Part shown: in pieces, positions 1 to 64,000 of the stretch
How the letters are laid out: each line of letters opens with the position of its first letter
Numbering within the stretch: position 1 is the stretch's first letter
Origin: a virus
Taxonomy: Duplodnaviria > Caudoviricetes
Reading direction: 5' to 3' (one strand)
Length of the DNA stretch: 64,000 nt
IMG/VR virus record: IMGVR_UViG_3300037312_000330
Coordinates: 64,001-128,000 of that record
Notes under the pieces: model-generated
The model's database searches: none
What the model saw: the letters and a program-made list of their open reading frames with translations, nothing else
What the model was told of the DNA's origin: nothing
Program-made: the position numbers and the translations under genes

Positions 1-1226
1 TTGAGTCCAGCAGCAACGAGTTCGCTAACCAGAGCGGCCTTCACAGGACTTGTACGGTTGCGCCAGAAGTTCTGGGCCCAACCGGCAACCGCGATGTCCA
101 TAGCTTGGCCGAAATCTTTCGCCATGCTATCCAGACCAGCGGTCACTTGATTCGATTTCTCCGCCACACCGGCTTCGACGAGCTTCGCAATTTCCGGAGC
201 CAGACGCACCTTGACGGTCGCAGCTTGAAAATTGTAGGCACGCATCGCTTCCTTCAGGCCAAGCGTCTCGATCGAGTGCTTAACAGCCAGTTGGAAGTGT
301 TTCTGATGCATCAGCTCGGCGTTATCACCAGCGAGTTCAGGAGTAAGCGTGGCAACAATACGATTGCCAACCGCGATGTTCATCGCACTGCCCAGATAGA
401 CGAAAGCAATTGCGGGCGCTGTGGGTTCCGTGGCCATCTTGGCGTCAGGACCATCACGCTCGGTTTCGACATCCGACAGATCGACCTCGATATCGAGGCC
501 ACCGTCCTGGGTCTTCTGTTCGACGGTGTTCTTTCGGCTTTGGGCCTGCGGATCTGGATCCGGATTATTGTCACCAGCCATGCCCTGATCTTCCAGAGCC
601 GGAGTGCCGTTCGGGTCGTCCCCGCCAGCAGCCGTTGTCTTGGTGGCAGCCGTATCCATATCATCGTCGTCGAACAGCTCGTCACCCGAGTCATCTTCGA
701 CTACATCGTCGTCATCGTCGTCGATGTCCACAAGATCCATGTCATCCACATCGGTAATGGGATCCATGTCGTTATCGGGCATCTCGTCGGCGTCTGCCTT
801 CTCGGTAGAGGCTTCGGCCTTCAGCTTGTAGTTCATTTCATGACCACAAGCTGTGCAGTTGAGCTGGGATACAGCAGACAGCACGGCACCAGCGGTGATG
901 TTGTGAGTGGCACAAGAACCGCAAGTAACGAGCGCAAGTTTGTCGTCTGCTGGGAGGTCGAGTTTGGTGCTCGCTTCAGCCTTCGCCTGAGTCTTCGAGC
1001 TACCGCAGGACATGCAGTGATATTGCAGTCCAGCGGCCGCTACGGCCTGGAACTCGTGACCGCAGTCCGTGCAAGCATGTTGAGTGTACTTGAACTTGGA
1101 CAGGACGGCGCTCGTGTTCGGGGCATCGATCAGGTTAGGATCACGAGTAGCAAACACGAACATTCCACCAGCGGTCTTGGCTGTTTCAGCGATTTTCGCA
1201 GCCTTCTTCGAGGGGGTTTTATTCAT
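1..1226 (-). CDS. Partial CDS running off the left edge; protein with four CxxC motifs and an acidic linker (possible structural or scaffold protein)
   Basis: Translated by hand from ATG at 1226 (AAGGAG SD upstream): MNKTPSKKAAK...CTDC..CMSC..CGSC..CTAC...DDDDDD; no stop before base 1, so it is absent from the ORF track. Confidence 0.85.
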   Translation of the reverse strand, partial: MNKTPSKKAAKIAETAKTAGGMFVFATRDPNLIDAPNTSAVLSKFKYTQHACTDCGHEFQAVAAAGLQYHCMSCGSSKTQAKAEASTKLDLPADDKLALVTCGSCATHNITAGAVLSAVSQLNCTACGHEMNYKLKAEASTEKADADEMPDNDMDPITDVDDMDLVDIDDDDDDVVEDDSGDELFDDDDMDTAATKTTAAGGDDPNGTPALEDQGMAGDNNPDPDPQAQSRKNTVEQKTQDGGLDIEVDLSDVETERDGPDAKMATEPTAPAIAFVYLGSAMNIAVGNRIVATLTPELAGDNAELMHQKHFQLAVKHSIETLGLKEAMRAYNFQAATVKVRLAPEIAKLVEAGVAEKSNQVTAGLDSMAKDFGQAMDIAVAGWAQNFWRNRTSPVKAALVSELVAAGL

Positions 1227-1356
1227 GCACGCTCCTTAAGGAAATCAGGCAAGCATGGTTGCTACCCGACACACTCAAAGTAGCATCTTCAGGAATGGGT
1301 CCAAAACGTCATCCGGACAGTTTGGATGTTGTAGGGATTTTGTGGAAATCAGTTAA

Positions 1357-1364
1357 TGTAAATA
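1357..1364 (+). promoter_or_regulatory. TGTAAATA motif (putative phage late-type promoter)
   Basis: Recurrent 8-mer, 52 nt upstream of the 1416 start. Confidence 0.6.
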
Positions 1365-1415
1365 ATAGGGTGCGCGGGAAATTAATCCAAGTGCATCGAA
1401 TCCACAGAGGATATT

Positions 1416-2402
1416 ATGGAACAACAAAAGACTGATATCGCAGCGGCGTCCGAGATGGTGTCGAATCCAGATTTCGAACAATCCACAAAGGAGTGGAAAT
1501 CTGGAGACATCATCAAGGGATGGAATGGCGACCCGCAAACATTGAATCCGGAAATCGCAACAGCTCTGGAAGAACTTCAGTTCCAAATCCACATGGAGAA
1601 AGTAGCACGCAGTCGTAAGGAACACGTTGACTTCGTCAAGCGATACATGGGTGCCGAATACGAACCAAAGTTTGTTGATGTGCGGTCCGACAAGACATAC
1701 TACGCAGTGTTCTATCGGAACAAGAAAACGGCGCACGTTGCGGTCCCTCCGATTAACATGCGTGGTCAGGTCGAACACTTGACTGCTGGTCGCATTTACG
1801 AGTGTTCTGGATACGATGTGAGAATGCTGGAACGTGTGCTGGCCTCGAAGAAGATCGAGGTGCTGAATGTGACTCCGGCGACCGACAAATACCAAATCGA
1901 GTTTGTGGAAATCATCAACAAGTGGCTGAAGCCGTGGTTGCCCGGTGAAGTAGATCGTACTCCGAAACAGCGAACGAATGCTTTTGCCAAATATCGCGGC
2001 ACGGAAGATATCCCACCAGTGAAGGAGGAACGTGAAGACGGTCAGTGGGTGAATGAAGATCTCGTGGTGCACGGAACGGAGACAGGACGAGTTTCTTCGA
2101 CTGAAGAAACACCGTCAAACCGTCCAACGCTTGGTGAGGCCCAGCCAGAGCTGGTTGATAAGATGTGGGAACCGATCTACACAAAGGAAGATGCTGAGTT
2201 CCAGAAGTTCGTGCAGTCGAACATGGAACAGATCAACGAAACATTGACAATCCAAGCAGTGTCGATGGATGGTGTAGAGGTAACTGAGTTGGAAGTTGAA
2301 GACGTGGAATTCAAAATGGCGGATAACGATCCGGTGAACGACACGCCTGACGATGGAACCGAGCCAAACAGTGACTACACCGATCAGGTGGACAAGGAGT
2401 AA
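1416..2402 (+). CDS. Hypothetical acidic protein
   Basis: 328-aa ORF with GAGG SD. Confidence 0.8.
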   Translation: MEQQKTDIAAASEMVSNPDFEQSTKEWKSGDIIKGWNGDPQTLNPEIATALEELQFQIHMEKVARSRKEHVDFVKRYMGAEYEPKFVDVRSDKTYYAVFYRNKKTAHVAVPPINMRGQVEHLTAGRIYECSGYDVRMLERVLASKKIEVLNVTPATDKYQIEFVEIINKWLKPWLPGEVDRTPKQRTNAFAKYRGTEDIPPVKEEREDGQWVNEDLVVHGTETGRVSSTEETPSNRPTLGEAQPELVDKMWEPIYTKEDAEFQKFVQSNMEQINETLTIQAVSMDGVEVTELEVEDVEFKMADNDPVNDTPDDGTEPNSDYTDQVDKE

Positions 2403-2404
2403 TC

Positions 2405-2617
2405 ATGATGTTTCGAACAGTTTATCGCCTGTATGTGATGCACAAAAATGGTGCCTTGTTTCTGTATGAACAAGCACCAAACTTTCCAGACAGAGAGAAG
2501 GCAGAAGAAATGGGGAAGCGAATGAACGAAGCGCGTCGCGCAGGAAAAGCCACAGACAACGATGACGTGATTGTGCTTCCTCACGTGCTGGCTGCTGGAC
2601 TGAGGGTGGGTCAATGA
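2405..2617 (+). CDS. Hypothetical protein
   Basis: Packed operon ORF. Confidence 0.65.
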   Translation: MMFRTVYRLYVMHKNGALFLYEQAPNFPDREKAEEMGKRMNEARRAGKATDNDDVIVLPHVLAAGLRVGQ

Positions 2618-2919
2618 TAGTAGCGGCCGCGATCAAGTTCGCTGGTCGCGAGGGTCACGAACTAATCTGCTTCGTGCCGCGACCTGGAAGACATCACGAT
2701 GTGTTGCATTCGATGTGGCATCAGTTTGCTGATGGTAAATCGGACAGGACTCACGAAAGCTATGCGAAGGAAGTTCAGGGATTCTTGACAGATGACGGCA
2801 GATTTCTGAACAGACGAGAGGCTTTCATTCATGTCAAAGAATGCGGTCAACGGATGATTCGATCGACTGATCCCAAGCACTATCAAGGTGATGAGCTTTA
2901 CTCGGAGGACTTGTGGTGA
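2614..2919 (+). CDS. Hypothetical phage protein
   Basis: ATGA overlap; GFLTDDGRFLNRREA...LYSEDLW is a motif typical of small phage proteins. Confidence 0.75.
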   Translation: MIVAAAIKFAGREGHELICFVPRPGRHHDVLHSMWHQFADGKSDRTHESYAKEVQGFLTDDGRFLNRREAFIHVKECGQRMIRSTDPKHYQGDELYSEDLW

Positions 2920-3110
2920 AGTGGAAACTGCCAACAGGATTTCCGAGCACTGACAAGATGATTGCTGCGATTCTTATGGCGATCGTGATGCGTGTCCTGT
3001 TGGTGGGAACTGGATGGGGACGTATTGCGTCCTTTATCGGTGTAGGATTGATATGGGCCTTCTGGCCTGAAGAGGGTCGGGACAGTAAGCCGCCCGATGA
3101 CTTTGTTTAA
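2913..3110 (+). CDS. Small membrane protein
   Basis: Two hydrophobic segments; overlapping start. Confidence 0.6.
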   Translation: MVKWKLPTGFPSTDKMIAAILMAIVMRVLLVGTGWGRIASFIGVGLIWAFWPEEGRDSKPPDDFV

Positions 3111-3124
3111 CCAAGGAGAATGAA

Positions 3125-3706
3125 ATGAAGAAGCTTCTTATCGCGGTTGCACTGGCGATCACTTCGTTGGCAGCATCTGCACAAGCAACGACGGTAAACG
3201 ATGCTAGGTATCTGGATCTGTCCAAGTTGACTGACCAGCAGAAGGCCGATCTGATGGCCAAGGCGGCTGAGATGCAGAATCAGCAGGCATCAGGTATTTC
3301 GGAACAAGCCCGAAATGAGATAAGCAAGTGGAGTGAACTCGGTGTTGGAATGGGTCATGCTGCTGTCGCTGCTGCAAAGGAAGTGGGAATGGCCGCAAAC
3401 GAGTTCGTCTCAACTCCGCTGGGAAAGGTGACGATGGGCGTCGTGGTCTACAAGGTGATCGGCAAAGATGTTCTTAAACTGGCCGTTGGACTAAGCATCA
3501 TGGTGTTCATGTTCACAGTTGCTGTCGTGATGCTGTTCCGCAAGAAAGGAGATGTTACCTACGAGAACATCCCAGTAATGAACGGATGGTGGGTGAAGCG
3601 ACGCGTGAAGAACTACAGTCCTGATAGTGATGTGATGATCGAGCACTTCATGGTGGCAGCAATCGCTACTATCATCGGTTTGATCGCCATTTGCAACTCA
3701 TTCTGA
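3125..3706 (+). CDS. Exported or membrane protein
   Basis: Signal peptide MKKLLIAVALA...ASA-QA, two C-terminal TM segments, AGGAG SD. Confidence 0.8.
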   Translation: MKKLLIAVALAITSLAASAQATTVNDARYLDLSKLTDQQKADLMAKAAEMQNQQASGISEQARNEISKWSELGVGMGHAAVAAAKEVGMAANEFVSTPLGKVTMGVVVYKVIGKDVLKLAVGLSIMVFMFTVAVVMLFRKKGDVTYENIPVMNGWWVKRRVKNYSPDSDVMIEHFMVAAIATIIGLIAICNSF

Positions 3707-3730
3707 TGCCGTAAACTAAAGGAGTCACGT

Positions 3731-4219
3731 ATGACATACGAATGCCACAAACTGGACACGCAGAAGCAAGTGTTCTTCTACGAACAGGAATTCTATGTGC
3801 TGAGCAACTTTAGCTCGTTCAAAGTGTTCCACAAGGGGTGGATGTTTCAGACAAGCGAACACGCCTATCATTGGGAGAAGTTCGTTGAGAATCCACAAAT
3901 CCAACATCGCATCTGGGGTGCGCCGTCTGCACACGAAGCGTTCCAGATCGCGCAGCAAGAACGAACCAAACGTCGTCCGGATTGGGATCTAGTGAAATAC
4001 AGTATCATGAAGGACATCCTTGTTTCCAAATGCCTCCAGCATTCCTATGTGCGGAAGAAGCTCCTGGAGACAGGCGATCGCGAACTGATCGAGGATAGCT
4101 GGCGAGACGATGTTTGGGGATGGGGTCCGAACAAGGATGGTCAGAACCTCTTGGGGAAGCTGTGGATGGAGATCCGCGAGCAACTAAAGTCAACAGGCAA
4201 TCTCACGGTGGCGATCTAA
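3731..4219 (+). CDS. NADAR family (YbiA-like) N-glycosidase
   Basis: LSNF, SEHAYHWEKF, LIEDSWRDDVWG and GQNLLGKLWMEIR motifs. Confidence 0.9.
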   Translation: MTYECHKLDTQKQVFFYEQEFYVLSNFSSFKVFHKGWMFQTSEHAYHWEKFVENPQIQHRIWGAPSAHEAFQIAQQERTKRRPDWDLVKYSIMKDILVSKCLQHSYVRKKLLETGDRELIEDSWRDDVWGWGPNKDGQNLLGKLWMEIREQLKSTGNLTVAI

Positions 4220-4223
4220 GGAG

Positions 4224-4448
4224 ATGAAAATGTCAGGAACGCTTTGGTTTATCTTGGGAGCTTGTGTGGTAGGGACGGCGGTGATCAGTCTGTACGGCAT
4301 GTACAAGAACTCCGAGGCGTTCCTGCGAGGATACAAGGACTATTTGGCATCAAACTACACGAATCCGTACACGGAGGGAACGCAGGAGCATGTGGACTGG
4401 ATCGAGGGTCAGTGTGCTGCGTTTACGGAAGCGAGCCCCTGGAGGTGA
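4224..4448 (+). CDS. Small membrane-anchored protein
   Basis: N-terminal TM segment; NPYTEGTQEHVDWIEG motif. Confidence 0.65.
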   Translation: MKMSGTLWFILGACVVGTAVISLYGMYKNSEAFLRGYKDYLASNYTNPYTEGTQEHVDWIEGQCAAFTEASPWR

Positions 4449-4475
4449 ACGCGAATTGGGGGACCAATACTGTAG

Positions 4476-4727
4476 AGTATGGTGTATAGGGTCGTATAGT
4501 ATGGTGTATGTAGGGTCACCTTATCATACATATAGGGAGCAGTAGTGTGTGGGAGAAGGGGGAGGGTCGTATGTTGAACAGGTGGGTTGAACGGGTGATA
4601 GGTGCTGAAAGTACATAGTACAACTAAGCACTTTTCACCTTATCAACATATAAGGTGAAATGGAAACTGTAAATAGTGCGTAGTTAGGCTAAGTAAGCAC
4701 TTTTCACCTTATCAACATATAAGGTGA
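4476..4727. repeat. Repeat-rich intergenic region, candidate replication origin or operator
   Basis: Identical 34-bp repeats at 4625-4658 and 4694-4727, each containing the palindrome TCACCTTAT-caacat-ATAAGGTGA; degenerate half copy at 4516; direct repeats AGTATGGTGTAT(GT)AGGGTC at 4476 and 4498. Confidence 0.8.
4668..4675 (+). promoter_or_regulatory. TGTAAATA motif between the two palindromes
   Basis: Recurrent 8-mer, 80 nt upstream of 4755. Confidence 0.6.
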
Positions 4728-4754
4728 CAGCAGGAGCAGCAGTAGGACAACAAC

Positions 4755-6062
4755 ATGGGCGATACGAAAAACGACATCAAGCTAATAGACAGGTCCAGGG
4801 TATTCGTAGACGGAGGACGGTTCGGAACCAAGCTCTTCAAGAGAGGAGACGCGAGTGTCAAGATAGCAGAAAAAGATGCTAGGCAGGTACGCAAGGTAAT
4901 GCGGGCAGCCCTAGGGAACACGAGAGACGTAGAATCCAAAGAGCTACGGGTCAAGGTGATCGCCAAAGCTCCAATGTGGCTCGTACTGCGGCAAGACAGC
5001 AGGAACAAGAAGAACTGGTATCTGAACGTAGACGGGAATCCGGCCAAGTACATCCTTGGGGACAACATCTACGGTCTAGCGAATGCAGAGAAACAGATCA
5101 AATACATCTTCAGGCGCTGCATCAAAAGCGTTCAGAAGGTAGCTGGAATGGAGATGCCGTCCAGTGTGCTGCAAGACGTGGAAGACGGGAACATCTACCT
5201 GAACTCGCTAGAGTTTGCCTGCTACAGCAATCCGTTGAGAGTCGATCCAAAGAAGATCACAGGGGCGTGGCGATATATGTTCCGGCGGGGGCACATCGTT
5301 GGCGAGGACGGTAAGACACACACGCTGGAAGAGATACTTGGCGTCAAGACAAGGACCGAGTACGAGAACAGCTTCTACTGCTGGTTGCTTGCTCCAAAAC
5401 CACGGCCGAAAGCAGAAGAAGGGGAGACAGCGAGGAAGTATCCGGATGTGAAACACATAATGTTCCTTGCCTACGACAAGATCGAAGAATTGCAGTCAGG
5501 ATGGAAAGACAAGAGCAAAAACGCCATTGGTGAAGACGGTGAGGACTACATCACCGATGACAAGCACATAAAGAACGTTGCGCGCATCCAGAAGGATGAA
5601 GCACTGAACGACATCCAGAACCGAATCCGATACGACATCGGATTCACGAACGCTTGGTTCGTGCACAAGGGGCTGACCACTCTTGCCAAACTGGCGAAGC
5701 ATGTGCACAAAGAGTTCGACGGCAAGTGGCCTCTGTTCGTGCAGCACTACGTCCACATGATCTTCGAGCGTGCGTGCCTTGGCGAGATGTGGACCTTCGA
5801 TTGGCGAGAAGTGCGGGACGCGAAGCGAGCGGGGTTGAACAGAGTTCCTGGCTTGAATCCGCAGGTGCCAACGGCCGCCTACATGGTGATGGCTGAGGCG
5901 CGTGTGGAACGGACGAAGCTCACGATGGATGGCATCGACGACAAGCTAAGCGGCAATCCACGGTACTGGCAGGAGATCGCCAAGGCTGCTCCTCTGCTGT
6001 CGTCAGAAGAAGCCGAATCGCTCGGCATTGACATCAGTCGTACACGAGAGATTTCAGGATGA
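4755..6062 (+). CDS. Phage/plasmid replication initiator, gene II/X family (Rep_trans-like rolling-circle nickase)
   Basis: IDR near the N-terminus, DGNPAKYILGDNIYG, YDKIEE, IRYDIGF and C-terminal LGIDIS match the II/X family pattern (GNPxK..G.N.fG ... YxKxxE ... R.E ... GIDI). Confidence 0.75.
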   Translation: MGDTKNDIKLIDRSRVFVDGGRFGTKLFKRGDASVKIAEKDARQVRKVMRAALGNTRDVESKELRVKVIAKAPMWLVLRQDSRNKKNWYLNVDGNPAKYILGDNIYGLANAEKQIKYIFRRCIKSVQKVAGMEMPSSVLQDVEDGNIYLNSLEFACYSNPLRVDPKKITGAWRYMFRRGHIVGEDGKTHTLEEILGVKTRTEYENSFYCWLLAPKPRPKAEEGETARKYPDVKHIMFLAYDKIEELQSGWKDKSKNAIGEDGEDYITDDKHIKNVARIQKDEALNDIQNRIRYDIGFTNAWFVHKGLTTLAKLAKHVHKEFDGKWPLFVQHYVHMIFERACLGEMWTFDWREVRDAKRAGLNRVPGLNPQVPTAAYMVMAEARVERTKLTMDGIDDKLSGNPRYWQEIAKAAPLLSSEEAESLGIDISRTREISG

Positions 6063-6640
6063 AGGTACTGCCTGTTTCTGTAAAAGGTGGGCGCGTGTCG
6101 GGGGTCAGTGTGATGATGGAACGGGAATATCCGTTCTCGCTACCTCGCGTGTTTGCCATGCGTGAGAACATCGACTTCAAGAAGGAGAAGAAGCGTGGAC
6201 AGAACTTGACGTATCGCATCCACTTCTCAAGGCCACACTTTGAACCGAACCTAACAATGGACGGCGAGACTGCCGTTCCAACGAACGGCACGTGCGAAAT
6301 GCAGATTGTGTTCGGTGCTGGTGCCTTGAAGTCAGGCCAAGAGTTCACCGATAAGCTGGTTGGCAGGAAGACTGAAAAGCTTCTGACCAAGCTCTTGAAG
6401 TTTACAGAAGAGAACTCAGAAGATCTGGCTGCCTACATGACGTTCGGTCAACCGATGGAAAGCAAGCCACGAGCCTTGGTAAGCTTGATTGCCAAAGAGC
6501 GCAACGAACATTGGGCCAAGAACCTTAGAAAACAGCACAAGGAAAACAAAGAACGTGTGCGGAACATGATGAAAGAGCTTCGTGCTGACATCGCGAAGGC
6601 GCAGAAGATGCAGGCAACTAAACCGAAGGAGACAACGTGA
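6059..6640 (+). CDS. Hypothetical protein
   Basis: ATGA overlap, 193 aa. Confidence 0.75.
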   Translation: MKVLPVSVKGGRVSGVSVMMEREYPFSLPRVFAMRENIDFKKEKKRGQNLTYRIHFSRPHFEPNLTMDGETAVPTNGTCEMQIVFGAGALKSGQEFTDKLVGRKTEKLLTKLLKFTEENSEDLAAYMTFGQPMESKPRALVSLIAKERNEHWAKNLRKQHKENKERVRNMMKELRADIAKAQKMQATKPKETT

Positions 6641-7065
6641 ACACCATCCATCCGGCACCAACAAACGAAGAGCTCGGAGTTGCCGTCCGTGAAGCCTACG
6701 AGATTGCGCTGAGATCTGGCGTCTTCGCCGTCCACTACAACCTGTTTGAGATCCACAACAAAGTGCTGGAGCATCGTGCGAAGGTCGTTCCGCCCATGCC
6801 GCCCAACACAGAGCTTGCAGACAGGCTGACCGTCATCGCAGAATTCTCACGTGCCACTTGCTCCCACTTCGCAACCGCTGGCCCTGCTCCGTACGTTGTC
6901 TACGACTATCACTTCGGCGGACGGGAGCTCGGCAAAGGAAATACAGGTCCAGAGGCATGGGCCGATGCAGCTCGCAATGTGAGGAATGGACTGCGTGCAC
7001 AGCAGAACGCACAGACGGTGTTTGTGACGGGTGTCACTACTGATAAGGAGACCAAAGATGCTTAG
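6637..7065 (+). CDS. Hypothetical protein
   Basis: GTGA overlap with SD. Confidence 0.7.
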   Translation: MNTIHPAPTNEELGVAVREAYEIALRSGVFAVHYNLFEIHNKVLEHRAKVVPPMPPNTELADRLTVIAEFSRATCSHFATAGPAPYVVYDYHFGGRELGKGNTGPEAWADAARNVRNGLRAQQNAQTVFVTGVTTDKETKDA

Positions 7066-7540
7066 TAAAAATCCAGATCCAAATCCGGATACTGTTTCGA
7101 TTGCCGATCTGCGTGCCGAGAATCTGAAGCTGCGTCTGATGTTGGCGCTCGCCTCGTGCGGTGCCACTCTGTACGGAGACGATGGTGAGATGTCGGATTG
7201 CAGTGTCAGTCCGTTCATCGACTTCAAACGTGACCCAGCCGACACCATCCAAGCCAAACTCATCACTCGCGCACAGAACAGAATGCACGACGAGTCCATG
7301 ATGAATAGTGCTCCGAGTGACAAGGTGGTGATCGACTATACGAACTATCATGGGGTACGTAGCTTTCGTCACGTGCAGATCGTACGCGTGTATTACGGAT
7401 CGACCGAGTATCATCCGGAGAAACAATGGCTGATGGAAGCCAAAGACCTAAACAAGAATGAGATGCGTACCTTCGCCATCAAGGACATCCATATGTGGCG
7501 TGGTCCTATAAATGATCTTCTCAGCTTCTTCACGCTATGA
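7058..7540 (+). CDS. WYL-domain-like protein
   Basis: C-terminal IDYTNYHG..R.V..QWLMEAKDLNKNEMRTFAIKDI; start moved to the ATG after AGGAG. Confidence 0.7.
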   Translation: MLSKNPDPNPDTVSIADLRAENLKLRLMLALASCGATLYGDDGEMSDCSVSPFIDFKRDPADTIQAKLITRAQNRMHDESMMNSAPSDKVVIDYTNYHGVRSFRHVQIVRVYYGSTEYHPEKQWLMEAKDLNKNEMRTFAIKDIHMWRGPINDLLSFFTL

Positions 7541-7776
7541 ATTTTAAACGTGACTGGCCAGGATATCTCCTCTGTATCACGATCGGTGTCGTGATCGGCA
7601 AGGGATTGCCAGAAGTGCTCGAAGCGCGAGCAGCCGAAACACAACCTGTGCGTCTGTTAAACGTTCCATTCACCTACTTCTTCTGCCACAACGGTGAATA
7701 CACGATGGAGCGTGGTCACGCCATGTGGCCTGTCCCAACTTCTGACGGAAAGCCAATGTCATGCCCTTTGACGTAG
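7537..7776 (+). CDS. Small membrane-anchored protein
   Basis: N-terminal hydrophobic segment; ATGA overlap. Confidence 0.6.
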   Translation: MNFKRDWPGYLLCITIGVVIGKGLPEVLEARAAETQPVRLLNVPFTYFFCHNGEYTMERGHAMWPVPTSDGKPMSCPLT

Positions 7777-8177
7777 ACAAACTGCTGGACCACCTATACT
7801 CCGCAACCGAAGACAATCGACGCGCCATCAACATCCTGCTTGGTGGAAGTTTGCTGGTTGCGCAACAAACTGGCGAACGCGAAGCGGTCAACGAGCTCCT
7901 TAGTAAATTCGATCCGGCAAAGACGCTGGACTTCTTGTCGATGGGCGTACTTATGGGGACGTTCGCCCACAAGATGCACTATCCAGCGTGGGAGCAGTGT
8001 CGGCAACGTATTGCCAGCGTGGTCACAGAGCGACGCGGTCCCGAAGACGCAGCACGACTGCTGCTCGGTTTCGTCAAACCATTTGCCGTGCAGAAGGTGT
8101 CTTCAGATCAGGAAACACTGGACAAGATGCTTGGTATCCATCCGACTCTGATTCGCCACGTTGGGCAAGAATGGTAA
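7761..8177 (+). CDS. Hypothetical protein
   Basis: Packed operon ORF. Confidence 0.7.
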   Translation: MPFDVDKLLDHLYSATEDNRRAINILLGGSLLVAQQTGEREAVNELLSKFDPAKTLDFLSMGVLMGTFAHKMHYPAWEQCRQRIASVVTERRGPEDAARLLLGFVKPFAVQKVSSDQETLDKMLGIHPTLIRHVGQEW

Positions 8178-8472
8178 ACAAGGAACAATGATGAGCATCT
8201 GCATACATGAGAAGTTGGAACACGAATGCATGTCTTGCAACATGCCTTCTCTCGTTCTTTTCGAGAACATCTATCGACGCAACAAACATCGGCAACGTCT
8301 TGGGCAGTTCTTCGTCAATATGTTCTTCAAGGACGGCGAATCTGTTCCGGGCCTGTTCATGGAAATCAACGAAGGCAAAGCACGTGAGATGATCCGACAG
8401 TGGCTACACGATCATCAGTACATCTATCAACTGCCTCCTGTCCGCAACGACATCTACAAGGACTTCCTATGA
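8161..8472 (+). CDS. Hypothetical protein (true start probably about 8188)
   Basis: Packed operon ORF. Confidence 0.65.
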   Translation: MGKNGKQGTMMSICIHEKLEHECMSCNMPSLVLFENIYRRNKHRQRLGQFFVNMFFKDGESVPGLFMEINEGKAREMIRQWLHDHQYIYQLPPVRNDIYKDFL

Positions 8473-8738
8473 GTATGATGCATTCTGTCATCAACCAACT
8501 CTCTGCGGATCTGCTGCGCTTGGAACAGTTCCTAGAGGAGCACGGCAACTATCAAGGTGGTGGTCTCAAGACTGAATGCGTCTATATCGGCACCGAGAAA
8601 TACGGCACGTTCGAGATGAACTACCATGACATCATTCGTCATCTCGAAAGCAAACGCGATCGACTGCGTGCCGAACTGGAGAAAGTAAATGTCTTCGGAA
8701 TCAAACCAACTCAACCAAAAGACGATCCCCAAACTTAA
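8469..8738 (+). CDS. Hypothetical protein
   Basis: ATGA overlap within track ORF 8400..8738. Confidence 0.6.
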   Translation: MSMMHSVINQLSADLLRLEQFLEEHGNYQGGGLKTECVYIGTEKYGTFEMNYHDIIRHLESKRDRLRAELEKVNVFGIKPTQPKDDPQT

Positions 8739-9306
8739 AGCCAGTATCGAAGTAGGACACGTAGTCAAGTTCCACATCAAGGTGTTTCAGAACAAGAACT
8801 ACGTCCCTTACTACGACGAGTACAAAGGCCATCAGTTCGAGGTCGTGGCCTTCCACTACGAGCGTGAAGATTGCACTTCTTGCGATGGTACTGGAACCAT
8901 CAGTGGCGTGGGTTGCACTGACTGTCTTGGGACAGGAGTTGACTACATGAGTGCGCAAGCATTCCAAGACATAGAAGACGCGCACGTAGAACTCAGATGT
9001 TTGACCGGAGACGTTAAGGTGAAAGGTCACGTCCACTACGATGAGATCCAACACGTTCCGGTGGAATCGTGCGACATGAATGCATTCGATGTCGTTAAAT
9101 ACATCGGGGCCATCCCAATGTCAATCGAAACCAAAGAAGGTGAGCCTCCCAGACAACCAACTGATGCAGAGATCAGACGCTGGCTCGACCAGTCGGCGGT
9201 GATTATCAACGGCAAGCGTCCGAAGGCCAAAGACACTGTCGAATTTCCGATAACGGAGCTTATCTTCTTCCCGAAGAGTGCCAAGAAACGGACCACGGTA
9301 ATCTAA
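8689..9306 (+). CDS. Hypothetical protein with a DnaJ-type CxxCxGxG zinc finger
   Basis: CTSCDGTG and CTDCLGTG. Confidence 0.7.
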   Translation: MSSESNQLNQKTIPKLKASIEVGHVVKFHIKVFQNKNYVPYYDEYKGHQFEVVAFHYEREDCTSCDGTGTISGVGCTDCLGTGVDYMSAQAFQDIEDAHVELRCLTGDVKVKGHVHYDEIQHVPVESCDMNAFDVVKYIGAIPMSIETKEGEPPRQPTDAEIRRWLDQSAVIINGKRPKAKDTVEFPITELIFFPKSAKKRTTVI

Positions 9307-9311
9307 CACCA

Positions 9312-9605
9312 ATGCGATACCCAATCCAGGACGATGCTGTCAAGAAGCTAGACGACTTCGCGATGCCGCTCTATCAACTTAAACGGATCGTCGATACTCT
9401 GATCGAGAAGCATGGGGAGGATGTCATGCTTGCTTGCGACGGTGGTCACAACAACGTGCAATTCGAACTCTATCACGTAATCTCGCCAGAAGAGATTAAC
9501 AAGCTAATCAGTGACAGACGAAAGAAAGGGGTGCCAGACGTACACACCGAAGCGCCTAAGCCGAGGAAAGAAAAGCTCAAGAAACCCAAGCTCAAGACCT
9601 GTTAA
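9312..9605 (+). CDS. Hypothetical protein
   Basis: Packed operon ORF. Confidence 0.65.
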   Translation: MRYPIQDDAVKKLDDFAMPLYQLKRIVDTLIEKHGEDVMLACDGGHNNVQFELYHVISPEEINKLISDRRKKGVPDVHTEAPKPRKEKLKKPKLKTC

Positions 9606-9630
9606 TCAACCCTGAAAGCGAGAACCTGAA

Positions 9631-10311
9631 ATGAAGAACCATCTACCCTTTACCTCCATCGCCATGCTGCGTGCCAGCAGTGCCATCCAAGACCGCGTCA
9701 CGCGCGTCGAGAACAACCTGAAGAAGATCGAGCCGAACTGGCAATCAGAGTGGCTGTTCCCCGCCATCGTAGTCGGACTGAGCAATGGCTTCGATGATGT
9801 GAGCTGGGTGCTGGACAACGAAGACGTGCTGGCACCCGTCGAGGATGCTTACCATTTCGGCATGGGCATTAACATCGACGCCGAGTTGCTGTACAAGACG
9901 GTGACTTCGGAGGATCTCAACCTCAAGAACACTCCGAACAGTCGCTCGGAGATCGAAGCCTCTCTTGCCAAGATGCAGAAAATATTGACCCCGATGCTGC
10001 ATGTAGTCATCGACTGGCGAAAGGGCCTGCATCCGTACACCGTCAACGCAGAGATCAGCGCAGATACCAACACTGTGGAAGACATTCCTGCGACTAGCAG
10101 CCATCGACTCGATCCGGTTGCATCGCTTACCAGTGAGCTTGTGAAATTGGAAACGGCCGACATCATGGCTGTCCTCACTGCGATCAATTCCGCTCGTGGT
10201 GGTCTGCTGAAGGGTGCGAGTTACTCTGAGCTGCAGACGTTCCTGCAGTCAATGACTGGCAACACCAATCTGCATGTCAGTGAATTCGTAGAATCGGATA
10301 GCGCCGCCTAA
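9631..10311 (+). CDS. Hypothetical protein
   Basis: 226-aa ORF followed by a terminator. Confidence 0.75.
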   Translation: MKNHLPFTSIAMLRASSAIQDRVTRVENNLKKIEPNWQSEWLFPAIVVGLSNGFDDVSWVLDNEDVLAPVEDAYHFGMGINIDAELLYKTVTSEDLNLKNTPNSRSEIEASLAKMQKILTPMLHVVIDWRKGLHPYTVNAEISADTNTVEDIPATSSHRLDPVASLTSELVKLETADIMAVLTAINSARGGLLKGASYSELQTFLQSMTGNTNLHVSEFVESDSAA

Positions 10312-10322
10312 TCTTCACACAC

Positions 10323-10343
10323 AGGGCTTCGGCCCCTTCCTTT
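10323..10343 (+). terminator. Intrinsic terminator-like hairpin (UUCG loop)
   Basis: GGGC-TTCG-GCCC followed by a pyrimidine tract. Confidence 0.55.
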
Positions 10344-10361
10344 ATCCAATCAAGATCAATC

Positions 10362-11447
10362 ATGCACACCACTCTCGAACTGCTGAAGCAAACCAAAGCC
10401 TGTGTTCCGGGTTACACCCGGATGATCTCGTTCTTCACAACCGATGCGGGGTTCAAGAAGATGCCTATTCCACTGTGGGCTATTGGCCTGATTGGTGAGT
10501 GGGATGATGTCGAGTGGGCAACCGATAACGCTCTGATCATTGATCCAGTGGCTTTCGAAGTATTGCGACAGTATACCTTCCTGTCGGTGTTTAAAGACAT
10601 GTTTTGGGAACGCTACACAGACAACCACGACGGAAGATCGAAGAACCCTATCATCAACCAAATGGTGGAAGACAGTATCAAGGCACGCTCGAACGAAGAT
10701 GTTCAATCAGTTCTGGACAAGTACCGCAAGTATCACTTTGAGGACCGCATGTGGACACAGATGCTTGAGAACGCTGTCTGGTATTGTCCACACGAGTACA
10801 TCAAGTTCGTGTACCAGAACATGGGAAATACGATCCACTACGCACATCGCCAGCGTTATCGTCGACGGAGAGTGGACTTCAAGGACGCATACTACTATCC
10901 GTATGTGAAGGGCGAATCGAAAGCCTACAATTTTGCGCGTCTATGCTGTGGCGGACGTGATCCGTATCCAGTGATGCTGGAACTGATGGCTCACACCAAG
11001 CTGGGATCTAAGAAAGGATTCCAGTTGACTTCTATCCAAGAAGGCGGCGCTACGAAGTACGCAGCCACTCTTCACTTCTCCGCACCACGTCAGATTTTCC
11101 ATGCATATCATTTGTTGATGGGTGGTGAGCTTAAAATCAACGAGATCACAAATGTAAATGCTACGGCAAATGCGATTGCCCAAGCTGTTGGATCCATCGG
11201 TACTCTTGAGAGTCTTGATGAAGACTCCATTAACAATCTGGTCAAACAAGCGAATCCTACAGATAACGAAGGACTCGCTGCAGCCGCAAAGCTGGATGGA
11301 GAGATGTTAGCGACGGCGTCCGACGATGAAGATAAGAAACCCACGTCCACACTTCGGAAGGCAGTTTCGATTCGCCGTAGAATTGCACTCACCGAAGATA
11401 CCGACGACACCGACGATACCGCAGAGACGGTTGAAGACGAAATGTGA
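10362..11447 (+). CDS. Hypothetical protein
   Basis: 361-aa ORF with acidic tail. Confidence 0.8.
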   Translation: MHTTLELLKQTKACVPGYTRMISFFTTDAGFKKMPIPLWAIGLIGEWDDVEWATDNALIIDPVAFEVLRQYTFLSVFKDMFWERYTDNHDGRSKNPIINQMVEDSIKARSNEDVQSVLDKYRKYHFEDRMWTQMLENAVWYCPHEYIKFVYQNMGNTIHYAHRQRYRRRRVDFKDAYYYPYVKGESKAYNFARLCCGGRDPYPVMLELMAHTKLGSKKGFQLTSIQEGGATKYAATLHFSAPRQIFHAYHLLMGGELKINEITNVNATANAIAQAVGSIGTLESLDEDSINNLVKQANPTDNEGLAAAAKLDGEMLATASDDEDKKPTSTLRKAVSIRRRIALTEDTDDTDDTAETVEDEM

Positions 11448-12556
11448 TGCTTAGTTCGCATGCTGTTCTGAACCCATCGTGGGAGCATTTGTTTGCTCCT
11501 GTTCTTGAACGGAAGGACCCAAGGCTAATGAATTGGGTCCATGCTGTGGCCTATCGCTACATCAAGGAGAACCTTGCCGATCTGTGCTACCGTGTGCTAG
11601 TTGAGACATCAACAGTTGAATACGATGAGATAGAACTAGACACCCCATTTGGTTGGGGACCAAAGATAAAGTTGGCGGGAAAGTCGCACTTCAAGATATC
11701 TGGCTGGATCTACCCGCGTAGAGACCGTGACATGATGCGGCCATCTCTATCAGGCGATCCCTATGTCATCAGTTCTCAAGTCACATTCGACAATCATCGC
11801 CATCAGGTGGGCACTCTCGGATGGTTGCGTTCTAACGCCACCTATCTACAAGAACAACGATTCGAACACAGGATAGACATCGAGTATATTCCTCCAAACG
11901 ACGCCGAGGTTCCCTCCGTAGGACAGGACATCTTGATCTTCGCAGCGCACGAGCAATTGATCGATCTTAAAGACTGGCTACTGAACGGGGCGCGCGTACC
12001 TCTAACAGCAACTAAGCTGCCTCTTAAAGAGGCACTACGTCTTGCCAAGGAATGGCACGAACGCGAAGACAAGAAGAGGCAGAAAGCCGCGCTCAAGAAA
12101 CAACCCAGAGGCGAACGTATTTTGATGGGCAGACTGACGGTCAACCCAGGATTCGGATGTCCACCAGGAACGTACGAACTATTCTGGCTCAAGGACAAGG
12201 TGGCTCTGGAATACGAGACAGTACTCCAACATCATTGCGTGTGGAGTTATTGGCCGGAAGTAGAAAACAGAAAATCTGTGATCCTTCACTTGCGCAATGT
12301 TGATCCCGAGAAGCCTAACGATCGATGGACCATAGATCTGAGGACAATGACGTTAACAGGAGGTTCACCGATCATCCGAGTTGCCCAAATGCGCGGTGTC
12401 GTCAATGCACCATGTCATCCAGACCTATCTACAGGGTTTGGCAACTTGTTTCTTAGCACTCGTTCTAGTTTGTTCCGCATTAGCCAAGCCGAACAGGACC
12501 GTATTGTCGAACAGATCGTGGAGCATTTCGAACACCACCAGAGGAGTAAGATATGA
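11444..12556 (+). CDS. PcfJ-like domain protein
   Basis: LEYETVLQHHCVWSY...SVILHLRN...WTIDL...VAQMRGVVN. Confidence 0.7.
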   Translation: MMLSSHAVLNPSWEHLFAPVLERKDPRLMNWVHAVAYRYIKENLADLCYRVLVETSTVEYDEIELDTPFGWGPKIKLAGKSHFKISGWIYPRRDRDMMRPSLSGDPYVISSQVTFDNHRHQVGTLGWLRSNATYLQEQRFEHRIDIEYIPPNDAEVPSVGQDILIFAAHEQLIDLKDWLLNGARVPLTATKLPLKEALRLAKEWHEREDKKRQKAALKKQPRGERILMGRLTVNPGFGCPPGTYELFWLKDKVALEYETVLQHHCVWSYWPEVENRKSVILHLRNVDPEKPNDRWTIDLRTMTLTGGSPIIRVAQMRGVVNAPCHPDLSTGFGNLFLSTRSSLFRISQAEQDRIVEQIVEHFEHHQRSKI

Positions 12557-13530
12557 GATTCTCTGACATACCAACTATCTTCCTGTCGTATGCAGAGGAC
12601 AATGCAGACGACAACTATCAGCTACTTCTGCAGCAGAACCCGAATGCACAACGAGTGCATGGTGTTAAGGGATTCGACTCCGCGCACAGAGCTGCTAGTG
12701 TGAAGGCTCGTGAGATAAAGAACACGCCGTACTTCATCACTGTCGACGGCGACAATGAGACATTCCCGGAGTTCTGGCGGCTACACACGCAAGACATTCC
12801 ATTCCACAAACTTGGCTTCCCGGTCAAGGATGGTGAGATGCCGAATCGCTTTGTTCTCAGTTGGAACGCCTACAATCCGATGACCGGTCTCTACTACGGC
12901 AACGGTGGTCTCAAATTGTGGACACACTCGTTCATCGACCAGATGACGACGCACGAGCAAACCAACGGCAAAATTGTGGACTTCTGCTGGGATCCGACTT
13001 ACGTTCAGCTCACACGTATCTACGGATACACCAGACCATACGGATCGGAGCGTCAGGCATTCACGGCCGGCTTCCGAGAAGGTGTGAAGATGCCTCTGGT
13101 GCAAGGCAAACCACTGGATTCCGCGTATGAGATTAGCCAGAGGGCGTATCCTCTGAATCTACAACGCCTTATTACGTGGTGCTCGGTAGGCAAGCACATG
13201 GAATACGGTGATGCTTCCGTATCCGGTGCATTGTTTGGTTTGTGGTCTGTTCATGTAGAGAAGAGCGTTCCGTTCGAAGACGTGTCGGACCTTGATCGTA
13301 TTAGAGAATACTACGAAGTCTGGAAAGCCGATTTCAACCGCGACGAAGAAGATTCACAGTATCCAACAGACATTGAGATGCGTCGAGAGATCCTTGCCAA
13401 GACAGGCATCGACATCCCAATGTTCGGCCCCAAACAGTCCGCATACATAATTCAAAGAACTCTCCCAATAAACAACGCAGCACCATTCGAAAAAGAGACA
13501 TGGCCGACACCACTAGAAGCGAAGTTCTAA
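12553..13530 (+). CDS. GT-A-fold glycosyltransferase-like protein
   Basis: FLSYAE, VHGVKGFDSAH, YFITVDGDN (DxD-like), NPMTGLYYGNGGLKLW, AFTAGFREGVKM. Confidence 0.65.
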   Translation: MRFSDIPTIFLSYAEDNADDNYQLLLQQNPNAQRVHGVKGFDSAHRAASVKAREIKNTPYFITVDGDNETFPEFWRLHTQDIPFHKLGFPVKDGEMPNRFVLSWNAYNPMTGLYYGNGGLKLWTHSFIDQMTTHEQTNGKIVDFCWDPTYVQLTRIYGYTRPYGSERQAFTAGFREGVKMPLVQGKPLDSAYEISQRAYPLNLQRLITWCSVGKHMEYGDASVSGALFGLWSVHVEKSVPFEDVSDLDRIREYYEVWKADFNRDEEDSQYPTDIEMRREILAKTGIDIPMFGPKQSAYIIQRTLPINNAAPFEKETWPTPLEAKF

Positions 13531-14669
13531 TCATCACCAACGGCTCCGGCCTTAGCAAGAGTGCCAATGTCAAAGCATGGAAAGATTGGGCGTCCGATCT
13601 TCCCACCAAGGTTGTTAGCGGCGGACTAGAAGATGTGGCCCCATTTGAGGGGTTCACGCACGCTTGGATTGCAGACGCCAACTACTTGCCCTTCGCTTCC
13701 GCATTTAGATCAGAGATGCGGAAGCAGATCCCCGTAACTGCAGAATACGCAGTGTTCTCAGTGACAAAGCCACTGGCTGCTCGACATTTCTACGACGAGA
13801 AGTGGACCACGGACCAGGACAAGCACGACAAATTCGGCGGCATCCGCTACTTGAACACAAAGGGACTTGCATCTGTATACCAGACAGACCAGACGTTCAT
13901 GGGGCGTGAGATCAGCTTTGTGAGCTATCAGGCTTCGCGATTGGGCTTTCCTTATTGTGTGTTCCAGTTGGCTTCTAACGAGCCCAAGATCATCGTCGAT
14001 GAGAACTTCGTAACTGTCCAGCACGTATATCACGGTGCCCATAAGATGGCATTCCCGGAGTTCAATATCCTGGACAGCCACAAGGAACTCGCATCTAGGT
14101 CTGACACCGACATCTTCGTTGTGTTCGACGCCGACTTCCAGTTGGACACTGAGCTCCTGAACGACGAGTTCAAACCTTGGGAGCTTGATTCGGTGCACGT
14201 TTGGTATGCACGCAATCCTGTGAACGGCCTGGAATATGGACACGGCGGTCCCAAGGCGTTCAATCGCAACGCTTTCACCAAGCTGGATGATAGAACTGTT
14301 GACGTCACCACAAATGCGAGTAGCTCCAGACTAACTGTCCACAGACAGTGCGTTGGTGTGCACGCCTTTAACTGGAGTCCCATGTCCACTTGGAGAACAG
14401 CGTTCCGGGAGGCTGCGAAGCTGTCTATGGGGATAAACACGATCGTCGATGCCGATCAATACAAGGAAGCCTTCTTCCGCCTCGATACATGGTGCAAGGT
14501 GGCGAAACCAGACGTTGACTACGGAGACCTATGCACCGATGGAGCGACCTGTGGTCGCAAGTGGGTTGAACGTGTAAATAATAGGGCAGACGTCCTAAAG
14601 ATCAACGACTTCGCTTGGCTGGAGGACGAGTTCCAAAAACGACACGGACCAGAATCAGAAAGAGGGTAA
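13500..14669 (+). CDS. GT-A-fold glycosyltransferase-like protein (paralog of 12553)
   Basis: VVFDADF, NPVNGLEYGHGGPKAF, WRTAFREAAKL. Confidence 0.65.
   Translation: MADTTRSEVLIITNGSGLSKSANVKAWKDWASDLPTKVVSGGLEDVAPFEGFTHAWIADANYLPFASAFRSEMRKQIPVTAEYAVFSVTKPLAARHFYDEKWTTDQDKHDKFGGIRYLNTKGLASVYQTDQTFMGREISFVSYQASRLGFPYCVFQLASNEPKIIVDENFVTVQHVYHGAHKMAFPEFNILDSHKELASRSDTDIFVVFDADFQLDTELLNDEFKPWELDSVHVWYARNPVNGLEYGHGGPKAFNRNAFTKLDDRTVDVTTNASSSRLTVHRQCVGVHAFNWSPMSTWRTAFREAAKLSMGINTIVDADQYKEAFFRLDTWCKVAKPDVDYGDLCTDGATCGRKWVERVNNRADVLKINDFAWLEDEFQKRHGPESERG
14573..14580 (+). promoter_or_regulatory. TGTAAATA motif (in the 3' end of the upstream CDS)
   Basis: TGTAAATAATAGGG, identical 14-mer to the 1357 copy; 91 nt before 14671. 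Confidence 0.45.
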
Positions 14670-14670
14670 A

Positions 14671-15153
14671 ATGGGCGTAAGAAAGTATCTCGATATCCCG
14701 AGAATCTATTTGGACATGGACGGCCCCTTGGCCGATTTCGATCGTGCGATCATAGAGACCGGCACTCCAGGCAACGTGCTCAAACTCCAGCCTGGAGTTT
14801 TCCGCAATCTGAAAGTTGTTCCAGGTGCCAAGTCGGCAGTTGCGAGACTGCGTGCGCTTGCTGTTGACGTCTGGATCATGACAAAGAGTCCAGACGGTTC
14901 GACGCTCGCTGCCAGTGAAAAACAAGCATGGCAACAAGAACATTTTCCGGAACTTCGTGATCACATCATTATCACACCTGATAAAGGATGTGTAGGTCGA
15001 GAATGTGACTTTCTTGTAGACGATCATCCAGAGTGGGCCAACGCCAGGAATTTCCCTGGAACTGTGATCAAGTTCATTCCGGTCTACGACACGGATGGGG
15101 AGAGTTCCAACAACTGGAACGAAATTGTAGAACGTTTAAGAGCAATATTTTGA
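14671..15153 (+). CDS. HAD-family 5'(3')-deoxyribonucleotidase-like protein
   Basis: IYLDMDGPLADF motif I; LVDDHPEW. Confidence 0.8.
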   Translation: MGVRKYLDIPRIYLDMDGPLADFDRAIIETGTPGNVLKLQPGVFRNLKVVPGAKSAVARLRALAVDVWIMTKSPDGSTLAASEKQAWQQEHFPELRDHIIITPDKGCVGRECDFLVDDHPEWANARNFPGTVIKFIPVYDTDGESSNNWNEIVERLRAIF

Positions 15154-15170
15154 CCAAACTGGAGAACGAA

Positions 15171-15413
15171 ATGTTTGAACTCGGAAGAACATACAGGGAC
15201 CTCATCACTGGCTTCACTGGAGTGGCAACCGGTCATGTCCGTTACATCAGCGGATGCAACCAAGTGCTGCTTCAGCCGCCTGTGGACAAGGAAGGCAAGC
15301 TGCGTGAACCGCAGTGGTTTGACGAACAACGTCTGGAAGTCAAGGGCACCAAAGCTATCGTTCTTGACAATAGTGAAACTCCAGGATTCGACGCACCCGC
15401 GCCGAAACGATAA
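15171..15413 (+). CDS. Hypothetical phage protein
   Basis: GGAG SD; DLITGFTGVATG...YISGCNQVLLQP...WFDEQRL motif. Confidence 0.75.
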   Translation: MFELGRTYRDLITGFTGVATGHVRYISGCNQVLLQPPVDKEGKLREPQWFDEQRLEVKGTKAIVLDNSETPGFDAPAPKR

Positions 15414-15450
15414 CTTTTATCCAACTGTCTTTACCCGAGGAGAGCAGAGC

Positions 15451-15819
15451 ATGGCAAAGAAGCAGAAGCAGAAAGAACAAGTTCTTCGCGAGATCAAGCT
15501 GACTGATGCTACCAAGGTCGTGATCAGTAGCTTCCTAATCAAAGGTGACGATGATGGGGATACGCTGTACATCAACGTGCGCAAGTTCTACAAGAAGAAG
15601 TCCGACAACGAATGGAAGCCGGACAAGCAAGGCATCGTGCTGCCACACGCCAAGAGCAAAAGGGTGATCAAGGCCATGATCGAGACCTACCAGAATGCCA
15701 AGGAAGAGGCCGTGCCGCTACCTCCGAAGGAAGACAAGCCGAAGGGCAAAAAGGGGAATACATATAAGATGGACGGCTCTGGTCGGAAAGTTCCTATCGA
15801 TAACGAAGATGATGAGTAA
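15451..15819 (+). CDS. PC4/YdbC-like ssDNA-binding protein
   Basis: YINVRKFYKKKSDNEWKPDKQGIVL. Confidence 0.7.
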   Translation: MAKKQKQKEQVLREIKLTDATKVVISSFLIKGDDDGDTLYINVRKFYKKKSDNEWKPDKQGIVLPHAKSKRVIKAMIETYQNAKEEAVPLPPKEDKPKGKKGNTYKMDGSGRKVPIDNEDDE

Positions 15820-16018
15820 GCCGACCAAGGATATGTACCTCAAACGTGCCCAAATGTGCTACCTGCAAATAGAGCACCATGAACGGCGCTCTATGAGTCT
15901 CTCTGGAAATCCTCTCTCGCGTGAAAGCACTACCTATCGCTTCCTCGGTAGGAGCATGTGGTTCAACATGATGGCATGGGCCGGTTTCCCAATGCGGCTT
16001 GAGAAAGTCGAACTATGA
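15812..16018 (+). CDS. Hypothetical protein
   Basis: Overlapping start within track ORF 15695..16018. Confidence 0.5.
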   Translation: MSKPTKDMYLKRAQMCYLQIEHHERRSMSLSGNPLSRESTTYRFLGRSMWFNMMAWAGFPMRLEKVEL

Positions 16019-16314
16019 ACAGCAGACTCCTCGCGGAAATGGCGCGTCGTGGTGAGGTATTCATCTCATTAGAGATGAGCGAAGAAGACGTTCTTGCTCG
16101 TATGAGAGACGCATACAACCTGACATGTGCTGGGAAAGCTACTACCTCAATTCCGGGGAACAATTCTGCTCTGTGGTGCTATCGATGTGGCGAAGGGACC
16201 GTAGCCGGAATGTGTCGTCAGGAGATCAAACGTCCTGTAAATAGTCAGGCCAACATCACCAACCATTCTGAAGGAAATCATGGCAAAAACTGCGAAAGAA
16301 AAGAAGGGCGCTAA
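16015..16314 (+). CDS. Hypothetical protein
   Basis: ATGA overlap. Confidence 0.5.
   Translation: MNSRLLAEMARRGEVFISLEMSEEDVLARMRDAYNLTCAGKATTSIPGNNSALWCYRCGEGTVAGMCRQEIKRPVNSQANITNHSEGNHGKNCERKEGR
16236..16243 (+). promoter_or_regulatory. TGTAAATA motif
   Basis: 37 nt upstream of 16280. Confidence 0.6.
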
Positions 16315-16963
16315 GCCCGAGAAAAAGAAAGACGGCGAAAAGAAGCTGTCTCCACTGGAAAAGGCCCGTCTGGCTAAGAAGGCTGGCAAGGGTGGAAAGA
16401 AGCCTGCGAAAAAGAAGAACGCACCTCCGGTGTTCAAGGCCCCTGACGAATTCAAGCCGTTCTTCTTCCGTGCTGCTGTCAAGATCGCCAAAGATGGTTT
16501 CATCCAAGACGTCAAGATGGTCCGCATCAAAGGCAGTCTCACCAACGAGAATGCCAAGACAGTCGACATGTCCGAGTGGGATCCGGTTACCTTCAACCGT
16601 TTCTGCACGCGATACGGCACTGGAACGTTTGCTACCAACATCGCGAAGCGTCTGCCTCCCGGTCAGATGGTCAAGTTCGCAGGTCGCGTGTCCATCAAGT
16701 CCACGACTGGTGGCCTGAACGTAAGCCTCAAGGAATTCAAGCTTGTGGACACAACCACCAAGAAGGCCAAGGAAATTGGTCCGAAGAGTTCCAAGGAACT
16801 GGCTTCTGTGTATCGTCTGGCACGCAAGCCCGCGAAGTTCCTGCCCGCCGCTTTCGTCAATGTGAAGCCCTTCCCGTCCGGTGCCGAACTCAAGGCGATG
16901 GCAAAGGAAAAGGACAGCGAGTCCGAAGTCAAGATCAAGAGCAAGAAGAAATCCAAGAAGTAA
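16280..16963 (+). CDS. Very basic Lys/Ala-rich protein (putative DNA-condensing protein)
   Basis: K-rich termini, AAGGA SD, followed by a terminator. Confidence 0.8.
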   Translation: MAKTAKEKKGAKPEKKKDGEKKLSPLEKARLAKKAGKGGKKPAKKKNAPPVFKAPDEFKPFFFRAAVKIAKDGFIQDVKMVRIKGSLTNENAKTVDMSEWDPVTFNRFCTRYGTGTFATNIAKRLPPGQMVKFAGRVSIKSTTGGLNVSLKEFKLVDTTTKKAKEIGPKSSKELASVYRLARKPAKFLPAAFVNVKPFPSGAELKAMAKEKDSESEVKIKSKKKSKK

Positions 16964-16973
16964 TCGGACCACA

Positions 16974-17002
16974 AACCGGGACGCTATGTCCCGGTTCTCT
17001 TT
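16974..17002 (+). terminator. Intrinsic terminator
   Basis: AACCGGGAC-gctat-GTCCCGGTT followed by CTCTTT. Confidence 0.65.
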
Positions 17003-17020
17003 CCTACAGGTACTTGAATC

Positions 17021-17818
17021 ATGTCGCTCAAGCTGCCAGAAGAATACGTGCTAGCGCGAGAGATCTACAATATGATCGCTTGCGTACCAATCGGTCAGAA
17101 GATCAGTCGCAACGAGATCAACATGCGACTGAGAGCACAAAGCAATGACAAGAAGATAGGGATCATCAGCAAGGTACTTCGCAGTATGTTGCTTCTTGAC
17201 CAGATCCAGAAGCGAATGCACCGCGAGTCGTGCCAAGTGGTCTTTTGGGCAACAGCTAGTTCCACAGAACGTGGGGAGCAGATCTTTATTCGCGATGGTG
17301 AAGAGCAGCCCACCAACTATCTGGTGGATCCACCGCCACCTAAGCCTGCACCTACTCCAGCACCTTTACCTGTTCCACCTAAGGTCGTTCCACCGCCAGA
17401 ACCGGAATCATTGCTGACGCAGGTCAAGGCATTCTTGAACAAACGCGAAACGGGCTGCACATTGCGCGTCCTATTGCACCATTTCCCACTGCGTAAGCAG
17501 GAAGTAATCGATCTAGTTCACACACTGTGGCAGGATGGTGAATTGGGAATGGACAGCACTTCAAGCCGTTCAAACGTGTACTTGTGGCTTCCTCACGTAA
17601 AGACAAGCTACGTCAATGACGTACTGCTTGATACATCCAAAGAGGATGAAACTGAAAAGGAAGAAGACACAAGTGACGACGAGGAGTTCTACATGATGCG
17701 AGACTTGAAGTCGAAACGTAATCGCGTTCTGTTGCGACCGACTGGAGACACTATCGTGCTAACGGTTGAAGAGATTGAATGGATAAAGAAACTGAAGAAA
17801 CCGTATGTGACGCTCTAG
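17021..17818 (+). CDS. Hypothetical protein with a Pro-rich linker
   Basis: 265-aa ORF. Confidence 0.75.
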   Translation: MSLKLPEEYVLAREIYNMIACVPIGQKISRNEINMRLRAQSNDKKIGIISKVLRSMLLLDQIQKRMHRESCQVVFWATASSTERGEQIFIRDGEEQPTNYLVDPPPPKPAPTPAPLPVPPKVVPPPEPESLLTQVKAFLNKRETGCTLRVLLHHFPLRKQEVIDLVHTLWQDGELGMDSTSSRSNVYLWLPHVKTSYVNDVLLDTSKEDETEKEEDTSDDEEFYMMRDLKSKRNRVLLRPTGDTIVLTVEEIEWIKKLKKPYVTL

Positions 17819-17826
17819 CAAATGAA

Positions 17827-17848
17827 AACGGGACCCTAAGGTCCCGTT
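17827..17848. terminator. Probable bidirectional terminator between convergent genes
   Basis: AACGGGACC-ctaa-GGTCCCGTT. Confidence 0.65.
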
Positions 17849-17859
17849 GTAATGCCTGA

Positions 17860-18483
17860 TTAGGCAGCGTGGAAGGCCAGCGCTCCACCAATCTGTAGCC
17901 ACTTGCCAGCCGCAGTGTAGATGAACATCGTTGCGCCAACTTGGTTCGCTGTTCCAGCACCGTTAGCACCGGCCAGCGAGAAGTTAGAACCCCAAGTGAT
18001 TGTCCGACTGCCGGTTCCGTCCTGTGTGAACGTGAACACAAGGATCTTACCAACTGCGGCCTTCGTCGGATTCGCCACAGTGATGTTGCCGGTCAACGTT
18101 CCCACCGAGATGTGCGTCACAGCGTCACTAGCCGCTGGGGTGATCGTCGCCGCATACGCGATCGGAGTGCTGGACGGAGGAGCCAGACGACCACCAGCCG
18201 AGTTGTCAGAAATCGGCACCACGGCGTCGTCTTGAGCGATGACGAATCCGCCAGCACTCTTGACAGTGACGCGGAACGTGCTGTTGCCAGCACGGACGTA
18301 GCAATCGACTTGACCGTCGGAGTCCAGAGCGATAGCATTGCCTGTCAGTTGCTGCGTACCAGCAGCGTCAGCGTACAGACGCACCTTGTTGTTGGAACCT
18401 GTTTCCGTGATGTAGGCGGTTCCGACAGCAGGAGCGCCATTCACGGTAAAGCGACGTGTCAGTCGCAGAACTGGATAGCCCAT
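17860..18483 (-). CDS. Virion accessory or head-binding-like beta-rich protein
   Basis: LYADAAGTQQLTGNAIALDSDG resembles tailspike N-terminal head-binding segments; Gly/Ala/Thr-rich C-terminal domain; AGGA SD. Confidence 0.6.
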   Translation of the reverse strand: MGYPVLRLTRRFTVNGAPAVGTAYITETGSNNKVRLYADAAGTQQLTGNAIALDSDGQVDCYVRAGNSTFRVTVKSAGGFVIAQDDAVVPISDNSAGGRLAPPSSTPIAYAATITPAASDAVTHISVGTLTGNITVANPTKAAVGKILVFTFTQDGTGSRTITWGSNFSLAGANGAGTANQVGATMFIYTAAGKWLQIGGALAFHAA

Positions 18484-18586
18484 TGTGTGTTTTCCTATAG
18501 GATGGTTGATAAAGCAAGAGCGACTTGCATAATCAAACTAGCATGTGCCAGTATGAGAATAAATGGAACAAGGAACACCAACGAAC

Positions 18587-18594
18587 TGTAAATA
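18587..18594 (+). promoter_or_regulatory. TGTAAATA motif upstream of the group I-like RNA
   Basis: ACGAACTGTAAATAG, same 15-mer as the 50442 copy. Confidence 0.6.
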
Positions 18595-18599
18595 GGCAG

Positions 18600-25898: not shown

Positions 25899-26243
25899 AG
25901 TACAGCACAAGTTACGGAACCGCTTACTACAGTGGTGAAGTAGTTGAAATGCTCGCTGTCATGAACAGCAAACGACGTCACAGGATTTGGTTGCCGCCTT
26001 CGTGCTCGCGACCTACGTGCAGTGCTCGATATCGGGCCTTGATCTTCATGGTCAGCATAGATGCCGAGTCCAAAGTAACCTAGGTGAAACGGACACGCCG
26101 GAGCGAGTGGTTCGAATCCACAAAGTTCCTCCTTTGCTCGTGTCAGATCAAGATGACGATCTTGTTACTGGCGAGATGACCTCGCGGAATAGACGTGATA
26201 GCCAACCGAGTTGGTGACTTCCGGGAAAGACCGGACCAAACAT

Positions 26244-26347
26244 GGACCATTAGCGCAGTTGGTTAGCGCACGAACATGAAACGAGAGTACAGACCCTGCA
26301 AGCATCCTTTCAAGGGGTCACGGGTTCGAGTCCCGTATGGTCCGCCA
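26244..26347 (+). ncRNA. Asp-like tRNA body with the anticodon arm replaced by a 44-nt segment (pseudo-tRNA or tRNA mimic)
   Basis: Perfect acceptor GGACCAT/ATGGTCC, G73, CCA, intact D and T arms; 26271-26314 has no GTC anticodon or canonical stem. Confidence 0.75.
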
Positions 26348-26355
26348 GTTGTTGT

Positions 26356-26431
26356 TCCGTGGTAGCTCAGTAGGTAGAGCAAAGCACTGTTAATGCTTGG
26401 GTCGCTGGTTCGAGACCAGCCCACGGAGCCA
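26356..26431 (+). tRNA. trnN: tRNA-Asn (GTT)
   Basis: Cloverleaf, loop CTGTTAA, G73, CCA. Confidence 0.95.
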
Positions 26432-26458
26432 TACTCAGTAAGCGCATTCGAGGTTTGT

Positions 26459-27091
26459 ATGGACTTCAGTGTGGAGACAGCAACTGGAAAGAGGACGATC
26501 AGTATCGTTCTTCCAGACAGGCCGTATGGAGTTTTGGTGTCAGGTGGCTTGGATAGCTCGGTGCTACTATCGCTAATCCTGATGACTCGTGCCAAAGAGA
26601 ACAGCACAGTTCCATTCACTGCCTTTAACATAAAGCGTGGTGTAGGAACAGAGCTTTTCTCTGAGAAGATGATGTGGTGGACAAGTGTCTACTTCAAGCA
26701 GGAATTCCCATTCCAACATTTGGAACTTCCTCCAGATACTCCACATTACGACTGTCTACGCATTCCTGGTGTATCACTTTTGAACGGTGGAAAAGTAGCC
26801 TGTCTGTTCTCAGCCGATACTTCTAACCCTCCAGGGTTTGTCCATCATCAAGCTCCAGAACGAACCCCTGTTGAGAAGCAGTTCAGCTTCCCACGGTGGC
26901 GTCTTCCGTTTCTGCACTGTGACAAGAGCCACATCGTACAATTGATGTACGACTTGAGACTCACGTTTATAGAACATCTGTCGCACACTTGCTTTGCGCA
27001 GAACATCTATAGATGTGGCAAGTGTTTCCAGTGCATGGAACGTGCGTGGGCATACAGCACTACTGGAAACTTGGACAGCGGAATACATTGA
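26459..27091 (+). CDS. QueC-like PP-loop ATP pyrophosphatase
   Basis: VLVSGGLDS PP-loop and C-terminal HTCF..RCGKCFQCMER zinc motif. Confidence 0.7.
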   Translation: MDFSVETATGKRTISIVLPDRPYGVLVSGGLDSSVLLSLILMTRAKENSTVPFTAFNIKRGVGTELFSEKMMWWTSVYFKQEFPFQHLELPPDTPHYDCLRIPGVSLLNGGKVACLFSADTSNPPGFVHHQAPERTPVEKQFSFPRWRLPFLHCDKSHIVQLMYDLRLTFIEHLSHTCFAQNIYRCGKCFQCMERAWAYSTTGNLDSGIH

Positions 27092-27101
27092 ACACACACA
27101 C

Positions 27102-27280
27102 AGAGCCCTCACTGGAGCGGCCTGCATCTGAACCGGAGCATATGCCACTGCGGCGAATCGGCTCCAACGTCTCTGAAATACGATAGTGCCTACGGCAGCT
27201 TCCTAGTCACTCCCTCGTGTGTATAGATCCCGGAACAGGGTGGGGCGGAGTAGGATACAGGCCAATCCAGTGAGGGCTTT
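27102..27280 (+). ncRNA. Unassigned ~180-nt structured RNA
   Basis: 15-bp closing stem AGAGCCCTCACTGGA/TCCAGTGAGGGCTTT, inner stems GGCCTG/CAGGCC, GGAGC/GCTCC and TCCTA/TAGGA. Confidence 0.5.
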
Positions 27281-27307
27281 GACGCATCTAAATCTAAATC
27301 TGAAATA

Positions 27308-28618
27308 ATGACGCTCAACGATCTTACTAGCAACGCACACTTTGTGGCGCTAGCCGGGCTTGGTGCTGTCGCAGCCGCTGGCTGGCGTCAAGTCCGCTCC
27401 TTCTTTTCCTACATCTACGGCTTCCTCGTAGTCGAAGTCACTGTAGACAGTGGCATCAACTATCTCACTGTGCGGTATTTGAGATCAGGTCCGTGGTATA
27501 TCGTCCCAACCGGGAAGTATTGGATAGCCATCCTACGATTACCACACCAGGAACTGCGCATGAACGTAAACGTGCCGTTCAAGGTTCCTGACACTCACTT
27601 CACTTGCATACGTGGCAAGGACATCCTGTTTGTTAGGGCTAACCAGCACACGCCATTGCGAATCACCACATTCCGATGGACAAACGTGGAGCGCATCTTA
27701 CAGGAAGCCATCCTACTTAACAGACAGCGTGAGATAGATGCCCAGAAGGCTAGTTCCAACTCACGCTTCATGGTACATGAAGTAGTTGGCAGGGACAAGT
27801 CACTGTCTGTAGAAAGCTTGAGGGAAACCCTAGGCGGGGAACCTCCGGTTTCTCGTAATAGTCAGGACGGTAGCTCCTCCAATGACATGCCTTGGGTGTT
27901 CATGGACCTGGATCGTAGCTTCATGTACGACCAGAAGGAATACACGGAAACACCGGAATCCTACGCTGACGGCACTGCGTTCCTGCCAGACGATGCACGT
28001 TCCCTGTTGGAAGAAACTGAAAAGTGGTTCAAGAATCGGGAGTGGTTCAAGCAACGTGCCATCCCACACCGACGCGGCATCCTGCTGCATGGTCCTGGTG
28101 GGACGGGTAAGTCAACCCTTGCCTTGATCCTGGCCCGACGCTTAGCTATCCCAATTTACCGATTCCACCTGAACACGCTTTCGGACACTGAGTTCATGGA
28201 TAGGGTGAACAATCTGGACAACCCATGCACCGTCCTGTTCGAGGATTTCGATCGAGTGTTCGACGGTCGCACTAGTGTCAAGAATCAGCACCTGTCCTTC
28301 GATACCGTCATCAATGCGATGAGCGGGGTGAAAACTTTAGAAGGAATCGTGTGGATCATCACTACAAATAATGTAGCAGCCATCGATCCTGCAGTTGGAA
28401 TCCACGTAGAAGGCACTGGCATGTCCAGCAGACCGGGTCGCATCGACCGAGTTCTCTACATGGGATCGTTGCCAGAACTACAGCGCCACCTTTTGATCGA
28501 GCGCACTTTGGGTGACTGGCCCGATTTGGTCCAAAGCGCCAAAGTGGAAACCGACAACTTTACCATCGTCCAGACACAGGAGTACTGTGTGCAACAAGCT
28601 CTCCGGCGGATCCACTAG
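27308..28618 (+). CDS. BCS1-like membrane-anchored AAA+ ATPase
   Basis: N-terminal TM, WFKQRAIPHRRGILLHGPGGTGKS, VLFEDFD, IITTN, RPGRID. Confidence 0.85.
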   Translation: MTLNDLTSNAHFVALAGLGAVAAAGWRQVRSFFSYIYGFLVVEVTVDSGINYLTVRYLRSGPWYIVPTGKYWIAILRLPHQELRMNVNVPFKVPDTHFTCIRGKDILFVRANQHTPLRITTFRWTNVERILQEAILLNRQREIDAQKASSNSRFMVHEVVGRDKSLSVESLRETLGGEPPVSRNSQDGSSSNDMPWVFMDLDRSFMYDQKEYTETPESYADGTAFLPDDARSLLEETEKWFKNREWFKQRAIPHRRGILLHGPGGTGKSTLALILARRLAIPIYRFHLNTLSDTEFMDRVNNLDNPCTVLFEDFDRVFDGRTSVKNQHLSFDTVINAMSGVKTLEGIVWIITTNNVAAIDPAVGIHVEGTGMSSRPGRIDRVLYMGSLPELQRHLLIERTLGDWPDLVQSAKVETDNFTIVQTQEYCVQQALRRIH

Positions 28619-28781
28619 CCACAGGGGTTCGCGAACAATCTGCTCATCCCTCCTCGGGGACTTCGCCCGTGCTGTCCATGTGATGGCACGGGCTTTTTTA
28701 CGTCCAAAACAGAGCCCTCTTGTGGGACGCCCTACGAGGTCCGCGGAGGCGATTTTGGACCCCTACCGTGGGAGTGAAATC

Positions 28782-28857
28782 TGCTTAATTTTTAAGCGAT
28801 ATGTTGCCTATTTTTTAAGCAGATTTCCTTGCTCCGAAAACCCCTCCATGGTACAAT
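28782..28857 (+). promoter_or_regulatory. Early-type sigma70 promoter with tandem palindromic operator-like sites (copy 1)
   Basis: TGCTTAATTTTTAAGCG and TGCCTATTTTTTAAGCA, then TTGCTC-17-TACAAT with extended TG. Confidence 0.7.
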
Positions 28858-28976
28858 GGGGCAACGGCGGGGCATACTCTGAAACCCACCCGGCCAACCG
28901 GCCTGCCGTTAACGCCCCAGCACACACCATGCGCTGGAAAACTTTGAGCAATCTTCCAACGTGCAAGGAGCACACC

Positions 28977-29297
28977 ATGTCCAAGAAGCAAGAAGTCGCC
29001 ACTTCCGAAGCCGCCGCGAACACCAAGATCGTGAAGCGCACCAAGAACCTGATGAAGCTCGACGTCTCGCGCGTGAAGGTCGCCGGCGAGCTGCGCAAGA
29101 TCCGCTTCGTCGCCAAGAACAAGCACGGTGGCGTCGTCATCGCACGCACGCGCGGTCTGCCCCCGATGCGTATCCGTTGCGTGATGCTCAGGCATCGTGA
29201 CGAGTTCTGGGTCACCATCCGCGGCAACGAAGGCGCAGCCATCGCCACCACGCCGGACAAGGCGTTCGCTCGCGGTGTCAAGGCGTTCTGGTCCTGA
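28977..29297 (+). CDS. Basic hypothetical protein
   Basis: AAGGAG SD; first gene after the promoter. Confidence 0.75.
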   Translation: MSKKQEVATSEAAANTKIVKRTKNLMKLDVSRVKVAGELRKIRFVAKNKHGGVVIARTRGLPPMRIRCVMLRHRDEFWVTIRGNEGAAIATTPDKAFARGVKAFWS

Positions 29298-29299
29298 GC

Positions 29300-29497
29300 A
29301 TGGACGGTCAACAACTTGCCGCGATCCACGAACGGTTCGTGGATCTGATCAAGCACCTGCCGCCCGCGTTCCAGGACACTGCACGGCAGAAGTTCCTGAC
29401 CTTGGTCGATCACTTGAACCCAAGTTCGGAAAACTTGGTGGAACTCTTCGAGCTGATCGGCCTCGTGCACTTTGCCGGTCGTACACAGGATCGGTGA
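29300..29497 (+). CDS. Hypothetical protein
   Basis: Packed ORF. Confidence 0.6.
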   Translation: MDGQQLAAIHERFVDLIKHLPPAFQDTARQKFLTLVDHLNPSSENLVELFELIGLVHFAGRTQDR

Positions 29498-29578
29498 CTC
29501 GGCATCTCGCAAGCGTCGCGTGCGGCGTTTGCAGATACCATGTCGGTATCGTTTCCAATTTCAACGAAAGGGTACATC

Positions 29579-29761
29579 ATGAAGAACCACTTCACTCTGT
29601 CCATCGTGGTTGCCGTCGCTGTGCTGTTCGTCGCCGCGTGCGCGCAGCATGTCGCTCCTGTCAACACGTCGTCCACCGCTGTCAACGGCGCGGCACCGTC
29701 CCTGAAGTGGGATGGCAAGTCCCCCAACCTGGATCCGTCCTGCCAAGGGTTCGGTTGCTGA
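29579..29761 (+). CDS. Small lipoprotein
   Basis: MKNHFTLSIVVAVAVLFVAA-C lipobox-like signal. Confidence 0.65.
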   Translation: MKNHFTLSIVVAVAVLFVAACAQHVAPVNTSSTAVNGAAPSLKWDGKSPNLDPSCQGFGC

Positions 29762-29886
29762 GATACAGCACTGGATGACTCGACATCCAGCAAGGTTATT
29801 CTGGGAGTAACCTTGCGGATGCAATGTCGCATCAACGCCACGTTCCGCGCACTTTGCGCATCTTGTCAAACTTGAAAGGAAACATC

Positions 29887-30519
29887 ATGGCTGCTGCCAA
29901 GAAAACCGCTGCGAAGAAGACCACTGCTCGTCCGTCCCCCAAGAAAGCCAGCAAGAAGGTCCCTGCCAAGAAGCCGACAGCCAAGAAGACTTCGAAGAAG
30001 TCCGGCGAAGCCGAAGACAGAGACGAAGAAGAGCTCGAGTGGATGGAGGTCAAGAAGTCCGCCAAGAAAGCTGGCAAGAAGTTCGCAAAGCTGGACCTGA
30101 ACCCGATCAAGATCGCCGCCAAAGTGGTCGGTAAGGGCAAGAAGGCGCACAAGGTCAAGGCCAAGAAGCTGAGTGCGTCGCAGGTGCTGAACCATGTCGT
30201 GGAACAGTGCGAGTTGCCGCGCAAGGATGTGCGTCTGGTTCTCGAGACGCTCGCCAACACGATCAAGGCTGCAATCATGCCCGGCGCAGTCGGCGGTGCC
30301 GTGATCCCCGGAGTCGGCGCCATCGTCCGCAAGGAAATCCCGGCCAAGAAGCTGCCCGCCATCGCTCGTGGCACCGTGGTCGAGAAGCGCAACCCGCGCA
30401 CCGGCGAAGTGACGAAAGTCAAGCATCCGGGACGCAAGGCCTCGGTCAAGCCCGCCAGCTCCAAGGCGCGTGCCGTGCTCCTGTCGTCCACGCGTCGCGC
30501 CGTCTTCGGTACCGTGTGA
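29887..30519 (+). CDS. HU/IHF-family DNA-binding protein with a Lys/Ala-rich N-terminal extension
   Basis: LSASQVLNHVVEQCELPRKDVRLVLE..IPGVG..RNPRTGE..KAR. Confidence 0.8.
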   Translation: MAAAKKTAAKKTTARPSPKKASKKVPAKKPTAKKTSKKSGEAEDRDEEELEWMEVKKSAKKAGKKFAKLDLNPIKIAAKVVGKGKKAHKVKAKKLSASQVLNHVVEQCELPRKDVRLVLETLANTIKAAIMPGAVGGAVIPGVGAIVRKEIPAKKLPAIARGTVVEKRNPRTGEVTKVKHPGRKASVKPASSKARAVLLSSTRRAVFGTV

Positions 30520-30716
30520 TGCATCGCGTCCAAGCCAACATCAATGGTCAGTGGCGGACTTACGTATGCGAGTCCCTCGCTGACCTCGAATCCCTGCAAG
30601 CTGTCTTCGCCAAGCAGGGCATCGAGTACAGGTACGTCTGGTAGTCGTCTGGCCCCTCTTGGGGCCGATGGCACATGAGGACTCATTTCCTCACCAATAA
30701 CCATCCGGAGGCAACC

Positions 30717-30953
30717 ATGCCCGCAGCGCAGAAAGTCACCCCCATCAAGGGGTCCTCTTCCAAGGCCAAGTCCGCCGTCAAGCACGACGAGAATCGCATC
30801 GTCGTGATGAAGCACGTGAAGTCCACCAAAGGGACGCACGTTTACGCGGCCGACGAAGATACCGCAGACGTCGTCTGCACGACGGTGTACCTGAAGAAAG
30901 ATGCCTTGCCGGAAGATCCGCCCAGGGTGATCCAACTGACGGTGTCATTCTAA
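30717..30953 (+). CDS. Hypothetical protein
   Basis: GGAGG SD. Confidence 0.7.
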   Translation: MPAAQKVTPIKGSSSKAKSAVKHDENRIVVMKHVKSTKGTHVYAADEDTADVVCTTVYLKKDALPEDPPRVIQLTVSF

Positions 30954-30954
30954 C

Positions 30955-31218
30955 ATGCTGTTTGAACAACAACCGATCACTGCCACAGCGTTCGAGGACC
31001 AAGTCATTGCGCTGTTCGGCTTCGACCACTTGGTGATGTCCAAGACGTCTGAGGATCCGCGCACGTTTCCCGGTGACAAGCGGATTCCGCTCCGCCTGTA
31101 TTACGTGAAGACGTCTACCGGCAATGAACACGTTGCCACGTGGAACGGTAAGACGCGTCGCGGCTGGGTGTTCGACACCGCCGACGGCATCCTCGACAGC
31201 ATCAGCACGCTCGTCTGA
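30955..31218 (+). CDS. Hypothetical protein
   Basis: Packed ORF. Confidence 0.65.
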   Translation: MLFEQQPITATAFEDQVIALFGFDHLVMSKTSEDPRTFPGDKRIPLRLYYVKTSTGNEHVATWNGKTRRGWVFDTADGILDSISTLV

Positions 31219-31276
31219 ATGCCCATGGCAGACCGGAGCCGCAATCCGGGTGATTGAACGAAGCTAAGGAACTAAC

Positions 31277-31600
31277 GTGAAGACCAATGTCAAGAAGATG
31301 GTGAATGCGCACGTGGAGTGGCCCGGCGGCGATGTGATCTACGTCGAATCCGTGACCGTACGCCACACCGGATACGATGTGGTGATGCGCAATTCCCTAA
31401 TCTCGCTGGAAAGCGAACTCAAGGGGGAGGGCATGCGCACGTTCGGCAGGATCGTGCAGACTGTCCGCGTCATGGGAATCTCGGACTTCACGCACAACGG
31501 CGCCTCGCTCTTCTACGAGGCGATTGAGCGTGAGCGCTTGAAGTCCGAACGCGCTGCCATTCAATCCGGCCGTGCGGTGCAAGGTGCATGGTTGCGCTGA
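31277..31600 (+). CDS. Hypothetical protein
   Basis: AAGGA SD with GTG start. Confidence 0.65.
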   Translation: MKTNVKKMVNAHVEWPGGDVIYVESVTVRHTGYDVVMRNSLISLESELKGEGMRTFGRIVQTVRVMGISDFTHNGASLFYEAIERERLKSERAAIQSGRAVQGAWLR

Positions 31601-31763
31601 ATGGTTACGCTGACGATTGATCGGTACGCGAAGCCAAGTTGCCCATGGACTTCACCATCGGCACGCAACCTGTCGAACAGCGCAAGAAGCGCCGCTGATC
31701 TACAGAGGCTATCGTCCAAGTGCCTCCACCAAAACTTGGCGCGTAAAGAAGGAGAAACGTGAA

Positions 31764-32168
31764 ATGGAAACTCTGAACACCCTGTTCATCCCGGCTATGC
31801 TGGAAAATGTCGAGCATGGTGCTGTCGTCGGTCACCTCATCGTTCCCGAAGGAATGGTCAAACGTGAGACCTACGAAGTCGCTGCATGGTTCCGTGACCA
31901 TGCGCTGATTCCTGGAACGTACGAGGTCCGGTACGAACGGTACGACGGTTATCCGTATCACTATCTGCGTACTGAAGTGCCGTCGCGTATCAAGGCCGCA
32001 TGTCTCGTCCCCTGCTTCGGTGGTGTCCAGTACGGACCGGACACGGCTGCCGAACGTGAAGTTGGCAAGAACAGTTCCTACACGATGGGCCGTTCGCTCG
32101 GCTACAAGTTGTCCACGGTGGACCGTGGTGTCAGCCTCGAAGGCTGTGAGTTCGTTCCCAGCGTCTAA
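31764..32168 (+). CDS. Hypothetical protein
   Basis: AAGGAG SD within track ORF 31617..32168. Confidence 0.7.
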   Translation: METLNTLFIPAMLENVEHGAVVGHLIVPEGMVKRETYEVAAWFRDHALIPGTYEVRYERYDGYPYHYLRTEVPSRIKAACLVPCFGGVQYGPDTAAEREVGKNSSYTMGRSLGYKLSTVDRGVSLEGCEFVPSV

Positions 32169-32178
32169 GGGGAGTGCG

Positions 32179-32481
32179 ATGACCATCAAGAACTGCTCTG
32201 CAGCACTTACTGTCATCGCACGCTTCGAAGTGGGCGAGATGATCGCCCACGCCGATGTACGTGCGTTCGGGGCACCCAGCGAATGTCACGCGCTCGTGAA
32301 TCGTGGTTTACCCAAGCGGGCACGCACGATGAGGCGTCAAGTGCATGGTCTTACGCAACTGCCGTGGTTGGTGTTCCTCCGACGTCTAGGCAAGGAACAC
32401 AATCTGTACCTCGACAGCCAGGACCACAAATGGGCGCGTGTTGTGAGCGAAACTGCCAACCGTTCTGGCTATCCTCTATAG
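32179..32481 (+). CDS. Hypothetical protein
   Basis: GGAG SD within track ORF 32020..32481. Confidence 0.55.
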   Translation: MTIKNCSAALTVIARFEVGEMIAHADVRAFGAPSECHALVNRGLPKRARTMRRQVHGLTQLPWLVFLRRLGKEHNLYLDSQDHKWARVVSETANRSGYPL

Positions 32482-32486
32482 GTGGA

Positions 32487-32969
32487 ATGATGGACCTCGA
32501 TTCTCTGGCACAAGATCTGTGGGCTATCACGGCCAAGACCTTGCGTATCCACGGTGAGATCAGCAATCCAATCATCGTCTTCTTCGACACCAAGTTGAAG
32601 ACGCTGCAGATGATAGAAGCCCCCGAACGCCGTGACCTAACGCGCTTGATCGTCAAAGAGTTGATCGCAAAGTTCAACTACGATGTCGTCGCAATGATAT
32701 CGGAAGCGTTCTACCGTCAACTGCCAGAGGGTATGCAAGCTTCCGAAGTTGATGTGTTCCTGAATTCTGGCGGACGGGAGCAGATCAAGCCCCTCGATGT
32801 TGCTGTCATTCGAATCATTACGATAACTGAGCAGCGCACGCAGGTCAAACGTGTAGTGCGTGATGGCAAAGGTCGTGCAAAGTTGCACGATCTCGAGAAT
32901 CCTTTCGATGGAAGTGTCTTCTATGACGCGAACCTCGAAGGAGTGTTCGACACCACCAAACCTCACTAA
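32487..32969 (+). CDS. Hypothetical protein
   Basis: Start within track ORF 32283..32969. Confidence 0.7.
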   Translation: MMDLDSLAQDLWAITAKTLRIHGEISNPIIVFFDTKLKTLQMIEAPERRDLTRLIVKELIAKFNYDVVAMISEAFYRQLPEGMQASEVDVFLNSGGREQIKPLDVAVIRIITITEQRTQVKRVVRDGKGRAKLHDLENPFDGSVFYDANLEGVFDTTKPH

Positions 32970-33020
32970 TGGTGTGTCGCTTTCAACAACCCGATGCCTT
33001 GATGGCAAGGAGGTGAGATC

Positions 33021-33509
33021 ATGAGTGCAATCCTTAGCAAAGAAGAAGGCAAGTGCAAGTGGTTCTCGCTATGCGATAATGAAGCAATAACCGAGCTGCC
33101 GCATCCAGTGCTCGGTCTGGTCCCGATCTGTGATCGCTGCCTTGCCAAGACCATGTCGATGACCGAATGGCTCGACTACGAGGGTCCCTTCACAGCACCT
33201 ATGATCCTCTACAAGTTGGTGGCGGATCACAACGTGGGCGTCGATGACCTCCATCAAGCCAAGGAGCCGTTCCACGCTGGCGAACTGTGGAACCTTGACA
33301 TGGGCGAACTCCTCGCTATCCAAGGCGTTTGGAAAGAAGTGAAACTCGATGATCCGCGTGCGCCTGATTGGCGTGCATTGAATATCAGCGACCACATCCT
33401 CAACAACAAGAACGGTGTACGCTACATCGACGACTACATGGTCATCCAAGGCGACGACGGTGACGCAACGGTGTTCTGGGTCTTCAAGAAGGAGGTTAAG
33501 AAAGTCTAA
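33021..33509 (+). CDS. Hypothetical protein with an N-terminal Cys cluster
   Basis: AGGAGG SD; C..C...PICDRC. Confidence 0.75.
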   Translation: MSAILSKEEGKCKWFSLCDNEAITELPHPVLGLVPICDRCLAKTMSMTEWLDYEGPFTAPMILYKLVADHNVGVDDLHQAKEPFHAGELWNLDMGELLAIQGVWKEVKLDDPRAPDWRALNISDHILNNKNGVRYIDDYMVIQGDDGDATVFWVFKKEVKKV

Positions 33510-33548
33510 GTTACGCTGGAGTTTTCCACAATCTGTTAGGAGGTTTCC

Positions 33549-33818
33549 ATGGCAAATGCCAAGAAACGTGTCCGTATCCCCGTGCGTGTCGTCGTCCCAA
33601 ATGTGCGTATCGCAAAGGGAATGGTGCAGAAAGTCATCTTCCTGCACAAGAAGGCTAAACATCGCTTCGTTGCCAAGACCCGCGGCTGTCCACCGATCCG
33701 CGTGGAGTTCCACGAAGACGACAGGAAGTTCCACGCCGGCCTCGGCGCTGTGGACGTCAAGGACAAGATGGCAAAGCGTGCCTTCGCAAAAGCAGTCCGC
33801 CACTTGTGGGCGGTCTGA
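33549..33818 (+). CDS. Basic hypothetical protein
   Basis: AGGAGG SD. Confidence 0.75.
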   Translation: MANAKKRVRIPVRVVVPNVRIAKGMVQKVIFLHKKAKHRFVAKTRGCPPIRVEFHEDDRKFHAGLGAVDVKDKMAKRAFAKAVRHLWAV

Positions 33819-34015
33819 CATCTGAGATCTGTCAGATTACAGTCCGTCGGCCAGCGAGTCTGGCCTTCGGAGTGTGATTTGCTAGTCCGTTTTCGGTATG
33901 CTGACTTCCACCGACCTACGGTCTCCTGGCGGTGAAGCTTATCAGCAGATACCCCGAGCCGAAGGGAGGGACTAGCTCTTTTCTGTGTGTTGGACTTAAC
34001 GTAGAGGAGAACGTA

Positions 34016-34258
34016 ATGGCAATGCGTGAAGGTGTCGAGATCAAGCATATCTCGTGGTTCGTGTGGGGAGCATTGGCTGAATGGGCCAAGAATGTCGAAA
34101 TCGAACTCCGACAAGAATTCGTCGATTCAACGACGGCCATCGTCCTGGCCTATGTGCGCGGCGAACGCCTTTACCTGGACGGCAGCCTGCACGACATGCA
34201 GTGCGTGATCGCCAGCGAAGCGAAGAAGCTCTTCTCGATAGGAGGCCTCCGTGGCTAA
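34016..34258 (+). CDS. Hypothetical protein
   Basis: GAGGAG SD. Confidence 0.65.
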   Translation: MAMREGVEIKHISWFVWGALAEWAKNVEIELRQEFVDSTTAIVLAYVRGERLYLDGSLHDMQCVIASEAKKLFSIGGLRG

Positions 34259-34721
34259 GAAGGAACAAAATGTCGGACCGCGCACCGAACCTGCGCGCCG
34301 TGCCGCTATCTTGATGAACCGCATCAAGCATCGCCCCAAGTCGATCCCGATCCAGACCGAGAACGAAGTCGTGATCCAAGTGCGCGGCGACTTTGATCTT
34401 TTGGTCAAGAAGCTGCGCAAAGTCTTCAAGTCCAAAGGTAAGGACACCAGCCTCGGTGGTTTGCGAGAACACGACTGGAAACTCAAGGGATTGGGCTTCA
34501 TGCATGTCTACTGGCGGGAGGGCAATGCATTCAACAGTGTTCGTTTCATCAACGTGCCCGGTTTGGGCATCAAGGAGGAACCAGAAGAAACTAGCGACCC
34601 AACTTTGGACATCATCGCAACGGAAGCCAAGAACGCCGCGAAGGAGGGTCTTAAGAAAACTTTCGAAATACTTGGTATACAACCTGACGAGGAGGACCTC
34701 GATGCAGTTATTCTGGAATAG
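34251..34721 (+). CDS. Hypothetical protein
   Basis: GGAGG SD, GTG start. Confidence 0.7.
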   Translation: MAKKEQNVGPRTEPARRAAILMNRIKHRPKSIPIQTENEVVIQVRGDFDLLVKKLRKVFKSKGKDTSLGGLREHDWKLKGLGFMHVYWREGNAFNSVRFINVPGLGIKEEPEETSDPTLDIIATEAKNAAKEGLKKTFEILGIQPDEEDLDAVILE

Positions 34722-34727
34722 AAGGAG

Positions 34728-34979
34728 ATGTGTGGGATGATTGCCCCACGTCGATTGAGGGTGCGTTCGTTTATGGGAGCAGTAACGCGTCTTCATGATG
34801 ACAAGAGATGGGTGGTGACGACGGTCACAGAATTCTCGACCACCTATAGGAGAAGGGGACGAGTGATACAAGTGAGTTGGGGCTCGAAGAGTGTCTACTA
34901 CTTCCGAGTCAACGCTCACCTGGAACCGCCTCCAATACCTCCAAAGCCTCCTTCTTCATTGGAAGAACGTCAAGGCTGA
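34728..34979 (+). CDS. Hypothetical protein
   Basis: AAGGAG SD. Confidence 0.55.
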   Translation: MCGMIAPRRLRVRSFMGAVTRLHDDKRWVVTTVTEFSTTYRRRGRVIQVSWGSKSVYYFRVNAHLEPPPIPPKPPSSLEERQG

Positions 34980-35143
34980 TCACACAACAGGTTCCGGGCC
35001 GCACCTGATCCAAGCGGCCCGCGTAAACGTAAAGTGAAAGGAGCCTGTCACCATGGGCACGCGTATTCCATCACGCCCACAGCGCCTGAAACGTGCGCTC
35101 TTCGGGCAACAAGCCATCCCCTCCTACATGGAGGGTCACTGAC

Positions 35144-35983
35144 ATGGCTATTCGTAAACCCCAAGATCCTGAGCGACACGCACTAGTTACCGAAGTCATG
35201 TCGCTGGACTCTGTTGCTGCCGCCGAACACCTGACTGGCAAGTCTGTGGACGTCAACGAAGCTTCTCGTGTTCTCGGTCTGGGGATCCAAATCAACAAGT
35301 CTTCATTGTTGCGCAAGATGCAGATCGAAGCCGGTGATTTCGTTTTTAGCGATACCTGGATTCGGCGAAAAGCGATTCTGGAACGCTGCGGATTCAAACC
35401 CATGTTCGCCGAAGGCTACATCTATCGACAACGATCGGCTCGTCTCGAGATCTGGCTCGAACAAAAACATGGACTCGTGTTCGTGCAGAACATCTGTGTA
35501 GATGAAGAAGGTGTGGAACGCCCTCTAGATCACGGACGTTGCGACTTCTCATGGATGGTCCACAACGGTGAAGACAAGTACCAAGCCATTGCGGGTATGC
35601 AACTGAGCGGCGGCTGGGAAAGTGTCAAGTATCCTAACTGGCGGACGATGGAAAGTCCTGATCCGAAGCAGATGTTCTTCCGTCCAGACGATCTCTACTT
35701 CCGCGGGTACGTCGAAGGCAACGGGATGATCCACAAGTTGCAATATCTACTGATCAAAGGTCAGTACATCAATCCGTGGCCCACTTGGGAACCGGGCAAA
35801 TACCCGCTCGCTACGTGGTACACCACGCCTGCGGAATATGATGAGGATGATCTTCATCCGAAACGTAGTCCGTGGGACCGTCTTGCTGCACACAGCAAGA
35901 AAAACATCGAACGTTTCGAGAGTTTTCCCGAAGAACTGCAACGTGTCATCAACGTGAAACCTGTTTGGAGGAACAAGAAATGA
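35144..35983 (+). CDS. Hypothetical protein
   Basis: GGAGG SD; about 280 aa. Confidence 0.8.
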   Translation: MAIRKPQDPERHALVTEVMSLDSVAAAEHLTGKSVDVNEASRVLGLGIQINKSSLLRKMQIEAGDFVFSDTWIRRKAILERCGFKPMFAEGYIYRQRSARLEIWLEQKHGLVFVQNICVDEEGVERPLDHGRCDFSWMVHNGEDKYQAIAGMQLSGGWESVKYPNWRTMESPDPKQMFFRPDDLYFRGYVEGNGMIHKLQYLLIKGQYINPWPTWEPGKYPLATWYTTPAEYDEDDLHPKRSPWDRLAAHSKKNIERFESFPEELQRVINVKPVWRNKK

Positions 35984-36050
35984 ATGAATTTCTCGCTTTC
36001 CCCACGCAAACCGCCTTCAAGATCTTTCATTCTTCCGAGGAGAACTGAAC

Positions 36051-37028
36051 ATGAGCAAAAATCATCTTTCCGACTGGCTGATCCACATCGGCGACCGTGT
36101 CGTCATGGACATGGACTCCGAGGCTCGGTCCTGGGGTCGCAAAGGGGTTCCCGACGGTACCCAAGGAACGGTCGTCGGCTTCCATCGCTGGACCGAATAC
36201 ATCGGCCGTGTGGACGGTTCCGAACGACGCATCGGCCGCTACATCAACAACAGCGGCTCGTTGATCGCATGGGACAACGGCGTCAATGACGAGTTCCCGA
36301 CGAGTTCCTACGACCTCGCGTTTGTCGAGAACCACGAGAAACTCTACGAGGAGCGCTGGAAGGACAAGTCTTATCAGGAAGCCTTCCGACATCGTTCCTG
36401 GGTCGGCGAACTCCCGGAGCTCCCGATCTGGGAATGGGACATCGTAGCTCCGACCAAGACGCTTCTCGATCGGGACTCGGAGATCGTCCAGCACTACGGT
36501 CCGTACTTCTTCGTGCGCCGTATCGACTACAACCAGATCGGAGAGAAACGCAGCGATGGTGTTACCCCGATGCCGATCTACCAGTGCAGCCCGGTGGGAC
36601 ACACGGGACCTACGTTCGCTCTCGACGAGACGGAAGTCAAGCTCCACGAGCGCGGCAACGTGTGGAAGTGGATGAACAACCGTCCGACGCTGAAGTTCGA
36701 GAACCTGCAGGAAGAGATCTCACTTCATTCGGCTCTCGGCCTACGGAAGCAGATCCAGAACCCGACTCTCGGCCACTATGGGTGGACTCTGAAACAGGTG
36801 CTGCTTGCCATCTCGAACGGTGATGTCGACGCGTTCACGGTATGCAACGCATTCGACGCCTTCTTAGGCATACGTGAATCCGTGACGCCTGACAGCGATC
36901 GTCACTACGCGTACAAGTTCGAGGACGAAGACCTCGGACGGCGCGTGCGTGAGAAGACCATGGAGGGCTTCCACGACCTCGTGGCCAAGTATGTCGAACA
37001 GCGGAAGAAGGAGTCTGCAACCCAATGA
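36051..37028 (+). CDS. Hypothetical protein
   Basis: AGGAG SD, 325 aa. Confidence 0.85.
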   Translation: MSKNHLSDWLIHIGDRVVMDMDSEARSWGRKGVPDGTQGTVVGFHRWTEYIGRVDGSERRIGRYINNSGSLIAWDNGVNDEFPTSSYDLAFVENHEKLYEERWKDKSYQEAFRHRSWVGELPELPIWEWDIVAPTKTLLDRDSEIVQHYGPYFFVRRIDYNQIGEKRSDGVTPMPIYQCSPVGHTGPTFALDETEVKLHERGNVWKWMNNRPTLKFENLQEEISLHSALGLRKQIQNPTLGHYGWTLKQVLLAISNGDVDAFTVCNAFDAFLGIRESVTPDSDRHYAYKFEDEDLGRRVREKTMEGFHDLVAKYVEQRKKESATQ

Positions 37029-37480
37029 TCTCGTTCCAAGAACAGATGCAGCGTTGGGGAAACGTGGCTGACCGGTCACTTAGTCGATTCGAGCAGATGA
37101 CGATCGCGCGTCCGTTCGTATATAGCCCGTTCTTCGGGACGTGGAGTCGCATCCTCAAGCCTGTGATGCAGGGTCATCCACAAGGAATGATCCTGCTGAA
37201 TCTGACGCCGGAGACCTCCACCCTGCGCCAGATGAAGCTGTTCGTATCGGACAACCTGTTCCGACGCGAGGACAAGTTCGAACGTCAACTGCCGAACACT
37301 ATCATGGAACTTCTAGTCGCCAAGGTAGGACTCGAGCAAACGATGTTCATGACCGAGTGCGATCTGTGGCCGATGATCGATGTGGACAAGTTCGTGCAAG
37401 CCCGTCGTGGACGGAACCCGTTCGACGCGATTCCGTTCGCACTCGTACGTCTGGCAGGAACCGAAGGAATGCCTGCATGA
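37025..37480 (+). CDS. Hypothetical protein
   Basis: ATGA overlap. Confidence 0.7.
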   Translation: MISFQEQMQRWGNVADRSLSRFEQMTIARPFVYSPFFGTWSRILKPVMQGHPQGMILLNLTPETSTLRQMKLFVSDNLFRREDKFERQLPNTIMELLVAKVGLEQTMFMTECDLWPMIDVDKFVQARRGRNPFDAIPFALVRLAGTEGMPA

Positions 37481-37515
37481 ACGTCAAGGGTGGCTTTCTT
37501 TGAAGGACTAACAAC

Positions 37516-37827
37516 ATGGCACAAGCTGGATTCATGTTCACGAAACCGACCGCCAAGAAACGATTGTCAGACGCAGAGAGGGTCGATGAACTCGGCCTTC
37601 TCAAGGAGCATGTTGCTGAACTCGAGTCGAAGCTGAAGCGAAGAGGTTTGCTCGGCAAGACTGTCACGGGTCTCATGTTCGAGGCTCGCGTGTACGGTCG
37701 TCACACGACGAAGCTCAATCGCGCAAAGTTGTTGAAGCTGATCACGGAGGAGCAGCTCCACGGCTGCATGGTCACTTCGAAGGAAGAGAGCATCTGCTTG
37801 CGGGTGCAGCGCATCAAGCGGACCTGA
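37516..37827 (+). CDS. Hypothetical basic protein
   Basis: AAGGA SD. Confidence 0.7.
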   Translation: MAQAGFMFTKPTAKKRLSDAERVDELGLLKEHVAELESKLKRRGLLGKTVTGLMFEARVYGRHTTKLNRAKLLKLITEEQLHGCMVTSKEESICLRVQRIKRT

Positions 37828-37872
37828 GTGCTGACGGAGTCCTCCAGGTCTCCCCTCTGGGAGGACCTCCGT

Positions 37873-37938
37873 TGCCTAATTTTTGTGCAGAAAGTTGCCT
37901 ATTTTTTAGGCAGGCGTACACGGATTCTATGGTACAAT
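37873..37938 (+). promoter_or_regulatory. Early-type promoter with tandem operator-like sites (copy 2)
   Basis: TGCCTAATTTTTGTGCA and perfect TGCCTA-TTTTT-TAGGCA, then ATGGTACAAT. Confidence 0.7.
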
Positions 37939-37980
37939 AAAGTACGGGCAATCCTGCCCGTGCTAACAACCTGTAAGGCA

Positions 37981-38205
37981 ATGGCAGCCAACACAATGCA
38001 ACGTGTGCGTTCCAGCTTGGAACTCTCCGATCGGATCTCGGCCGCATGTCACTTCTATGGTTGGAATCTCGACGATCTTCGCGCCGCATGGTACGCAGAC
38101 CCGAGCAATCCGGCTTTGGAAAAACGCTATCGGCGTCTCGCCCTACGTTGGAAGCGCGAGTCGCGTAGCTTGTGTGCAAAGGCAGACGCACTTCTCGCCA
38201 AGTGA
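37981..38205 (+). CDS. Hypothetical protein
   Basis: First ATG after the promoter, AAGG SD. Confidence 0.6.
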   Translation: MAANTMQRVRSSLELSDRISAACHFYGWNLDDLRAAWYADPSNPALEKRYRRLALRWKRESRSLCAKADALLAK

Positions 38206-38275
38206 TCCAGCAGCGTGCAGGAGTTCCGGCTTGCACGCTTTCATCAACGGCCCATTAGGTCAACAAGGAAACGTC

Positions 38276-38578
38276 ATGAAAACTTTGCAGCTCTACATGC
38301 ATACCAACAAGGCGATCAGCCGCGGCGAGCCAGCGGATCGTGTCTTTCTTGTCGTCAAGCGTGATGGCAAGTTCCTCATCGCATGGAAATGCACGCTCAT
38401 GCCGAACGGTTTGAAACACCCAGCGTTCAAAAGTTCGCTTGCGTTCGAGGACATCCAGAATGGGACGATCGAACACGGCAAGAACGACTCGCACCCTTCG
38501 GCGATGTTCCGCCCGGATTCTCTCTACCGCAAAGTTACTGTTGCACAGCTTCGCCATGAAGCTTCCAAAAAGGCATGA
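38276..38578 (+). CDS. Hypothetical protein
   Basis: AAGGA SD. Confidence 0.7.
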   Translation: MKTLQLYMHTNKAISRGEPADRVFLVVKRDGKFLIAWKCTLMPNGLKHPAFKSSLAFEDIQNGTIEHGKNDSHPSAMFRPDSLYRKVTVAQLRHEASKKA

Positions 38579-38929
38579 ATGATGCAGATGCTGTTCGACA
38601 ACGATAACTTTGCCGTCGTCTATGTGGACGCCAATGCTCAAGCTCGCGAAGCTGCCGTGGAGCACAACGCAGTTGCAGACTCAGTGCACTCTCTGCATTC
38701 ACGCAAGTCCGTGCGTCACATCCCGCTCCGGGAAATTCCGGAGGAGCGCCATTGCTACGAGATCGTTGACAAACGCAACAACAAGGAAGTGATGCTCCAC
38801 GGTTCGTGGGCCGCTGCCTTCGCGAAGCAAATTGAACACTGGCACCAGGAAACTCCGACTGAGGAAGAAGTCGAAGAAGTGCTGGACAGCTTTGCGTTCT
38901 TCGCTCAACTGCCGATGGTGGTCCACTGA
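38579..38929 (+). CDS. DUF3567 / BTH_I0359-like protein
   Basis: MQMLFDNDNFAVV..YEIVDKR..KEV.L.GSWA..F..QI..W...TPTEEEVE..L..F..AQ.P.V.H. Confidence 0.75.
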   Translation: MMQMLFDNDNFAVVYVDANAQAREAAVEHNAVADSVHSLHSRKSVRHIPLREIPEERHCYEIVDKRNNKEVMLHGSWAAAFAKQIEHWHQETPTEEEVEEVLDSFAFFAQLPMVVH

Positions 38930-39534
38930 TGGCACGCTCCGCACAAGAGAAGGCGGAGCTTTGCCGCGAGTTCATTCTCTCGGAGAGCCCGCGCTGGCTT
39001 CTGCATCCGACGGTGGTTCGTAAACTTGGGCTCCGTCGCGTGATGATCCTGTCAGACCGGCTGATGCGCCGCAATCGTGGCTATGCCACGCACGAAGGCG
39101 ACATCATGCTCAGCCTGGAATTGGCTCGCTTCCGTAGCGCCAGTCCATACACGACTCCGAAGGGTAAGGCAGACATTAGCCCCGTCGGCGTGTTTGCACA
39201 CGAGTTCGGCCACATCCTCGATTTCGCCGTGCACAAGAAGTTCGGCCACAAGGCGAACAGCCCGACTTGGGTATGGTACGACATCCACAGCAAGTTGCGT
39301 CGTCACGGCATCACAAGCTACGCACGCACTTGTGCTGGCGAAGACTTCGCCGAGGCCCACCGTCTGTTCGTGTTGAATCGCAAGCTACTGAAGGAGCTGA
39401 GCCCTGAGCGTTTCTCCCACATGAAGCAAATGTACAAGATGCTCCTTGGCACCGAACATCCGCACAAGGTGTTCACCATGTCGGCACACGAATTCGAGTG
39501 CCAATTCAACAAGTTCTACATCCACGCCGTATGA
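38929..39534 (+). CDS. Zincin-like metallopeptidase domain protein
   Basis: AHEFGHILD plus SYA...EDFAE. Confidence 0.7.
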   Translation: MARSAQEKAELCREFILSESPRWLLHPTVVRKLGLRRVMILSDRLMRRNRGYATHEGDIMLSLELARFRSASPYTTPKGKADISPVGVFAHEFGHILDFAVHKKFGHKANSPTWVWYDIHSKLRRHGITSYARTCAGEDFAEAHRLFVLNRKLLKELSPERFSHMKQMYKMLLGTEHPHKVFTMSAHEFECQFNKFYIHAV

Positions 39535-39648
39535 AAACTTTACTCGTTCTTCTCGGCAAGGCGTTCCTGTTCTTCCTGATCGTTGGCCTGCTCGCAGGCT
39601 TTCTAGTCGGGTGGTTCTGGGCGCGTCGCCATTATCGGAAGATGTACC

Positions 39649-40020
39649 ATGCCTAGGTGGTACTTTGGTCGAATACGAGAACAGCCGATCGGTCCGTTCG
39701 ATGGTGGTGAACGGATCGTGATCGGCGAATCCACTTTGAAGTTCTCTCGCCCTGACATGGGGAAAGGTTGGTGGATCCTTTCCCTCTACCACAATAAGGC
39801 TCTTCTCGTGGCCGACGGTCATCCGAGTATGGGTAAGGGCCTACGCAGAATCGTGCGTCGCGAGGAAGTTGTTCCGCCTGAGAAGCAGGAACGTTGCACC
39901 GAACGCGCCAAATCGCTGTTGCCCGACAGTGCGTACACGCCGAAGAACAGGAAGAGGCACACCTACTTCTTCGGTGGACGTCCAACCAAAAACGTAGAAA
40001 CGGAATGGAGATATGAGTAA
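39649..40020 (+). CDS. Hypothetical protein
   Basis: Packed ORF. Confidence 0.65.
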   Translation: MPRWYFGRIREQPIGPFDGGERIVIGESTLKFSRPDMGKGWWILSLYHNKALLVADGHPSMGKGLRRIVRREEVVPPEKQERCTERAKSLLPDSAYTPKNRKRHTYFFGGRPTKNVETEWRYE

Positions 40021-41101
40021 CAACAAACCGAAGGAAGAACGCCGCACCAATACGCGCGTCGAGATCAAGGGTGAGAAACGCAAGGCGATGTTCGAGGCAT
40101 ATGGAAAACTGCGTGCGATCAACGACGCCTTTCCCAAAGCCGACAAACGCTGGGATTCTGACTTGTGGGCCGAAGTGCTGACCGAGATCCTCGGCCCCAA
40201 GGGTGAAGTTCCGTGGCCTAGTGTGGCAAGCTATCTGAACTACCGCAAGGAGTTCGAGGAACTGGTTCGGAATGGCGAGATCAAGAATGTTGAACTGGCT
40301 CCTCACGACCACCGTCCCGCCAGCGAGCGTGGTGTGGTGAAGAAACCGGAACTGACGCCAGCTCCTACACCAGCTCCTACACCAGCTCCTACACCAGCAC
40401 CGACGCCTGTGCCTTCTCCAGCTCCTGTGTCTGTTCCGCCAGCTCCTCACTGGAAAACGCCGACCGCCACTCCCATTCACGCATACACGCCGACGATATC
40501 GAGTGCTCCGTTCCCGCCGGCAGCATCTCCGCTGTCGCTGCCGGGAGCATTCGGTCCGATGGAAACTGCGTTCATCACATTGGTGCGGCACGTAGTGGTC
40601 ACGGAGTTCCTTCCGGTGATGCACAAGTTGGTCGTGGATCTGCACGAGAAGCTCCATGCCAAACTGGATGATCAGTATCTCCGGATGATGGAATATTGGG
40701 ACCCAGAGCTTGCCGCGCAGATCAAGAAGAACAACTTGGCACTTCCTTCGGTCAACGGTGCTCTGTCGTCTCTCGGGTCCGAGATCGTAGTGGAGCCACC
40801 TGCTCCGACTGCACCGCCACAGCCACCGAAGAAGCGGATCCTGCTAGTTGGAGGCAAGGAAGACGGATTCTGGACCTATCTCCAAGATGGACTGCCTGGG
40901 ACCATTATCCAATTCGCCGATGGACACAAGCCGAAGAGCTTGCCGACTGGCAAGAACTTCGATCTCGTGATCGTTCACTGGATGAGCAGTCACAGTGCGC
41001 GCGCTGCGATCAAGAACTACTATCCAGACCACATCTGGTTCGAGAAGGGTTCGAGCACCAAGTTAACCGCTCTTATCAAAGAGAAGTTGGGATTGCAATG
41101 A
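40013..41101 (+). CDS. Pro-rich protein with a C-terminal DUF2325-like domain
   Basis: (PAPT)n linker; KKRILLVGG...DLVIVHWMSSH. Confidence 0.7.
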   Translation: MSNNKPKEERRTNTRVEIKGEKRKAMFEAYGKLRAINDAFPKADKRWDSDLWAEVLTEILGPKGEVPWPSVASYLNYRKEFEELVRNGEIKNVELAPHDHRPASERGVVKKPELTPAPTPAPTPAPTPAPTPVPSPAPVSVPPAPHWKTPTATPIHAYTPTISSAPFPPAASPLSLPGAFGPMETAFITLVRHVVVTEFLPVMHKLVVDLHEKLHAKLDDQYLRMMEYWDPELAAQIKKNNLALPSVNGALSSLGSEIVVEPPAPTAPPQPPKKRILLVGGKEDGFWTYLQDGLPGTIIQFADGHKPKSLPTGKNFDLVIVHWMSSHSARAAIKNYYPDHIWFEKGSSTKLTALIKEKLGLQ

Positions 41102-41436
41102 GCAAGATGGTGATAGTGCATGTCCCCGTTGAAATAAAGGCGGACAGCCTGAAGACACTACGGAGTCTCGTCCATGAACTCCGACACACCGACCTCAAGC
41201 ATATGGAGAACGGTGAAGGTCACGGCAGCTTCAAGATCATCACCAACGGCGTCAAGCTTCGTGATGTGAAGGAGCAGTTCGAACGCCTCTACACCAGACA
41301 AAAATCTGGTGATTCGGACGACGGCAATCCTTGGCCGTTTCCGAAGAAACCTCATCGTGAGGAGCATCCACGTGCCGTGCGCGGCACGGCATCCAGCAAG
41401 AAGCTCAAAAAGCTGGATAGACATAACAAGAAGTAG
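41098..41436 (+). CDS. Hypothetical protein
   Basis: ATGA overlap. Confidence 0.65.
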   Translation: MSKMVIVHVPVEIKADSLKTLRSLVHELRHTDLKHMENGEGHGSFKIITNGVKLRDVKEQFERLYTRQKSGDSDDGNPWPFPKKPHREEHPRAVRGTASSKKLKKLDRHNKK

Positions 41437-41491
41437 AGTCCACGAGGAGGGCTCACGGGCGGCAAACATCCGGCCATTCCTACAACCTTGA

Positions 41492-41899
41492 ATGAAAGAG
41501 AAGGAGTCAGCTATGAGAACTAGCGAACTTCTTAAAGATGCGTGGTCCAGAATCGAGGACCCCGCGAAACGCTGCAAACAGCAGCTTGCAGTCAATAGCA
41601 TGGGAATGAGAACCCATCCGATGGCTGAAGACATCGAGCGCCTATCTTCTATTGGCTCTCTACTTCGGTCGCTTGGTAAGAGTTACGAAGATGGTAGTCC
41701 AGCTCGAGTGCGGAGTGTCACGCAAAAGCTGTTCTACAGCAATGCGTGGTCCTTCCTCACTGGAGCGGCTCAACAACTTGGCTTCAAAACGACGACCGAT
41801 CTCGACGAGTTCGGCAATGACCAGCAGCTCGAACTGATGTGGGAGATTGCGATCTCCACTGCTGTCGTGTGCGAAGCCGCAGAATGCGCGGAGGTCTGA
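41492..41899 (+). CDS. Hypothetical protein
   Basis: AAGGAG SD near 41513. Confidence 0.7.
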   Translation: MKEKESAMRTSELLKDAWSRIEDPAKRCKQQLAVNSMGMRTHPMAEDIERLSSIGSLLRSLGKSYEDGSPARVRSVTQKLFYSNAWSFLTGAAQQLGFKTTTDLDEFGNDQQLELMWEIAISTAVVCEAAECAEV

Positions 41900-42826
41900 A
41901 TGCGTAAAGGTTATGATCCCATTATTGCCATCGCCAAAGATGGCATGATCGCAGGTGTCGCCCTCGGCTCGGATGCAGTATCCGAGCACGAGTGGGGTAT
42001 CGACGACCTGAAGAGGGCGTTCTGTTCCAAATGGGAATCTTTGGATTCCATGAAGGAAGCAGTGGAGCGGACTGGTGAAGTGCCCGACTTCGATCTCGAA
42101 GAGATGTACAGGATCAACAAGAACCTTGACCATATCTTTGGTCTGGTGGAAGAGGGGTTCTTCACCATCTCTACTGTAAATAACGAGTGGATAAGCCCCA
42201 TCCGCCATCGACTACCGAAAGTGGCCCCTGGAGCAATTCTGCCGGAATTCTCTCGTCGTGAATACGAGAAGTCACACAAGTCCATTGCAACAGAATGGGA
42301 CAAGCGTAATTTCCGCTTCTGCAACGCTGTCTACGGTGACGAGAAACTGATCAAGAAGCTCAAGGCGTTCCACCAACAACTTGTGAACGGGAAGTGTGCG
42401 TTCTTCTCTGTTCACGGTGGCGTCTTCAACGCACGCGAAGGGAAGGTGGCAAGTGGTCTGGTGATAGTGGATACGACACGCCTGACCTACGCACAGGCCA
42501 ATCACTGGCGTGTCATGAACGCTGAACGTCGCGATCTGCTGGAACTCCACAAGCGTTCCAGGCTGGACGTGATACTCGCTAGATTCCGCGATGGTGATCT
42601 GTCCAAGAATGGACACGTGGACGCGGGCTATTTCTGGCCCATGTGGTCTGACAAGAAAACCAAACAGGAAGTTGTCTACGGGTTCAATCCTGGATACCGG
42701 GTGAACGCGGACTACTTTGGTCCGTACACTGAAGGCCAACTCGTCCGGTGGTTCGATCACAACATGAGCTACCGTCTGAAACGGGAAAGTCCATCTCTGG
42801 AGAACAGCCATGTCGAACACTCCTGA
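41900..42826 (+). CDS. Hypothetical protein
   Basis: 308-aa ORF. Confidence 0.8.
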   Translation: MRKGYDPIIAIAKDGMIAGVALGSDAVSEHEWGIDDLKRAFCSKWESLDSMKEAVERTGEVPDFDLEEMYRINKNLDHIFGLVEEGFFTISTVNNEWISPIRHRLPKVAPGAILPEFSRREYEKSHKSIATEWDKRNFRFCNAVYGDEKLIKKLKAFHQQLVNGKCAFFSVHGGVFNAREGKVASGLVIVDTTRLTYAQANHWRVMNAERRDLLELHKRSRLDVILARFRDGDLSKNGHVDAGYFWPMWSDKKTKQEVVYGFNPGYRVNADYFGPYTEGQLVRWFDHNMSYRLKRESPSLENSHVEHS

Positions 42827-43139
42827 ATCTTCGTCCAACTTGCCGGAGATTCCCCAGGATGAAGTGCGCCGAACTGAGTTCACGCGCGAGCACATCCAGA
42901 TGCTCGTGACGCAGGCACTGTCGCACCACTCATATCGCACCCCTCCGAAGTTCCTGGAGTACAACGAACGCGAACCGCGTGCTGTCCGATTCATTTGGCA
43001 CGGCACCGAGTATCGTGTGAGCCAGAGCCTCAGCGTCGATGTCGCAGACCGTAGTCTCTGCATCGGAGGTTCGCCGGAAGCGGACCTGATGGAAATACTG
43101 CTCAACGTGGAACAGAAGAATCAGCGGAACAGAACATGA
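42810..43139 (+). CDS. Hypothetical protein
   Basis: GGAG SD. Confidence 0.7.
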   Translation: MSNTPESSSNLPEIPQDEVRRTEFTREHIQMLVTQALSHHSYRTPPKFLEYNEREPRAVRFIWHGTEYRVSQSLSVDVADRSLCIGGSPEADLMEILLNVEQKNQRNRT

Positions 43140-43846
43140 TCAGCGAAAAGCAAATCTATGACGAAATGCGTGCGGCAGCTCTCCTCGCAATGGAGAACCA
43201 CAAGCGACTTGGATTGGAGTACCACAACTCGGAACACATCACGCATGCGATGTTGACTCACGAGCGTCTGTACGCAGATTCCAGCCCGTCTGGAATGGCG
43301 CAAAAACTTGCGCTCATGTATCACGATGTGGTCTACGTTCCTGGATGTACGACCAATGAAGAACTGTCCGCCAAGTTCTTCAAATGGCAACTCAAGCGTG
43401 TGGTGGGCTGTTCCACCTACGACCACCTGTGGACCAAGTTCTTGGACGAGAATGCGACGATCGAACCGCAGGACAACGCCGATCTCCTGTGGTGCTGCAT
43501 GTTCGTTCCTGTTTGGATCCAAAGCACCACGGTGACGCACCACTTATCGGCGGGTGCGTATTCCAAGTCGATAGACCGCATTCTGGACTGCGATCTCGCC
43601 GCACTGGCGAAGCCGTATCCTGCGTTCAAATCCCAGCAGTTTGCCCTCTCGGCAGAAAGTCTGCCGGGTGCTTCTCAAGAAGAACGTCTTAACGACCTCA
43701 AGAAGCAAGCGGATTTTCTGTGGGCTTTCCTCTCGAAAGAGCCCATCTTCCGAACGCCGGAAGCTCATGAATCGCTCGAGAAGCAGGCTCGTGAAAACAT
43801 CACGCTGTACTTTGAGGAGATTCAACATGGACACCAGGAAGGCTAG
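43136..43846 (+). CDS. HD-superfamily metal-dependent phosphohydrolase
   Basis: YHNSEHI..YHDVVY.PG..NEELSA..LDCDLA. Confidence 0.8.
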   Translation: MISEKQIYDEMRAAALLAMENHKRLGLEYHNSEHITHAMLTHERLYADSSPSGMAQKLALMYHDVVYVPGCTTNEELSAKFFKWQLKRVVGCSTYDHLWTKFLDENATIEPQDNADLLWCCMFVPVWIQSTTVTHHLSAGAYSKSIDRILDCDLAALAKPYPAFKSQQFALSAESLPGASQEERLNDLKKQADFLWAFLSKEPIFRTPEAHESLEKQARENITLYFEEIQHGHQEG

Positions 43847-44114
43847 AGCTACGTTCGACGAATGGATGGAACAGATAAGGCGGACGCTGTCCGGAGCTAC
43901 CATCCACATCTACCCGCCTGCCGCGCCTACTGGCGTGTACATTGCTGACATCCATTGCAACAATGTGGAAGTCTGCGCGCAATTCCATATGAGTTTCGGA
44001 TACGGCCTGTCCAAAATGGGGCGCATACCATCGTTCTCGAGTAAGCCAGACTCCGTTTACAAGAGCGCGGACGAGGCAACGCAGGCACTCAAGAAGCTCT
44101 TGAACCTCAGCTAA
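43827..44114 (+). CDS. Hypothetical protein
   Basis: GAGGAG SD. Confidence 0.65.
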   Translation: MDTRKARATFDEWMEQIRRTLSGATIHIYPPAAPTGVYIADIHCNNVEVCAQFHMSFGYGLSKMGRIPSFSSKPDSVYKSADEATQALKKLLNLS

Positions 44115-44124
44115 GGAGGACTCT

Positions 44125-44334
44125 ATGTCGTACACTCAGACTGAAATGGACGCACGTGACGAGGGTGCGGAAGCATACGAGGAAGGCAAACCTCGTGATG
44201 CCAACCCCTACAGCATGTTGTCGCAGAAGAACCTGTGGACATGCTGGGACGATGGGTGGGAAGAGGCACACGACGAAAACACAGATACTGACGAGGATGA
44301 CGGTGAAGAAGATAGCGAGGACAAAGAAGGCTAG
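44125..44334 (+). CDS. Small acidic protein
   Basis: AAGGAGG SD; EG..AY..G....NPY....W..GW motif. Confidence 0.7.
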   Translation: MSYTQTEMDARDEGAEAYEEGKPRDANPYSMLSQKNLWTCWDDGWEEAHDENTDTDEDDGEEDSEDKEG

Positions 44335-44389
44335 TCTAGTGCCTTAGTTACCTTATCGAAAAGAACAAGGACAGGACAGAATCGTTAAT

Positions 44390-44653
44390 TTGATTCTGTC
44401 CTATGAGGAGTGTAGCGTGAAGGAAGACAACAGCGAACCCATTCGAACCCCGTGGGCTTTTGACACTAGCGGTCCGTCCAAAATTGGGCAACAACTAGAG
44501 CGAAGTCGCCGCATTAGCGAGCGGAACGCCCGCGAGGATCGAAGTAAGACCGTCTATGCAGGATGGTCTATCGGGAAAACTGATCCGAACGAGCAATTCA
44601 ACAAGCTCAACAGTGCGCAGTTCGGAACACGCCAGCGTAGGAAGATAAGATGA
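44390..44653 (+). CDS. Hypothetical protein (start uncertain)
   Basis: Packed ORF. Confidence 0.5.
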   Translation: MILSYEECSVKEDNSEPIRTPWAFDTSGPSKIGQQLERSRRISERNAREDRSKTVYAGWSIGKTDPNEQFNKLNSAQFGTRQRRKIR

Positions 44654-46032
44654 ACAATGAAGAACGTGTAGACCAGCTTCGTAAACGGGTTATCATGCTC
44701 AATCAAGTCAGCCCCACCTTCTGTCTAGCCAAGTGGGTGACCTCGACAACGACCCTCTACAACGGAATGACGCATTCTTGCCATCATCCCGTTCAGCACA
44801 AGATTGATGCGGATGCCGTTCGCATCAATCCTTCCATGCTTCATAACACCAAACAGAAGCAGACGGCAAGAGCTGAGATGCTTCAAGGCATCCAGACCAA
44901 GGAATGCGACTACTGCTGGAATATCGAAAACTTGGGTGCCGACCACTGGTCTGACCGACACTACAAGAGTGCGAATGACAGCATGGGAGTCTGGCAGTCC
45001 TTCAATGAAGTTATCGCAGACGGAGTCGGTGCCAACATCGCACCGCGTTACTTGGAGATAGCCTTCGAGAACATCTGCAACTTCAAATGCTCCTATTGCA
45101 GCCCCGACGTATCCTCACGTTGGATGGAAGAGATTCAGTCGCACGGTCCATACAAACTGGAGCCGCACGACCACCACAATCTCAACTGGCTGCGAGAAAC
45201 AGGACGCTTCCCAATCCATCACTCGCAACCGAACCCGTACATCGACGCGTTCTGGAAATGGTGGCCTGCGCTCTACAGGGGGCTACACACCTTCCGGATC
45301 ACTGGCGGCGAACCGTTGCTGTCCAAGAATACTTGGCGTGTCCTCCATGAGATCGAATCCAACCCGCGCCCCGACCTGAACTTCGAGATCAACACCAACT
45401 TGGGTGTTCCAGAGGCAATGGTTCTCAAGTTGGCACACAAGCTACGTGATCTGAGCAACAAGATCGGCCAGATCGTTGTCTACACATCTGCCGAGTCCAT
45501 GTACGAACAGGCTGAGTACAGCCGCTTTGGTATGGACTGGAACCTGTTCAAAGACAACGTGGAGATCCTCCTGTCCGAGTCTGGTCCCAAGGTAATCCTG
45601 TCGTTCATGACAACAGTCAATGTGCTGTCCGTCAGCACTTTCGACCAATTCCTGCACTGGATCACTGATTTGCGCAATCAGTTCACTCTTGACCTGGAAC
45701 ACAACCGAGTTCGATTCAACGTGTCCTATTTACGCTGGCCTCTGCACCAGTCACTAACGATCCTGCCACAGGAAACCAAACGAGCGTTCGCTGCTAGTCT
45801 CAATCAAGCAGTCCGAGACTGCTCCGTCAAGTCGCATTGGGTGCCTATGTATCTAGAAGAGCAAGATCAAGTACAGCGCCTGATCGAGTTCATGTTCAGT
45901 CAAGCGCCAGACCCTGTCCAGCAACGCAACTTCTATACCTTCTTCACAGAATACGATCGCAGACGAGGAACCAATTTTCTGAAGACGTTCCCAGAGCTGC
46001 AATCACTTTATCAACTCGGAGCACCCTCATGA
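44650..46032 (+). CDS. Radical SAM protein with an N-terminal twitch/SPASM-like Cys cluster
   Basis: CNFKCSYC (CxxxCxxC), ITGGEPLL, INTNL; N-terminal CLAKW..SCHH..ECDYCW. Confidence 0.9.
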   Translation: MNNEERVDQLRKRVIMLNQVSPTFCLAKWVTSTTTLYNGMTHSCHHPVQHKIDADAVRINPSMLHNTKQKQTARAEMLQGIQTKECDYCWNIENLGADHWSDRHYKSANDSMGVWQSFNEVIADGVGANIAPRYLEIAFENICNFKCSYCSPDVSSRWMEEIQSHGPYKLEPHDHHNLNWLRETGRFPIHHSQPNPYIDAFWKWWPALYRGLHTFRITGGEPLLSKNTWRVLHEIESNPRPDLNFEINTNLGVPEAMVLKLAHKLRDLSNKIGQIVVYTSAESMYEQAEYSRFGMDWNLFKDNVEILLSESGPKVILSFMTTVNVLSVSTFDQFLHWITDLRNQFTLDLEHNRVRFNVSYLRWPLHQSLTILPQETKRAFAASLNQAVRDCSVKSHWVPMYLEEQDQVQRLIEFMFSQAPDPVQQRNFYTFFTEYDRRRGTNFLKTFPELQSLYQLGAPS

Positions 46033-46844
46033 ACAAGAGACGGGCCGTGGTCATCGCCGGTGACACCCGCACATGGGAACACTCGATCCATTCGGCTCAT
46101 GAACTTCTGGACGGTGCTGATGTGTATATCAGTGTGTGGTCCAATTCTTCGTACAGTCACAAGGTGAAGCCTAGACTGTTATACAGACATGCGCCGATCT
46201 ACATCGATCGTGTGTACGCACTCCTCGCTCAGTACAATGTGCGTGGCGTTCGCATTGAGAATCACGACTTGTCGCATTGGCAGCCTAAGGGCTACAACGC
46301 GAACTACTTGCATCGGCTTCGTGTCGGCATCGATCTTGTGCGCTTGTCTGGGATCGAGTACGACAGTGTGTTCTTCATGCGTCCAGACGTGTTTTACGAA
46401 CAGCATGGAATGCAGACGCTCGTTGCAGCGGTGGCTAATGTCCAACCAGGACAGTTCGTGACTATGCTGAGTGGTGACCAACGCGTCAACACACACAAAA
46501 CGCTGAACGACTGGATGTTTGCCGTTGCACCAACAGACTTCGATCTGGCAGTGCCTACTGTGGAAGAATTTCAGGCACACAAGCACGAGGACTGGCATAC
46601 TTTTCTTCGGTGGTGGGTGGTTGAGCGATCCGGACTACAAGTGGTCAACGTGGATGCTCCTCGCGTCGTGATCCTCAGACCACAAGCACGTTCCGGCATG
46701 TCGTTCGATGACGCCTTGCATAACAGTGAAGCGTGGGATGATCTGTATGTTCTACATTGCATCAACCTAGAAGGAATCCGCACTGCCTGCATCCGCTGGG
46801 GCAAACATGCCGTGATCCGCGCGGTCCAAAATCTCACGTTGTGA
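46029..46844 (+). CDS. Glycosyltransferase-like or hypothetical protein
   Basis: AVVIAGDTRTW, DVYISVW, EYDSVFFMRPDVF, LNDWMF. Confidence 0.55.
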   Translation: MNKRRAVVIAGDTRTWEHSIHSAHELLDGADVYISVWSNSSYSHKVKPRLLYRHAPIYIDRVYALLAQYNVRGVRIENHDLSHWQPKGYNANYLHRLRVGIDLVRLSGIEYDSVFFMRPDVFYEQHGMQTLVAAVANVQPGQFVTMLSGDQRVNTHKTLNDWMFAVAPTDFDLAVPTVEEFQAHKHEDWHTFLRWWVVERSGLQVVNVDAPRVVILRPQARSGMSFDDALHNSEAWDDLYVLHCINLEGIRTACIRWGKHAVIRAVQNLTL

Positions 46845-46886
46845 ACAGCGACCTCACAGAGGTCCGGATGCCTCAGGGGTGCGAGC

Positions 46887-46952
46887 TGCTTAAATTTTGT
46901 GCAGAAAGTTGCCTATTTTTTAGGCAAACAGCCACCCGTTCCATGGTACAAT
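46887..46952 (+). promoter_or_regulatory. Early-type promoter with tandem operator-like sites (copy 3)
   Basis: TGCTTAAATTTTGTGCA and perfect TGCCTA-TTTTT-TAGGCA, then CCATGGTACAAT. Confidence 0.7.
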
Positions 46953-46999
46953 GGTATGCGGGCACTCCCGCCCGCCACAACCAACGTAAAGGAACACGT

Positions 47000-47398
47000 A
47001 TGGCACACAGCCAAAAGGCCCAACGTGATCAAGAGACCGCGAGGCACCAAGCGGAGTACGACGCCAAGAAGCCCGTGACCATGGACGAGATCCGCGCACT
47101 GCGGCCCGGACAGTCGGTAACCGTCAAATGGTTCTACGAACCCGACGAGGTCTTCCTGGTGTTGGACGTCCGACGTCCGTCCAACAAGAGCAATCCGCCG
47201 AATGCGATCCTCTTGTGGGCTCCGGAAGGGCCGAACTCGCTGACGGACAAACTCTGGATTGCGGTGAACCCCAGATGCAAACCTGCCGGTAGCGCGATGG
47301 AAACCGCTGGACGCATGTGGGGAGGAGCGCCCTTCGCGATCGACAACGGGTTCGATGCCATCATCCGCATCGGCTCCGTCGAAATGCAGTTCAAGTAA
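47000..47398 (+). CDS. Hypothetical protein
   Basis: AAGGA SD; first gene after the promoter. Confidence 0.75.
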   Translation: MAHSQKAQRDQETARHQAEYDAKKPVTMDEIRALRPGQSVTVKWFYEPDEVFLVLDVRRPSNKSNPPNAILLWAPEGPNSLTDKLWIAVNPRCKPAGSAMETAGRMWGGAPFAIDNGFDAIIRIGSVEMQFK

Positions 47399-47405
47399 TC
47401 CACAT

Positions 47406-47428
47406 GGAGGGCTTCGGCCCTCCTCTTT
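47406..47428 (+). terminator. Intrinsic terminator (UUCG loop)
   Basis: GGAGGGC-TTCG-GCCCTCC-TCTTT. Confidence 0.7.
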
Positions 47429-47458
47429 ACTCACGTCACTTCAACCAAAGGAAAACTT

Positions 47459-48580
47459 ATGGCTTCCAAGAAGACCCCGACCGCGTCCAAGAAGACCACG
47501 GTCAAGAAAACTGCCCCGGTTCGTGGTACGAAACCCACACTCGTGGCCGACAACGAGAAACCGCCGCGCACCATCACGACGCAGGATGAACTGCTGAAGT
47601 GGCTCAAGAAGGGATACATGGTGCTCGTCGAGGACGAGACGATGAAGAAGATGAACGTCCTGTATCTCGTGTATCGAGACAGCCTGCATGAGTCGAGCGT
47701 CGTCACGTACGAGGCCTACTTCAAGATCATCCTCGGCGAGGGCCTGAACGCCGTCGTACCCAAGGTGCCGTTGACGCAACGTCGGCTGCTGACAGCAGGC
47801 TTCGGTGAAGGGATGTACCTCGTGCACAGCGATCCCAAGGCTTCCGAACAATGGGGCAACAGAGATGCCGACTGGGCGTACTATCGGGAACTGGAAACCG
47901 CCCACACCAAGGAACACAAGAAGTCTATCACCATGGACGAAGCTGCCAAGATCACCACGCTGACCTGGATCGAGGTCAAGCAACGGGACGCCGTCAACAG
48001 GATGATGCTCACCCTCTCCGGACCCAAGTACCTGACCAAGAACAAAACGGGCATGTTCTTCGAAGTTTTCGACACTACGGACGGGGAGGAATTCCCCATT
48101 ACCACGGTTGATGCCAAGGACATCGTCCGCGTGCTGACCACTTCGGTACTGATTCCCACGATCTTGTGGAAGCCGCACGTGGACGCGGCAAATCTTCCGT
48201 CTCCGCCGCCGAAGGTGCCAACAGTGAGTACCCCATCCAACCCCGAGAAGGGAGGGGAAGTGGCACGTAGGCCGCAACTGCGTGATCTCCACAACGCAGT
48301 GCGCGAGGCGCTGGCTCCGTTCAAGTTCGAAGTCGACGGAACGCCGCGCCAACCGAAGAGGATCGGGAACCAGATCCACTACTACCTGAACTTCGACCCC
48401 AAGAAGGCTCGCAGGTCAGAAGGTCAGAAGCTGCAGAGTCCGCTCATCAAGGCGACGAAGCAATGGGTTTCCGACATCTGGATCGCCTACGACTCGACCA
48501 ACTGGCCGTTCAAGGTGGTGGCAACCGTGCGCCCGGAAATGTTGGGTGACACATCCAAGCAGAATACGAAGGTGGCCTGA
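47459..48580 (+). CDS. Hypothetical protein
   Basis: 373 aa, AAGGA SD. Confidence 0.85.
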   Translation: MASKKTPTASKKTTVKKTAPVRGTKPTLVADNEKPPRTITTQDELLKWLKKGYMVLVEDETMKKMNVLYLVYRDSLHESSVVTYEAYFKIILGEGLNAVVPKVPLTQRRLLTAGFGEGMYLVHSDPKASEQWGNRDADWAYYRELETAHTKEHKKSITMDEAAKITTLTWIEVKQRDAVNRMMLTLSGPKYLTKNKTGMFFEVFDTTDGEEFPITTVDAKDIVRVLTTSVLIPTILWKPHVDAANLPSPPPKVPTVSTPSNPEKGGEVARRPQLRDLHNAVREALAPFKFEVDGTPRQPKRIGNQIHYYLNFDPKKARRSEGQKLQSPLIKATKQWVSDIWIAYDSTNWPFKVVATVRPEMLGDTSKQNTKVA

Positions 48581-48867
48581 TGGCACAGACCACTTTGGTG
48601 CATCCGGAAATGTTGCGCGCCGCACTCAAGCGCAACGGCGTGACGCTGGAACGGGTCGCTTCGGCGACTTCTACCACAAGTGCTGCTTCGTGCTGAGCGC
48701 ACGGCCGCCGATCGGTGGCTTCTACTGGAAGCCGCCGGAATCCTTTAGTGGATCATCAACCAGACTGGATCGCGGCCGCTGAAACTCGCCCACTTGGGCG
48801 ATCCAGCATGGGCGAGTGTGGCAGCCCCTAGCCCATGCTGTCAACTTAGACTGCCAGGAGTACGATA

Positions 48868-49194
48868 GTGAACAACGCAGATTTCAACAAACTGAAGGAA
48901 GCCGTCAAGAAGGTGCTCAGTCTGATGATCCAAGAGCACTTGAACCAACTCCAGGTGTCCCATCGGGACCTCCACAAGTTGGCGGACCTGACGAACACCC
49001 GGAGCCGATCGCTCATCAACCATGTGGATGATGTCCTGACCTTGCAAGACATCGTCCGGGGTGGGTACGGTCTGTATCTGGTGTCCGACCTCGGCGTCAT
49101 CGACGGCGAAGCGCAGATGGCTTTCATCAAGCAGAACTCGGGAATCCGTCATCTGGTACTCCGAGATGACGGCACTCTTGGATACAAGGCGTAA
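48868..49194 (+). CDS. Hypothetical protein
   Basis: AGGAG SD, GTG start. Confidence 0.7.
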   Translation: MNNADFNKLKEAVKKVLSLMIQEHLNQLQVSHRDLHKLADLTNTRSRSLINHVDDVLTLQDIVRGGYGLYLVSDLGVIDGEAQMAFIKQNSGIRHLVLRDDGTLGYKA

Positions 49195-49199
49195 CCACA

Positions 49200-49415
49200 A
49201 TGGAGGGCCTTCGGGCCCTCCTAACTGGAAAGATCATGGACCTTGACAAATCGCAACAGAAAGAACTCAAAGCTGGTCGTGCGCAGATCCTGAAGTGCGC
49301 TCACTGCGGGAAAGAAGTTTACTACGGCAGCATGAACCTGCTGTCGCTAGCGATCATGAAACAGAAGCCGGCCTGTTCATATGAATGCAACAAGGCCCTA
49401 GGTCAAGTCGAATAG
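49200..49415 (+). CDS. Small Cys-containing protein (true start probably 49236)
   Basis: CAHCGK...CSYEC. Confidence 0.55.
   Translation: MEGLRALLTGKIMDLDKSQQKELKAGRAQILKCAHCGKEVYYGSMNLLSLAIMKQKPACSYECNKALGQVE
49202..49221 (+). terminator. UUCG hairpin (terminator or processing site)
   Basis: GGAGGGCC-TTCG-GGCCCTCC; no U tract. Confidence 0.45.
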
Positions 49416-49428
49416 AAAGGAACACACA

Positions 49429-49671
49429 ATGGAACTGAACGGGAAAACCAATTCGGACTTGAGCACATTCCTGGATCTCAAGAGCAATAATGTGTGCATC
49501 AGCGTTTCGGTCCAGACGGATGCCCGAGTATCTCTGGACGATCTCAAGAAACTCGGCGCAGCAAGTGTCCAGTCCGAAAATCTGATCGAAGCCATTGTGG
49601 AAGAACTCGGAAGACACCTATACCCCGCTTTGCGCAAGCATCTCACGGACATTCTGAAGGATGTCCAATGA
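49429..49671 (+). CDS. Hypothetical protein
   Basis: AAGGA SD. Confidence 0.65.
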   Translation: MELNGKTNSDLSTFLDLKSNNVCISVSVQTDARVSLDDLKKLGAASVQSENLIEAIVEELGRHLYPALRKHLTDILKDVQ

Positions 49672-49952
49672 AATTCTTCGATGAAGCGAGCGGCGCAACT
49701 TTGCGCATGGACCGCTACTACGGATTCGGCGACGCTGGTGGACTCGCCGGTTCGTTCGAAGGATACGAATCAGTCGAAGCTGCCAAGCAGGCTATTGCAC
49801 CTGAACACGGGTACTTAGAAGAAGAGATCGCCTCCGAGCCAGAGCTCCTTGGTGCGGTCGCCATATGTGTGCTGTCCGGCCAACAGTACGTGGACCAACT
49901 GCAGAAAGCCGAACCCGGCAATCTGCGCATCTTTGGCTACTTTGTAGATTGA
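49668..49952 (+). CDS. Hypothetical protein
   Basis: ATGA overlap. Confidence 0.65.
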   Translation: MKFFDEASGATLRMDRYYGFGDAGGLAGSFEGYESVEAAKQAIAPEHGYLEEEIASEPELLGAVAICVLSGQQYVDQLQKAEPGNLRIFGYFVD

Positions 49953-49984
49953 ACCCAACGATGTTCGGAAAGGTTAAGAACAAC

Positions 49985-50446
49985 ATGAGTCAGCAGCTTT
50001 CCTCTTTCGTGGCTCTCGTCTCATCCGAGAACATGATCCTGACCATCCAGCGTAGTCGCTTGGTCAAACACCCCGAACTGTGGGGGTTGCCTGGAGGTCG
50101 TGTCGAGCCCGGCGAAACCGTCCTGGAAGGTGGTGCCAGAGAATTTCAAGAAGAAACGGGCATCCCTCTCGACATCAACAAACACGGACACCTTACGATC
50201 CGATCTGGTTACAGATGGCACGTGACGTTCGTTCCGTGGACACCATCTGGTGCGGACGCGTCACGTCTCAACGAACTCCTGAATGGGAAGATGGCCAGCG
50301 ACGAAGTGATGGCCGTCAAGTGGAGGACTTTATCGGAGATCTACAGAATGACTGGATTGCACAAGAGCTTGGATGTCGTTGCAATGACCTTGCCGACCAT
50401 TCGCCCGAGCCTCTTCAATCTGCTCGTGACGCAAAACGAACTGTAA
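49985..50446 (+). CDS. NUDIX hydrolase
   Basis: WGLPGGRVEPGETVLEGGAREFQEETG Nudix box. Confidence 0.9.
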   Translation: MSQQLSSFVALVSSENMILTIQRSRLVKHPELWGLPGGRVEPGETVLEGGAREFQEETGIPLDINKHGHLTIRSGYRWHVTFVPWTPSGADASRLNELLNGKMASDEVMAVKWRTLSEIYRMTGLHKSLDVVAMTLPTIRPSLFNLLVTQNEL

Positions 50447-50449
50447 ATA
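50442..50449 (+). promoter_or_regulatory. TGTAAATA motif
   Basis: 36 nt upstream of 50485. Confidence 0.6.
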
Positions 50450-50484
50450 GTTCGTGCCAAGAACAACTTTAACCTCTTCATCTT

Positions 50485-50817
50485 ATGCCTCCGCATTTTG
50501 AATCCGAACAACTCCACCAAGAATGGATGCAAAACATCCGCAGCGAACTGATCGATGTCCATCGGAAGATCATCGCCACAAACGAGCGTTTTGCCAGAGG
50601 TGTCATCGTGATCATGGCACTGTGCGTCGTTAGCTACGTTTTTGCTGCATACTTTGGTATCAGCATCACCAGACCGATGGGTGGTCTCGTGATAAGCTCT
50701 CTATGCTTCCTCCACATCAAGTGGGACACTCGCTCGCAATACAGCGCAATCGAACATCTCGAAGACGTTGATCCGCGAACTGACGTTGCCCCTCTTCTCA
50801 CAAAGGAGATTCCTTGA
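50485..50817 (+). CDS. Membrane protein with two TM segments
   Basis: Hydrophobic pair of segments. Confidence 0.65.
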   Translation: MPPHFESEQLHQEWMQNIRSELIDVHRKIIATNERFARGVIVIMALCVVSYVFAAYFGISITRPMGGLVISSLCFLHIKWDTRSQYSAIEHLEDVDPRTDVAPLLTKEIP

Positions 50818-51278
50818 ACAAGCATGCCAACAAGATCCGTCAAAGCGAGCCGTTGTGGATGCTCGGCGTTCGGGCTCCGTTCTTCAAAATGCCACAGTCC
50901 GCAGAACGGTACAACGTGCAGAACATTGTGCGCGGCGTGTGGGGTGACGAATCTGTCGCCATCGACAATCACTTGAAGTACGAATTCTACCACGACCGCT
51001 TCATGGTATGGCATCCCAACAAGTTCGAGCTTCTACTTCAGAAAGACCACTTGGGTGGCGATCTGGGTTGGGGGTCGAGCTTCGGACCTGCGATGCGCGA
51101 CAATTCCAGACGCGAGCGCATCATGCAGCTATTGTTCGACGAGTTGGTGGACTACTGTGCTATCACGGAGTTCACTAACGTGAGCAATGGATTCCCATGC
51201 TGGCACATAATGGGTTGGCTCAGGAATTTTGATCGCAAGACAGAGATGGCAAAGATCGAAAGGAACGTCCACGTATGA
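50814..51278 (+). CDS. Hypothetical protein
   Basis: AAGGAG SD, TTG start. Confidence 0.7.
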   Translation: MNKHANKIRQSEPLWMLGVRAPFFKMPQSAERYNVQNIVRGVWGDESVAIDNHLKYEFYHDRFMVWHPNKFELLLQKDHLGGDLGWGSSFGPAMRDNSRRERIMQLLFDELVDYCAITEFTNVSNGFPCWHIMGWLRNFDRKTEMAKIERNVHV

Positions 51279-51697
51279 GCAAACACATCAATCTCGATCG
51301 AAAGTATCTCGCCTTCGTGCTGGATGGTGAGTCGCAACAGCGACTGTTGTCCAGGTGCCCAACCTTTCACCCGCGCATCATCGCTCACCACGTAACGCTG
51401 GAGTACGATAACATCTCTAAAATCGGTCTGGAGATGGTCGGCACCACGCCAAAAGTGTGGGTAATCGGAAGCGCACATAACAGAAAGGCACAGGCTGTTA
51501 TCGTATCTGTGAATGGTGCGATCGATCGCGCAGACCACAAGTACTTCCATGTTACTGTGTCGTTGGCAGAAAGTGCTAAAGAGGTCGACAGCAACGATGC
51601 CATCTTCGAGATGCGGAAGTTAGGTATTCCGATGCTATGGCAGAATGAACGCCTGCCACTGACGGGCACAGTCCAACTGCTGGACAAATCGTCATGA
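51275..51697 (+). CDS. 2H phosphoesterase-like protein
   Basis: Two HxT motifs, HHVTL and FHVTVS. Confidence 0.7.
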   Translation: MSKHINLDRKYLAFVLDGESQQRLLSRCPTFHPRIIAHHVTLEYDNISKIGLEMVGTTPKVWVIGSAHNRKAQAVIVSVNGAIDRADHKYFHVTVSLAESAKEVDSNDAIFEMRKLGIPMLWQNERLPLTGTVQLLDKSS

Positions 51698-51709
51698 ACA
51701 GAGATCAAG

Positions 51710-52171
51710 ATGAAACGCAAGAAGGCAACCAACGTCGCGAACGTAGTGCCGTCCGTTCGGAAACCAAAGAAACTGAAGAACAAGACGGCAGCGCAGCGGA
51801 AACTCGACTCTGAGTGGGAGTCGATGTTAGCCAAGCACGCTGGTCCACTGGAGGCTGGACGCAAGGCCAAGGGCGCATTGCCAGAAGTCAAGGTGCCCAA
51901 CCACAAGAAGCGCAGCAAGCGAGTGGAGAACGTGAGCGTCGTTCCACCACTTACGATCCCTCCGGGTCGTGAGACGCCCAAGCTACCGTCGAAGGTAACT
52001 CCAGGCCACAGCACTGCCAAGAAGAATGAACAGACATACACCGGGACTGCGATGAAGGGCATCGGCCAGATGCACAAGAGTTCCGCAGTCCCGATCTTCA
52101 GCGACGAACATGCGGTTGAGATCGCGAACATGCGTCGGAACGAGTACACACGCGACCCCAAGAAAGGCTGA
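51710..52171 (+). CDS. Basic phage protein (YTGT.MKGIGQMHKSSAVP motif)
   Basis: C-terminal motif recalled from conserved myovirus hypotheticals. Confidence 0.7.
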   Translation: MKRKKATNVANVVPSVRKPKKLKNKTAAQRKLDSEWESMLAKHAGPLEAGRKAKGALPEVKVPNHKKRSKRVENVSVVPPLTIPPGRETPKLPSKVTPGHSTAKKNEQTYTGTAMKGIGQMHKSSAVPIFSDEHAVEIANMRRNEYTRDPKKG

Positions 52172-52173
52172 TC

Positions 52174-52617
52174 ATGAGTTTTCGCGGATCTAACGACAAG
52201 AACCAGTTCATGGAAGACGATGAACTTTCCATGAAGGTGACGAACTTCACTATCATGCTACTGCGGTACGCTGATGGTTCGCCGCTCAAGTTCGACATGG
52301 GCTCGCACGCGGAGCAGTTCTTTGCGATGCATCTGAAGGCAGACGCTCAGGAAATCGTCAACAAGCACATCAGCAAACCGGCCGATCTCAGCGAAGACAG
52401 GGACGATGCTATCGCGCGCATTCGTCGGGAGTTAGAAGCTGACGCCCTCAAGGGCCGCAATGCTCGTCGCAATCTCGCCAAATTGGCGGAGGCAGTGAGT
52501 GACGCTCTGACTGATGAAGAGATCGTCAAAGAGTTCGGCGAGTGGCTCCTTGCCAACTACGACATCGACGATTGGTATCTGATTCCGATCGCCACCCTCG
52601 ACGTCAAAGAGATCTAA
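52174..52617 (+). CDS. Hypothetical protein
   Basis: Packed ORF. Confidence 0.7.
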   Translation: MSFRGSNDKNQFMEDDELSMKVTNFTIMLLRYADGSPLKFDMGSHAEQFFAMHLKADAQEIVNKHISKPADLSEDRDDAIARIRRELEADALKGRNARRNLAKLAEAVSDALTDEEIVKEFGEWLLANYDIDDWYLIPIATLDVKEI

Positions 52618-52618
52618 A

Positions 52619-52855
52619 ATGCGCAAGTCCCAAGAAGAAGTCCTCAGAGAGCGCAACTTTGCTCTCGGAGAGATGCGCTCCTTGCTACAGCAGTGCGAAC
52701 AGAAGATGGCGTTCATCATCGGTGCTACTCCTTCGGATTCGGACCGCAACGCGCTGTCCACCATAAATATCGATCTGATGCGATTGGAGGAGAAGTACCT
52801 ACGAATCGTGTCCTACATACTCAACGCTCGTCAGGGAGCCGGCACGCCCGATTGA
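52619..52855 (+). CDS. Hypothetical protein
   Basis: Packed ORF. Confidence 0.65.
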   Translation: MRKSQEEVLRERNFALGEMRSLLQQCEQKMAFIIGATPSDSDRNALSTINIDLMRLEEKYLRIVSYILNARQGAGTPD

Positions 52856-52898
52856 GCTTCAACAAGTGCCACATCCACGAAGGAAAGAGGAAGTTAGA

Positions 52899-53159
52899 AT
52901 GCATGCTCTCGATATCAGCACGTCCAAAACCAACGAAAAGAAGCGCACCCTTCCGGGCGTGTCTCGCGGCTTCGCCACAATGGATCCGTTGAAACAACGC
53001 GAAATCGCCAGTCTCGGTGGCAAGACAGCCCACCAAAAAGGCACCGCACACACCTGGAACAGCGACACGGCCCGTGAAGCTGGGCGGAAAGCGGCTGCGG
53101 CTCGAGCCCGCAATCGCGCTGCAAAGCGCGCGATCCAGCAGCAACAGACGCAAGCCTGA
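52899..53159 (+). CDS. KGG-repeat general stress protein (YciG/GsiB-like)
   Basis: RGFATMDPLKQREIASLGGKTAH..HTWNSDTAREAGRK. Confidence 0.85.
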   Translation: MHALDISTSKTNEKKRTLPGVSRGFATMDPLKQREIASLGGKTAHQKGTAHTWNSDTAREAGRKAAAARARNRAAKRAIQQQQTQA

Positions 53160-53168
53160 CTCTGGGAA

Positions 53169-53190
53169 GCAGGAGGGGAGTCCCTCCTGC
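53169..53190 (+). terminator. GC-rich hairpin after the KGG gene
   Basis: GCAGGAGGG-gagt-CCCTCCTGC. Confidence 0.5.
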
Positions 53191-53210
53191 TGGAGGAGAC
53201 AAACAGAAGT

Positions 53211-53218
53211 TGTAAATA
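53211..53218 (+). promoter_or_regulatory. TGTAAATA motif
   Basis: Intergenic, 70 nt upstream of 53288. Confidence 0.6.
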
Positions 53219-53287
53219 GTAGGGTAGGCCAGTTTACTGGCAGTCTAATCTTCGCTTTATACACTAACTTTAACCACGGAGACGACT

Positions 53288-53875
53288 ATGACGGTCAATG
53301 CTTCTCGCCACATTCTTGGTTCCATCACATCGAAGGCGGGTCGTACGTTCACGTATCACGGCAGCGGGTACACATATTATCTTCACAAAACCACGAAAGA
53401 CATCTGGGCCAAACTGCAGATCGCTCGCAAGACGATGCAGCAGTTCCTCAAGAGTGTCGGCCTGTCCTTCGAATCTGCGCGCAAGCTGAGCGCTCTCGAT
53501 GGTGTCGAAGTGTGCGAGCAAGGCAGTGGTGGATGGTACGAAGTGTTCGTCATAGACGAACGCAAGTTGTTCGCCGTCATCAACTTCATCAAGAAATTGA
53601 ATCGCTTCATGAATGGAGCTTCCACGCAACATCAACTCGTACGCAAGGGTCACTATTTCATCGAGACCCGGAAGTACGAACACACGCCGTCTCGGAATGC
53701 GCGGGAACTTCCTGGCGGGCCGATCGTTGCGCCAATCGTCGCCTTTCCGCAGCAGCAGAAGACCGTCACGCACAAACCCAACATGCCATTCCAGAGTCTG
53801 CAATCGCAACGTAAAGCCAGTGACCTGCGGCTCCAACAGTTGGCACTGACAGTCAACACCAGATACGGACACTGA
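53288..53875 (+). CDS. Hypothetical basic protein
   Basis: GGAG SD. Confidence 0.7.
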   Translation: MTVNASRHILGSITSKAGRTFTYHGSGYTYYLHKTTKDIWAKLQIARKTMQQFLKSVGLSFESARKLSALDGVEVCEQGSGGWYEVFVIDERKLFAVINFIKKLNRFMNGASTQHQLVRKGHYFIETRKYEHTPSRNARELPGGPIVAPIVAFPQQQKTVTHKPNMPFQSLQSQRKASDLRLQQLALTVNTRYGH

Positions 53876-53885
53876 AAGGAATGCA

Positions 53886-54314
53886 ATGACCGAAGTGGTC
53901 GAGCCGGTCTTAGTCCCTGACACGACTAAGGAGAAAGATCCCAAGTTCAAGGACTTTCTCAAAATCCTTACCCCAACGCAAGGGAAGCAGGATCCGACAC
54001 CAGAGGAGCCGCCCATGTGGGCAGTGATCCTCTGGAACGACAACAGCACGAACCCATACTTTGTGCTCAAGATCTTGATCGAAGCGTTCAAGATCAGTCG
54101 CGAGCCTGCGTGGAACATCGTGATGTCCACACATCGAGGCACGCGCAACGTGGTGGCTGTCATGTCTAAGGACGAGGCAGAAACGCGTCTCATGAACGCG
54201 GAATCCATGATCCAACAAGCACAACCGGATGTGGATTGGTACACACGACATAGTCCTCATTGTGAACTGAAGTTCACCATCGAGGAAGAAACCAAGGGAG
54301 ACAATCGTGCGTGA
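53886..54314 (+). CDS. clpS: ClpS-like Clp protease adaptor
   Basis: PPMWAVILWNDNST.PYFV..IL...F......A..IVMSTH..G..VVAVMSKDEAE. Confidence 0.85.
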   Translation: MTEVVEPVLVPDTTKEKDPKFKDFLKILTPTQGKQDPTPEEPPMWAVILWNDNSTNPYFVLKILIEAFKISREPAWNIVMSTHRGTRNVVAVMSKDEAETRLMNAESMIQQAQPDVDWYTRHSPHCELKFTIEEETKGDNRA

Positions 54315-54501
54315 CCAAGTCAAGCCGGTACTGCTGGGCGTCCTCGCAGTGTTAATCGTTTTCGCCTTCGCATGGGTCTTGGATCCGACGTCCGCGATGA
54401 TGCACCAACAACACACGATCCGCCGGGGTGGCACGTTTATCGCCTACGTTGGCGTGTTCTGGGTCGTCTTCATCACAAATCAACCAAGGAGCAAGTCATG
54501 A
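54307..54501 (+). CDS. Small membrane protein
   Basis: Two hydrophobic segments. Confidence 0.6.
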   Translation: MRDQVKPVLLGVLAVLIVFAFAWVLDPTSAMMHQQHTIRRGGTFIAYVGVFWVVFITNQPRSKS

Positions 54502-55058
54502 CACTTCCGTTGCCGTTCGCCTTCCAGGATCGCGAGCCGGTCATCCTGAAACTCGGACCTGCGATTGACTTCGCAGCTCTCAAAGCCAAGGAGGATGCCG
54601 AGAAGCAAGCGCAAGCGATCTCCGAAGACACGCAACGTCAATACGATCCGTGGTTCACGTTGCCTCCGTTCGTGAAGAATCAGCGAGTGTGGGTATGGCG
54701 CGTCTGTTCCCACCAGATCCACGGTCGAACCCGTGTTCGGAACGAACAACACGAGTATCCGTACGCAGCTTACGTCGAGGAAGTCGATAGCGAAAGGCAA
54801 ACCTGCAAGTTGGTGCTATCGAATAGCATCATTCCGGATATTCCTTGGGCTGACATCATGAAGGAGAATCCTCATCCCAAAGTGGGCACGCTAAAGACAG
54901 AGTCCGATGAAGGGGATGACGCAGAAGACACCAGCTTCGCTCTCAAGGAGAAGAAAAAGAAGGCAGCGGTCAAGTGCACACCGAAGGTCAGGAAGATGTG
55001 GATCTGTCCTCACTGCGACGGAACGCGAATGACCTGCGTGTGCGACGATGACGATTGA
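54498..55058 (+). CDS. Hypothetical protein with a C-terminal CxxC..CxC motif
   Basis: AAGGAG SD. Confidence 0.7.
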   Translation: MTLPLPFAFQDREPVILKLGPAIDFAALKAKEDAEKQAQAISEDTQRQYDPWFTLPPFVKNQRVWVWRVCSHQIHGRTRVRNEQHEYPYAAYVEEVDSERQTCKLVLSNSIIPDIPWADIMKENPHPKVGTLKTESDEGDDAEDTSFALKEKKKKAAVKCTPKVRKMWICPHCDGTRMTCVCDDDD

Positions 55059-55075
55059 TTTCAACAAGGAGCAAC

Positions 55076-55939
55076 ATGGCTGAAAACGCACTCCAAGTCC
55101 AGATCGCTGCGGCGGAGCAGCGTCTGGCACAAGTACCTGCCATCGCGCAGAAGTACGGAACTGCGATCAAGTGGGGTGTCGGTGGTGCCGCGTGCATCGT
55201 TGCTGCTCCGTTCGTTCTCGCTGGTATCGGCGGCTTGATCGGAGGCACGATTCTCGTCGCAGGCATGTACGTAGTCACACAGGCAGCTCCAGTCTTTGCG
55301 CGTCGCGTGCAGAATACGAAGCAGGAGATGCTGATGGCCGAAGCGAATCTCCACTTGGCAGCTCTTAAAGCTGAAGCACGCAAAAACCCGATAGAGACAC
55401 TGCAGAATGTGTATCGAGAGAAGGAAACGGCCCTCAGTGCGACATCGGACAAGATCCACAAGTTCGCGACCAAGGTCAACAACTACGGCCTCAACCTGAA
55501 GAACTTCAAGCGTGACTTCCCGGAAGACGCGCCGATGTTCGATCAAGAATACGCTGCGTGGCAACAACTTCTCGCGCAACGCAAAGCCAAATGGGAAGAG
55601 GCACGTCTTGGTCTCGAGAAGTTCGCCAAGGAGATCACCCGCGCCAACGCGATCTGGGAGATGACACAGGCAACTGCCGAGCTTCGCCAAGCCGCAGGAG
55701 ATCTCGAAGAAACGTTCCTTCAGCGCATTCGCAAGGAAACCGCCCTGGACGCTGTGCAGCAATCGCTGGCCGCTAGCATGGCCGATCTGGATCAGATGAT
55801 GATGGTCGAGATCCCCATCGGCGCGCGACAGCAAGCTGCTCTGCAGAACAATCCGTCTTTGACGATGGACGTCCAGCCACGCATCGTCAACACTGTCTCC
55901 GTTGAAGCGACTTCGCGTCGCGATGGGTTCAGCAAGTGA
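55076..55939 (+). CDS. Membrane-anchored coiled-coil protein (PspA-like architecture)
   Basis: AAGGAG SD; two N-terminal TM segments then a long helical region. Confidence 0.75.
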   Translation: MAENALQVQIAAAEQRLAQVPAIAQKYGTAIKWGVGGAACIVAAPFVLAGIGGLIGGTILVAGMYVVTQAAPVFARRVQNTKQEMLMAEANLHLAALKAEARKNPIETLQNVYREKETALSATSDKIHKFATKVNNYGLNLKNFKRDFPEDAPMFDQEYAAWQQLLAQRKAKWEEARLGLEKFAKEITRANAIWEMTQATAELRQAAGDLEETFLQRIRKETALDAVQQSLAASMADLDQMMMVEIPIGARQQAALQNNPSLTMDVQPRIVNTVSVEATSRRDGFSK

Positions 55940-56085
55940 AATATCGCATCATCACCACTGTCGTGGCGATCATCCTTCTGGTGATCGTCTTCGCAATCAA
56001 CATCGGTCACAAGGAGAACACGACCACCAACCAAGCACCTGCATCTACGGAGGAGTCCGGTTCCTATCAAGGACTCGGCAAGTAA
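55936..56085 (+). CDS. Small membrane protein (49 aa, below the ORF-track cutoff)
   Basis: Translated by hand: MKYRIITTVVAIILLVIVFAINIGHKE...; GTGA overlap. Confidence 0.55.
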   Translation: MKYRIITTVVAIILLVIVFAINIGHKENTTTNQAPASTEESGSYQGLGK

Positions 56086-56117
56086 GTCTTCACCCTATCA
56101 ACTTCAAACTGAAACAC

Positions 56118-57062
56118 ATGAAACGAATTTTCCACATCGTCGCACTGATCTGCGGTCTCGTTGCCGGTTCGGCATTCGCCCAATCCGAGCAATTCATCGT
56201 CGCAGGTGGCGGCGGTGCCAAGAACGGCAGCGTCTATTCGACTGTCATCGGTGAGTTCGCCACTGTCTGCAATGGGCCGTCCGATCTCAACATCATCGAG
56301 CAGAACACCAAGGGCGGCACCGAGAATCTAGAATTGCTGCGCACGAACAAGGTAAATGGGGCGATCATCCCAACCGACCTGTACCTCGCAGCCAAGATGG
56401 ACAACCCGACCTCTGTCACCAACCTGCGAACGCTGTTCACCCTCCACAACGAGGACACACTGTTCATCGCAAGGGCTGACGCGAAATTCGAGGGCGGCGT
56501 CACCGTGTTCGGTCACAACGTCGGTGGCGACAAGGTCGAATACAATACGGTGGAATCGCTGAAGGGGCGTCCTGTCGGCGCTGTCGGCGGATCGGTGGTC
56601 ACCGCTCGCATCACGAGCGACATGCTCCAACTTGGTCTGAAGATCATGTCGTTCACGGCGACGAAGGACATGCTCACCGCCCTGGAAAACCACCAGATCG
56701 ATGCCGTGGTCATCAGTGCTGGCAAGGATTCGCCTGCCGTGAAGAGCCTCCCTGCGGGCAAGTTCAAGATTCTACCTCTCCGTGCGAACGAGGCGCTCGC
56801 CCGTGTCTACAAACCGACGAAGGCTCAGTACCTGAACCTGAACGAAGGTCGCGCTGTGGACACGTTGACTGCTCGTGCCAATTTCATGGTTCGAACTCTC
56901 CGTTCGTCGCAGGCGCTTAACAAACTCGCGAAGCTCCGCAAGTGCTTCGTCGATAACTTGGCAGCAATCCAGGACAAGAACGGCACCGCAGCAGCTTGGC
57001 AAGATGTCGACGTCAACGATCGCGGCCGTGCCGAATGGTACGATCTTCCTGCCGTCAAGTAA
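56118..57062 (+). CDS. TAXI-family TRAP-type solute-binding protein
   Basis: Signal peptide; TKGGTENLELL, LFTLHNE..FIAR, LKGRPVGAVGGS. Confidence 0.75.
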   Translation: MKRIFHIVALICGLVAGSAFAQSEQFIVAGGGGAKNGSVYSTVIGEFATVCNGPSDLNIIEQNTKGGTENLELLRTNKVNGAIIPTDLYLAAKMDNPTSVTNLRTLFTLHNEDTLFIARADAKFEGGVTVFGHNVGGDKVEYNTVESLKGRPVGAVGGSVVTARITSDMLQLGLKIMSFTATKDMLTALENHQIDAVVISAGKDSPAVKSLPAGKFKILPLRANEALARVYKPTKAQYLNLNEGRAVDTLTARANFMVRTLRSSQALNKLAKLRKCFVDNLAAIQDKNGTAAAWQDVDVNDRGRAEWYDLPAVK

Positions 57063-57069
57063 ACAACCT

Positions 57070-57105
57070 AAGAGGCCCCTACGTTGTAAAGTAGTGGCCT
57101 CTTTT
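57070..57105 (+). terminator. Intrinsic terminator
   Basis: AAGAGGCC...GGCCTCTT-TT. Confidence 0.6.
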
Positions 57106-57113
57106 CATTAACC

Positions 57114-57353
57114 ATGCGACACATACCACTCGTCCTGCGATTCATTTGCTACTTGGCAATCTGTACCTTCATCGCCAAGGCTCTACACGTTACTGTGTGG
57201 AGTTCGCTCTTGCACTTCTTCTTTCTAGTTGGCAGCTTTGCTGCCTATGTAGGAACAGCGTGGATCCACTTGGCTCTGGAGAAGTTGTGGTATGGTGATC
57301 GAAGCATCAGGATACTGAAGGAAGCAGTGAAGGCCGCGGAGCAAGAAGAATGA
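57114..57353 (+). CDS. Small membrane protein
   Basis: Hydrophobic ORF. Confidence 0.6.
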   Translation: MRHIPLVLRFICYLAICTFIAKALHVTVWSSLLHFFFLVGSFAAYVGTAWIHLALEKLWYGDRSIRILKEAVKAAEQEE

Positions 57354-57622
57354 CCAACATCCTCGAACAAATCAAACGCTGGTTGGAGCGTAAACTCAAC
57401 GGACCCACCATCAACGAGACAGTGCAGCGTCTGCGAGAAGAACACACGCGCACAGTTCAACATTCCGTGAACACCATCTACTCTCACGCATTCCAAGAGC
57501 ACATGGCGCGCTCGCAGCTCAAAGCATTGGAAGCGTGGGAAGCCCAACAACCTGAAGAAATCCTGTCGCAAGCGTACAGGCCCGCGATCCTGTCCAGACT
57601 GGAAGGATCCCAAGGGAGCTAA
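57350..57622 (+). CDS. Hypothetical protein
   Basis: ATGA overlap. Confidence 0.65.
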   Translation: MTNILEQIKRWLERKLNGPTINETVQRLREEHTRTVQHSVNTIYSHAFQEHMARSQLKALEAWEAQQPEEILSQAYRPAILSRLEGSQGS

Positions 57623-57623
57623 G

Positions 57624-58163
57624 TTGAAACCCATTCTTGATATTAGTAAAAAGACAAGCTTCACTGTGTGGGAATCGTGTGTCTGGAGAGACACGTTCTC
57701 GTCCAGCGTTATCGTTGGTGACCAGAATTCCGGCAAGATGCAGGTGATCTACGATAGGGATCCTACGCGAAGCGCGACTCATGCTCTTTTCTATGCCAAC
57801 GTAGGCATCATTCTGGCTGGATGCTTCATCAGCAAACCTACGAAGAGTCATAGCAACTGCCTAGTGCGCGTGGAGCTTGTTCGAATCGAGACACTAGCAA
57901 CAAAGCAAGTGCAAGGACACACTGTTCCAGACGCAAAGCTGGCTCCTCTTTTCTTGACTAGCACTCCGAGAAACCTCCCAATGGACGGAGAAGAAATGGA
58001 CGAACGAGAGTTCGATCAAATCCTCAAGTCGTTTGAGGAACTACCCTCCATTCCAAATGCGCGAGAGATGATGGTCCAGGCAATCAGCAAGGCAACCACA
58101 CCACCCAGCAAGCAGAAGATGTTCTGGGGGATTCCAAGGCAGAAGATCGAACAGGACTACTGA
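57624..58163 (+). CDS. Hypothetical protein
   Basis: TTG start after GGAG. Confidence 0.7.
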   Translation: MKPILDISKKTSFTVWESCVWRDTFSSSVIVGDQNSGKMQVIYDRDPTRSATHALFYANVGIILAGCFISKPTKSHSNCLVRVELVRIETLATKQVQGHTVPDAKLAPLFLTSTPRNLPMDGEEMDEREFDQILKSFEELPSIPNAREMMVQAISKATTPPSKQKMFWGIPRQKIEQDY

Positions 58164-58164
58164 C

Positions 58165-58422
58165 ATGGGTAAGGTTCACCACATATCAACCGCAACCTTC
58201 AAAGAACCAAGTTTTCCAGGAATCATTGGATACCGTCCATTACCACTGCCGATGAATCGGGAACAGATCAAGATGCTGCCCTATGACGTCTTGGTGGCGG
58301 AGATCCGTCACTACATGACCATCGTCGAACAGAAACAGGAATGGAAACGCAAACGCAATGAGATGCTCGGCCTGAAAGGAAGGAAGAATGCGAGTCTTCA
58401 ATCTCGAAAGCCTAACAACTGA
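58165..58422 (+). CDS. Hypothetical protein
   Basis: Packed ORF. Confidence 0.6.
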   Translation: MGKVHHISTATFKEPSFPGIIGYRPLPLPMNREQIKMLPYDVLVAEIRHYMTIVEQKQEWKRKRNEMLGLKGRKNASLQSRKPNN

Positions 58423-59350
58423 CATGGAGTTCCACTTCGGAGGTTGGGCCCGTTCTGGTGCCCATTCGGATAAGTGGACAGAGTGGTTCCACCGGACATG
58501 GGTGAGGTGGATGTTGCGTAGCCCTGACAAAGAGAAGTTCTTCTCTCCGATGAACGCCGTCAGAGTGTCGCCCTTCTTCCACTCGGATGACGGCCCCATA
58601 GCTCCCACGCTTTTCGCTGACGCACCATCTGGTAGGTTGGAACTGGAACCGCAGACTGAATGGGACATTAAGGACGCGGAGGCCGGAACGCTCTGGTACT
58701 ATGCACCCACGACGCACAATCTGCAAGTCTATCGCGACGAAGTCGTAGACGTCCGTGACTACATCCTTGGCCTCTTATCTGAGGACGCCAATACCGACAT
58801 CAGCCGTCGTAATTGGACGGACACCGTAAGGGCTTCCAAACACTGGCACGAGGAACAACGCCGTAAACTGGAAGAAGAAATGTGTGTCGCAGCAGAAGCC
58901 GCCAAAGTGCTCGCAGACGCGCAACATCGTGCGGCGGTGCCGGTCGAAGGTATAGATTGGTTCCGCGCACTAGACGAGCCGTTCCAAATAAATGGGCGAA
59001 AGCTGATGCTGGTGCGGCTTGTTAGCGCACGAGCACTCAAGTACGAGTCATATGTTCTGGATCATTGCGTTCACACGTATGGCGAAAGCATTTTCAACGG
59101 AAAGACTATCATCATGTCTGTCCGTGATCTTGAATCCATCGAAACACCTTTAATCACAATCGAGTTCTACTCTGAAGAACTTAAACCTCCCTATCTCATA
59201 CAGATCCGTGGTATCCACAACCACGACGCCAACCAGACCGTCTACGGAATTGAACAGGCCGTTCGACGTTTGGAATTCCCTACTAGATCCATCTGCTCAT
59301 TGGGAAAGTCCGGAGACCTGAGTTTTTATGTGGATCGCAATGCTGGATAA
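58388..59350 (+). CDS. PcfJ-like domain protein
   Basis: LKYESYVLDHCVHTY..GK.IIMSVR..ITIE..LIQIRGIHN. Confidence 0.8.
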   Translation: MRVFNLESLTTDMEFHFGGWARSGAHSDKWTEWFHRTWVRWMLRSPDKEKFFSPMNAVRVSPFFHSDDGPIAPTLFADAPSGRLELEPQTEWDIKDAEAGTLWYYAPTTHNLQVYRDEVVDVRDYILGLLSEDANTDISRRNWTDTVRASKHWHEEQRRKLEEEMCVAAEAAKVLADAQHRAAVPVEGIDWFRALDEPFQINGRKLMLVRLVSARALKYESYVLDHCVHTYGESIFNGKTIIMSVRDLESIETPLITIEFYSEELKPPYLIQIRGIHNHDANQTVYGIEQAVRRLEFPTRSICSLGKSGDLSFYVDRNAG

Positions 59351-59377
59351 TCTGGATATTGTGAGTGAAATCAAAGC

Positions 59378-59385
59378 TGTAAATA
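59378..59385 (+). promoter_or_regulatory. TGTAAATA motif
   Basis: Intergenic, 76 nt upstream of 59461. Confidence 0.6.
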
Positions 59386-59460
59386 AGTGGTGGATGTACC
59401 GCTGGTAATTATTCCGACGGTCACCATCAACTTGTTGCAACAAATTGGAGTTTCACTCAA

Positions 59461-60288
59461 ATGGCAAAATCGAAGAACGAAGAGAAGAAGGTCAAGAAGT
59501 CGAAGGCTGGCAAGCGTGGTCCTGGTCGTCCTCCGAAGGCTGAAGGAAAGCGCGGTCCGGGTCGTCCGCGTAAGGGTGAAGAGAAAGCTGCGAAGCGTGG
59601 CCCCAAGGCTGGTAAGAGCAGTGCTGGTCGTCCGCCCAAGAATCGCAGTCTGACTGCAGAAGGTTATCGCGTCACGGTGTTCGGCAGCGTCCTTCGCGAA
59701 CTGAAGGGCAAGGTCACTGGTCAAAAGAATGGCGTGGTCACCATCGCCCATCCCGTCGGCAAGCACGTAGTCCAAACGGAGGTCATCGAGAGCAATGTTG
59801 GAATGAAGCTGCCGGACGGTCGCATCTTTGTTGGCGGTTCGCAGATCGTTGGTGAGTTCGTGGCACAATCCTACGAAGTTGACGGCAACATCACAACCTT
59901 TGTGACCGAGAAGGGTAACGTGGTGGTAAACACCGCGATGTTCGGAACAGAAATCCTGTCGCTGGTCGAAGCTGAAACTGAAGACGGCGACGATGAAGAA
60001 GAAGCACCGAAGTCGAAGAAGAACAAGAAGACTGCCAAGAAGGGTGGAAAGAAGTCCAAGGACGAGGACGAAGACGACGATGAGGACGGCGACGACGAAG
60101 AAGGGGATCTCGAAGTCCTAGACGAAGATGGCGATGACGACAGCGACGACGAAGACGGCGATGAAGACGGCGATGAAGACGGCGATGAAGATGGCGACGA
60201 CGACGGTGAGGACGACGGCGATGACGATGACGACGGCGATGACGACGACGAATCGTCCGACGATGAAGGCGGTGATTGGAATATCTAA
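59461..60288 (+). CDS. AT-hook protein with a very acidic C-terminal tail
   Basis: KRGPGRPPK, KRGPGRPRK and AGRPPK; D/E-rich tail ending GDWNI. Confidence 0.85.
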   Translation: MAKSKNEEKKVKKSKAGKRGPGRPPKAEGKRGPGRPRKGEEKAAKRGPKAGKSSAGRPPKNRSLTAEGYRVTVFGSVLRELKGKVTGQKNGVVTIAHPVGKHVVQTEVIESNVGMKLPDGRIFVGGSQIVGEFVAQSYEVDGNITTFVTEKGNVVVNTAMFGTEILSLVEAETEDGDDEEEAPKSKKNKKTAKKGGKKSKDEDEDDDEDGDDEEGDLEVLDEDGDDDSDDEDGDEDGDEDGDEDGDDDGEDDGDDDDDGDDDDESSDDEGGDWNI

Positions 60289-60291
60289 CCA

Positions 60292-60951
60292 TTGAACAAG
60301 GAGGGCCGTGTGCCCTCCTTTCAAGGAGCAAGAATGCCAGTGCAAGAGCAGAAGGCCGCTCCGAAGGTGCATCGAGTTTCAAAGCCCGAAGCCGCCAAAA
60401 AAGCGGAGGCAAAGACGCCAGAAGCATCTGAGGACACGGCTCCAGTAGCCACTTCCGTACCACTTGACAAAGTGGTCGCGGAGGAACCGTCCGTAACCGA
60501 GGATAGTTTGGAAGATATCGACCTCGAAGAAGACGAGGAAGATCAATCAACGGTCGACGACGAAGACGATGATTCAGATCTTTCTCTGTTGGAAGATGGG
60601 CAGTCGCCGCCTACTAAGAAGGTAGTGGCTGCATCTGAAGAACCAGAAGAAGCCTTCCTTGAAGTCTACAGTGAGAACTGTCTGTCGTGTAAATCGTTGA
60701 TTCCATTTGCCACCAAGCGACACAAGGGGTGTCACTTTAGTGCTGGGAACAAGAGCTGTCCCGCTGTTGCTACGCAGATCGTGATCCGAGTTCCTCTCGA
60801 GGACATCGTGCCACGCTTCATGGCTGCTGAGAAAGCTCATGACTTCTCTAGACTAGCCCGTCTGAACGCCAAGTTGGCTGAGAAGCCTGATTGGTATCAG
60901 GAGAGAGTGGCACAGGCGCTTAACGAAGCACGGATCAAAAACAAAACCTGA
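60292..60951 (+). CDS. Acidic protein with a Cys cluster (true start probably about 60334)
   Basis: CLSC..C..C; AAGGAG SD near 60323. Confidence 0.75.
   Translation: MNKEGRVPSFQGARMPVQEQKAAPKVHRVSKPEAAKKAEAKTPEASEDTAPVATSVPLDKVVAEEPSVTEDSLEDIDLEEDEEDQSTVDDEDDDSDLSLLEDGQSPPTKKVVAASEEPEEAFLEVYSENCLSCKSLIPFATKRHKGCHFSAGNKSCPAVATQIVIRVPLEDIVPRFMAAEKAHDFSRLARLNAKLAEKPDWYQERVAQALNEARIKNKT
60300..60321 (+). terminator. Intrinsic terminator
   Basis: GGAGGGC-cgtgt-GCCCTCC-TTT. Confidence 0.6.
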
Positions 60952-60975
60952 TTTCTGTTCCATTCGCGGGGCCCA

Positions 60976-61428
60976 GTGCCCCGCACTTGTCTATTGGATA
61001 TGAAACAAAGAACAAGCCTAACCTTGGTCCGCAATGTCGGACTGCTGTATCCTCATAAGGACGCTGACTACGACGTCCTATCCGGGATGGGTATACCGCT
61101 CAACAACCTGAGCTCGGACTTCAGCCCAACTTTGCTCACTTACCTTTCCTCCGCTGCCAAAGTGACGGTTCTCAAGTTCGATCATCTAGAAGCTGAGATG
61201 CTTGAACGGTTCCGCGCCAAGTGGGATCACGATGTGTCCATCACGAACAAGGCAGTCATCCTCGAATACCCCAAGACTGTACGCCACTCTCACTTGGAGA
61301 AGGCGCTAGTCAGCCTCAAGAAGTGGTATCGCAACCACTTCATCACACTCGAAGCCACCGAGAAGCGAGCTGGAAAGAATCGCAAGACTATCCTCGCGAA
61401 GACCCTCACGCCACGGAAGGAACTCTGA
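60976..61428 (+). CDS. Hypothetical protein
   Basis: Packed ORF. Confidence 0.7.
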   Translation: MPRTCLLDMKQRTSLTLVRNVGLLYPHKDADYDVLSGMGIPLNNLSSDFSPTLLTYLSSAAKVTVLKFDHLEAEMLERFRAKWDHDVSITNKAVILEYPKTVRHSHLEKALVSLKKWYRNHFITLEATEKRAGKNRKTILAKTLTPRKEL

Positions 61429-61429
61429 C

Positions 61430-61624
61430 ATGGACAAGTGGTATGTCTTCGGGTGCCTCATGTGTATCTGCTACAATGGCACGAAGCAAGATCGTGAGAC
61501 AGCATATCTGTTAGAAGCTAGATACGCTCCTAACAACACCAAGCAATCTGTGCGAACGGCCTATTGGCAAGGACGCACTGACATGGCTGTGATGATGTCG
61601 CTCCGCAGGAGGAAACATGTCTAA
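61430..61624 (+). CDS. Hypothetical protein
   Basis: AAGGA SD. Confidence 0.55.
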   Translation: MDKWYVFGCLMCICYNGTKQDRETAYLLEARYAPNNTKQSVRTAYWQGRTDMAVMMSLRRRKHV

Positions 61625-62069
61625 GAGAAAGAGTCAACTTATCCTCAACAGGTACGGTTTGCGTTTGCATGCGCGCGAAGATCGTCCGCCGCGAGAAGGT
61701 GATGTCATCACACGCGAGACTGTACTGACGGAGTTTCCGTCCGGCGTTCCTATGGGTCAATTGTTGCGAGCGGGCCAGCGTTGGTATGAAGATAATTGCA
61801 ACTTCTACGATGAGATCAACGTGCGAACTACCGATGGCAAACTTGCCATCGTAGGAGTCGAGCAAGTATATCCTGTGGCGGAGGAAGATCCTGACTACTG
61901 GCGCGGTCTGTTCTACTCGTGGATCGCCTCAGAATGCGGTGAGGAGATCGATACCAGCGAGACCCTGAAAGACTTGAGAACACGCAAGAAGAAGGACTAC
62001 AGCCGGGAAACCGACGAGAGCTTTCAACTTGGCCAAGAACACATGAATCTCTACATCGAGGAGTGGTAG
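61617..62069 (+). CDS. Hypothetical protein
   Basis: AGGAGG SD. Confidence 0.75.
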   Translation: MSKRKSQLILNRYGLRLHAREDRPPREGDVITRETVLTEFPSGVPMGQLLRAGQRWYEDNCNFYDEINVRTTDGKLAIVGVEQVYPVAEEDPDYWRGLFYSWIASECGEEIDTSETLKDLRTRKKKDYSRETDESFQLGQEHMNLYIEEW

Positions 62070-62554
62070 TGGGCAAGCACTTTTCAGAGAAGCAACGCAA
62101 CCTGCCTCCATCACAACGCACGTACTCCAAGCACATGAAGGTGCCGGAAGGCTGTGTGGACGTGTGGCGTATCAACGTGGTGGACACCAGCGGCAATGTC
62201 AGTATCTATGCACAGTATCGGGAACGCGATGTGTGTATGAGAGTTGCTGACTCGGTGTTCCTAACGAGAGTGTTCAAAACCAGAGCAGTAGGTGGCAACT
62301 TGAAAAGGATCTTCAATCCCGGGAACAGTCCACTGTATCACATCTACGTGGAACACAAGGCAGCGATCCAAATCGGTGAGAAGTTTCACATTGTGAACAT
62401 CCCGAGCTTCCGCTTCTCTGTAGTGCCTGAAGAGGCTACTGATCCAGACCCAGATCACAAGCAATGGCTTGCAGAATTCGAAGGTATGCCACTGGCCTCT
62501 GATCATGGCGAAGCAATTCACAACGAAATCAACTACAAGAGAGCTGACGAATGA
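62063..62554 (+). CDS. Hypothetical protein
   Basis: GAGGAG SD. Confidence 0.7.
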   Translation: MVVGKHFSEKQRNLPPSQRTYSKHMKVPEGCVDVWRINVVDTSGNVSIYAQYRERDVCMRVADSVFLTRVFKTRAVGGNLKRIFNPGNSPLYHIYVEHKAAIQIGEKFHIVNIPSFRFSVVPEEATDPDPDHKQWLAEFEGMPLASDHGEAIHNEINYKRADE

Positions 62555-62796
62555 ACCTTATCATGCTGGTGCAAGACGAACACAAGCCCATTCCTGACAA
62601 CATCAAGGTAATCTGGAACTTTGGGCGCGAACACATCCGAAGTAACGATGGACGCTCATACTGTGGTGAGTCCACATACCTGCAAGGTGAGCCGCAGGCA
62701 TTCAAGGAGTGGCTTCGGCCATTCGACGGCTTCTGGGTGTCGAACAACCCGATGGTTGGTGATTGGCACATCGAGCACGTGAGGGAAGAAGCATGA
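62551..62796 (+). CDS. Hypothetical protein
   Basis: ATGA overlap. Confidence 0.65.
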   Translation: MNLIMLVQDEHKPIPDNIKVIWNFGREHIRSNDGRSYCGESTYLQGEPQAFKEWLRPFDGFWVSNNPMVGDWHIEHVREEA

Positions 62797-63128
62797 GCGA
62801 CAATCCCACCGATCACAACACCGGAAGGGGTCTCATGGAAAAGGCCGAGCTACACATGGCTAATGCCTATGATCTCTTCAGTGGACACGGCGTGGAATGT
62901 GCTCTGCGGGGGCCGTCTCCAGTCAACAACATCCTGGAGCTCGAACTAAAGGGCGAAGGAAAAGTCGTTGTCTTGATGTGTTCTCCCTATGGGCAGTACA
63001 CGGTTGCAGAGATCATGCATGGCGATGGACAGATGTTCAACAGGATGCCGGCACTGCACGCGGACATCTTCCAAGCCATTCACACGGCTTCTTTTTACTT
63101 GGGTCTTCAAGAGCACCTTCCAGACTAG
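62793..63128 (+). CDS. Hypothetical protein
   Basis: ATGA overlap. Confidence 0.65.
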   Translation: MSDNPTDHNTGRGLMEKAELHMANAYDLFSGHGVECALRGPSPVNNILELELKGEGKVVVLMCSPYGQYTVAEIMHGDGQMFNRMPALHADIFQAIHTASFYLGLQEHLPD

Positions 63129-63137
63129 GAGACAACA

Positions 63138-63287
63138 ATGTTGGTGTGGAGGAGACTAGTCTGCGCACTGTTCGGCCACTTTGATCCGGTGGAGCTAGGG
63201 CACGACAACATAAGAACACGCTGGCGCAAACAGCAGCACTTGACTCACTGTCGCTCTTGCGACAAAATCTTTTGGAAATCCCAATGA
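63138..63287 (+). CDS. Small Cys/His protein (49 aa)
   Basis: Translated by hand: MLVWRRLVCALFGH...HCRSC; AGGAG SD. Confidence 0.5.
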   Translation: MLVWRRLVCALFGHFDPVELGHDNIRTRWRKQQHLTHCRSCDKIFWKSQ

Positions 63288-63442
63288 ACTTATGGATCAT
63301 AAGTGCCCAGGAAGATTCTGGAGAAGATAGCGCAATGAAAGAGCTTTCCAGATACTGCAAGTGCGTCGTGTGGGAACTGCCGGTGTTTGCACAGCGCCGA
63401 TAAGAAGTTGTTTGTTCAATAAACTGAATCTGAAAGATACCA

Positions 63443-64000
63443 ATGAACTTCATGCACCTTAAGACCGCTGTCGCCAAACAATGGGAGCGGATGCAAAAGT
63501 ACCCGATGTTCCGAGTCGACGTGGAGAAGGACGAACTTTGGGAAACGTACATCAACGGTTTCCGTTCTGGGGACAATCCGGAGTACCGCAAACGCACTGA
63601 ACACGACTGCTCCTGCTGCAAGCAATTCATTCGAACGATTGGTGGCACCGTTGCCATCATTGACGATAAATTGGTTAGCGTCTGGGACGTAACCACCGAA
63701 GAAGAAGGCTACAATGTCGTCGCGAAGAAGCTTGCCAAGTTGGTGAAGAGCAAGCCCATCAAGGATCCCTTCCTGCACTACGAGCGCACGGCAGGCACCG
63801 ACCGCAACTTCGAGGAAGTGACAGGTGAACGTCCGAAGACCTGGAACCACTTCTTCGTCAACGTCGACAGCAAGTTCGTGGCTCCGAAGGCGAACATTCC
63901 AACACGTCTGGGCGAAGAACGTTCCACCAAGGACGTCTTCCTGCGTAGCCTGCGTGAGATCGATGCCGACGCCGTGCAGACGGTGCTGGACCTGATCGCG
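63443..64000 (+). CDS. Partial conserved phage protein running off the right edge
   Basis: Translated by hand: MNFMHLKTAV...LWETYINGF..NPEYRKRTEHDCSCCKQFI...; open to the end of the window. Confidence 0.85.
   Translation, partial: MNFMHLKTAVAKQWERMQKYPMFRVDVEKDELWETYINGFRSGDNPEYRKRTEHDCSCCKQFIRTIGGTVAIIDDKLVSVWDVTTEEEGYNVVAKKLAKLVKSKPIKDPFLHYERTAGTDRNFEEVTGERPKTWNHFFVNVDSKFVAPKANIPTRLGEERSTKDVFLRSLREIDADAVQTVLDLIA

What the first reader, a model, noticed from the sequence alone, without database searches (positions are those of the whole stretch)
4755..6062. Inovirus gpII/X-type rolling-circle initiator inside a large tailed phage
Seen: a full-length 435-aa ORF with the II/X family landmarks GNPAK..GDNIYG, YDKIEE, R(Y)DI and terminal GIDI, plus a Tyr (NSFY) where the catalytic TLY motif is expected. 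Established: this family nicks double-strand origins of filamentous phages and rolling-circle plasmids. Inference: it is either domesticated to start phage rolling-circle replication or concatemer formation, or it is a captured minimal replicon.
Basis: partly seen in the sequence, partly recalled or inferred. Interest (0 to 1): 0.72.

Follow-up and report, generated by a model that had tools for sequence, protein, structure and literature searches.

The report
gpII-like nicking initiator in jumbo myovirus
A 249-kb soil myovirus, and a whole clade of its large relatives, carries an apparently active copy of the DNA-nicking protein that filamentous phages and small plasmids use to start rolling-circle replication, next to a repeat-rich non-coding stretch found nowhere else in its genome, so these big phages may start or switch replication with a site-specific nick.

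Summary
The ORF at 4755-6062 is real. It encodes a Rep_trans/Phage_CRI-superfamily tyrosine nickase. It passes Pfam PF05144 (31.3 bits, cut-off 21.7), though over only 57 residues. An alignment-based model (pLDDT 85.6) has the crescent, TBP-like fold of Rep_trans and Inoviridae G2P proteins.

It is Y240 in YDKIEE (motif III, YxKxxE), which is invariant in 63 homologs and aligns with M13 gpII Tyr-197. The NSFY tyrosine is unique to this protein.

The gene is not a recent capture. Homologs (28-45% identity on the loci examined) lie only on 43-190 kb phage contigs, three of them with shared neighbours. Isolated ~193-kb Rhizobium phages carry one labelled "hypothetical protein". The one pattern scan run over 185,579 prokaryote genomes found none.

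The 306-bp upstream gap holds three copies of a motif that occurs nowhere else in the 249-kb genome. Two are exact 34-nt repeats, each forming a 9-11-bp hairpin with a 6-nt loop. Relatives have analogous repeats of different sequence. The conserved CTGTAAATAGT box between the repeats is a genome-wide promoter signal, not a nick site.

Most likely this is a resident nick-priming replication initiator with its own origin/operator. That function is inferred, not shown. The upstream repeats were noted separately in this scan, on this same genome.

The parts
4755..6062 (+). Rep gene, 435 aa (P0001): Rep_trans/Phage_CRI-superfamily tyrosine nickase. Motif N-prime D19; GNP..N..G box 94-107; motif I E153 (+A155, Y157); motif III Y240-x-K242-x-x-E245; motif IV R292-x-D294; helical C-terminal domain ~300-435.
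5472..5474 (+). Codon of Y240, the predicted catalytic tyrosine. It is invariant in 63/63 homologs, lies at the end of beta-strand 233-240, and aligns with M13 gpII Tyr-197.
   Evidence: PMC5405960
4449..4754 (+). 306-bp non-coding gap upstream of Rep: candidate origin and/or Rep operator. GC 0.43 against about 0.52 for the genome. G-over-C skew +0.35, in the top 0.08% of genome windows.
4625..4658 (+). Exact 34-nt repeat, copy A. It contains a hairpin/palindrome with an 11-bp stem and 6-nt loop CAACAT (4633-4660; DNA fold -8.5 kcal/mol).
4694..4727 (+). Exact 34-nt repeat, copy B, 69 bp after copy A. It contains a hairpin with a 9-bp stem and 6-nt loop (4704-4727; -6.4 kcal/mol) and ends 27 nt before the Rep ATG.
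4516..4537 (+). Third, degenerate copy of the same motif (left arm kept, right arm changed to ..ATATAGGGAG). This version is the best conserved between related phages.
4530..4625 (+). G-rich, C-poor tract (39 G, 8 C) between the degenerate copy and copy A. It includes the short direct repeats GTTGAACxGGTG x2.
4472..4509 (+). Two 16-nt direct repeats (GTAxAGTATGGTGTAT) 22 nt apart.
4667..4677 (+). CTGTAAATAGT box between repeats A and B: a promoter-type signal of this phage, not a nick site. CTGTAAAT occurs 19 times genome-wide, mostly just upstream of co-oriented genes.
6059..6640 (+). 193-aa ORF translationally coupled to Rep (ATGA overlap). It is conserved downstream of Rep in the close clade; function unknown.

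Best explanation
The ORF encodes an active, dimer-type Rep_trans/gpII-superfamily tyrosine nickase that is a long-standing resident gene of a clade of large soil myoviruses. The most likely mechanism follows. The protein recognises the genome-unique repeats in the 306-bp gap just upstream of its own gene. It cuts one strand at or near an extruded 9-11-bp hairpin with a 6-nt loop and stays joined to the 5-prime end through Y240. The free 3-prime OH is then extended by the phage's own replisome (DNA polymerase, DnaB-like helicase, topoisomerase II). This gives nick-primed, rolling-circle/sigma-type synthesis that feeds concatemers to the headful-type terminase. Because the two exact repeats bracket the gene's promoter box, the same binding probably also autoregulates Rep synthesis. 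Shown: family membership, intact active-site motifs, the fold, conservation and synteny in large phages, and the uniqueness and repeat enrichment of the upstream gap. Inferred: nicking activity, the site of the nick, and the role in replication.
For: Family and active site: PF05144 scores above its cut-off and phrog_702 'replication protein' hits. In 63 homologs, D19 is present in 62, Y240, K242 and R292 in 63, position 245 is E in 48 and Q in 12, and position 294 is D in 53 and E in 10. These correspond to Rep_trans motifs N-prime, III (YxKxxE) and IV (xRxE) as listed in PMC5714925. The family profile aligns M13 gpII ..VAYLKHVEL.. (Tyr-197) with ..LAYDKIEEL.. (Y240). Tyr-197 is the covalent-link residue of gIIp (PMC5405960). 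Fold: the model has pLDDT 85.6 and pTM 0.87. Y240 lies at the end of a beta-strand and E245 on the following helix, as described for RepDE (PMC4797284). Foldseek hits Inoviridae G2P and other viral proteins at E 3e-13 to 9e-4. The top PDB hits are Rep_trans 4cij, 4cwe and 4cwc. VIA gives Z 7.6 for 4cij and 4cwc, tied with TBP at 7.7; this is the TBP likeness Carr et al. reported. Atlas structure matches to Phage_CRI clusters reach TM 0.50 by query and 0.63-0.66 by hit. Residency: homologs lie on 44.5-, 119-, 94.8-, 45-, 43- and 189.7-kb phage-like contigs. L003 and L004 share the order NADAR, small ORFs, long gap, Rep, coupled ORF. Isolated Rhizobium phage RHEph12 (193.6 kb) has a member scoring 101 bits against the family profile. 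The one pattern scan of 185,579 prokaryote genomes found none. Cis element: the motif CCTWANC..ATA..TARGG occurs 3 times in 249 kb on both strands, all in this gap. L003 and L004 each have three analogous copies of diverged sequence. 10 of 13 loci have upstream direct repeats matched or exceeded by at most 4% of background windows. The hairpin dimensions (24-28 bp, 6-nt loop) match ICRII of pT181-family oriD, where RepD nicks (PMC5775427). Replisome: the phage encodes its own polymerase, helicases, topoisomerase II, ligase, UvsX-like and gp46-like proteins, and a large terminase.
Against: There is no biochemical or read-level evidence for a nick anywhere. Motif I is imperfect: E153 is present in only 39 of 63 homologs. 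PF02486 itself does not hit, and PF05144 covers only 57 residues. The Foldseek PDB E-values (6e-3) and VIA Z (7.6) are modest. The repeats bracket a promoter box, so they could be operators only. The one inter-phage conserved box that looked like the Ff nick site turned out to be a general promoter signal. Distant relatives (L022, L025) show no exact repeats upstream. A phage with a T4-type recombination set does not obviously need a nickase to initiate. Rep_trans nicking in plasmids requires negative supercoiling, which a linear injected genome would need to acquire.
Confidence: 0.6

Rival explanations
1. The nickase is active and used in replication, but the upstream repeats are only operators or promoter architecture for autoregulation. 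The true nick site lies elsewhere, for example inside the gene itself as in phage P2 gene A, or at a distant site.
For: Repeats A and B flank the CTGTAAATAGT promoter box at about -10 to -45 and +15 to +50, and L003 has the same arrangement. Repeat sequences diverge between phages, as operators and iterons do. No conserved nick-like core was found in the repeats.
Against: In the Rep_trans and gpII systems checked here, the origin holds hairpin or repeat sites where the initiator binds and nicks. Their placement next to the rep gene is recalled from general knowledge, not taken from those papers. The hairpin size matches ICRII. No other genome-unique repeat cluster was looked for systematically.
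Confidence: 0.2
2. The enzyme is a site-specific nickase with a non-initiator role: making nicks that seed recombination-dependent replication or repair, processing concatemers, or attacking host or competitor DNA (relaxase-like or anti-host function).
For: Rep_trans members also act as conjugative relaxases (NicK, Orf20; PMC5714925). The phage has UvsX-like and gp46-like recombination proteins that could use nicks or breaks. The phage has a full replisome of its own and may have other origins.
Against: Close linkage to a genome-unique repeat cluster suggests action in cis on the phage's own DNA. No transfer or packaging genes are adjacent. Nothing points to host targeting.
Confidence: 0.12
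3. The gene and its repeats are a captured or selfish mini-replicon, such as an inovirus or plasmid remnant or a satellite-like passenger, rather than part of the phage's own replication programme.
For: The family is typical of small replicons. The module (gap + Rep + small coupled ORF) is compact and self-contained. The gap has atypical composition (GC 0.43, skew +0.35).
Against: The module keeps the same position and neighbours in phages whose Reps are only 34-45% identical. No inovirus morphogenesis or ssDNA-binding genes lie nearby. The coding GC is like the rest of the window. No homolog was found on a small circular contig or in prokaryote genomes. The gene carries the phage's own promoter box.
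Confidence: 0.05
4. The protein has lost catalysis and serves only as a sequence-specific DNA-binding regulator.
For: Motif I acid is absent in 24 of 63 homologs. Only a short stretch matches Pfam.
Against: Y240, K242 and R292 are invariant, and D19 and D/E294 nearly so, across sequences down to about 20% identity. Such conservation is not expected without catalysis.
Confidence: 0.03

Closest known systems
Ff (M13/f1/fd) gene II protein, Pfam Phage_CRI PF05144
   Same: Both have the GNP..N..G box that gives the Pfam hit, a YxK motif with the covalent-link Tyr (M13 Y197 = Y240 here), an RxE/D motif, and a conserved C-terminal hydrophobic-x-D-x-S motif. Both lie directly downstream of a non-coding region with palindromes and repeats.
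   Different: The relationship is very distant: the family profile scores only 11 bits on M13 gpII. There is no gpX-type C-terminal Pfam match and no evident internal start. The host replicon is a 249-kb dsDNA myovirus with its own replisome, not a 6.4-kb ssDNA phage dependent on host Pol III and Rep helicase. No gene V or morphogenesis genes are adjacent.
pT181-family Rep proteins (RepC/RepD/RepDE) and RepSTK1, Pfam Rep_trans PF02486; structures 4cij, 4cwc, 4cwe
   Same: Both have the crescent beta-sheet fold with TBP-like topology, the catalytic Tyr on a strand followed by a helix carrying E/Q, and an acidic metal triad on separate strands. The candidate origin hairpin has the same size as ICRII (about 24 bp, 6-nt loop).
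   Different: PF02486 does not hit at E <= 10. Identity in structural alignments is about 10%. There is an extra ~135-residue helical C-terminal domain and a 20-residue insertion before the catalytic strand. The replicon is about 50-fold larger than a pT181-family plasmid (plasmid size recalled, not measured here).
Phage P2/186 gene A protein (HUH rolling-circle initiator of a tailed phage)
   Same: It is the functional precedent, recalled from general knowledge and not tested here: a tailed dsDNA phage that starts replication with a site-specific nick and a covalent tyrosine-DNA link.
   Different: It belongs to an unrelated protein superfamily (HUH, Tyr on a helix). The P2 genome is about 33 kb with the origin inside gene A. 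Here the genome is 249 kb with a T4-type replication and recombination gene set.
Unannotated homologs in isolated Rhizobium phages (RHEph12 QXV74160; RHph_N46, RHph_I42, RHph_N28_1, RHph_N42)
   Same: Same family: 101 bits against the profile, with D, GNP, YxKxxE and RxD all kept. The genomes are large (~193 kb) tailed phages from soil or rhizosphere hosts, and the gene follows a ~250-bp gap.
   Different: The RHEph12 protein is 530 aa, only about 24% identical, and annotated 'hypothetical protein'. No exact repeats were found in its upstream gap.

Membership tests
Phage_CRI (PF05144) / gpII family | Profile HMM score above Pfam's gathering cut-off | tested here: met
   31.3 bits against 21.7, E 2e-7, but only residues 69-125 against profile positions 45-101 of 232. 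36 of 63 homologs also match.
Phage_CRI (PF05144) / gpII family | Catalytic Tyr equivalent to M13 gpII Tyr-197 | tested here: met
   Profile alignment puts M13 Y197 on Y240. Y240 is present in 63 of 63 homologs. The role of Tyr-197 is taken from PMC5405960.
Phage_CRI (PF05144) / gpII family | gpX: C-terminal domain family G2P_X_C (PF05155) and an in-frame internal start | tested here: not met
   No PF05155 hit at E <= 10. I saw no GGAG-type ribosome-binding site before Met335 in the DNA. The short homologs P0038, P0040 and P0072 look like gene fragments.
Rep_trans superfamily (PF02486 and relatives) | PF02486 profile match | tested here: not met
   Only PF05144 was reported at E <= 10. The protein is therefore filed in the superfamily through Phage_CRI and the fold, not as a PF02486 member.
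Rep_trans superfamily (PF02486 and relatives) | Motif III YxKxxE and motif IV xRxE/D | tested here: met
   Y240 63/63, K242 63/63, position 245 E 48 and Q 12, R292 63/63, position 294 D 53 and E 10. Motif definitions come from PMC5714925.
Rep_trans superfamily (PF02486 and relatives) | Acidic metal-binding triad (motif N-prime D, motif I D, motif IV E) | tested here: inconclusive
   D19 62/63 and D/E294 63/63 are kept. The motif I acid (E153 here) is present in only 39 of 63, with A/S/T in the rest. The 3D clustering of these residues was not measured.
Rep_trans superfamily (PF02486 and relatives) | Crescent-shaped pseudo-twofold beta-sheet (TBP-like) with the catalytic Tyr on a strand | tested here: met
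   Model pLDDT 85.6. Foldseek top PDB hits are 4cij, 4cwe and 4cwc. VIA gives Z 7.6 for 4cij and 4cwc and 7.7 for TBP. BFVD Inoviridae G2P hits reach E 3.5e-7. Atlas TM is 0.50 by query and 0.63-0.66 by hit. The scores are moderate.
Rep_trans superfamily (PF02486 and relatives) | Site-specific nicking with a covalent 5-prime phosphotyrosine link; Mg/Mn dependence | not testable with these tools
   Needs biochemistry.
Rolling-circle replicon (Rep + double-strand origin) | A cis-acting origin with a nick-site hairpin and adjacent Rep-binding repeats close to the rep gene | tested here: inconclusive
   A genome-unique triple repeat with two hairpins lies 27-240 nt upstream. Repeats are enriched in 10 of 13 homologous loci. 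No nick has been mapped, and the repeats could be operators.
Integrated or captured inovirus | Adjacent inovirus genes (ssDNA-binding gpV, coat proteins, Zot-like assembly ATPase) | tested here: not met
   The ten neighbouring ORFs within +-4 kb give only NADAR and unnamed tailed-phage PHROGs. PF05144 occurs once in the genome.

The most novel reading that the evidence does not exclude
In this clade of 190-250-kb soil myoviruses, the gpII-like nickase and its upstream repeat cluster form the primary origin. Replication of a jumbo dsDNA phage would then be launched by a site-specific nick (rolling-circle/sigma mode), rather than by the R-loop and recombination routes known from T4. The adjacent promoter-like copy followed by an extremely G-rich, C-poor tract might help by opening the duplex (R-loop) so that the hairpin nick site is exposed on DNA that is not plasmid-like supercoiled.
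Probability: 0.3. Interest if true: 0.75.

Novelty: new variant of a known kind. Interest (0 to 1): 0.55.

Why it matters
How jumbo phages start DNA replication is largely unknown, and origins have been mapped for very few. This locus offers a concrete, testable candidate: one protein with a predictable catalytic residue (Y240) beside a 306-bp element that is unique in the genome. The family also occurs in cultured Rhizobium phages, where the gene is still annotated as hypothetical, so genetics and biochemistry are feasible. If confirmed, the Rep_trans/gpII initiator class would extend from small ssDNA phages, plasmids and ICEs to the largest tailed phages, and many 'hypothetical' genes in soil phage genomes could be re-annotated. 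If the protein proves to have another role, that would add a new use for this nickase fold.

Tried and rejected
1. CTGTAAATAGT as the nick site. It is the best-conserved box across upstream regions and shares AATAGTG with the M13 nick site. It was rejected because it recurs genome-wide in the sense orientation just upstream of genes: CTGTAAAT has 19 copies against about 2.5 for letter-shuffled 8-mers, and 12 lie within 100 nt of an ORF start. It is a promoter signal.

2. NSFY tyrosine as catalytic. Rejected because Y208 is unique to this sequence.

3. Single-sequence AlphaFold gave an unusable model (pLDDT 37).

4. Phage collection: megablast and tblastn at 1e-5 found nothing. Homologs P0012 and P0046 also found nothing. 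Only at E <= 5 did the Rhizobium phages appear, and these were confirmed with the profile.

5. The word-indexed protein search found only the query itself.

The scan of prokaryote genomes found no relative.

7. Rep plus downstream 193-aa protein complex prediction gave no verdict (score 0.01). It says nothing either way.

8. The Atlas gave no usable lead for the 193-aa protein.

9. Rfam found no match in 4200-4900. The sigma-70 and terminator scans found nothing on the + strand beyond chance.

10. The search for a T7-type RNA polymerase (PF00940), which might explain the ..TATAGGGAG copy, found nothing, but the control genomes also gave no signal, so this is inconclusive.

11. Sequencing runs: two rhizosphere metagenome runs hold the stretch, only as contigs, and both may be the source. 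No RNA holder is listed.

12. GC-skew origin mapping: the cumulative skew minimum (about 52-64 kb) and the strand switch (about 65.3 kb) lie 3-4 kb from the Rep gene. Skew follows transcription direction here, so it does not discriminate.

13. Literature: no paper in the held library links Phage_CRI or Rep_trans to jumbo or T4-like phages. Absence from this library does not prove novelty.
Full report
**1. Observation.** Window 4755-6062 (+) is an uninterrupted 435-aa ORF. Pfam gives one family, Phage_CRI PF05144 ("Replication-associated protein G2P N-terminal"), at 31.3 bits against a curated cut-off of 21.7. The match covers only residues 69-125, the GNP..N..G box. PHROGs gives phrog_702, "replication protein", at E 7e-9. 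No solved structure matches by sequence.

**2. The genome.** The window is bases 64001-128000 of a 248,884-bp IMG/VR virus record. The two ends of the record overlap by 184 bp, so the assembly closes on itself. Its large genes include:
- tail and baseplate-wedge proteins
- a large terminase
- a DNA polymerase, a large helicase and a DnaB-like helicase
- topoisomerase II and an NAD-dependent ligase
- a UvsX-like recombinase and an SbcC/gp46-like nuclease subunit
- ribonucleotide reductase

It is therefore a jumbo myovirus with a T4-type replication and recombination gene set. PF05144 occurs once in the genome. Two rhizosphere metagenome runs hold the stretch.

**3. The family.** The word-indexed search found only the query. 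An exhaustive phmmer search over 1.84 billion representatives found 73 proteins at E <= 1e-3, the best at 45% identity. An alignment of 63 full-length members (A1) has invariant N95, G107, Y240, K242 and R292. D19, G24, N91, G94, P96, N104, A155, Y157, L195 and R290 are nearly invariant. 36 of the 63 also pass a Pfam Phage_CRI scan at E <= 1e-3, and no other family appears.

**4. Active site.** The review PMC5714925 lists five Rep_trans motifs: N' (D), I (RxD), II (T/SxY/ExG), III (YxKxxE, with the catalytic Y) and IV (W/LxRxE). It notes similar motifs in Phage_CRI proteins. Column counts compare as follows:

| Motif | Residue here | Conservation in 63 homologs |
|---|---|---|
| N' | D19 | 62 |
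| I | E153 | 39 (A/S/T in the rest) |
| II | S206 | S 34, T 7 |
| III | Y240 / K242 / E245 | 63 / 63 / E 48 and Q 12 |
| IV | R292 / D294 | 63 / D 53 and E 10 |

The Tyr of NSFY (Y208) occurs in no other member; that column is S, A, C or G. A profile built from A1 aligns M13 gpII (taken from NC_003287) so that ..TLVAYLKHVELQ.. lies on ..LAYDKIEEL... This puts M13 Tyr-197 on Y240. [quoted passage not shown] 1999). An earlier MAFFT --add attempt mis-registered this region, so I rely on the profile alignment.

**5. Fold.** Without an alignment the model was useless (pLDDT 37). With A1 it reached pLDDT 85.6 and pTM 0.87. D19, E153, S206, Y240 and R292/D294 lie on beta-strands 17-21, 152-158, 206-212, 233-240 and 292-297. 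K242 and E245 lie on the helix that follows. Carr et al. describe this arrangement for RepDE and RepSTK1, with the Tyr on a strand and E196/Q184 on the adjacent helix (PMC4797284).
- Foldseek against viral models gives nine hits at E <= 1e-3, including "Replication-associated protein G2P [Inoviridae sp.]".
- Against the PDB the best rows are the Rep_trans structures 4cij, 4cwe and 4cwc, but only at E 6e-3 to 8e-2.
- Against Swiss-Prot models, the staphylococcal Rep proteins and NicK appear.
- The Foldseek-independent search ranks TBP (Z 7.7), 4cij (Z 7.6) and 4cwc (Z 7.6) together at the top. Carr et al. themselves reported TBP as the only structural neighbour of the Rep_trans sheet.
- ESM Atlas structure matches are Phage_CRI / "II/X family" clusters, at TM 0.50 by query and 0.63-0.66 by hit over about 270 residues.

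The scores are moderate, but every method points to the same superfamily.

**6. Where the homologs live.** Every homolog with enough context sits on a large, gene-dense, phage-like contig:

| Homolog | Contig size |
|---|---|
| P0002 | 44.5 kb |
| P0004 | 119 kb |
| P0012 | 94.8 kb |
| P0030 | 45 kb |
| P0047 | 43 kb |
| IMG/VR relative (L007) | 189.7 kb |

The others are on short fragments. L003 and L004 share the local order NADAR gene, small ORFs, long gap, Rep, overlapping downstream ORF. The downstream ORFs are homologous to one another. At relaxed thresholds, five isolated ~193-kb Rhizobium phages appear. The RHEph12 protein QXV74160, annotated "hypothetical protein", scores 101 bits against the A1 profile, with D, GNP, YxKxxE and RxD all intact. 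The one pattern scan of 185,579 prokaryote genomes gave no relative. The ten neighbouring ORFs give only NADAR and unnamed tailed-phage PHROGs, with no inovirus genes. This is a resident gene of a clade of large soil phages, not a recent capture.

**7. The upstream gap (4449-4754).** It contains the following elements:
- Two exact 34-nt repeats 69 bp apart (4625-4658 and 4694-4727). Each carries a palindrome with a 9-11-bp stem and the 6-nt loop CAACAT.
- A third, degenerate copy at 4516-4537.
- Several shorter direct repeats.

As DNA hairpins the two exact copies fold at -8.5 and -6.4 kcal/mol. The degenerate motif CCTWANC..ATA..TARGG occurs three times in the whole 249-kb genome on both strands, and all three copies are here. 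L003 and L004 each have three analogous copies with different sequence. In 10 of 13 homologous loci, the 300 nt upstream hold an exact direct repeat that at most 4% of background windows of the same locus match or exceed. The gap has GC 0.43 and G-over-C skew +0.35, in the top 0.08% of genome windows. One 96-nt tract has 39 G and 8 C. The six closest loci share this skew; the distant ones do not. Rfam finds nothing here. For scale, RepD nicks in the loop of ICRII, a 24-bp inverted repeat with a 6-base loop, and binds the neighbouring ICRIII (PMC5775427).

**8. A lead that failed.** The most conserved box across upstream regions is CTGTAAATAGT, exact in 4 of 9 independent loci against a null maximum of 2. 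It shares AATAGTG with the M13 nick site CTTT/AATAGTGG. But CTGTAAAT occurs 19 times in the genome, against about 2.5 for letter-shuffled 8-mers. Twelve copies lie within 100 nt upstream of a co-oriented ORF, including the DNA polymerase and topoisomerase genes. It is a promoter-type signal, and from memory it resembles the T4 late -10 element TATAAATA. It is not a nick site. In the window and in L003, the two long repeats bracket this box, so a protein bound there would also control Rep transcription.

**9. Mechanism.** Shown:
- the protein has the fold and the invariant residues of a tyrosine nickase
- it is conserved in large phages
- it sits beside a genome-unique, locus-specific repeat and hairpin cluster

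Inferred:
- Rep binds the repeats and nicks at or near an extruded hairpin
- it stays attached through Y240
- the 3'-OH primes strand-displacement synthesis by the phage replisome, yielding concatemers for packaging
- the same binding autoregulates the gene

Rivals are the operator-only reading with the nick site elsewhere, a non-initiator nickase role, a selfish mini-replicon, and an inactive regulator. The last two fit the conservation data poorly.

**10. Comparison and novelty.** By homology the closest relatives are Ff gpII and, more distantly, the pT181-family Reps. By function, the precedent for a nick-initiated tailed phage is P2 gene A, which belongs to the unrelated HUH superfamily (from general knowledge). 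I found no paper in the held library that links Phage_CRI or Rep_trans to jumbo or T4-like phages. The cultured relatives carry the gene as "hypothetical protein". Automatic resources already group such proteins, though: phrog_702, and an Atlas cluster with Phage_CRI on 18% of its members whose commonest taxon is Uroviricota. I rate it a new variant of a known kind, and moderately interesting because it gives a directly testable origin candidate for jumbo phages.

**11. Earlier notes of this scan.** Notes e1-5321951 and e1-5321938 describe the same upstream repeats on this same genome and propose an origin or operator. I had already found the repeats independently. My tests agree with those notes, and they add the genome-wide uniqueness of the repeats and the promoter status of the TGTAAATA box.

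Noticed in passing
whole genome; e.g. window 4667, 16235, 50441, 59377, 68703 (outside window), DNA polymerase gene at genome 179242: CTGTAAAT(A/G/T)(G/A) is a strongly over-represented motif co-oriented with genes (19 exact CTGTAAAT against about 2.5 expected). It usually lies 15-90 nt upstream of start codons, including those of the DNA polymerase and topoisomerase II genes. It is probably the phage's own promoter element, and from memory it resembles the T4 late promoter TATAAATA. It is shared with related phages (L004, L006, L010).
   Followed up: partly
window 4516-4625 and equivalent in L003, L004, L006, L009, L010: The best inter-phage conserved repeat copy ends in ..ATA(T/C)A(A)TAGGGAG and is followed by a very G-rich, C-poor tract (39 G, 8 C in 96 nt). 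This resembles a T7-type initiation sequence followed by an R-loop-prone transcript. No single-subunit RNA polymerase was detected, but that search was inconclusive.
   Followed up: partly
window 4455-4468; L009 and L010 equivalents: Right after the stop codon of the upstream 74-aa ORF there is a small hairpin, ATTGG-GGGA-CCAAT. In L009 and L010 it is CATTGG-GAAA/GAGA-CCAATG with GNRA-type loops. It is conserved in position across related phages; function unknown.
   Followed up: no
window 3731-4219: A NADAR-domain protein (PF08719, 103 bits; phrog_1017) sits two genes upstream of Rep and is kept in that position in L003 and L004.
   Followed up: no
genome ends (G000:C1:1-184 and 248701-248884): The first 184 bases of the record recur at its end. 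The record that IMG/VR classes as 'linear' is therefore a closed, circularly permuted assembly.
   Followed up: partly
L022 (Rhizobium phage RHEph12, MW980064.1 110307-111899): The 530-aa 'hypothetical protein' QXV74160 is a clear member of this nickase family (101 bits against the family profile). Weaker tblastn matches (E 0.6) at the same position in RHph_N46, RHph_I42, RHph_N28_1 and RHph_N42 were not checked with the profile. These GenBank annotations could be updated.
   Followed up: yes
window 1230-1415 (genome ~65.3 kb): The major transcription strand switch (minus-strand structural block to plus-strand block) and the cumulative GC-skew minimum lie 3-4 kb upstream of the Rep gene. In L013 and L024, Rep is the very first gene after such a divergent switch.
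   Followed up: partly

Follow-up and report, generated by a model that had tools for sequence, protein, structure and literature searches.

One gene in the tRNA array of a soil phage, at positions 26244-26347 of the window, keeps the body of a tRNA around a segment that has taken the place of the anticodon arm. The question it raises is whether such a gene is the relic of a tRNA, a tRNA that decodes by some unusual route, or an RNA with a role outside decoding. The source record is an IMG/VR virus of 248,884 bp from soil, a metagenomic contig rated complete by CheckV; by the window we mean the whole stretch of DNA that was analysed, which comprises bases 64001-128000 of that record (64,000 nt).

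The setting is an array of 13 ordinary tRNA genes, found by ARAGORN and Rfam on the + strand between window positions 22526 and 26431 (isotypes Met, Glu, Pro, Val, Ala, Gln, two Ser, Gly, Trp, Thr, Arg and Asn), every one of which has an encoded CCA. Between them lie non-coding stretches and small ORFs, the latter including GroES, a truncated globin and a QueC-like PP-loop ATPase. According to ARAGORN, the phage has no ordinary gene for either tRNA-Asp or tRNA-Phe, and a tmRNA search with the same program found no tmRNA in the whole genome, the gene under study included. Eight nucleotides downstream of that gene begins tRNA-Asn(GTT) (26356-26431, +; ARAGORN and Rfam, 68.1 bits), directly followed by the QueC-like ATPase of 210 aa (26459-27091), which has an SGGxDS motif and a C-terminal CxxC...C, and matches Pfam QueC (E 4.8e-9) over its C-terminal 50 residues only. 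The array also holds a tRNA-Thr(TGT) of 83 nt (window 25336-25418), whose D arm (GGCAGAGCGGTCGAATGC) is type-II-like and whose variable loop has 10 nt. Among related phages, tRNA-Ile(TAT) genes with a long variable arm occur at lengths of 92-95 nt (L052:11861-11955, L006:18227-18318). At window 18400-19400, a candidate for a trans-acting group I ribozyme matched no Rfam family at E <= 0.01 under permissive filters.

The tRNA frame and its origin

The gene reads GGACCAT-TA-GCGC-AGTTGGTTA-GCGC-A, followed by 44 nt and then by GGGTC-ACGGG-TTCGAGT-CCCGT-ATGGTCC-G-CCA. The Rfam tRNA model (RF00005) matches it from 26244 to 26344, scoring 45.3 bits where the gathering score is 29; over the 64-kb window this corresponds to an E of 2e-6. 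In this alignment the acceptor, D, variable and T regions are placed at high posterior, while the anticodon arm is represented by the pair 27:43 only, with 42 nt skipped. The 5' strand of the acceptor stem, GGACCAT (26244-26250, +), forms 7/7 Watson-Crick pairs with 26337-26343, and its 3' strand, ATGGTCC, together with the discriminator G73 and the encoded CCA, occupies 26337-26347 (+). The D arm (26253-26269, +) has 4/4 Watson-Crick pairs and a canonical D-loop, with A14, G18, G19 and A21 in place, and the T arm, ACGGG-TTCGAGT-CCCGT (26320-26336, +), has 5/5 pairs and a canonical T-loop that fits the consensus. All 16 pairs of the retained helices are thus Watson-Crick, a cleanness equalled among the 13 normal tRNAs by tRNA-Asn only. 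The tertiary core is complete (U8, A14, G15 with C48, G18, G19, A21, G46 and the T-loop), and the variable loop, GGGTC, is canonical. What the gene lacks of a canonical tRNA is a 5-bp anticodon stem carrying a 7-nt loop with U33 and a purine at 37.

The original prediction had described the acceptor stem, D arm, T arm, G73 and CCA as intact, and the alignment and the pairing bear this out. It had further argued that preservation of just these parts speaks against random decay. The frame is indeed intact; the argument is weaker than it appeared, because a single recent rearrangement would equally leave the frame untouched. An echo of permuted modules at 21692-22034 had also been proposed, and we looked for a link to these modules in sequence and in structure and found none.

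That the gene is Asp-like, as had been suggested, applies to its 3' part. By BLAST, tRNA-Asp genes annotated in phages and enterobacteria match the 3' 37-42 nt (within positions 63-104 of the gene) at 82-88%. The 5' 26 nt, on the other hand, are identical at 25/26 positions to the 5' halves of Clostridia tRNA(CAU) genes, so that the isotype is assigned by the 3' half only. No parent tRNA in a host can be named from the Clostridia match, which consists of a generic D arm and the 7-nt acceptor strand, the 3' half having no genomic match. The gene has G73, G2-C71 and G10, which we take to fit Asp identity, along with an Asp-type variable loop and T arm; the anticodon GUC and C38 are missing. Its acceptor strand starts with GGACC, as does that of the tRNA-Asp of Erwinia phage Cronus. 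Adjacent genes for tRNA-Asp and tRNA-Asn are also found in Cronus, in phiKZ-like phages and in L045/L046. A normal tRNA-Asp(GTC) is present in most of the related jumbo phages that have arrays, in L045/L046 just upstream of tRNA-Asn, and in five related jumbo phages none was syntenic with the locus described here. Taken together, the 45.3-bit frame, the 3' match, the GGACC start and the position next to tRNA-Asn favour descent from a tRNA-Asp gene. It is unlikely that the gene is an attP, given that it contains both strands of the acceptor stem and that these pair.

Searches for a homologue gave no relative of the gene as a whole. Exact and gapped DNA patterns found none in IMG/VR, and a pattern of the D arm and T arm separated by a long middle gave 7 matches in JGI metagenomes, all of them unrelated. 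The 3' half had 0 matches in 185,579 GTDB species genomes. BLAST against GenBank phages (50,697 records, T5 included) returned eight short matches of tRNA-Asp type only, and against five related jumbo phages of 215-245 kb it returned nothing beyond tRNA fragments. The flanking genes were equally uninformative: the QueC-like protein has relatives, 54-66% identical, in other phage contigs, of which L005-L007 have them beside tRNA arrays and L003 does not, and no synteny via this gene was seen among L003-L008, L003 (59% identity) having neither another gene in common nor a tRNA. For the 121-aa ORF upstream no relatives were found. In the collections searched, then, the gene is a singleton, and this is to be read in the light of searches by exact patterns or BLAST, which diverged orthologues could escape when the closest neighbouring proteins are 54-66% identical. 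As a singleton, it does not allow selection to be demonstrated by comparison.

The replacement segment and other tRNA-like elements

Where a tRNA has its 17-nt anticodon arm (positions 27-43), the gene has a non-canonical segment of 44 nt (26271-26314, +), which the Rfam alignment skips. It exceeds the normal arm by 27 nt and contains no GTC, just as had been noted. The lesion coincides exactly with one structural domain, and both strands of the anticodon stem are altered; a simple insertion therefore does not explain it. A second copy of the segment is absent from the 249-kb genome (no match longer than 11 nt), and on this ground we rule out a mobile element or a templated insert.

The segment shows no significant structure, with z = -0.47 for the segment alone and z = -1.56 for the whole gene. 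The minimum-energy and centroid folds both predict a 28-nt hairpin, GACCCU-GC-AAG-CAUC-CUU-UCAA-GGGGUC (26292-26319, +), in which the energy model gives the pairing of 26292-26297 with 26314-26319 probabilities of 0.81-0.98, mostly >= 0.95. This predicted hairpin would abut the T stem and absorb the variable-loop GGGTC (26315-26319), leaving ~21 nt single-stranded. Pairing of TGAAA with TTTCA, which the original prediction had offered as the most that the segment might form, is possible; as the main fold it is rejected, since it lies ~13 kcal/mol above the minimum-energy fold. In the spacer before tRNA-Thr, the sequence AGGATGCTTGC (window 25290-25300) is complementary, over 11 nt without a mismatch, to the apex of the predicted hairpin, GCAAGCATCCT (26298-26308). 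Such matches are expected ~0.04 times within the tRNA island, and the observation was made post hoc.

Within the segment lies the motif TGAAAC-GAG-AGTAC (26277-26290, +). It might fold into a weak hairpin whose tetraloop is C-GAGA-G, a structure that the energy model disfavours at a cost of ~7 kcal/mol. Searched for as TGAAAC-N1-4-AGTAC, the motif has two sites in the 249 kb, at 26277 and 24750, against a genome-wide expectation of ~0.5. Both are on the + strand, both have a spacing of N2-3, and both are inside tRNA-like elements of the island. This co-location is suggestive, and may be taken as a hint of function that was recognised post hoc. In IMG/VR, the motif together with a T arm did not recur.

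The second site belongs to a tRNA-like remnant, E1 (24734-24798, +), which consists of an acceptor-like GTAGGG/CCCTAC, a linker (TGAAACACAGTACGT), a T-arm-like CTGGG-CGTGAAT-CCCGG and a GCCA tail end. E1 looks like a tRNA without its D arm and the 5' strand of its anticodon stem, and its fold is not significant (z = -0.77). If E1 is related to the gene, the relation would be through the common motif only. A further tRNA fragment is found in the island at 26084-26140, and fragments such as these two are to be expected in an array with gene turnover.

Relic or functional RNA

The reading that we prefer, with moderate confidence, is that the gene descends from a tRNA-Asp, has only recently ceased to decode, is still transcribed and processed, and persists as a pseudo-tRNA passenger. 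An ancestral tRNA-Asp gene would have occupied the Asp slot beside tRNA-Asn, and a single, recent rearrangement would probably have swapped its anticodon stem-loop (27-43) for 44 bases unrelated to it. Going by the rules of tRNA processing, the gene would most likely be co-transcribed with the tRNA array, after which an RNase P cut at G1 and trimming to the encoded CCA would yield a tRNA-shaped RNA of ~104 nt. That the transcript can be processed by RNase P and by 3'-end maturation is a reasonable inference, because the acceptor/T minihelix and the encoded CCA are kept and the gene lies inside a tRNA array. Its product would read no codon and would probably be charged poorly or not at all, as it has no anticodon loop and none of the anticodon identity elements used by AspRS.

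Several lines of evidence favour a relic: the gene is a singleton, its insert is unstructured, the island contains other tRNA debris, the tRNA-Asp that this phage is missing is kept in its relatives, and no excision restores an anticodon arm (see below). Against it may be set the flawless frame, which equals that of the best working tRNA of the array, and the exactness of a swap at the level of one domain with both stem strands changed, as well as the motif common to E1. The relic reading is also weakened by the conservation in phages of tRNA-like RNAs without an anticodon, such as RNA1, RNA2 and RNA3 of T5, and by the chance that pattern and BLAST searches without a close relative overlooked diverged orthologues.

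Typical pseudo-tRNAs offer a partial parallel. The 'tRNA-Other' genes of B. cereus (PMC3399842) are likewise tRNA-derived and non-translational and are found only at relaxed settings, and 'tRNA-Pseudo' calls occur in phage annotations, for example in that of Stenotrophomonas phage IME-SM1. The stems of typical pseudo-tRNAs, however, carry scattered mismatches, whereas the frame of the present gene is flawless and its lesion is in one domain.

Several of the points that weaken the relic reading lend some weight to a second explanation, which we consider possible and less probable than the first, namely that the gene encodes a functional, non-decoding, tRNA-like stable RNA. The frame would then be a scaffold for processing and stability that RNase P, the CCA enzyme and T-loop modifiers recognise, and the RNA would either display the 44-nt segment or bait readers of the acceptor end or elbow, such as host toxins directed at tRNA. 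A perfect frame with a complete tertiary core, a replacement that fits the domain boundaries exactly, an encoded CCA, a place within the array and a motif common to a second tRNA-like element of the island are all consistent with such an RNA. They are countered by the lack of any homologue in the collections searched, by an inserted segment without significant structure, and by the post hoc nature of the motif overlap (~0.5 sites expected and two seen). Nor was a partner protein found: the QueC-like neighbour occurs elsewhere without an adjacent tRNA (L003), and the phage has no Ro60/TROVE protein.

There is precedent for RNAs of this kind. In the GenBank record of T5 (AY543070), RNA1, RNA2 and RNA3 are annotated in the tRNA region as 'tRNA-like stable RNA with unknown functions'. 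Like the gene described here, these RNAs of T5 (and BF23) lie among phage tRNA genes and have an acceptor and T arm of tRNA type, with a longer non-decoding segment in place of the anticodon region, and RNA3 adjoins tRNA-Asn. The resemblance is architectural only, as BLAST and inspection show no sequence similarity. Unlike our gene, a singleton known from its sequence alone, the T5 RNAs recur in T5-like phages and are annotated as stable; the insert of RNA2 is well folded, whereas ours is not significantly structured.

A second precedent is the YrlA RNAs (RF02553), Y RNA-like, non-decoding RNAs of bacteria and phages with a tRNA-like elbow that mimic tRNA and are substrates of RNase P and of CCA addition (PMC4201824). 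What distinguishes YrlA from the present gene is a permuted tRNA-like domain, closed off by a stem that binds Ro60. We rejected membership of the YrlA family on the score, 23.4 bits against a gathering score of 69, for a match that spans the T arm of our gene and the D arm of the next tRNA; a search for a Ro60/TROVE domain in the phage found none.

Conservation of an enlarged phage tRNA, which also speaks for a functional RNA, is seen in a family of 115-125-nt tRNA genes on 34 IMG/VR contigs (L043:227-342, L044:5820-5934, L082:564-682, L083:3162-3280(-) and 30 more, L080-L112), of which we found no description in print. Its members have a domain of ~40 nt between the D arm (GTGT-AAYGGTA-GCAC) and the anticodon arm, with an invariant hairpin, ATCCT-GNNA-AGGAT-AC, and a CAGCA box. 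In some members a helix of the insert covaries (GTATAT/ATATAC, GTATTA/TAATAC, GTAAA/TTTAC). Strong covariation is seen in the acceptor and T stems as well, with 63 cells changed on both sides, a number reached in 0/500 shuffles. The anticodon loops are varied (GUC, GAC, UAC, UGU), and some are of 8 nt, for example AUUCAUAA. Our gene is not a member of this family: the D arm, hairpin and CAGCA box are absent from it and from the whole phage, and its insert aligned with those of the family no better than shuffles did (p = 0.10-0.56).

A more specific version of the functional RNA, which we put forward tentatively and think rather doubtful, is that of a selected tRNA mimic. The acceptor, elbow and CCA would serve as substrate or bait for tRNA readers that do not depend on the anticodon, such as antiphage toxins or processing enzymes. 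The replaced arm would be a TGAAAC-loop-GUAC module with a C-GAGA-G tetraloop, common to E1, and the two elements would form part of a phage-specific set of non-decoding, tRNA-shaped RNAs. The original prediction had suggested a decoy for toxins, synthetases or stringent-response sensors, and none of the results obtained here favours such a role. AspRS depends on G34, U35, C36 and C38, and RelA needs a deacylated tRNA paired to the A-site codon. Both are unlikely targets of a decoy, because both require the anticodon that is missing; readers of the acceptor end or of the elbow are possible ones.

Decoding capacity and oversized tRNA genes

The original prediction held the gene to be non-decoding, and for any canonical reading the Rfam alignment, the enumeration of excisions and the energy model agree with it. 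At default settings ARAGORN does not call the gene. In intron mode (-i) it reports a tRNA-Phe(GAA) with a 25-nt intron, a model in which the anticodon stem has 3/5 pairs and the variable loop 7 nt. We enumerated all single excisions, allowing 0-2 nt at position 26 and a variable loop of 4-6 nt, and none restored a canonical anticodon arm, the best having 3/5 stem pairs. Group I and group II introns are ruled out by size, 25-44 nt being far too short, and no Rfam intron or ribozyme matched the segment. An intron is made unlikely, too, by the phage having no RtcB (PF01139), no tRNA-intron endonuclease (PF01974) and no Rnl2-type ligase (PF09414), in a search that covered the genes of the phage itself. 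With a best excision of 3/5 pairs and no phage splicing route, we reject the gene as an intron-bearing tRNA.

Decoding by any cryptic route, whether through an intron, as in the tRNA-Phe(GAA) with 25 nt removed, or as a type-II-like tRNA, seems to us improbable. In the type-II variant, CGAAC-AUGAAAC-GAGAG would make up the anticodon arm by way of tandem G.A pairs and 26292-26319 would be a long variable arm; its stem has 2 Watson-Crick pairs only, and the energy-model folds do not contain it. Something can be said for a cryptic decoder, in that ARAGORN does call the intron form, AUGAAAC offers U33 and A37, the phage has no tRNA-Phe, and in a related phage (L041) the intact anticodon stem of a tRNA-Thr(GGT)-like gene encloses a 55-nt insert. 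Moreover, very large phages are known to have oversized tRNAs with extra bases in the anticodon region: in Lak megaphages, tRNAs including a tRNA-Phe(GAA) have short introns described as 'enigmatic', whose splicing mechanism is unknown (bioRxiv 10.1101/356790). Once a Lak intron is removed, however, the tRNA is typable again, and the inserts are conserved from one genome to another, neither of which holds for our gene.

Two other oversized genes were seen in related phages. The tRNA-Thr(GGT)-like gene of the 231-kb phage (L041:11566-11690) has an anticodon stem TGCAG/CTGCA and, in the anticodon loop, a hairpin-forming insert of ~55 nt whose removal leaves TTGGTAC; the insert is a candidate for a short 'enigmatic' phage tRNA intron. 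In a 235-kb phage, a tRNA-shaped gene (L044:6319-6572) has perfect acceptor, D and T stems around a 204-nt middle, and might be a tRNA gene interrupted by a small intron that splices itself.

Finally, an error of assembly or sequencing, for instance a chimeric join inside a tRNA gene, would fit a metagenomic contig with a repeat-rich tRNA array, and is very improbable, given that the acceptor strands match perfectly, that the frame is continuous around the segment and that the genome offers no second copy of the 44 nt for mis-joining.

Phage tRNA genes are now seen as counter-measures against host defences that cut tRNAs (e.g. PMC12445682). Such a role requires decoding. Taken alone, the gene adds little, being a singleton without comparative support, and its value would be much higher if orthologues or expression were to emerge. 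Non-decoding look-alikes of tRNA have been recognised in phage tRNA clusters since T4 and T5, and to our knowledge no function has been assigned to them so far. Clean examples, in which the arm is swapped and the frame is perfect, are candidates for probing whether such RNAs act as scaffolds, as bait or as regulators.
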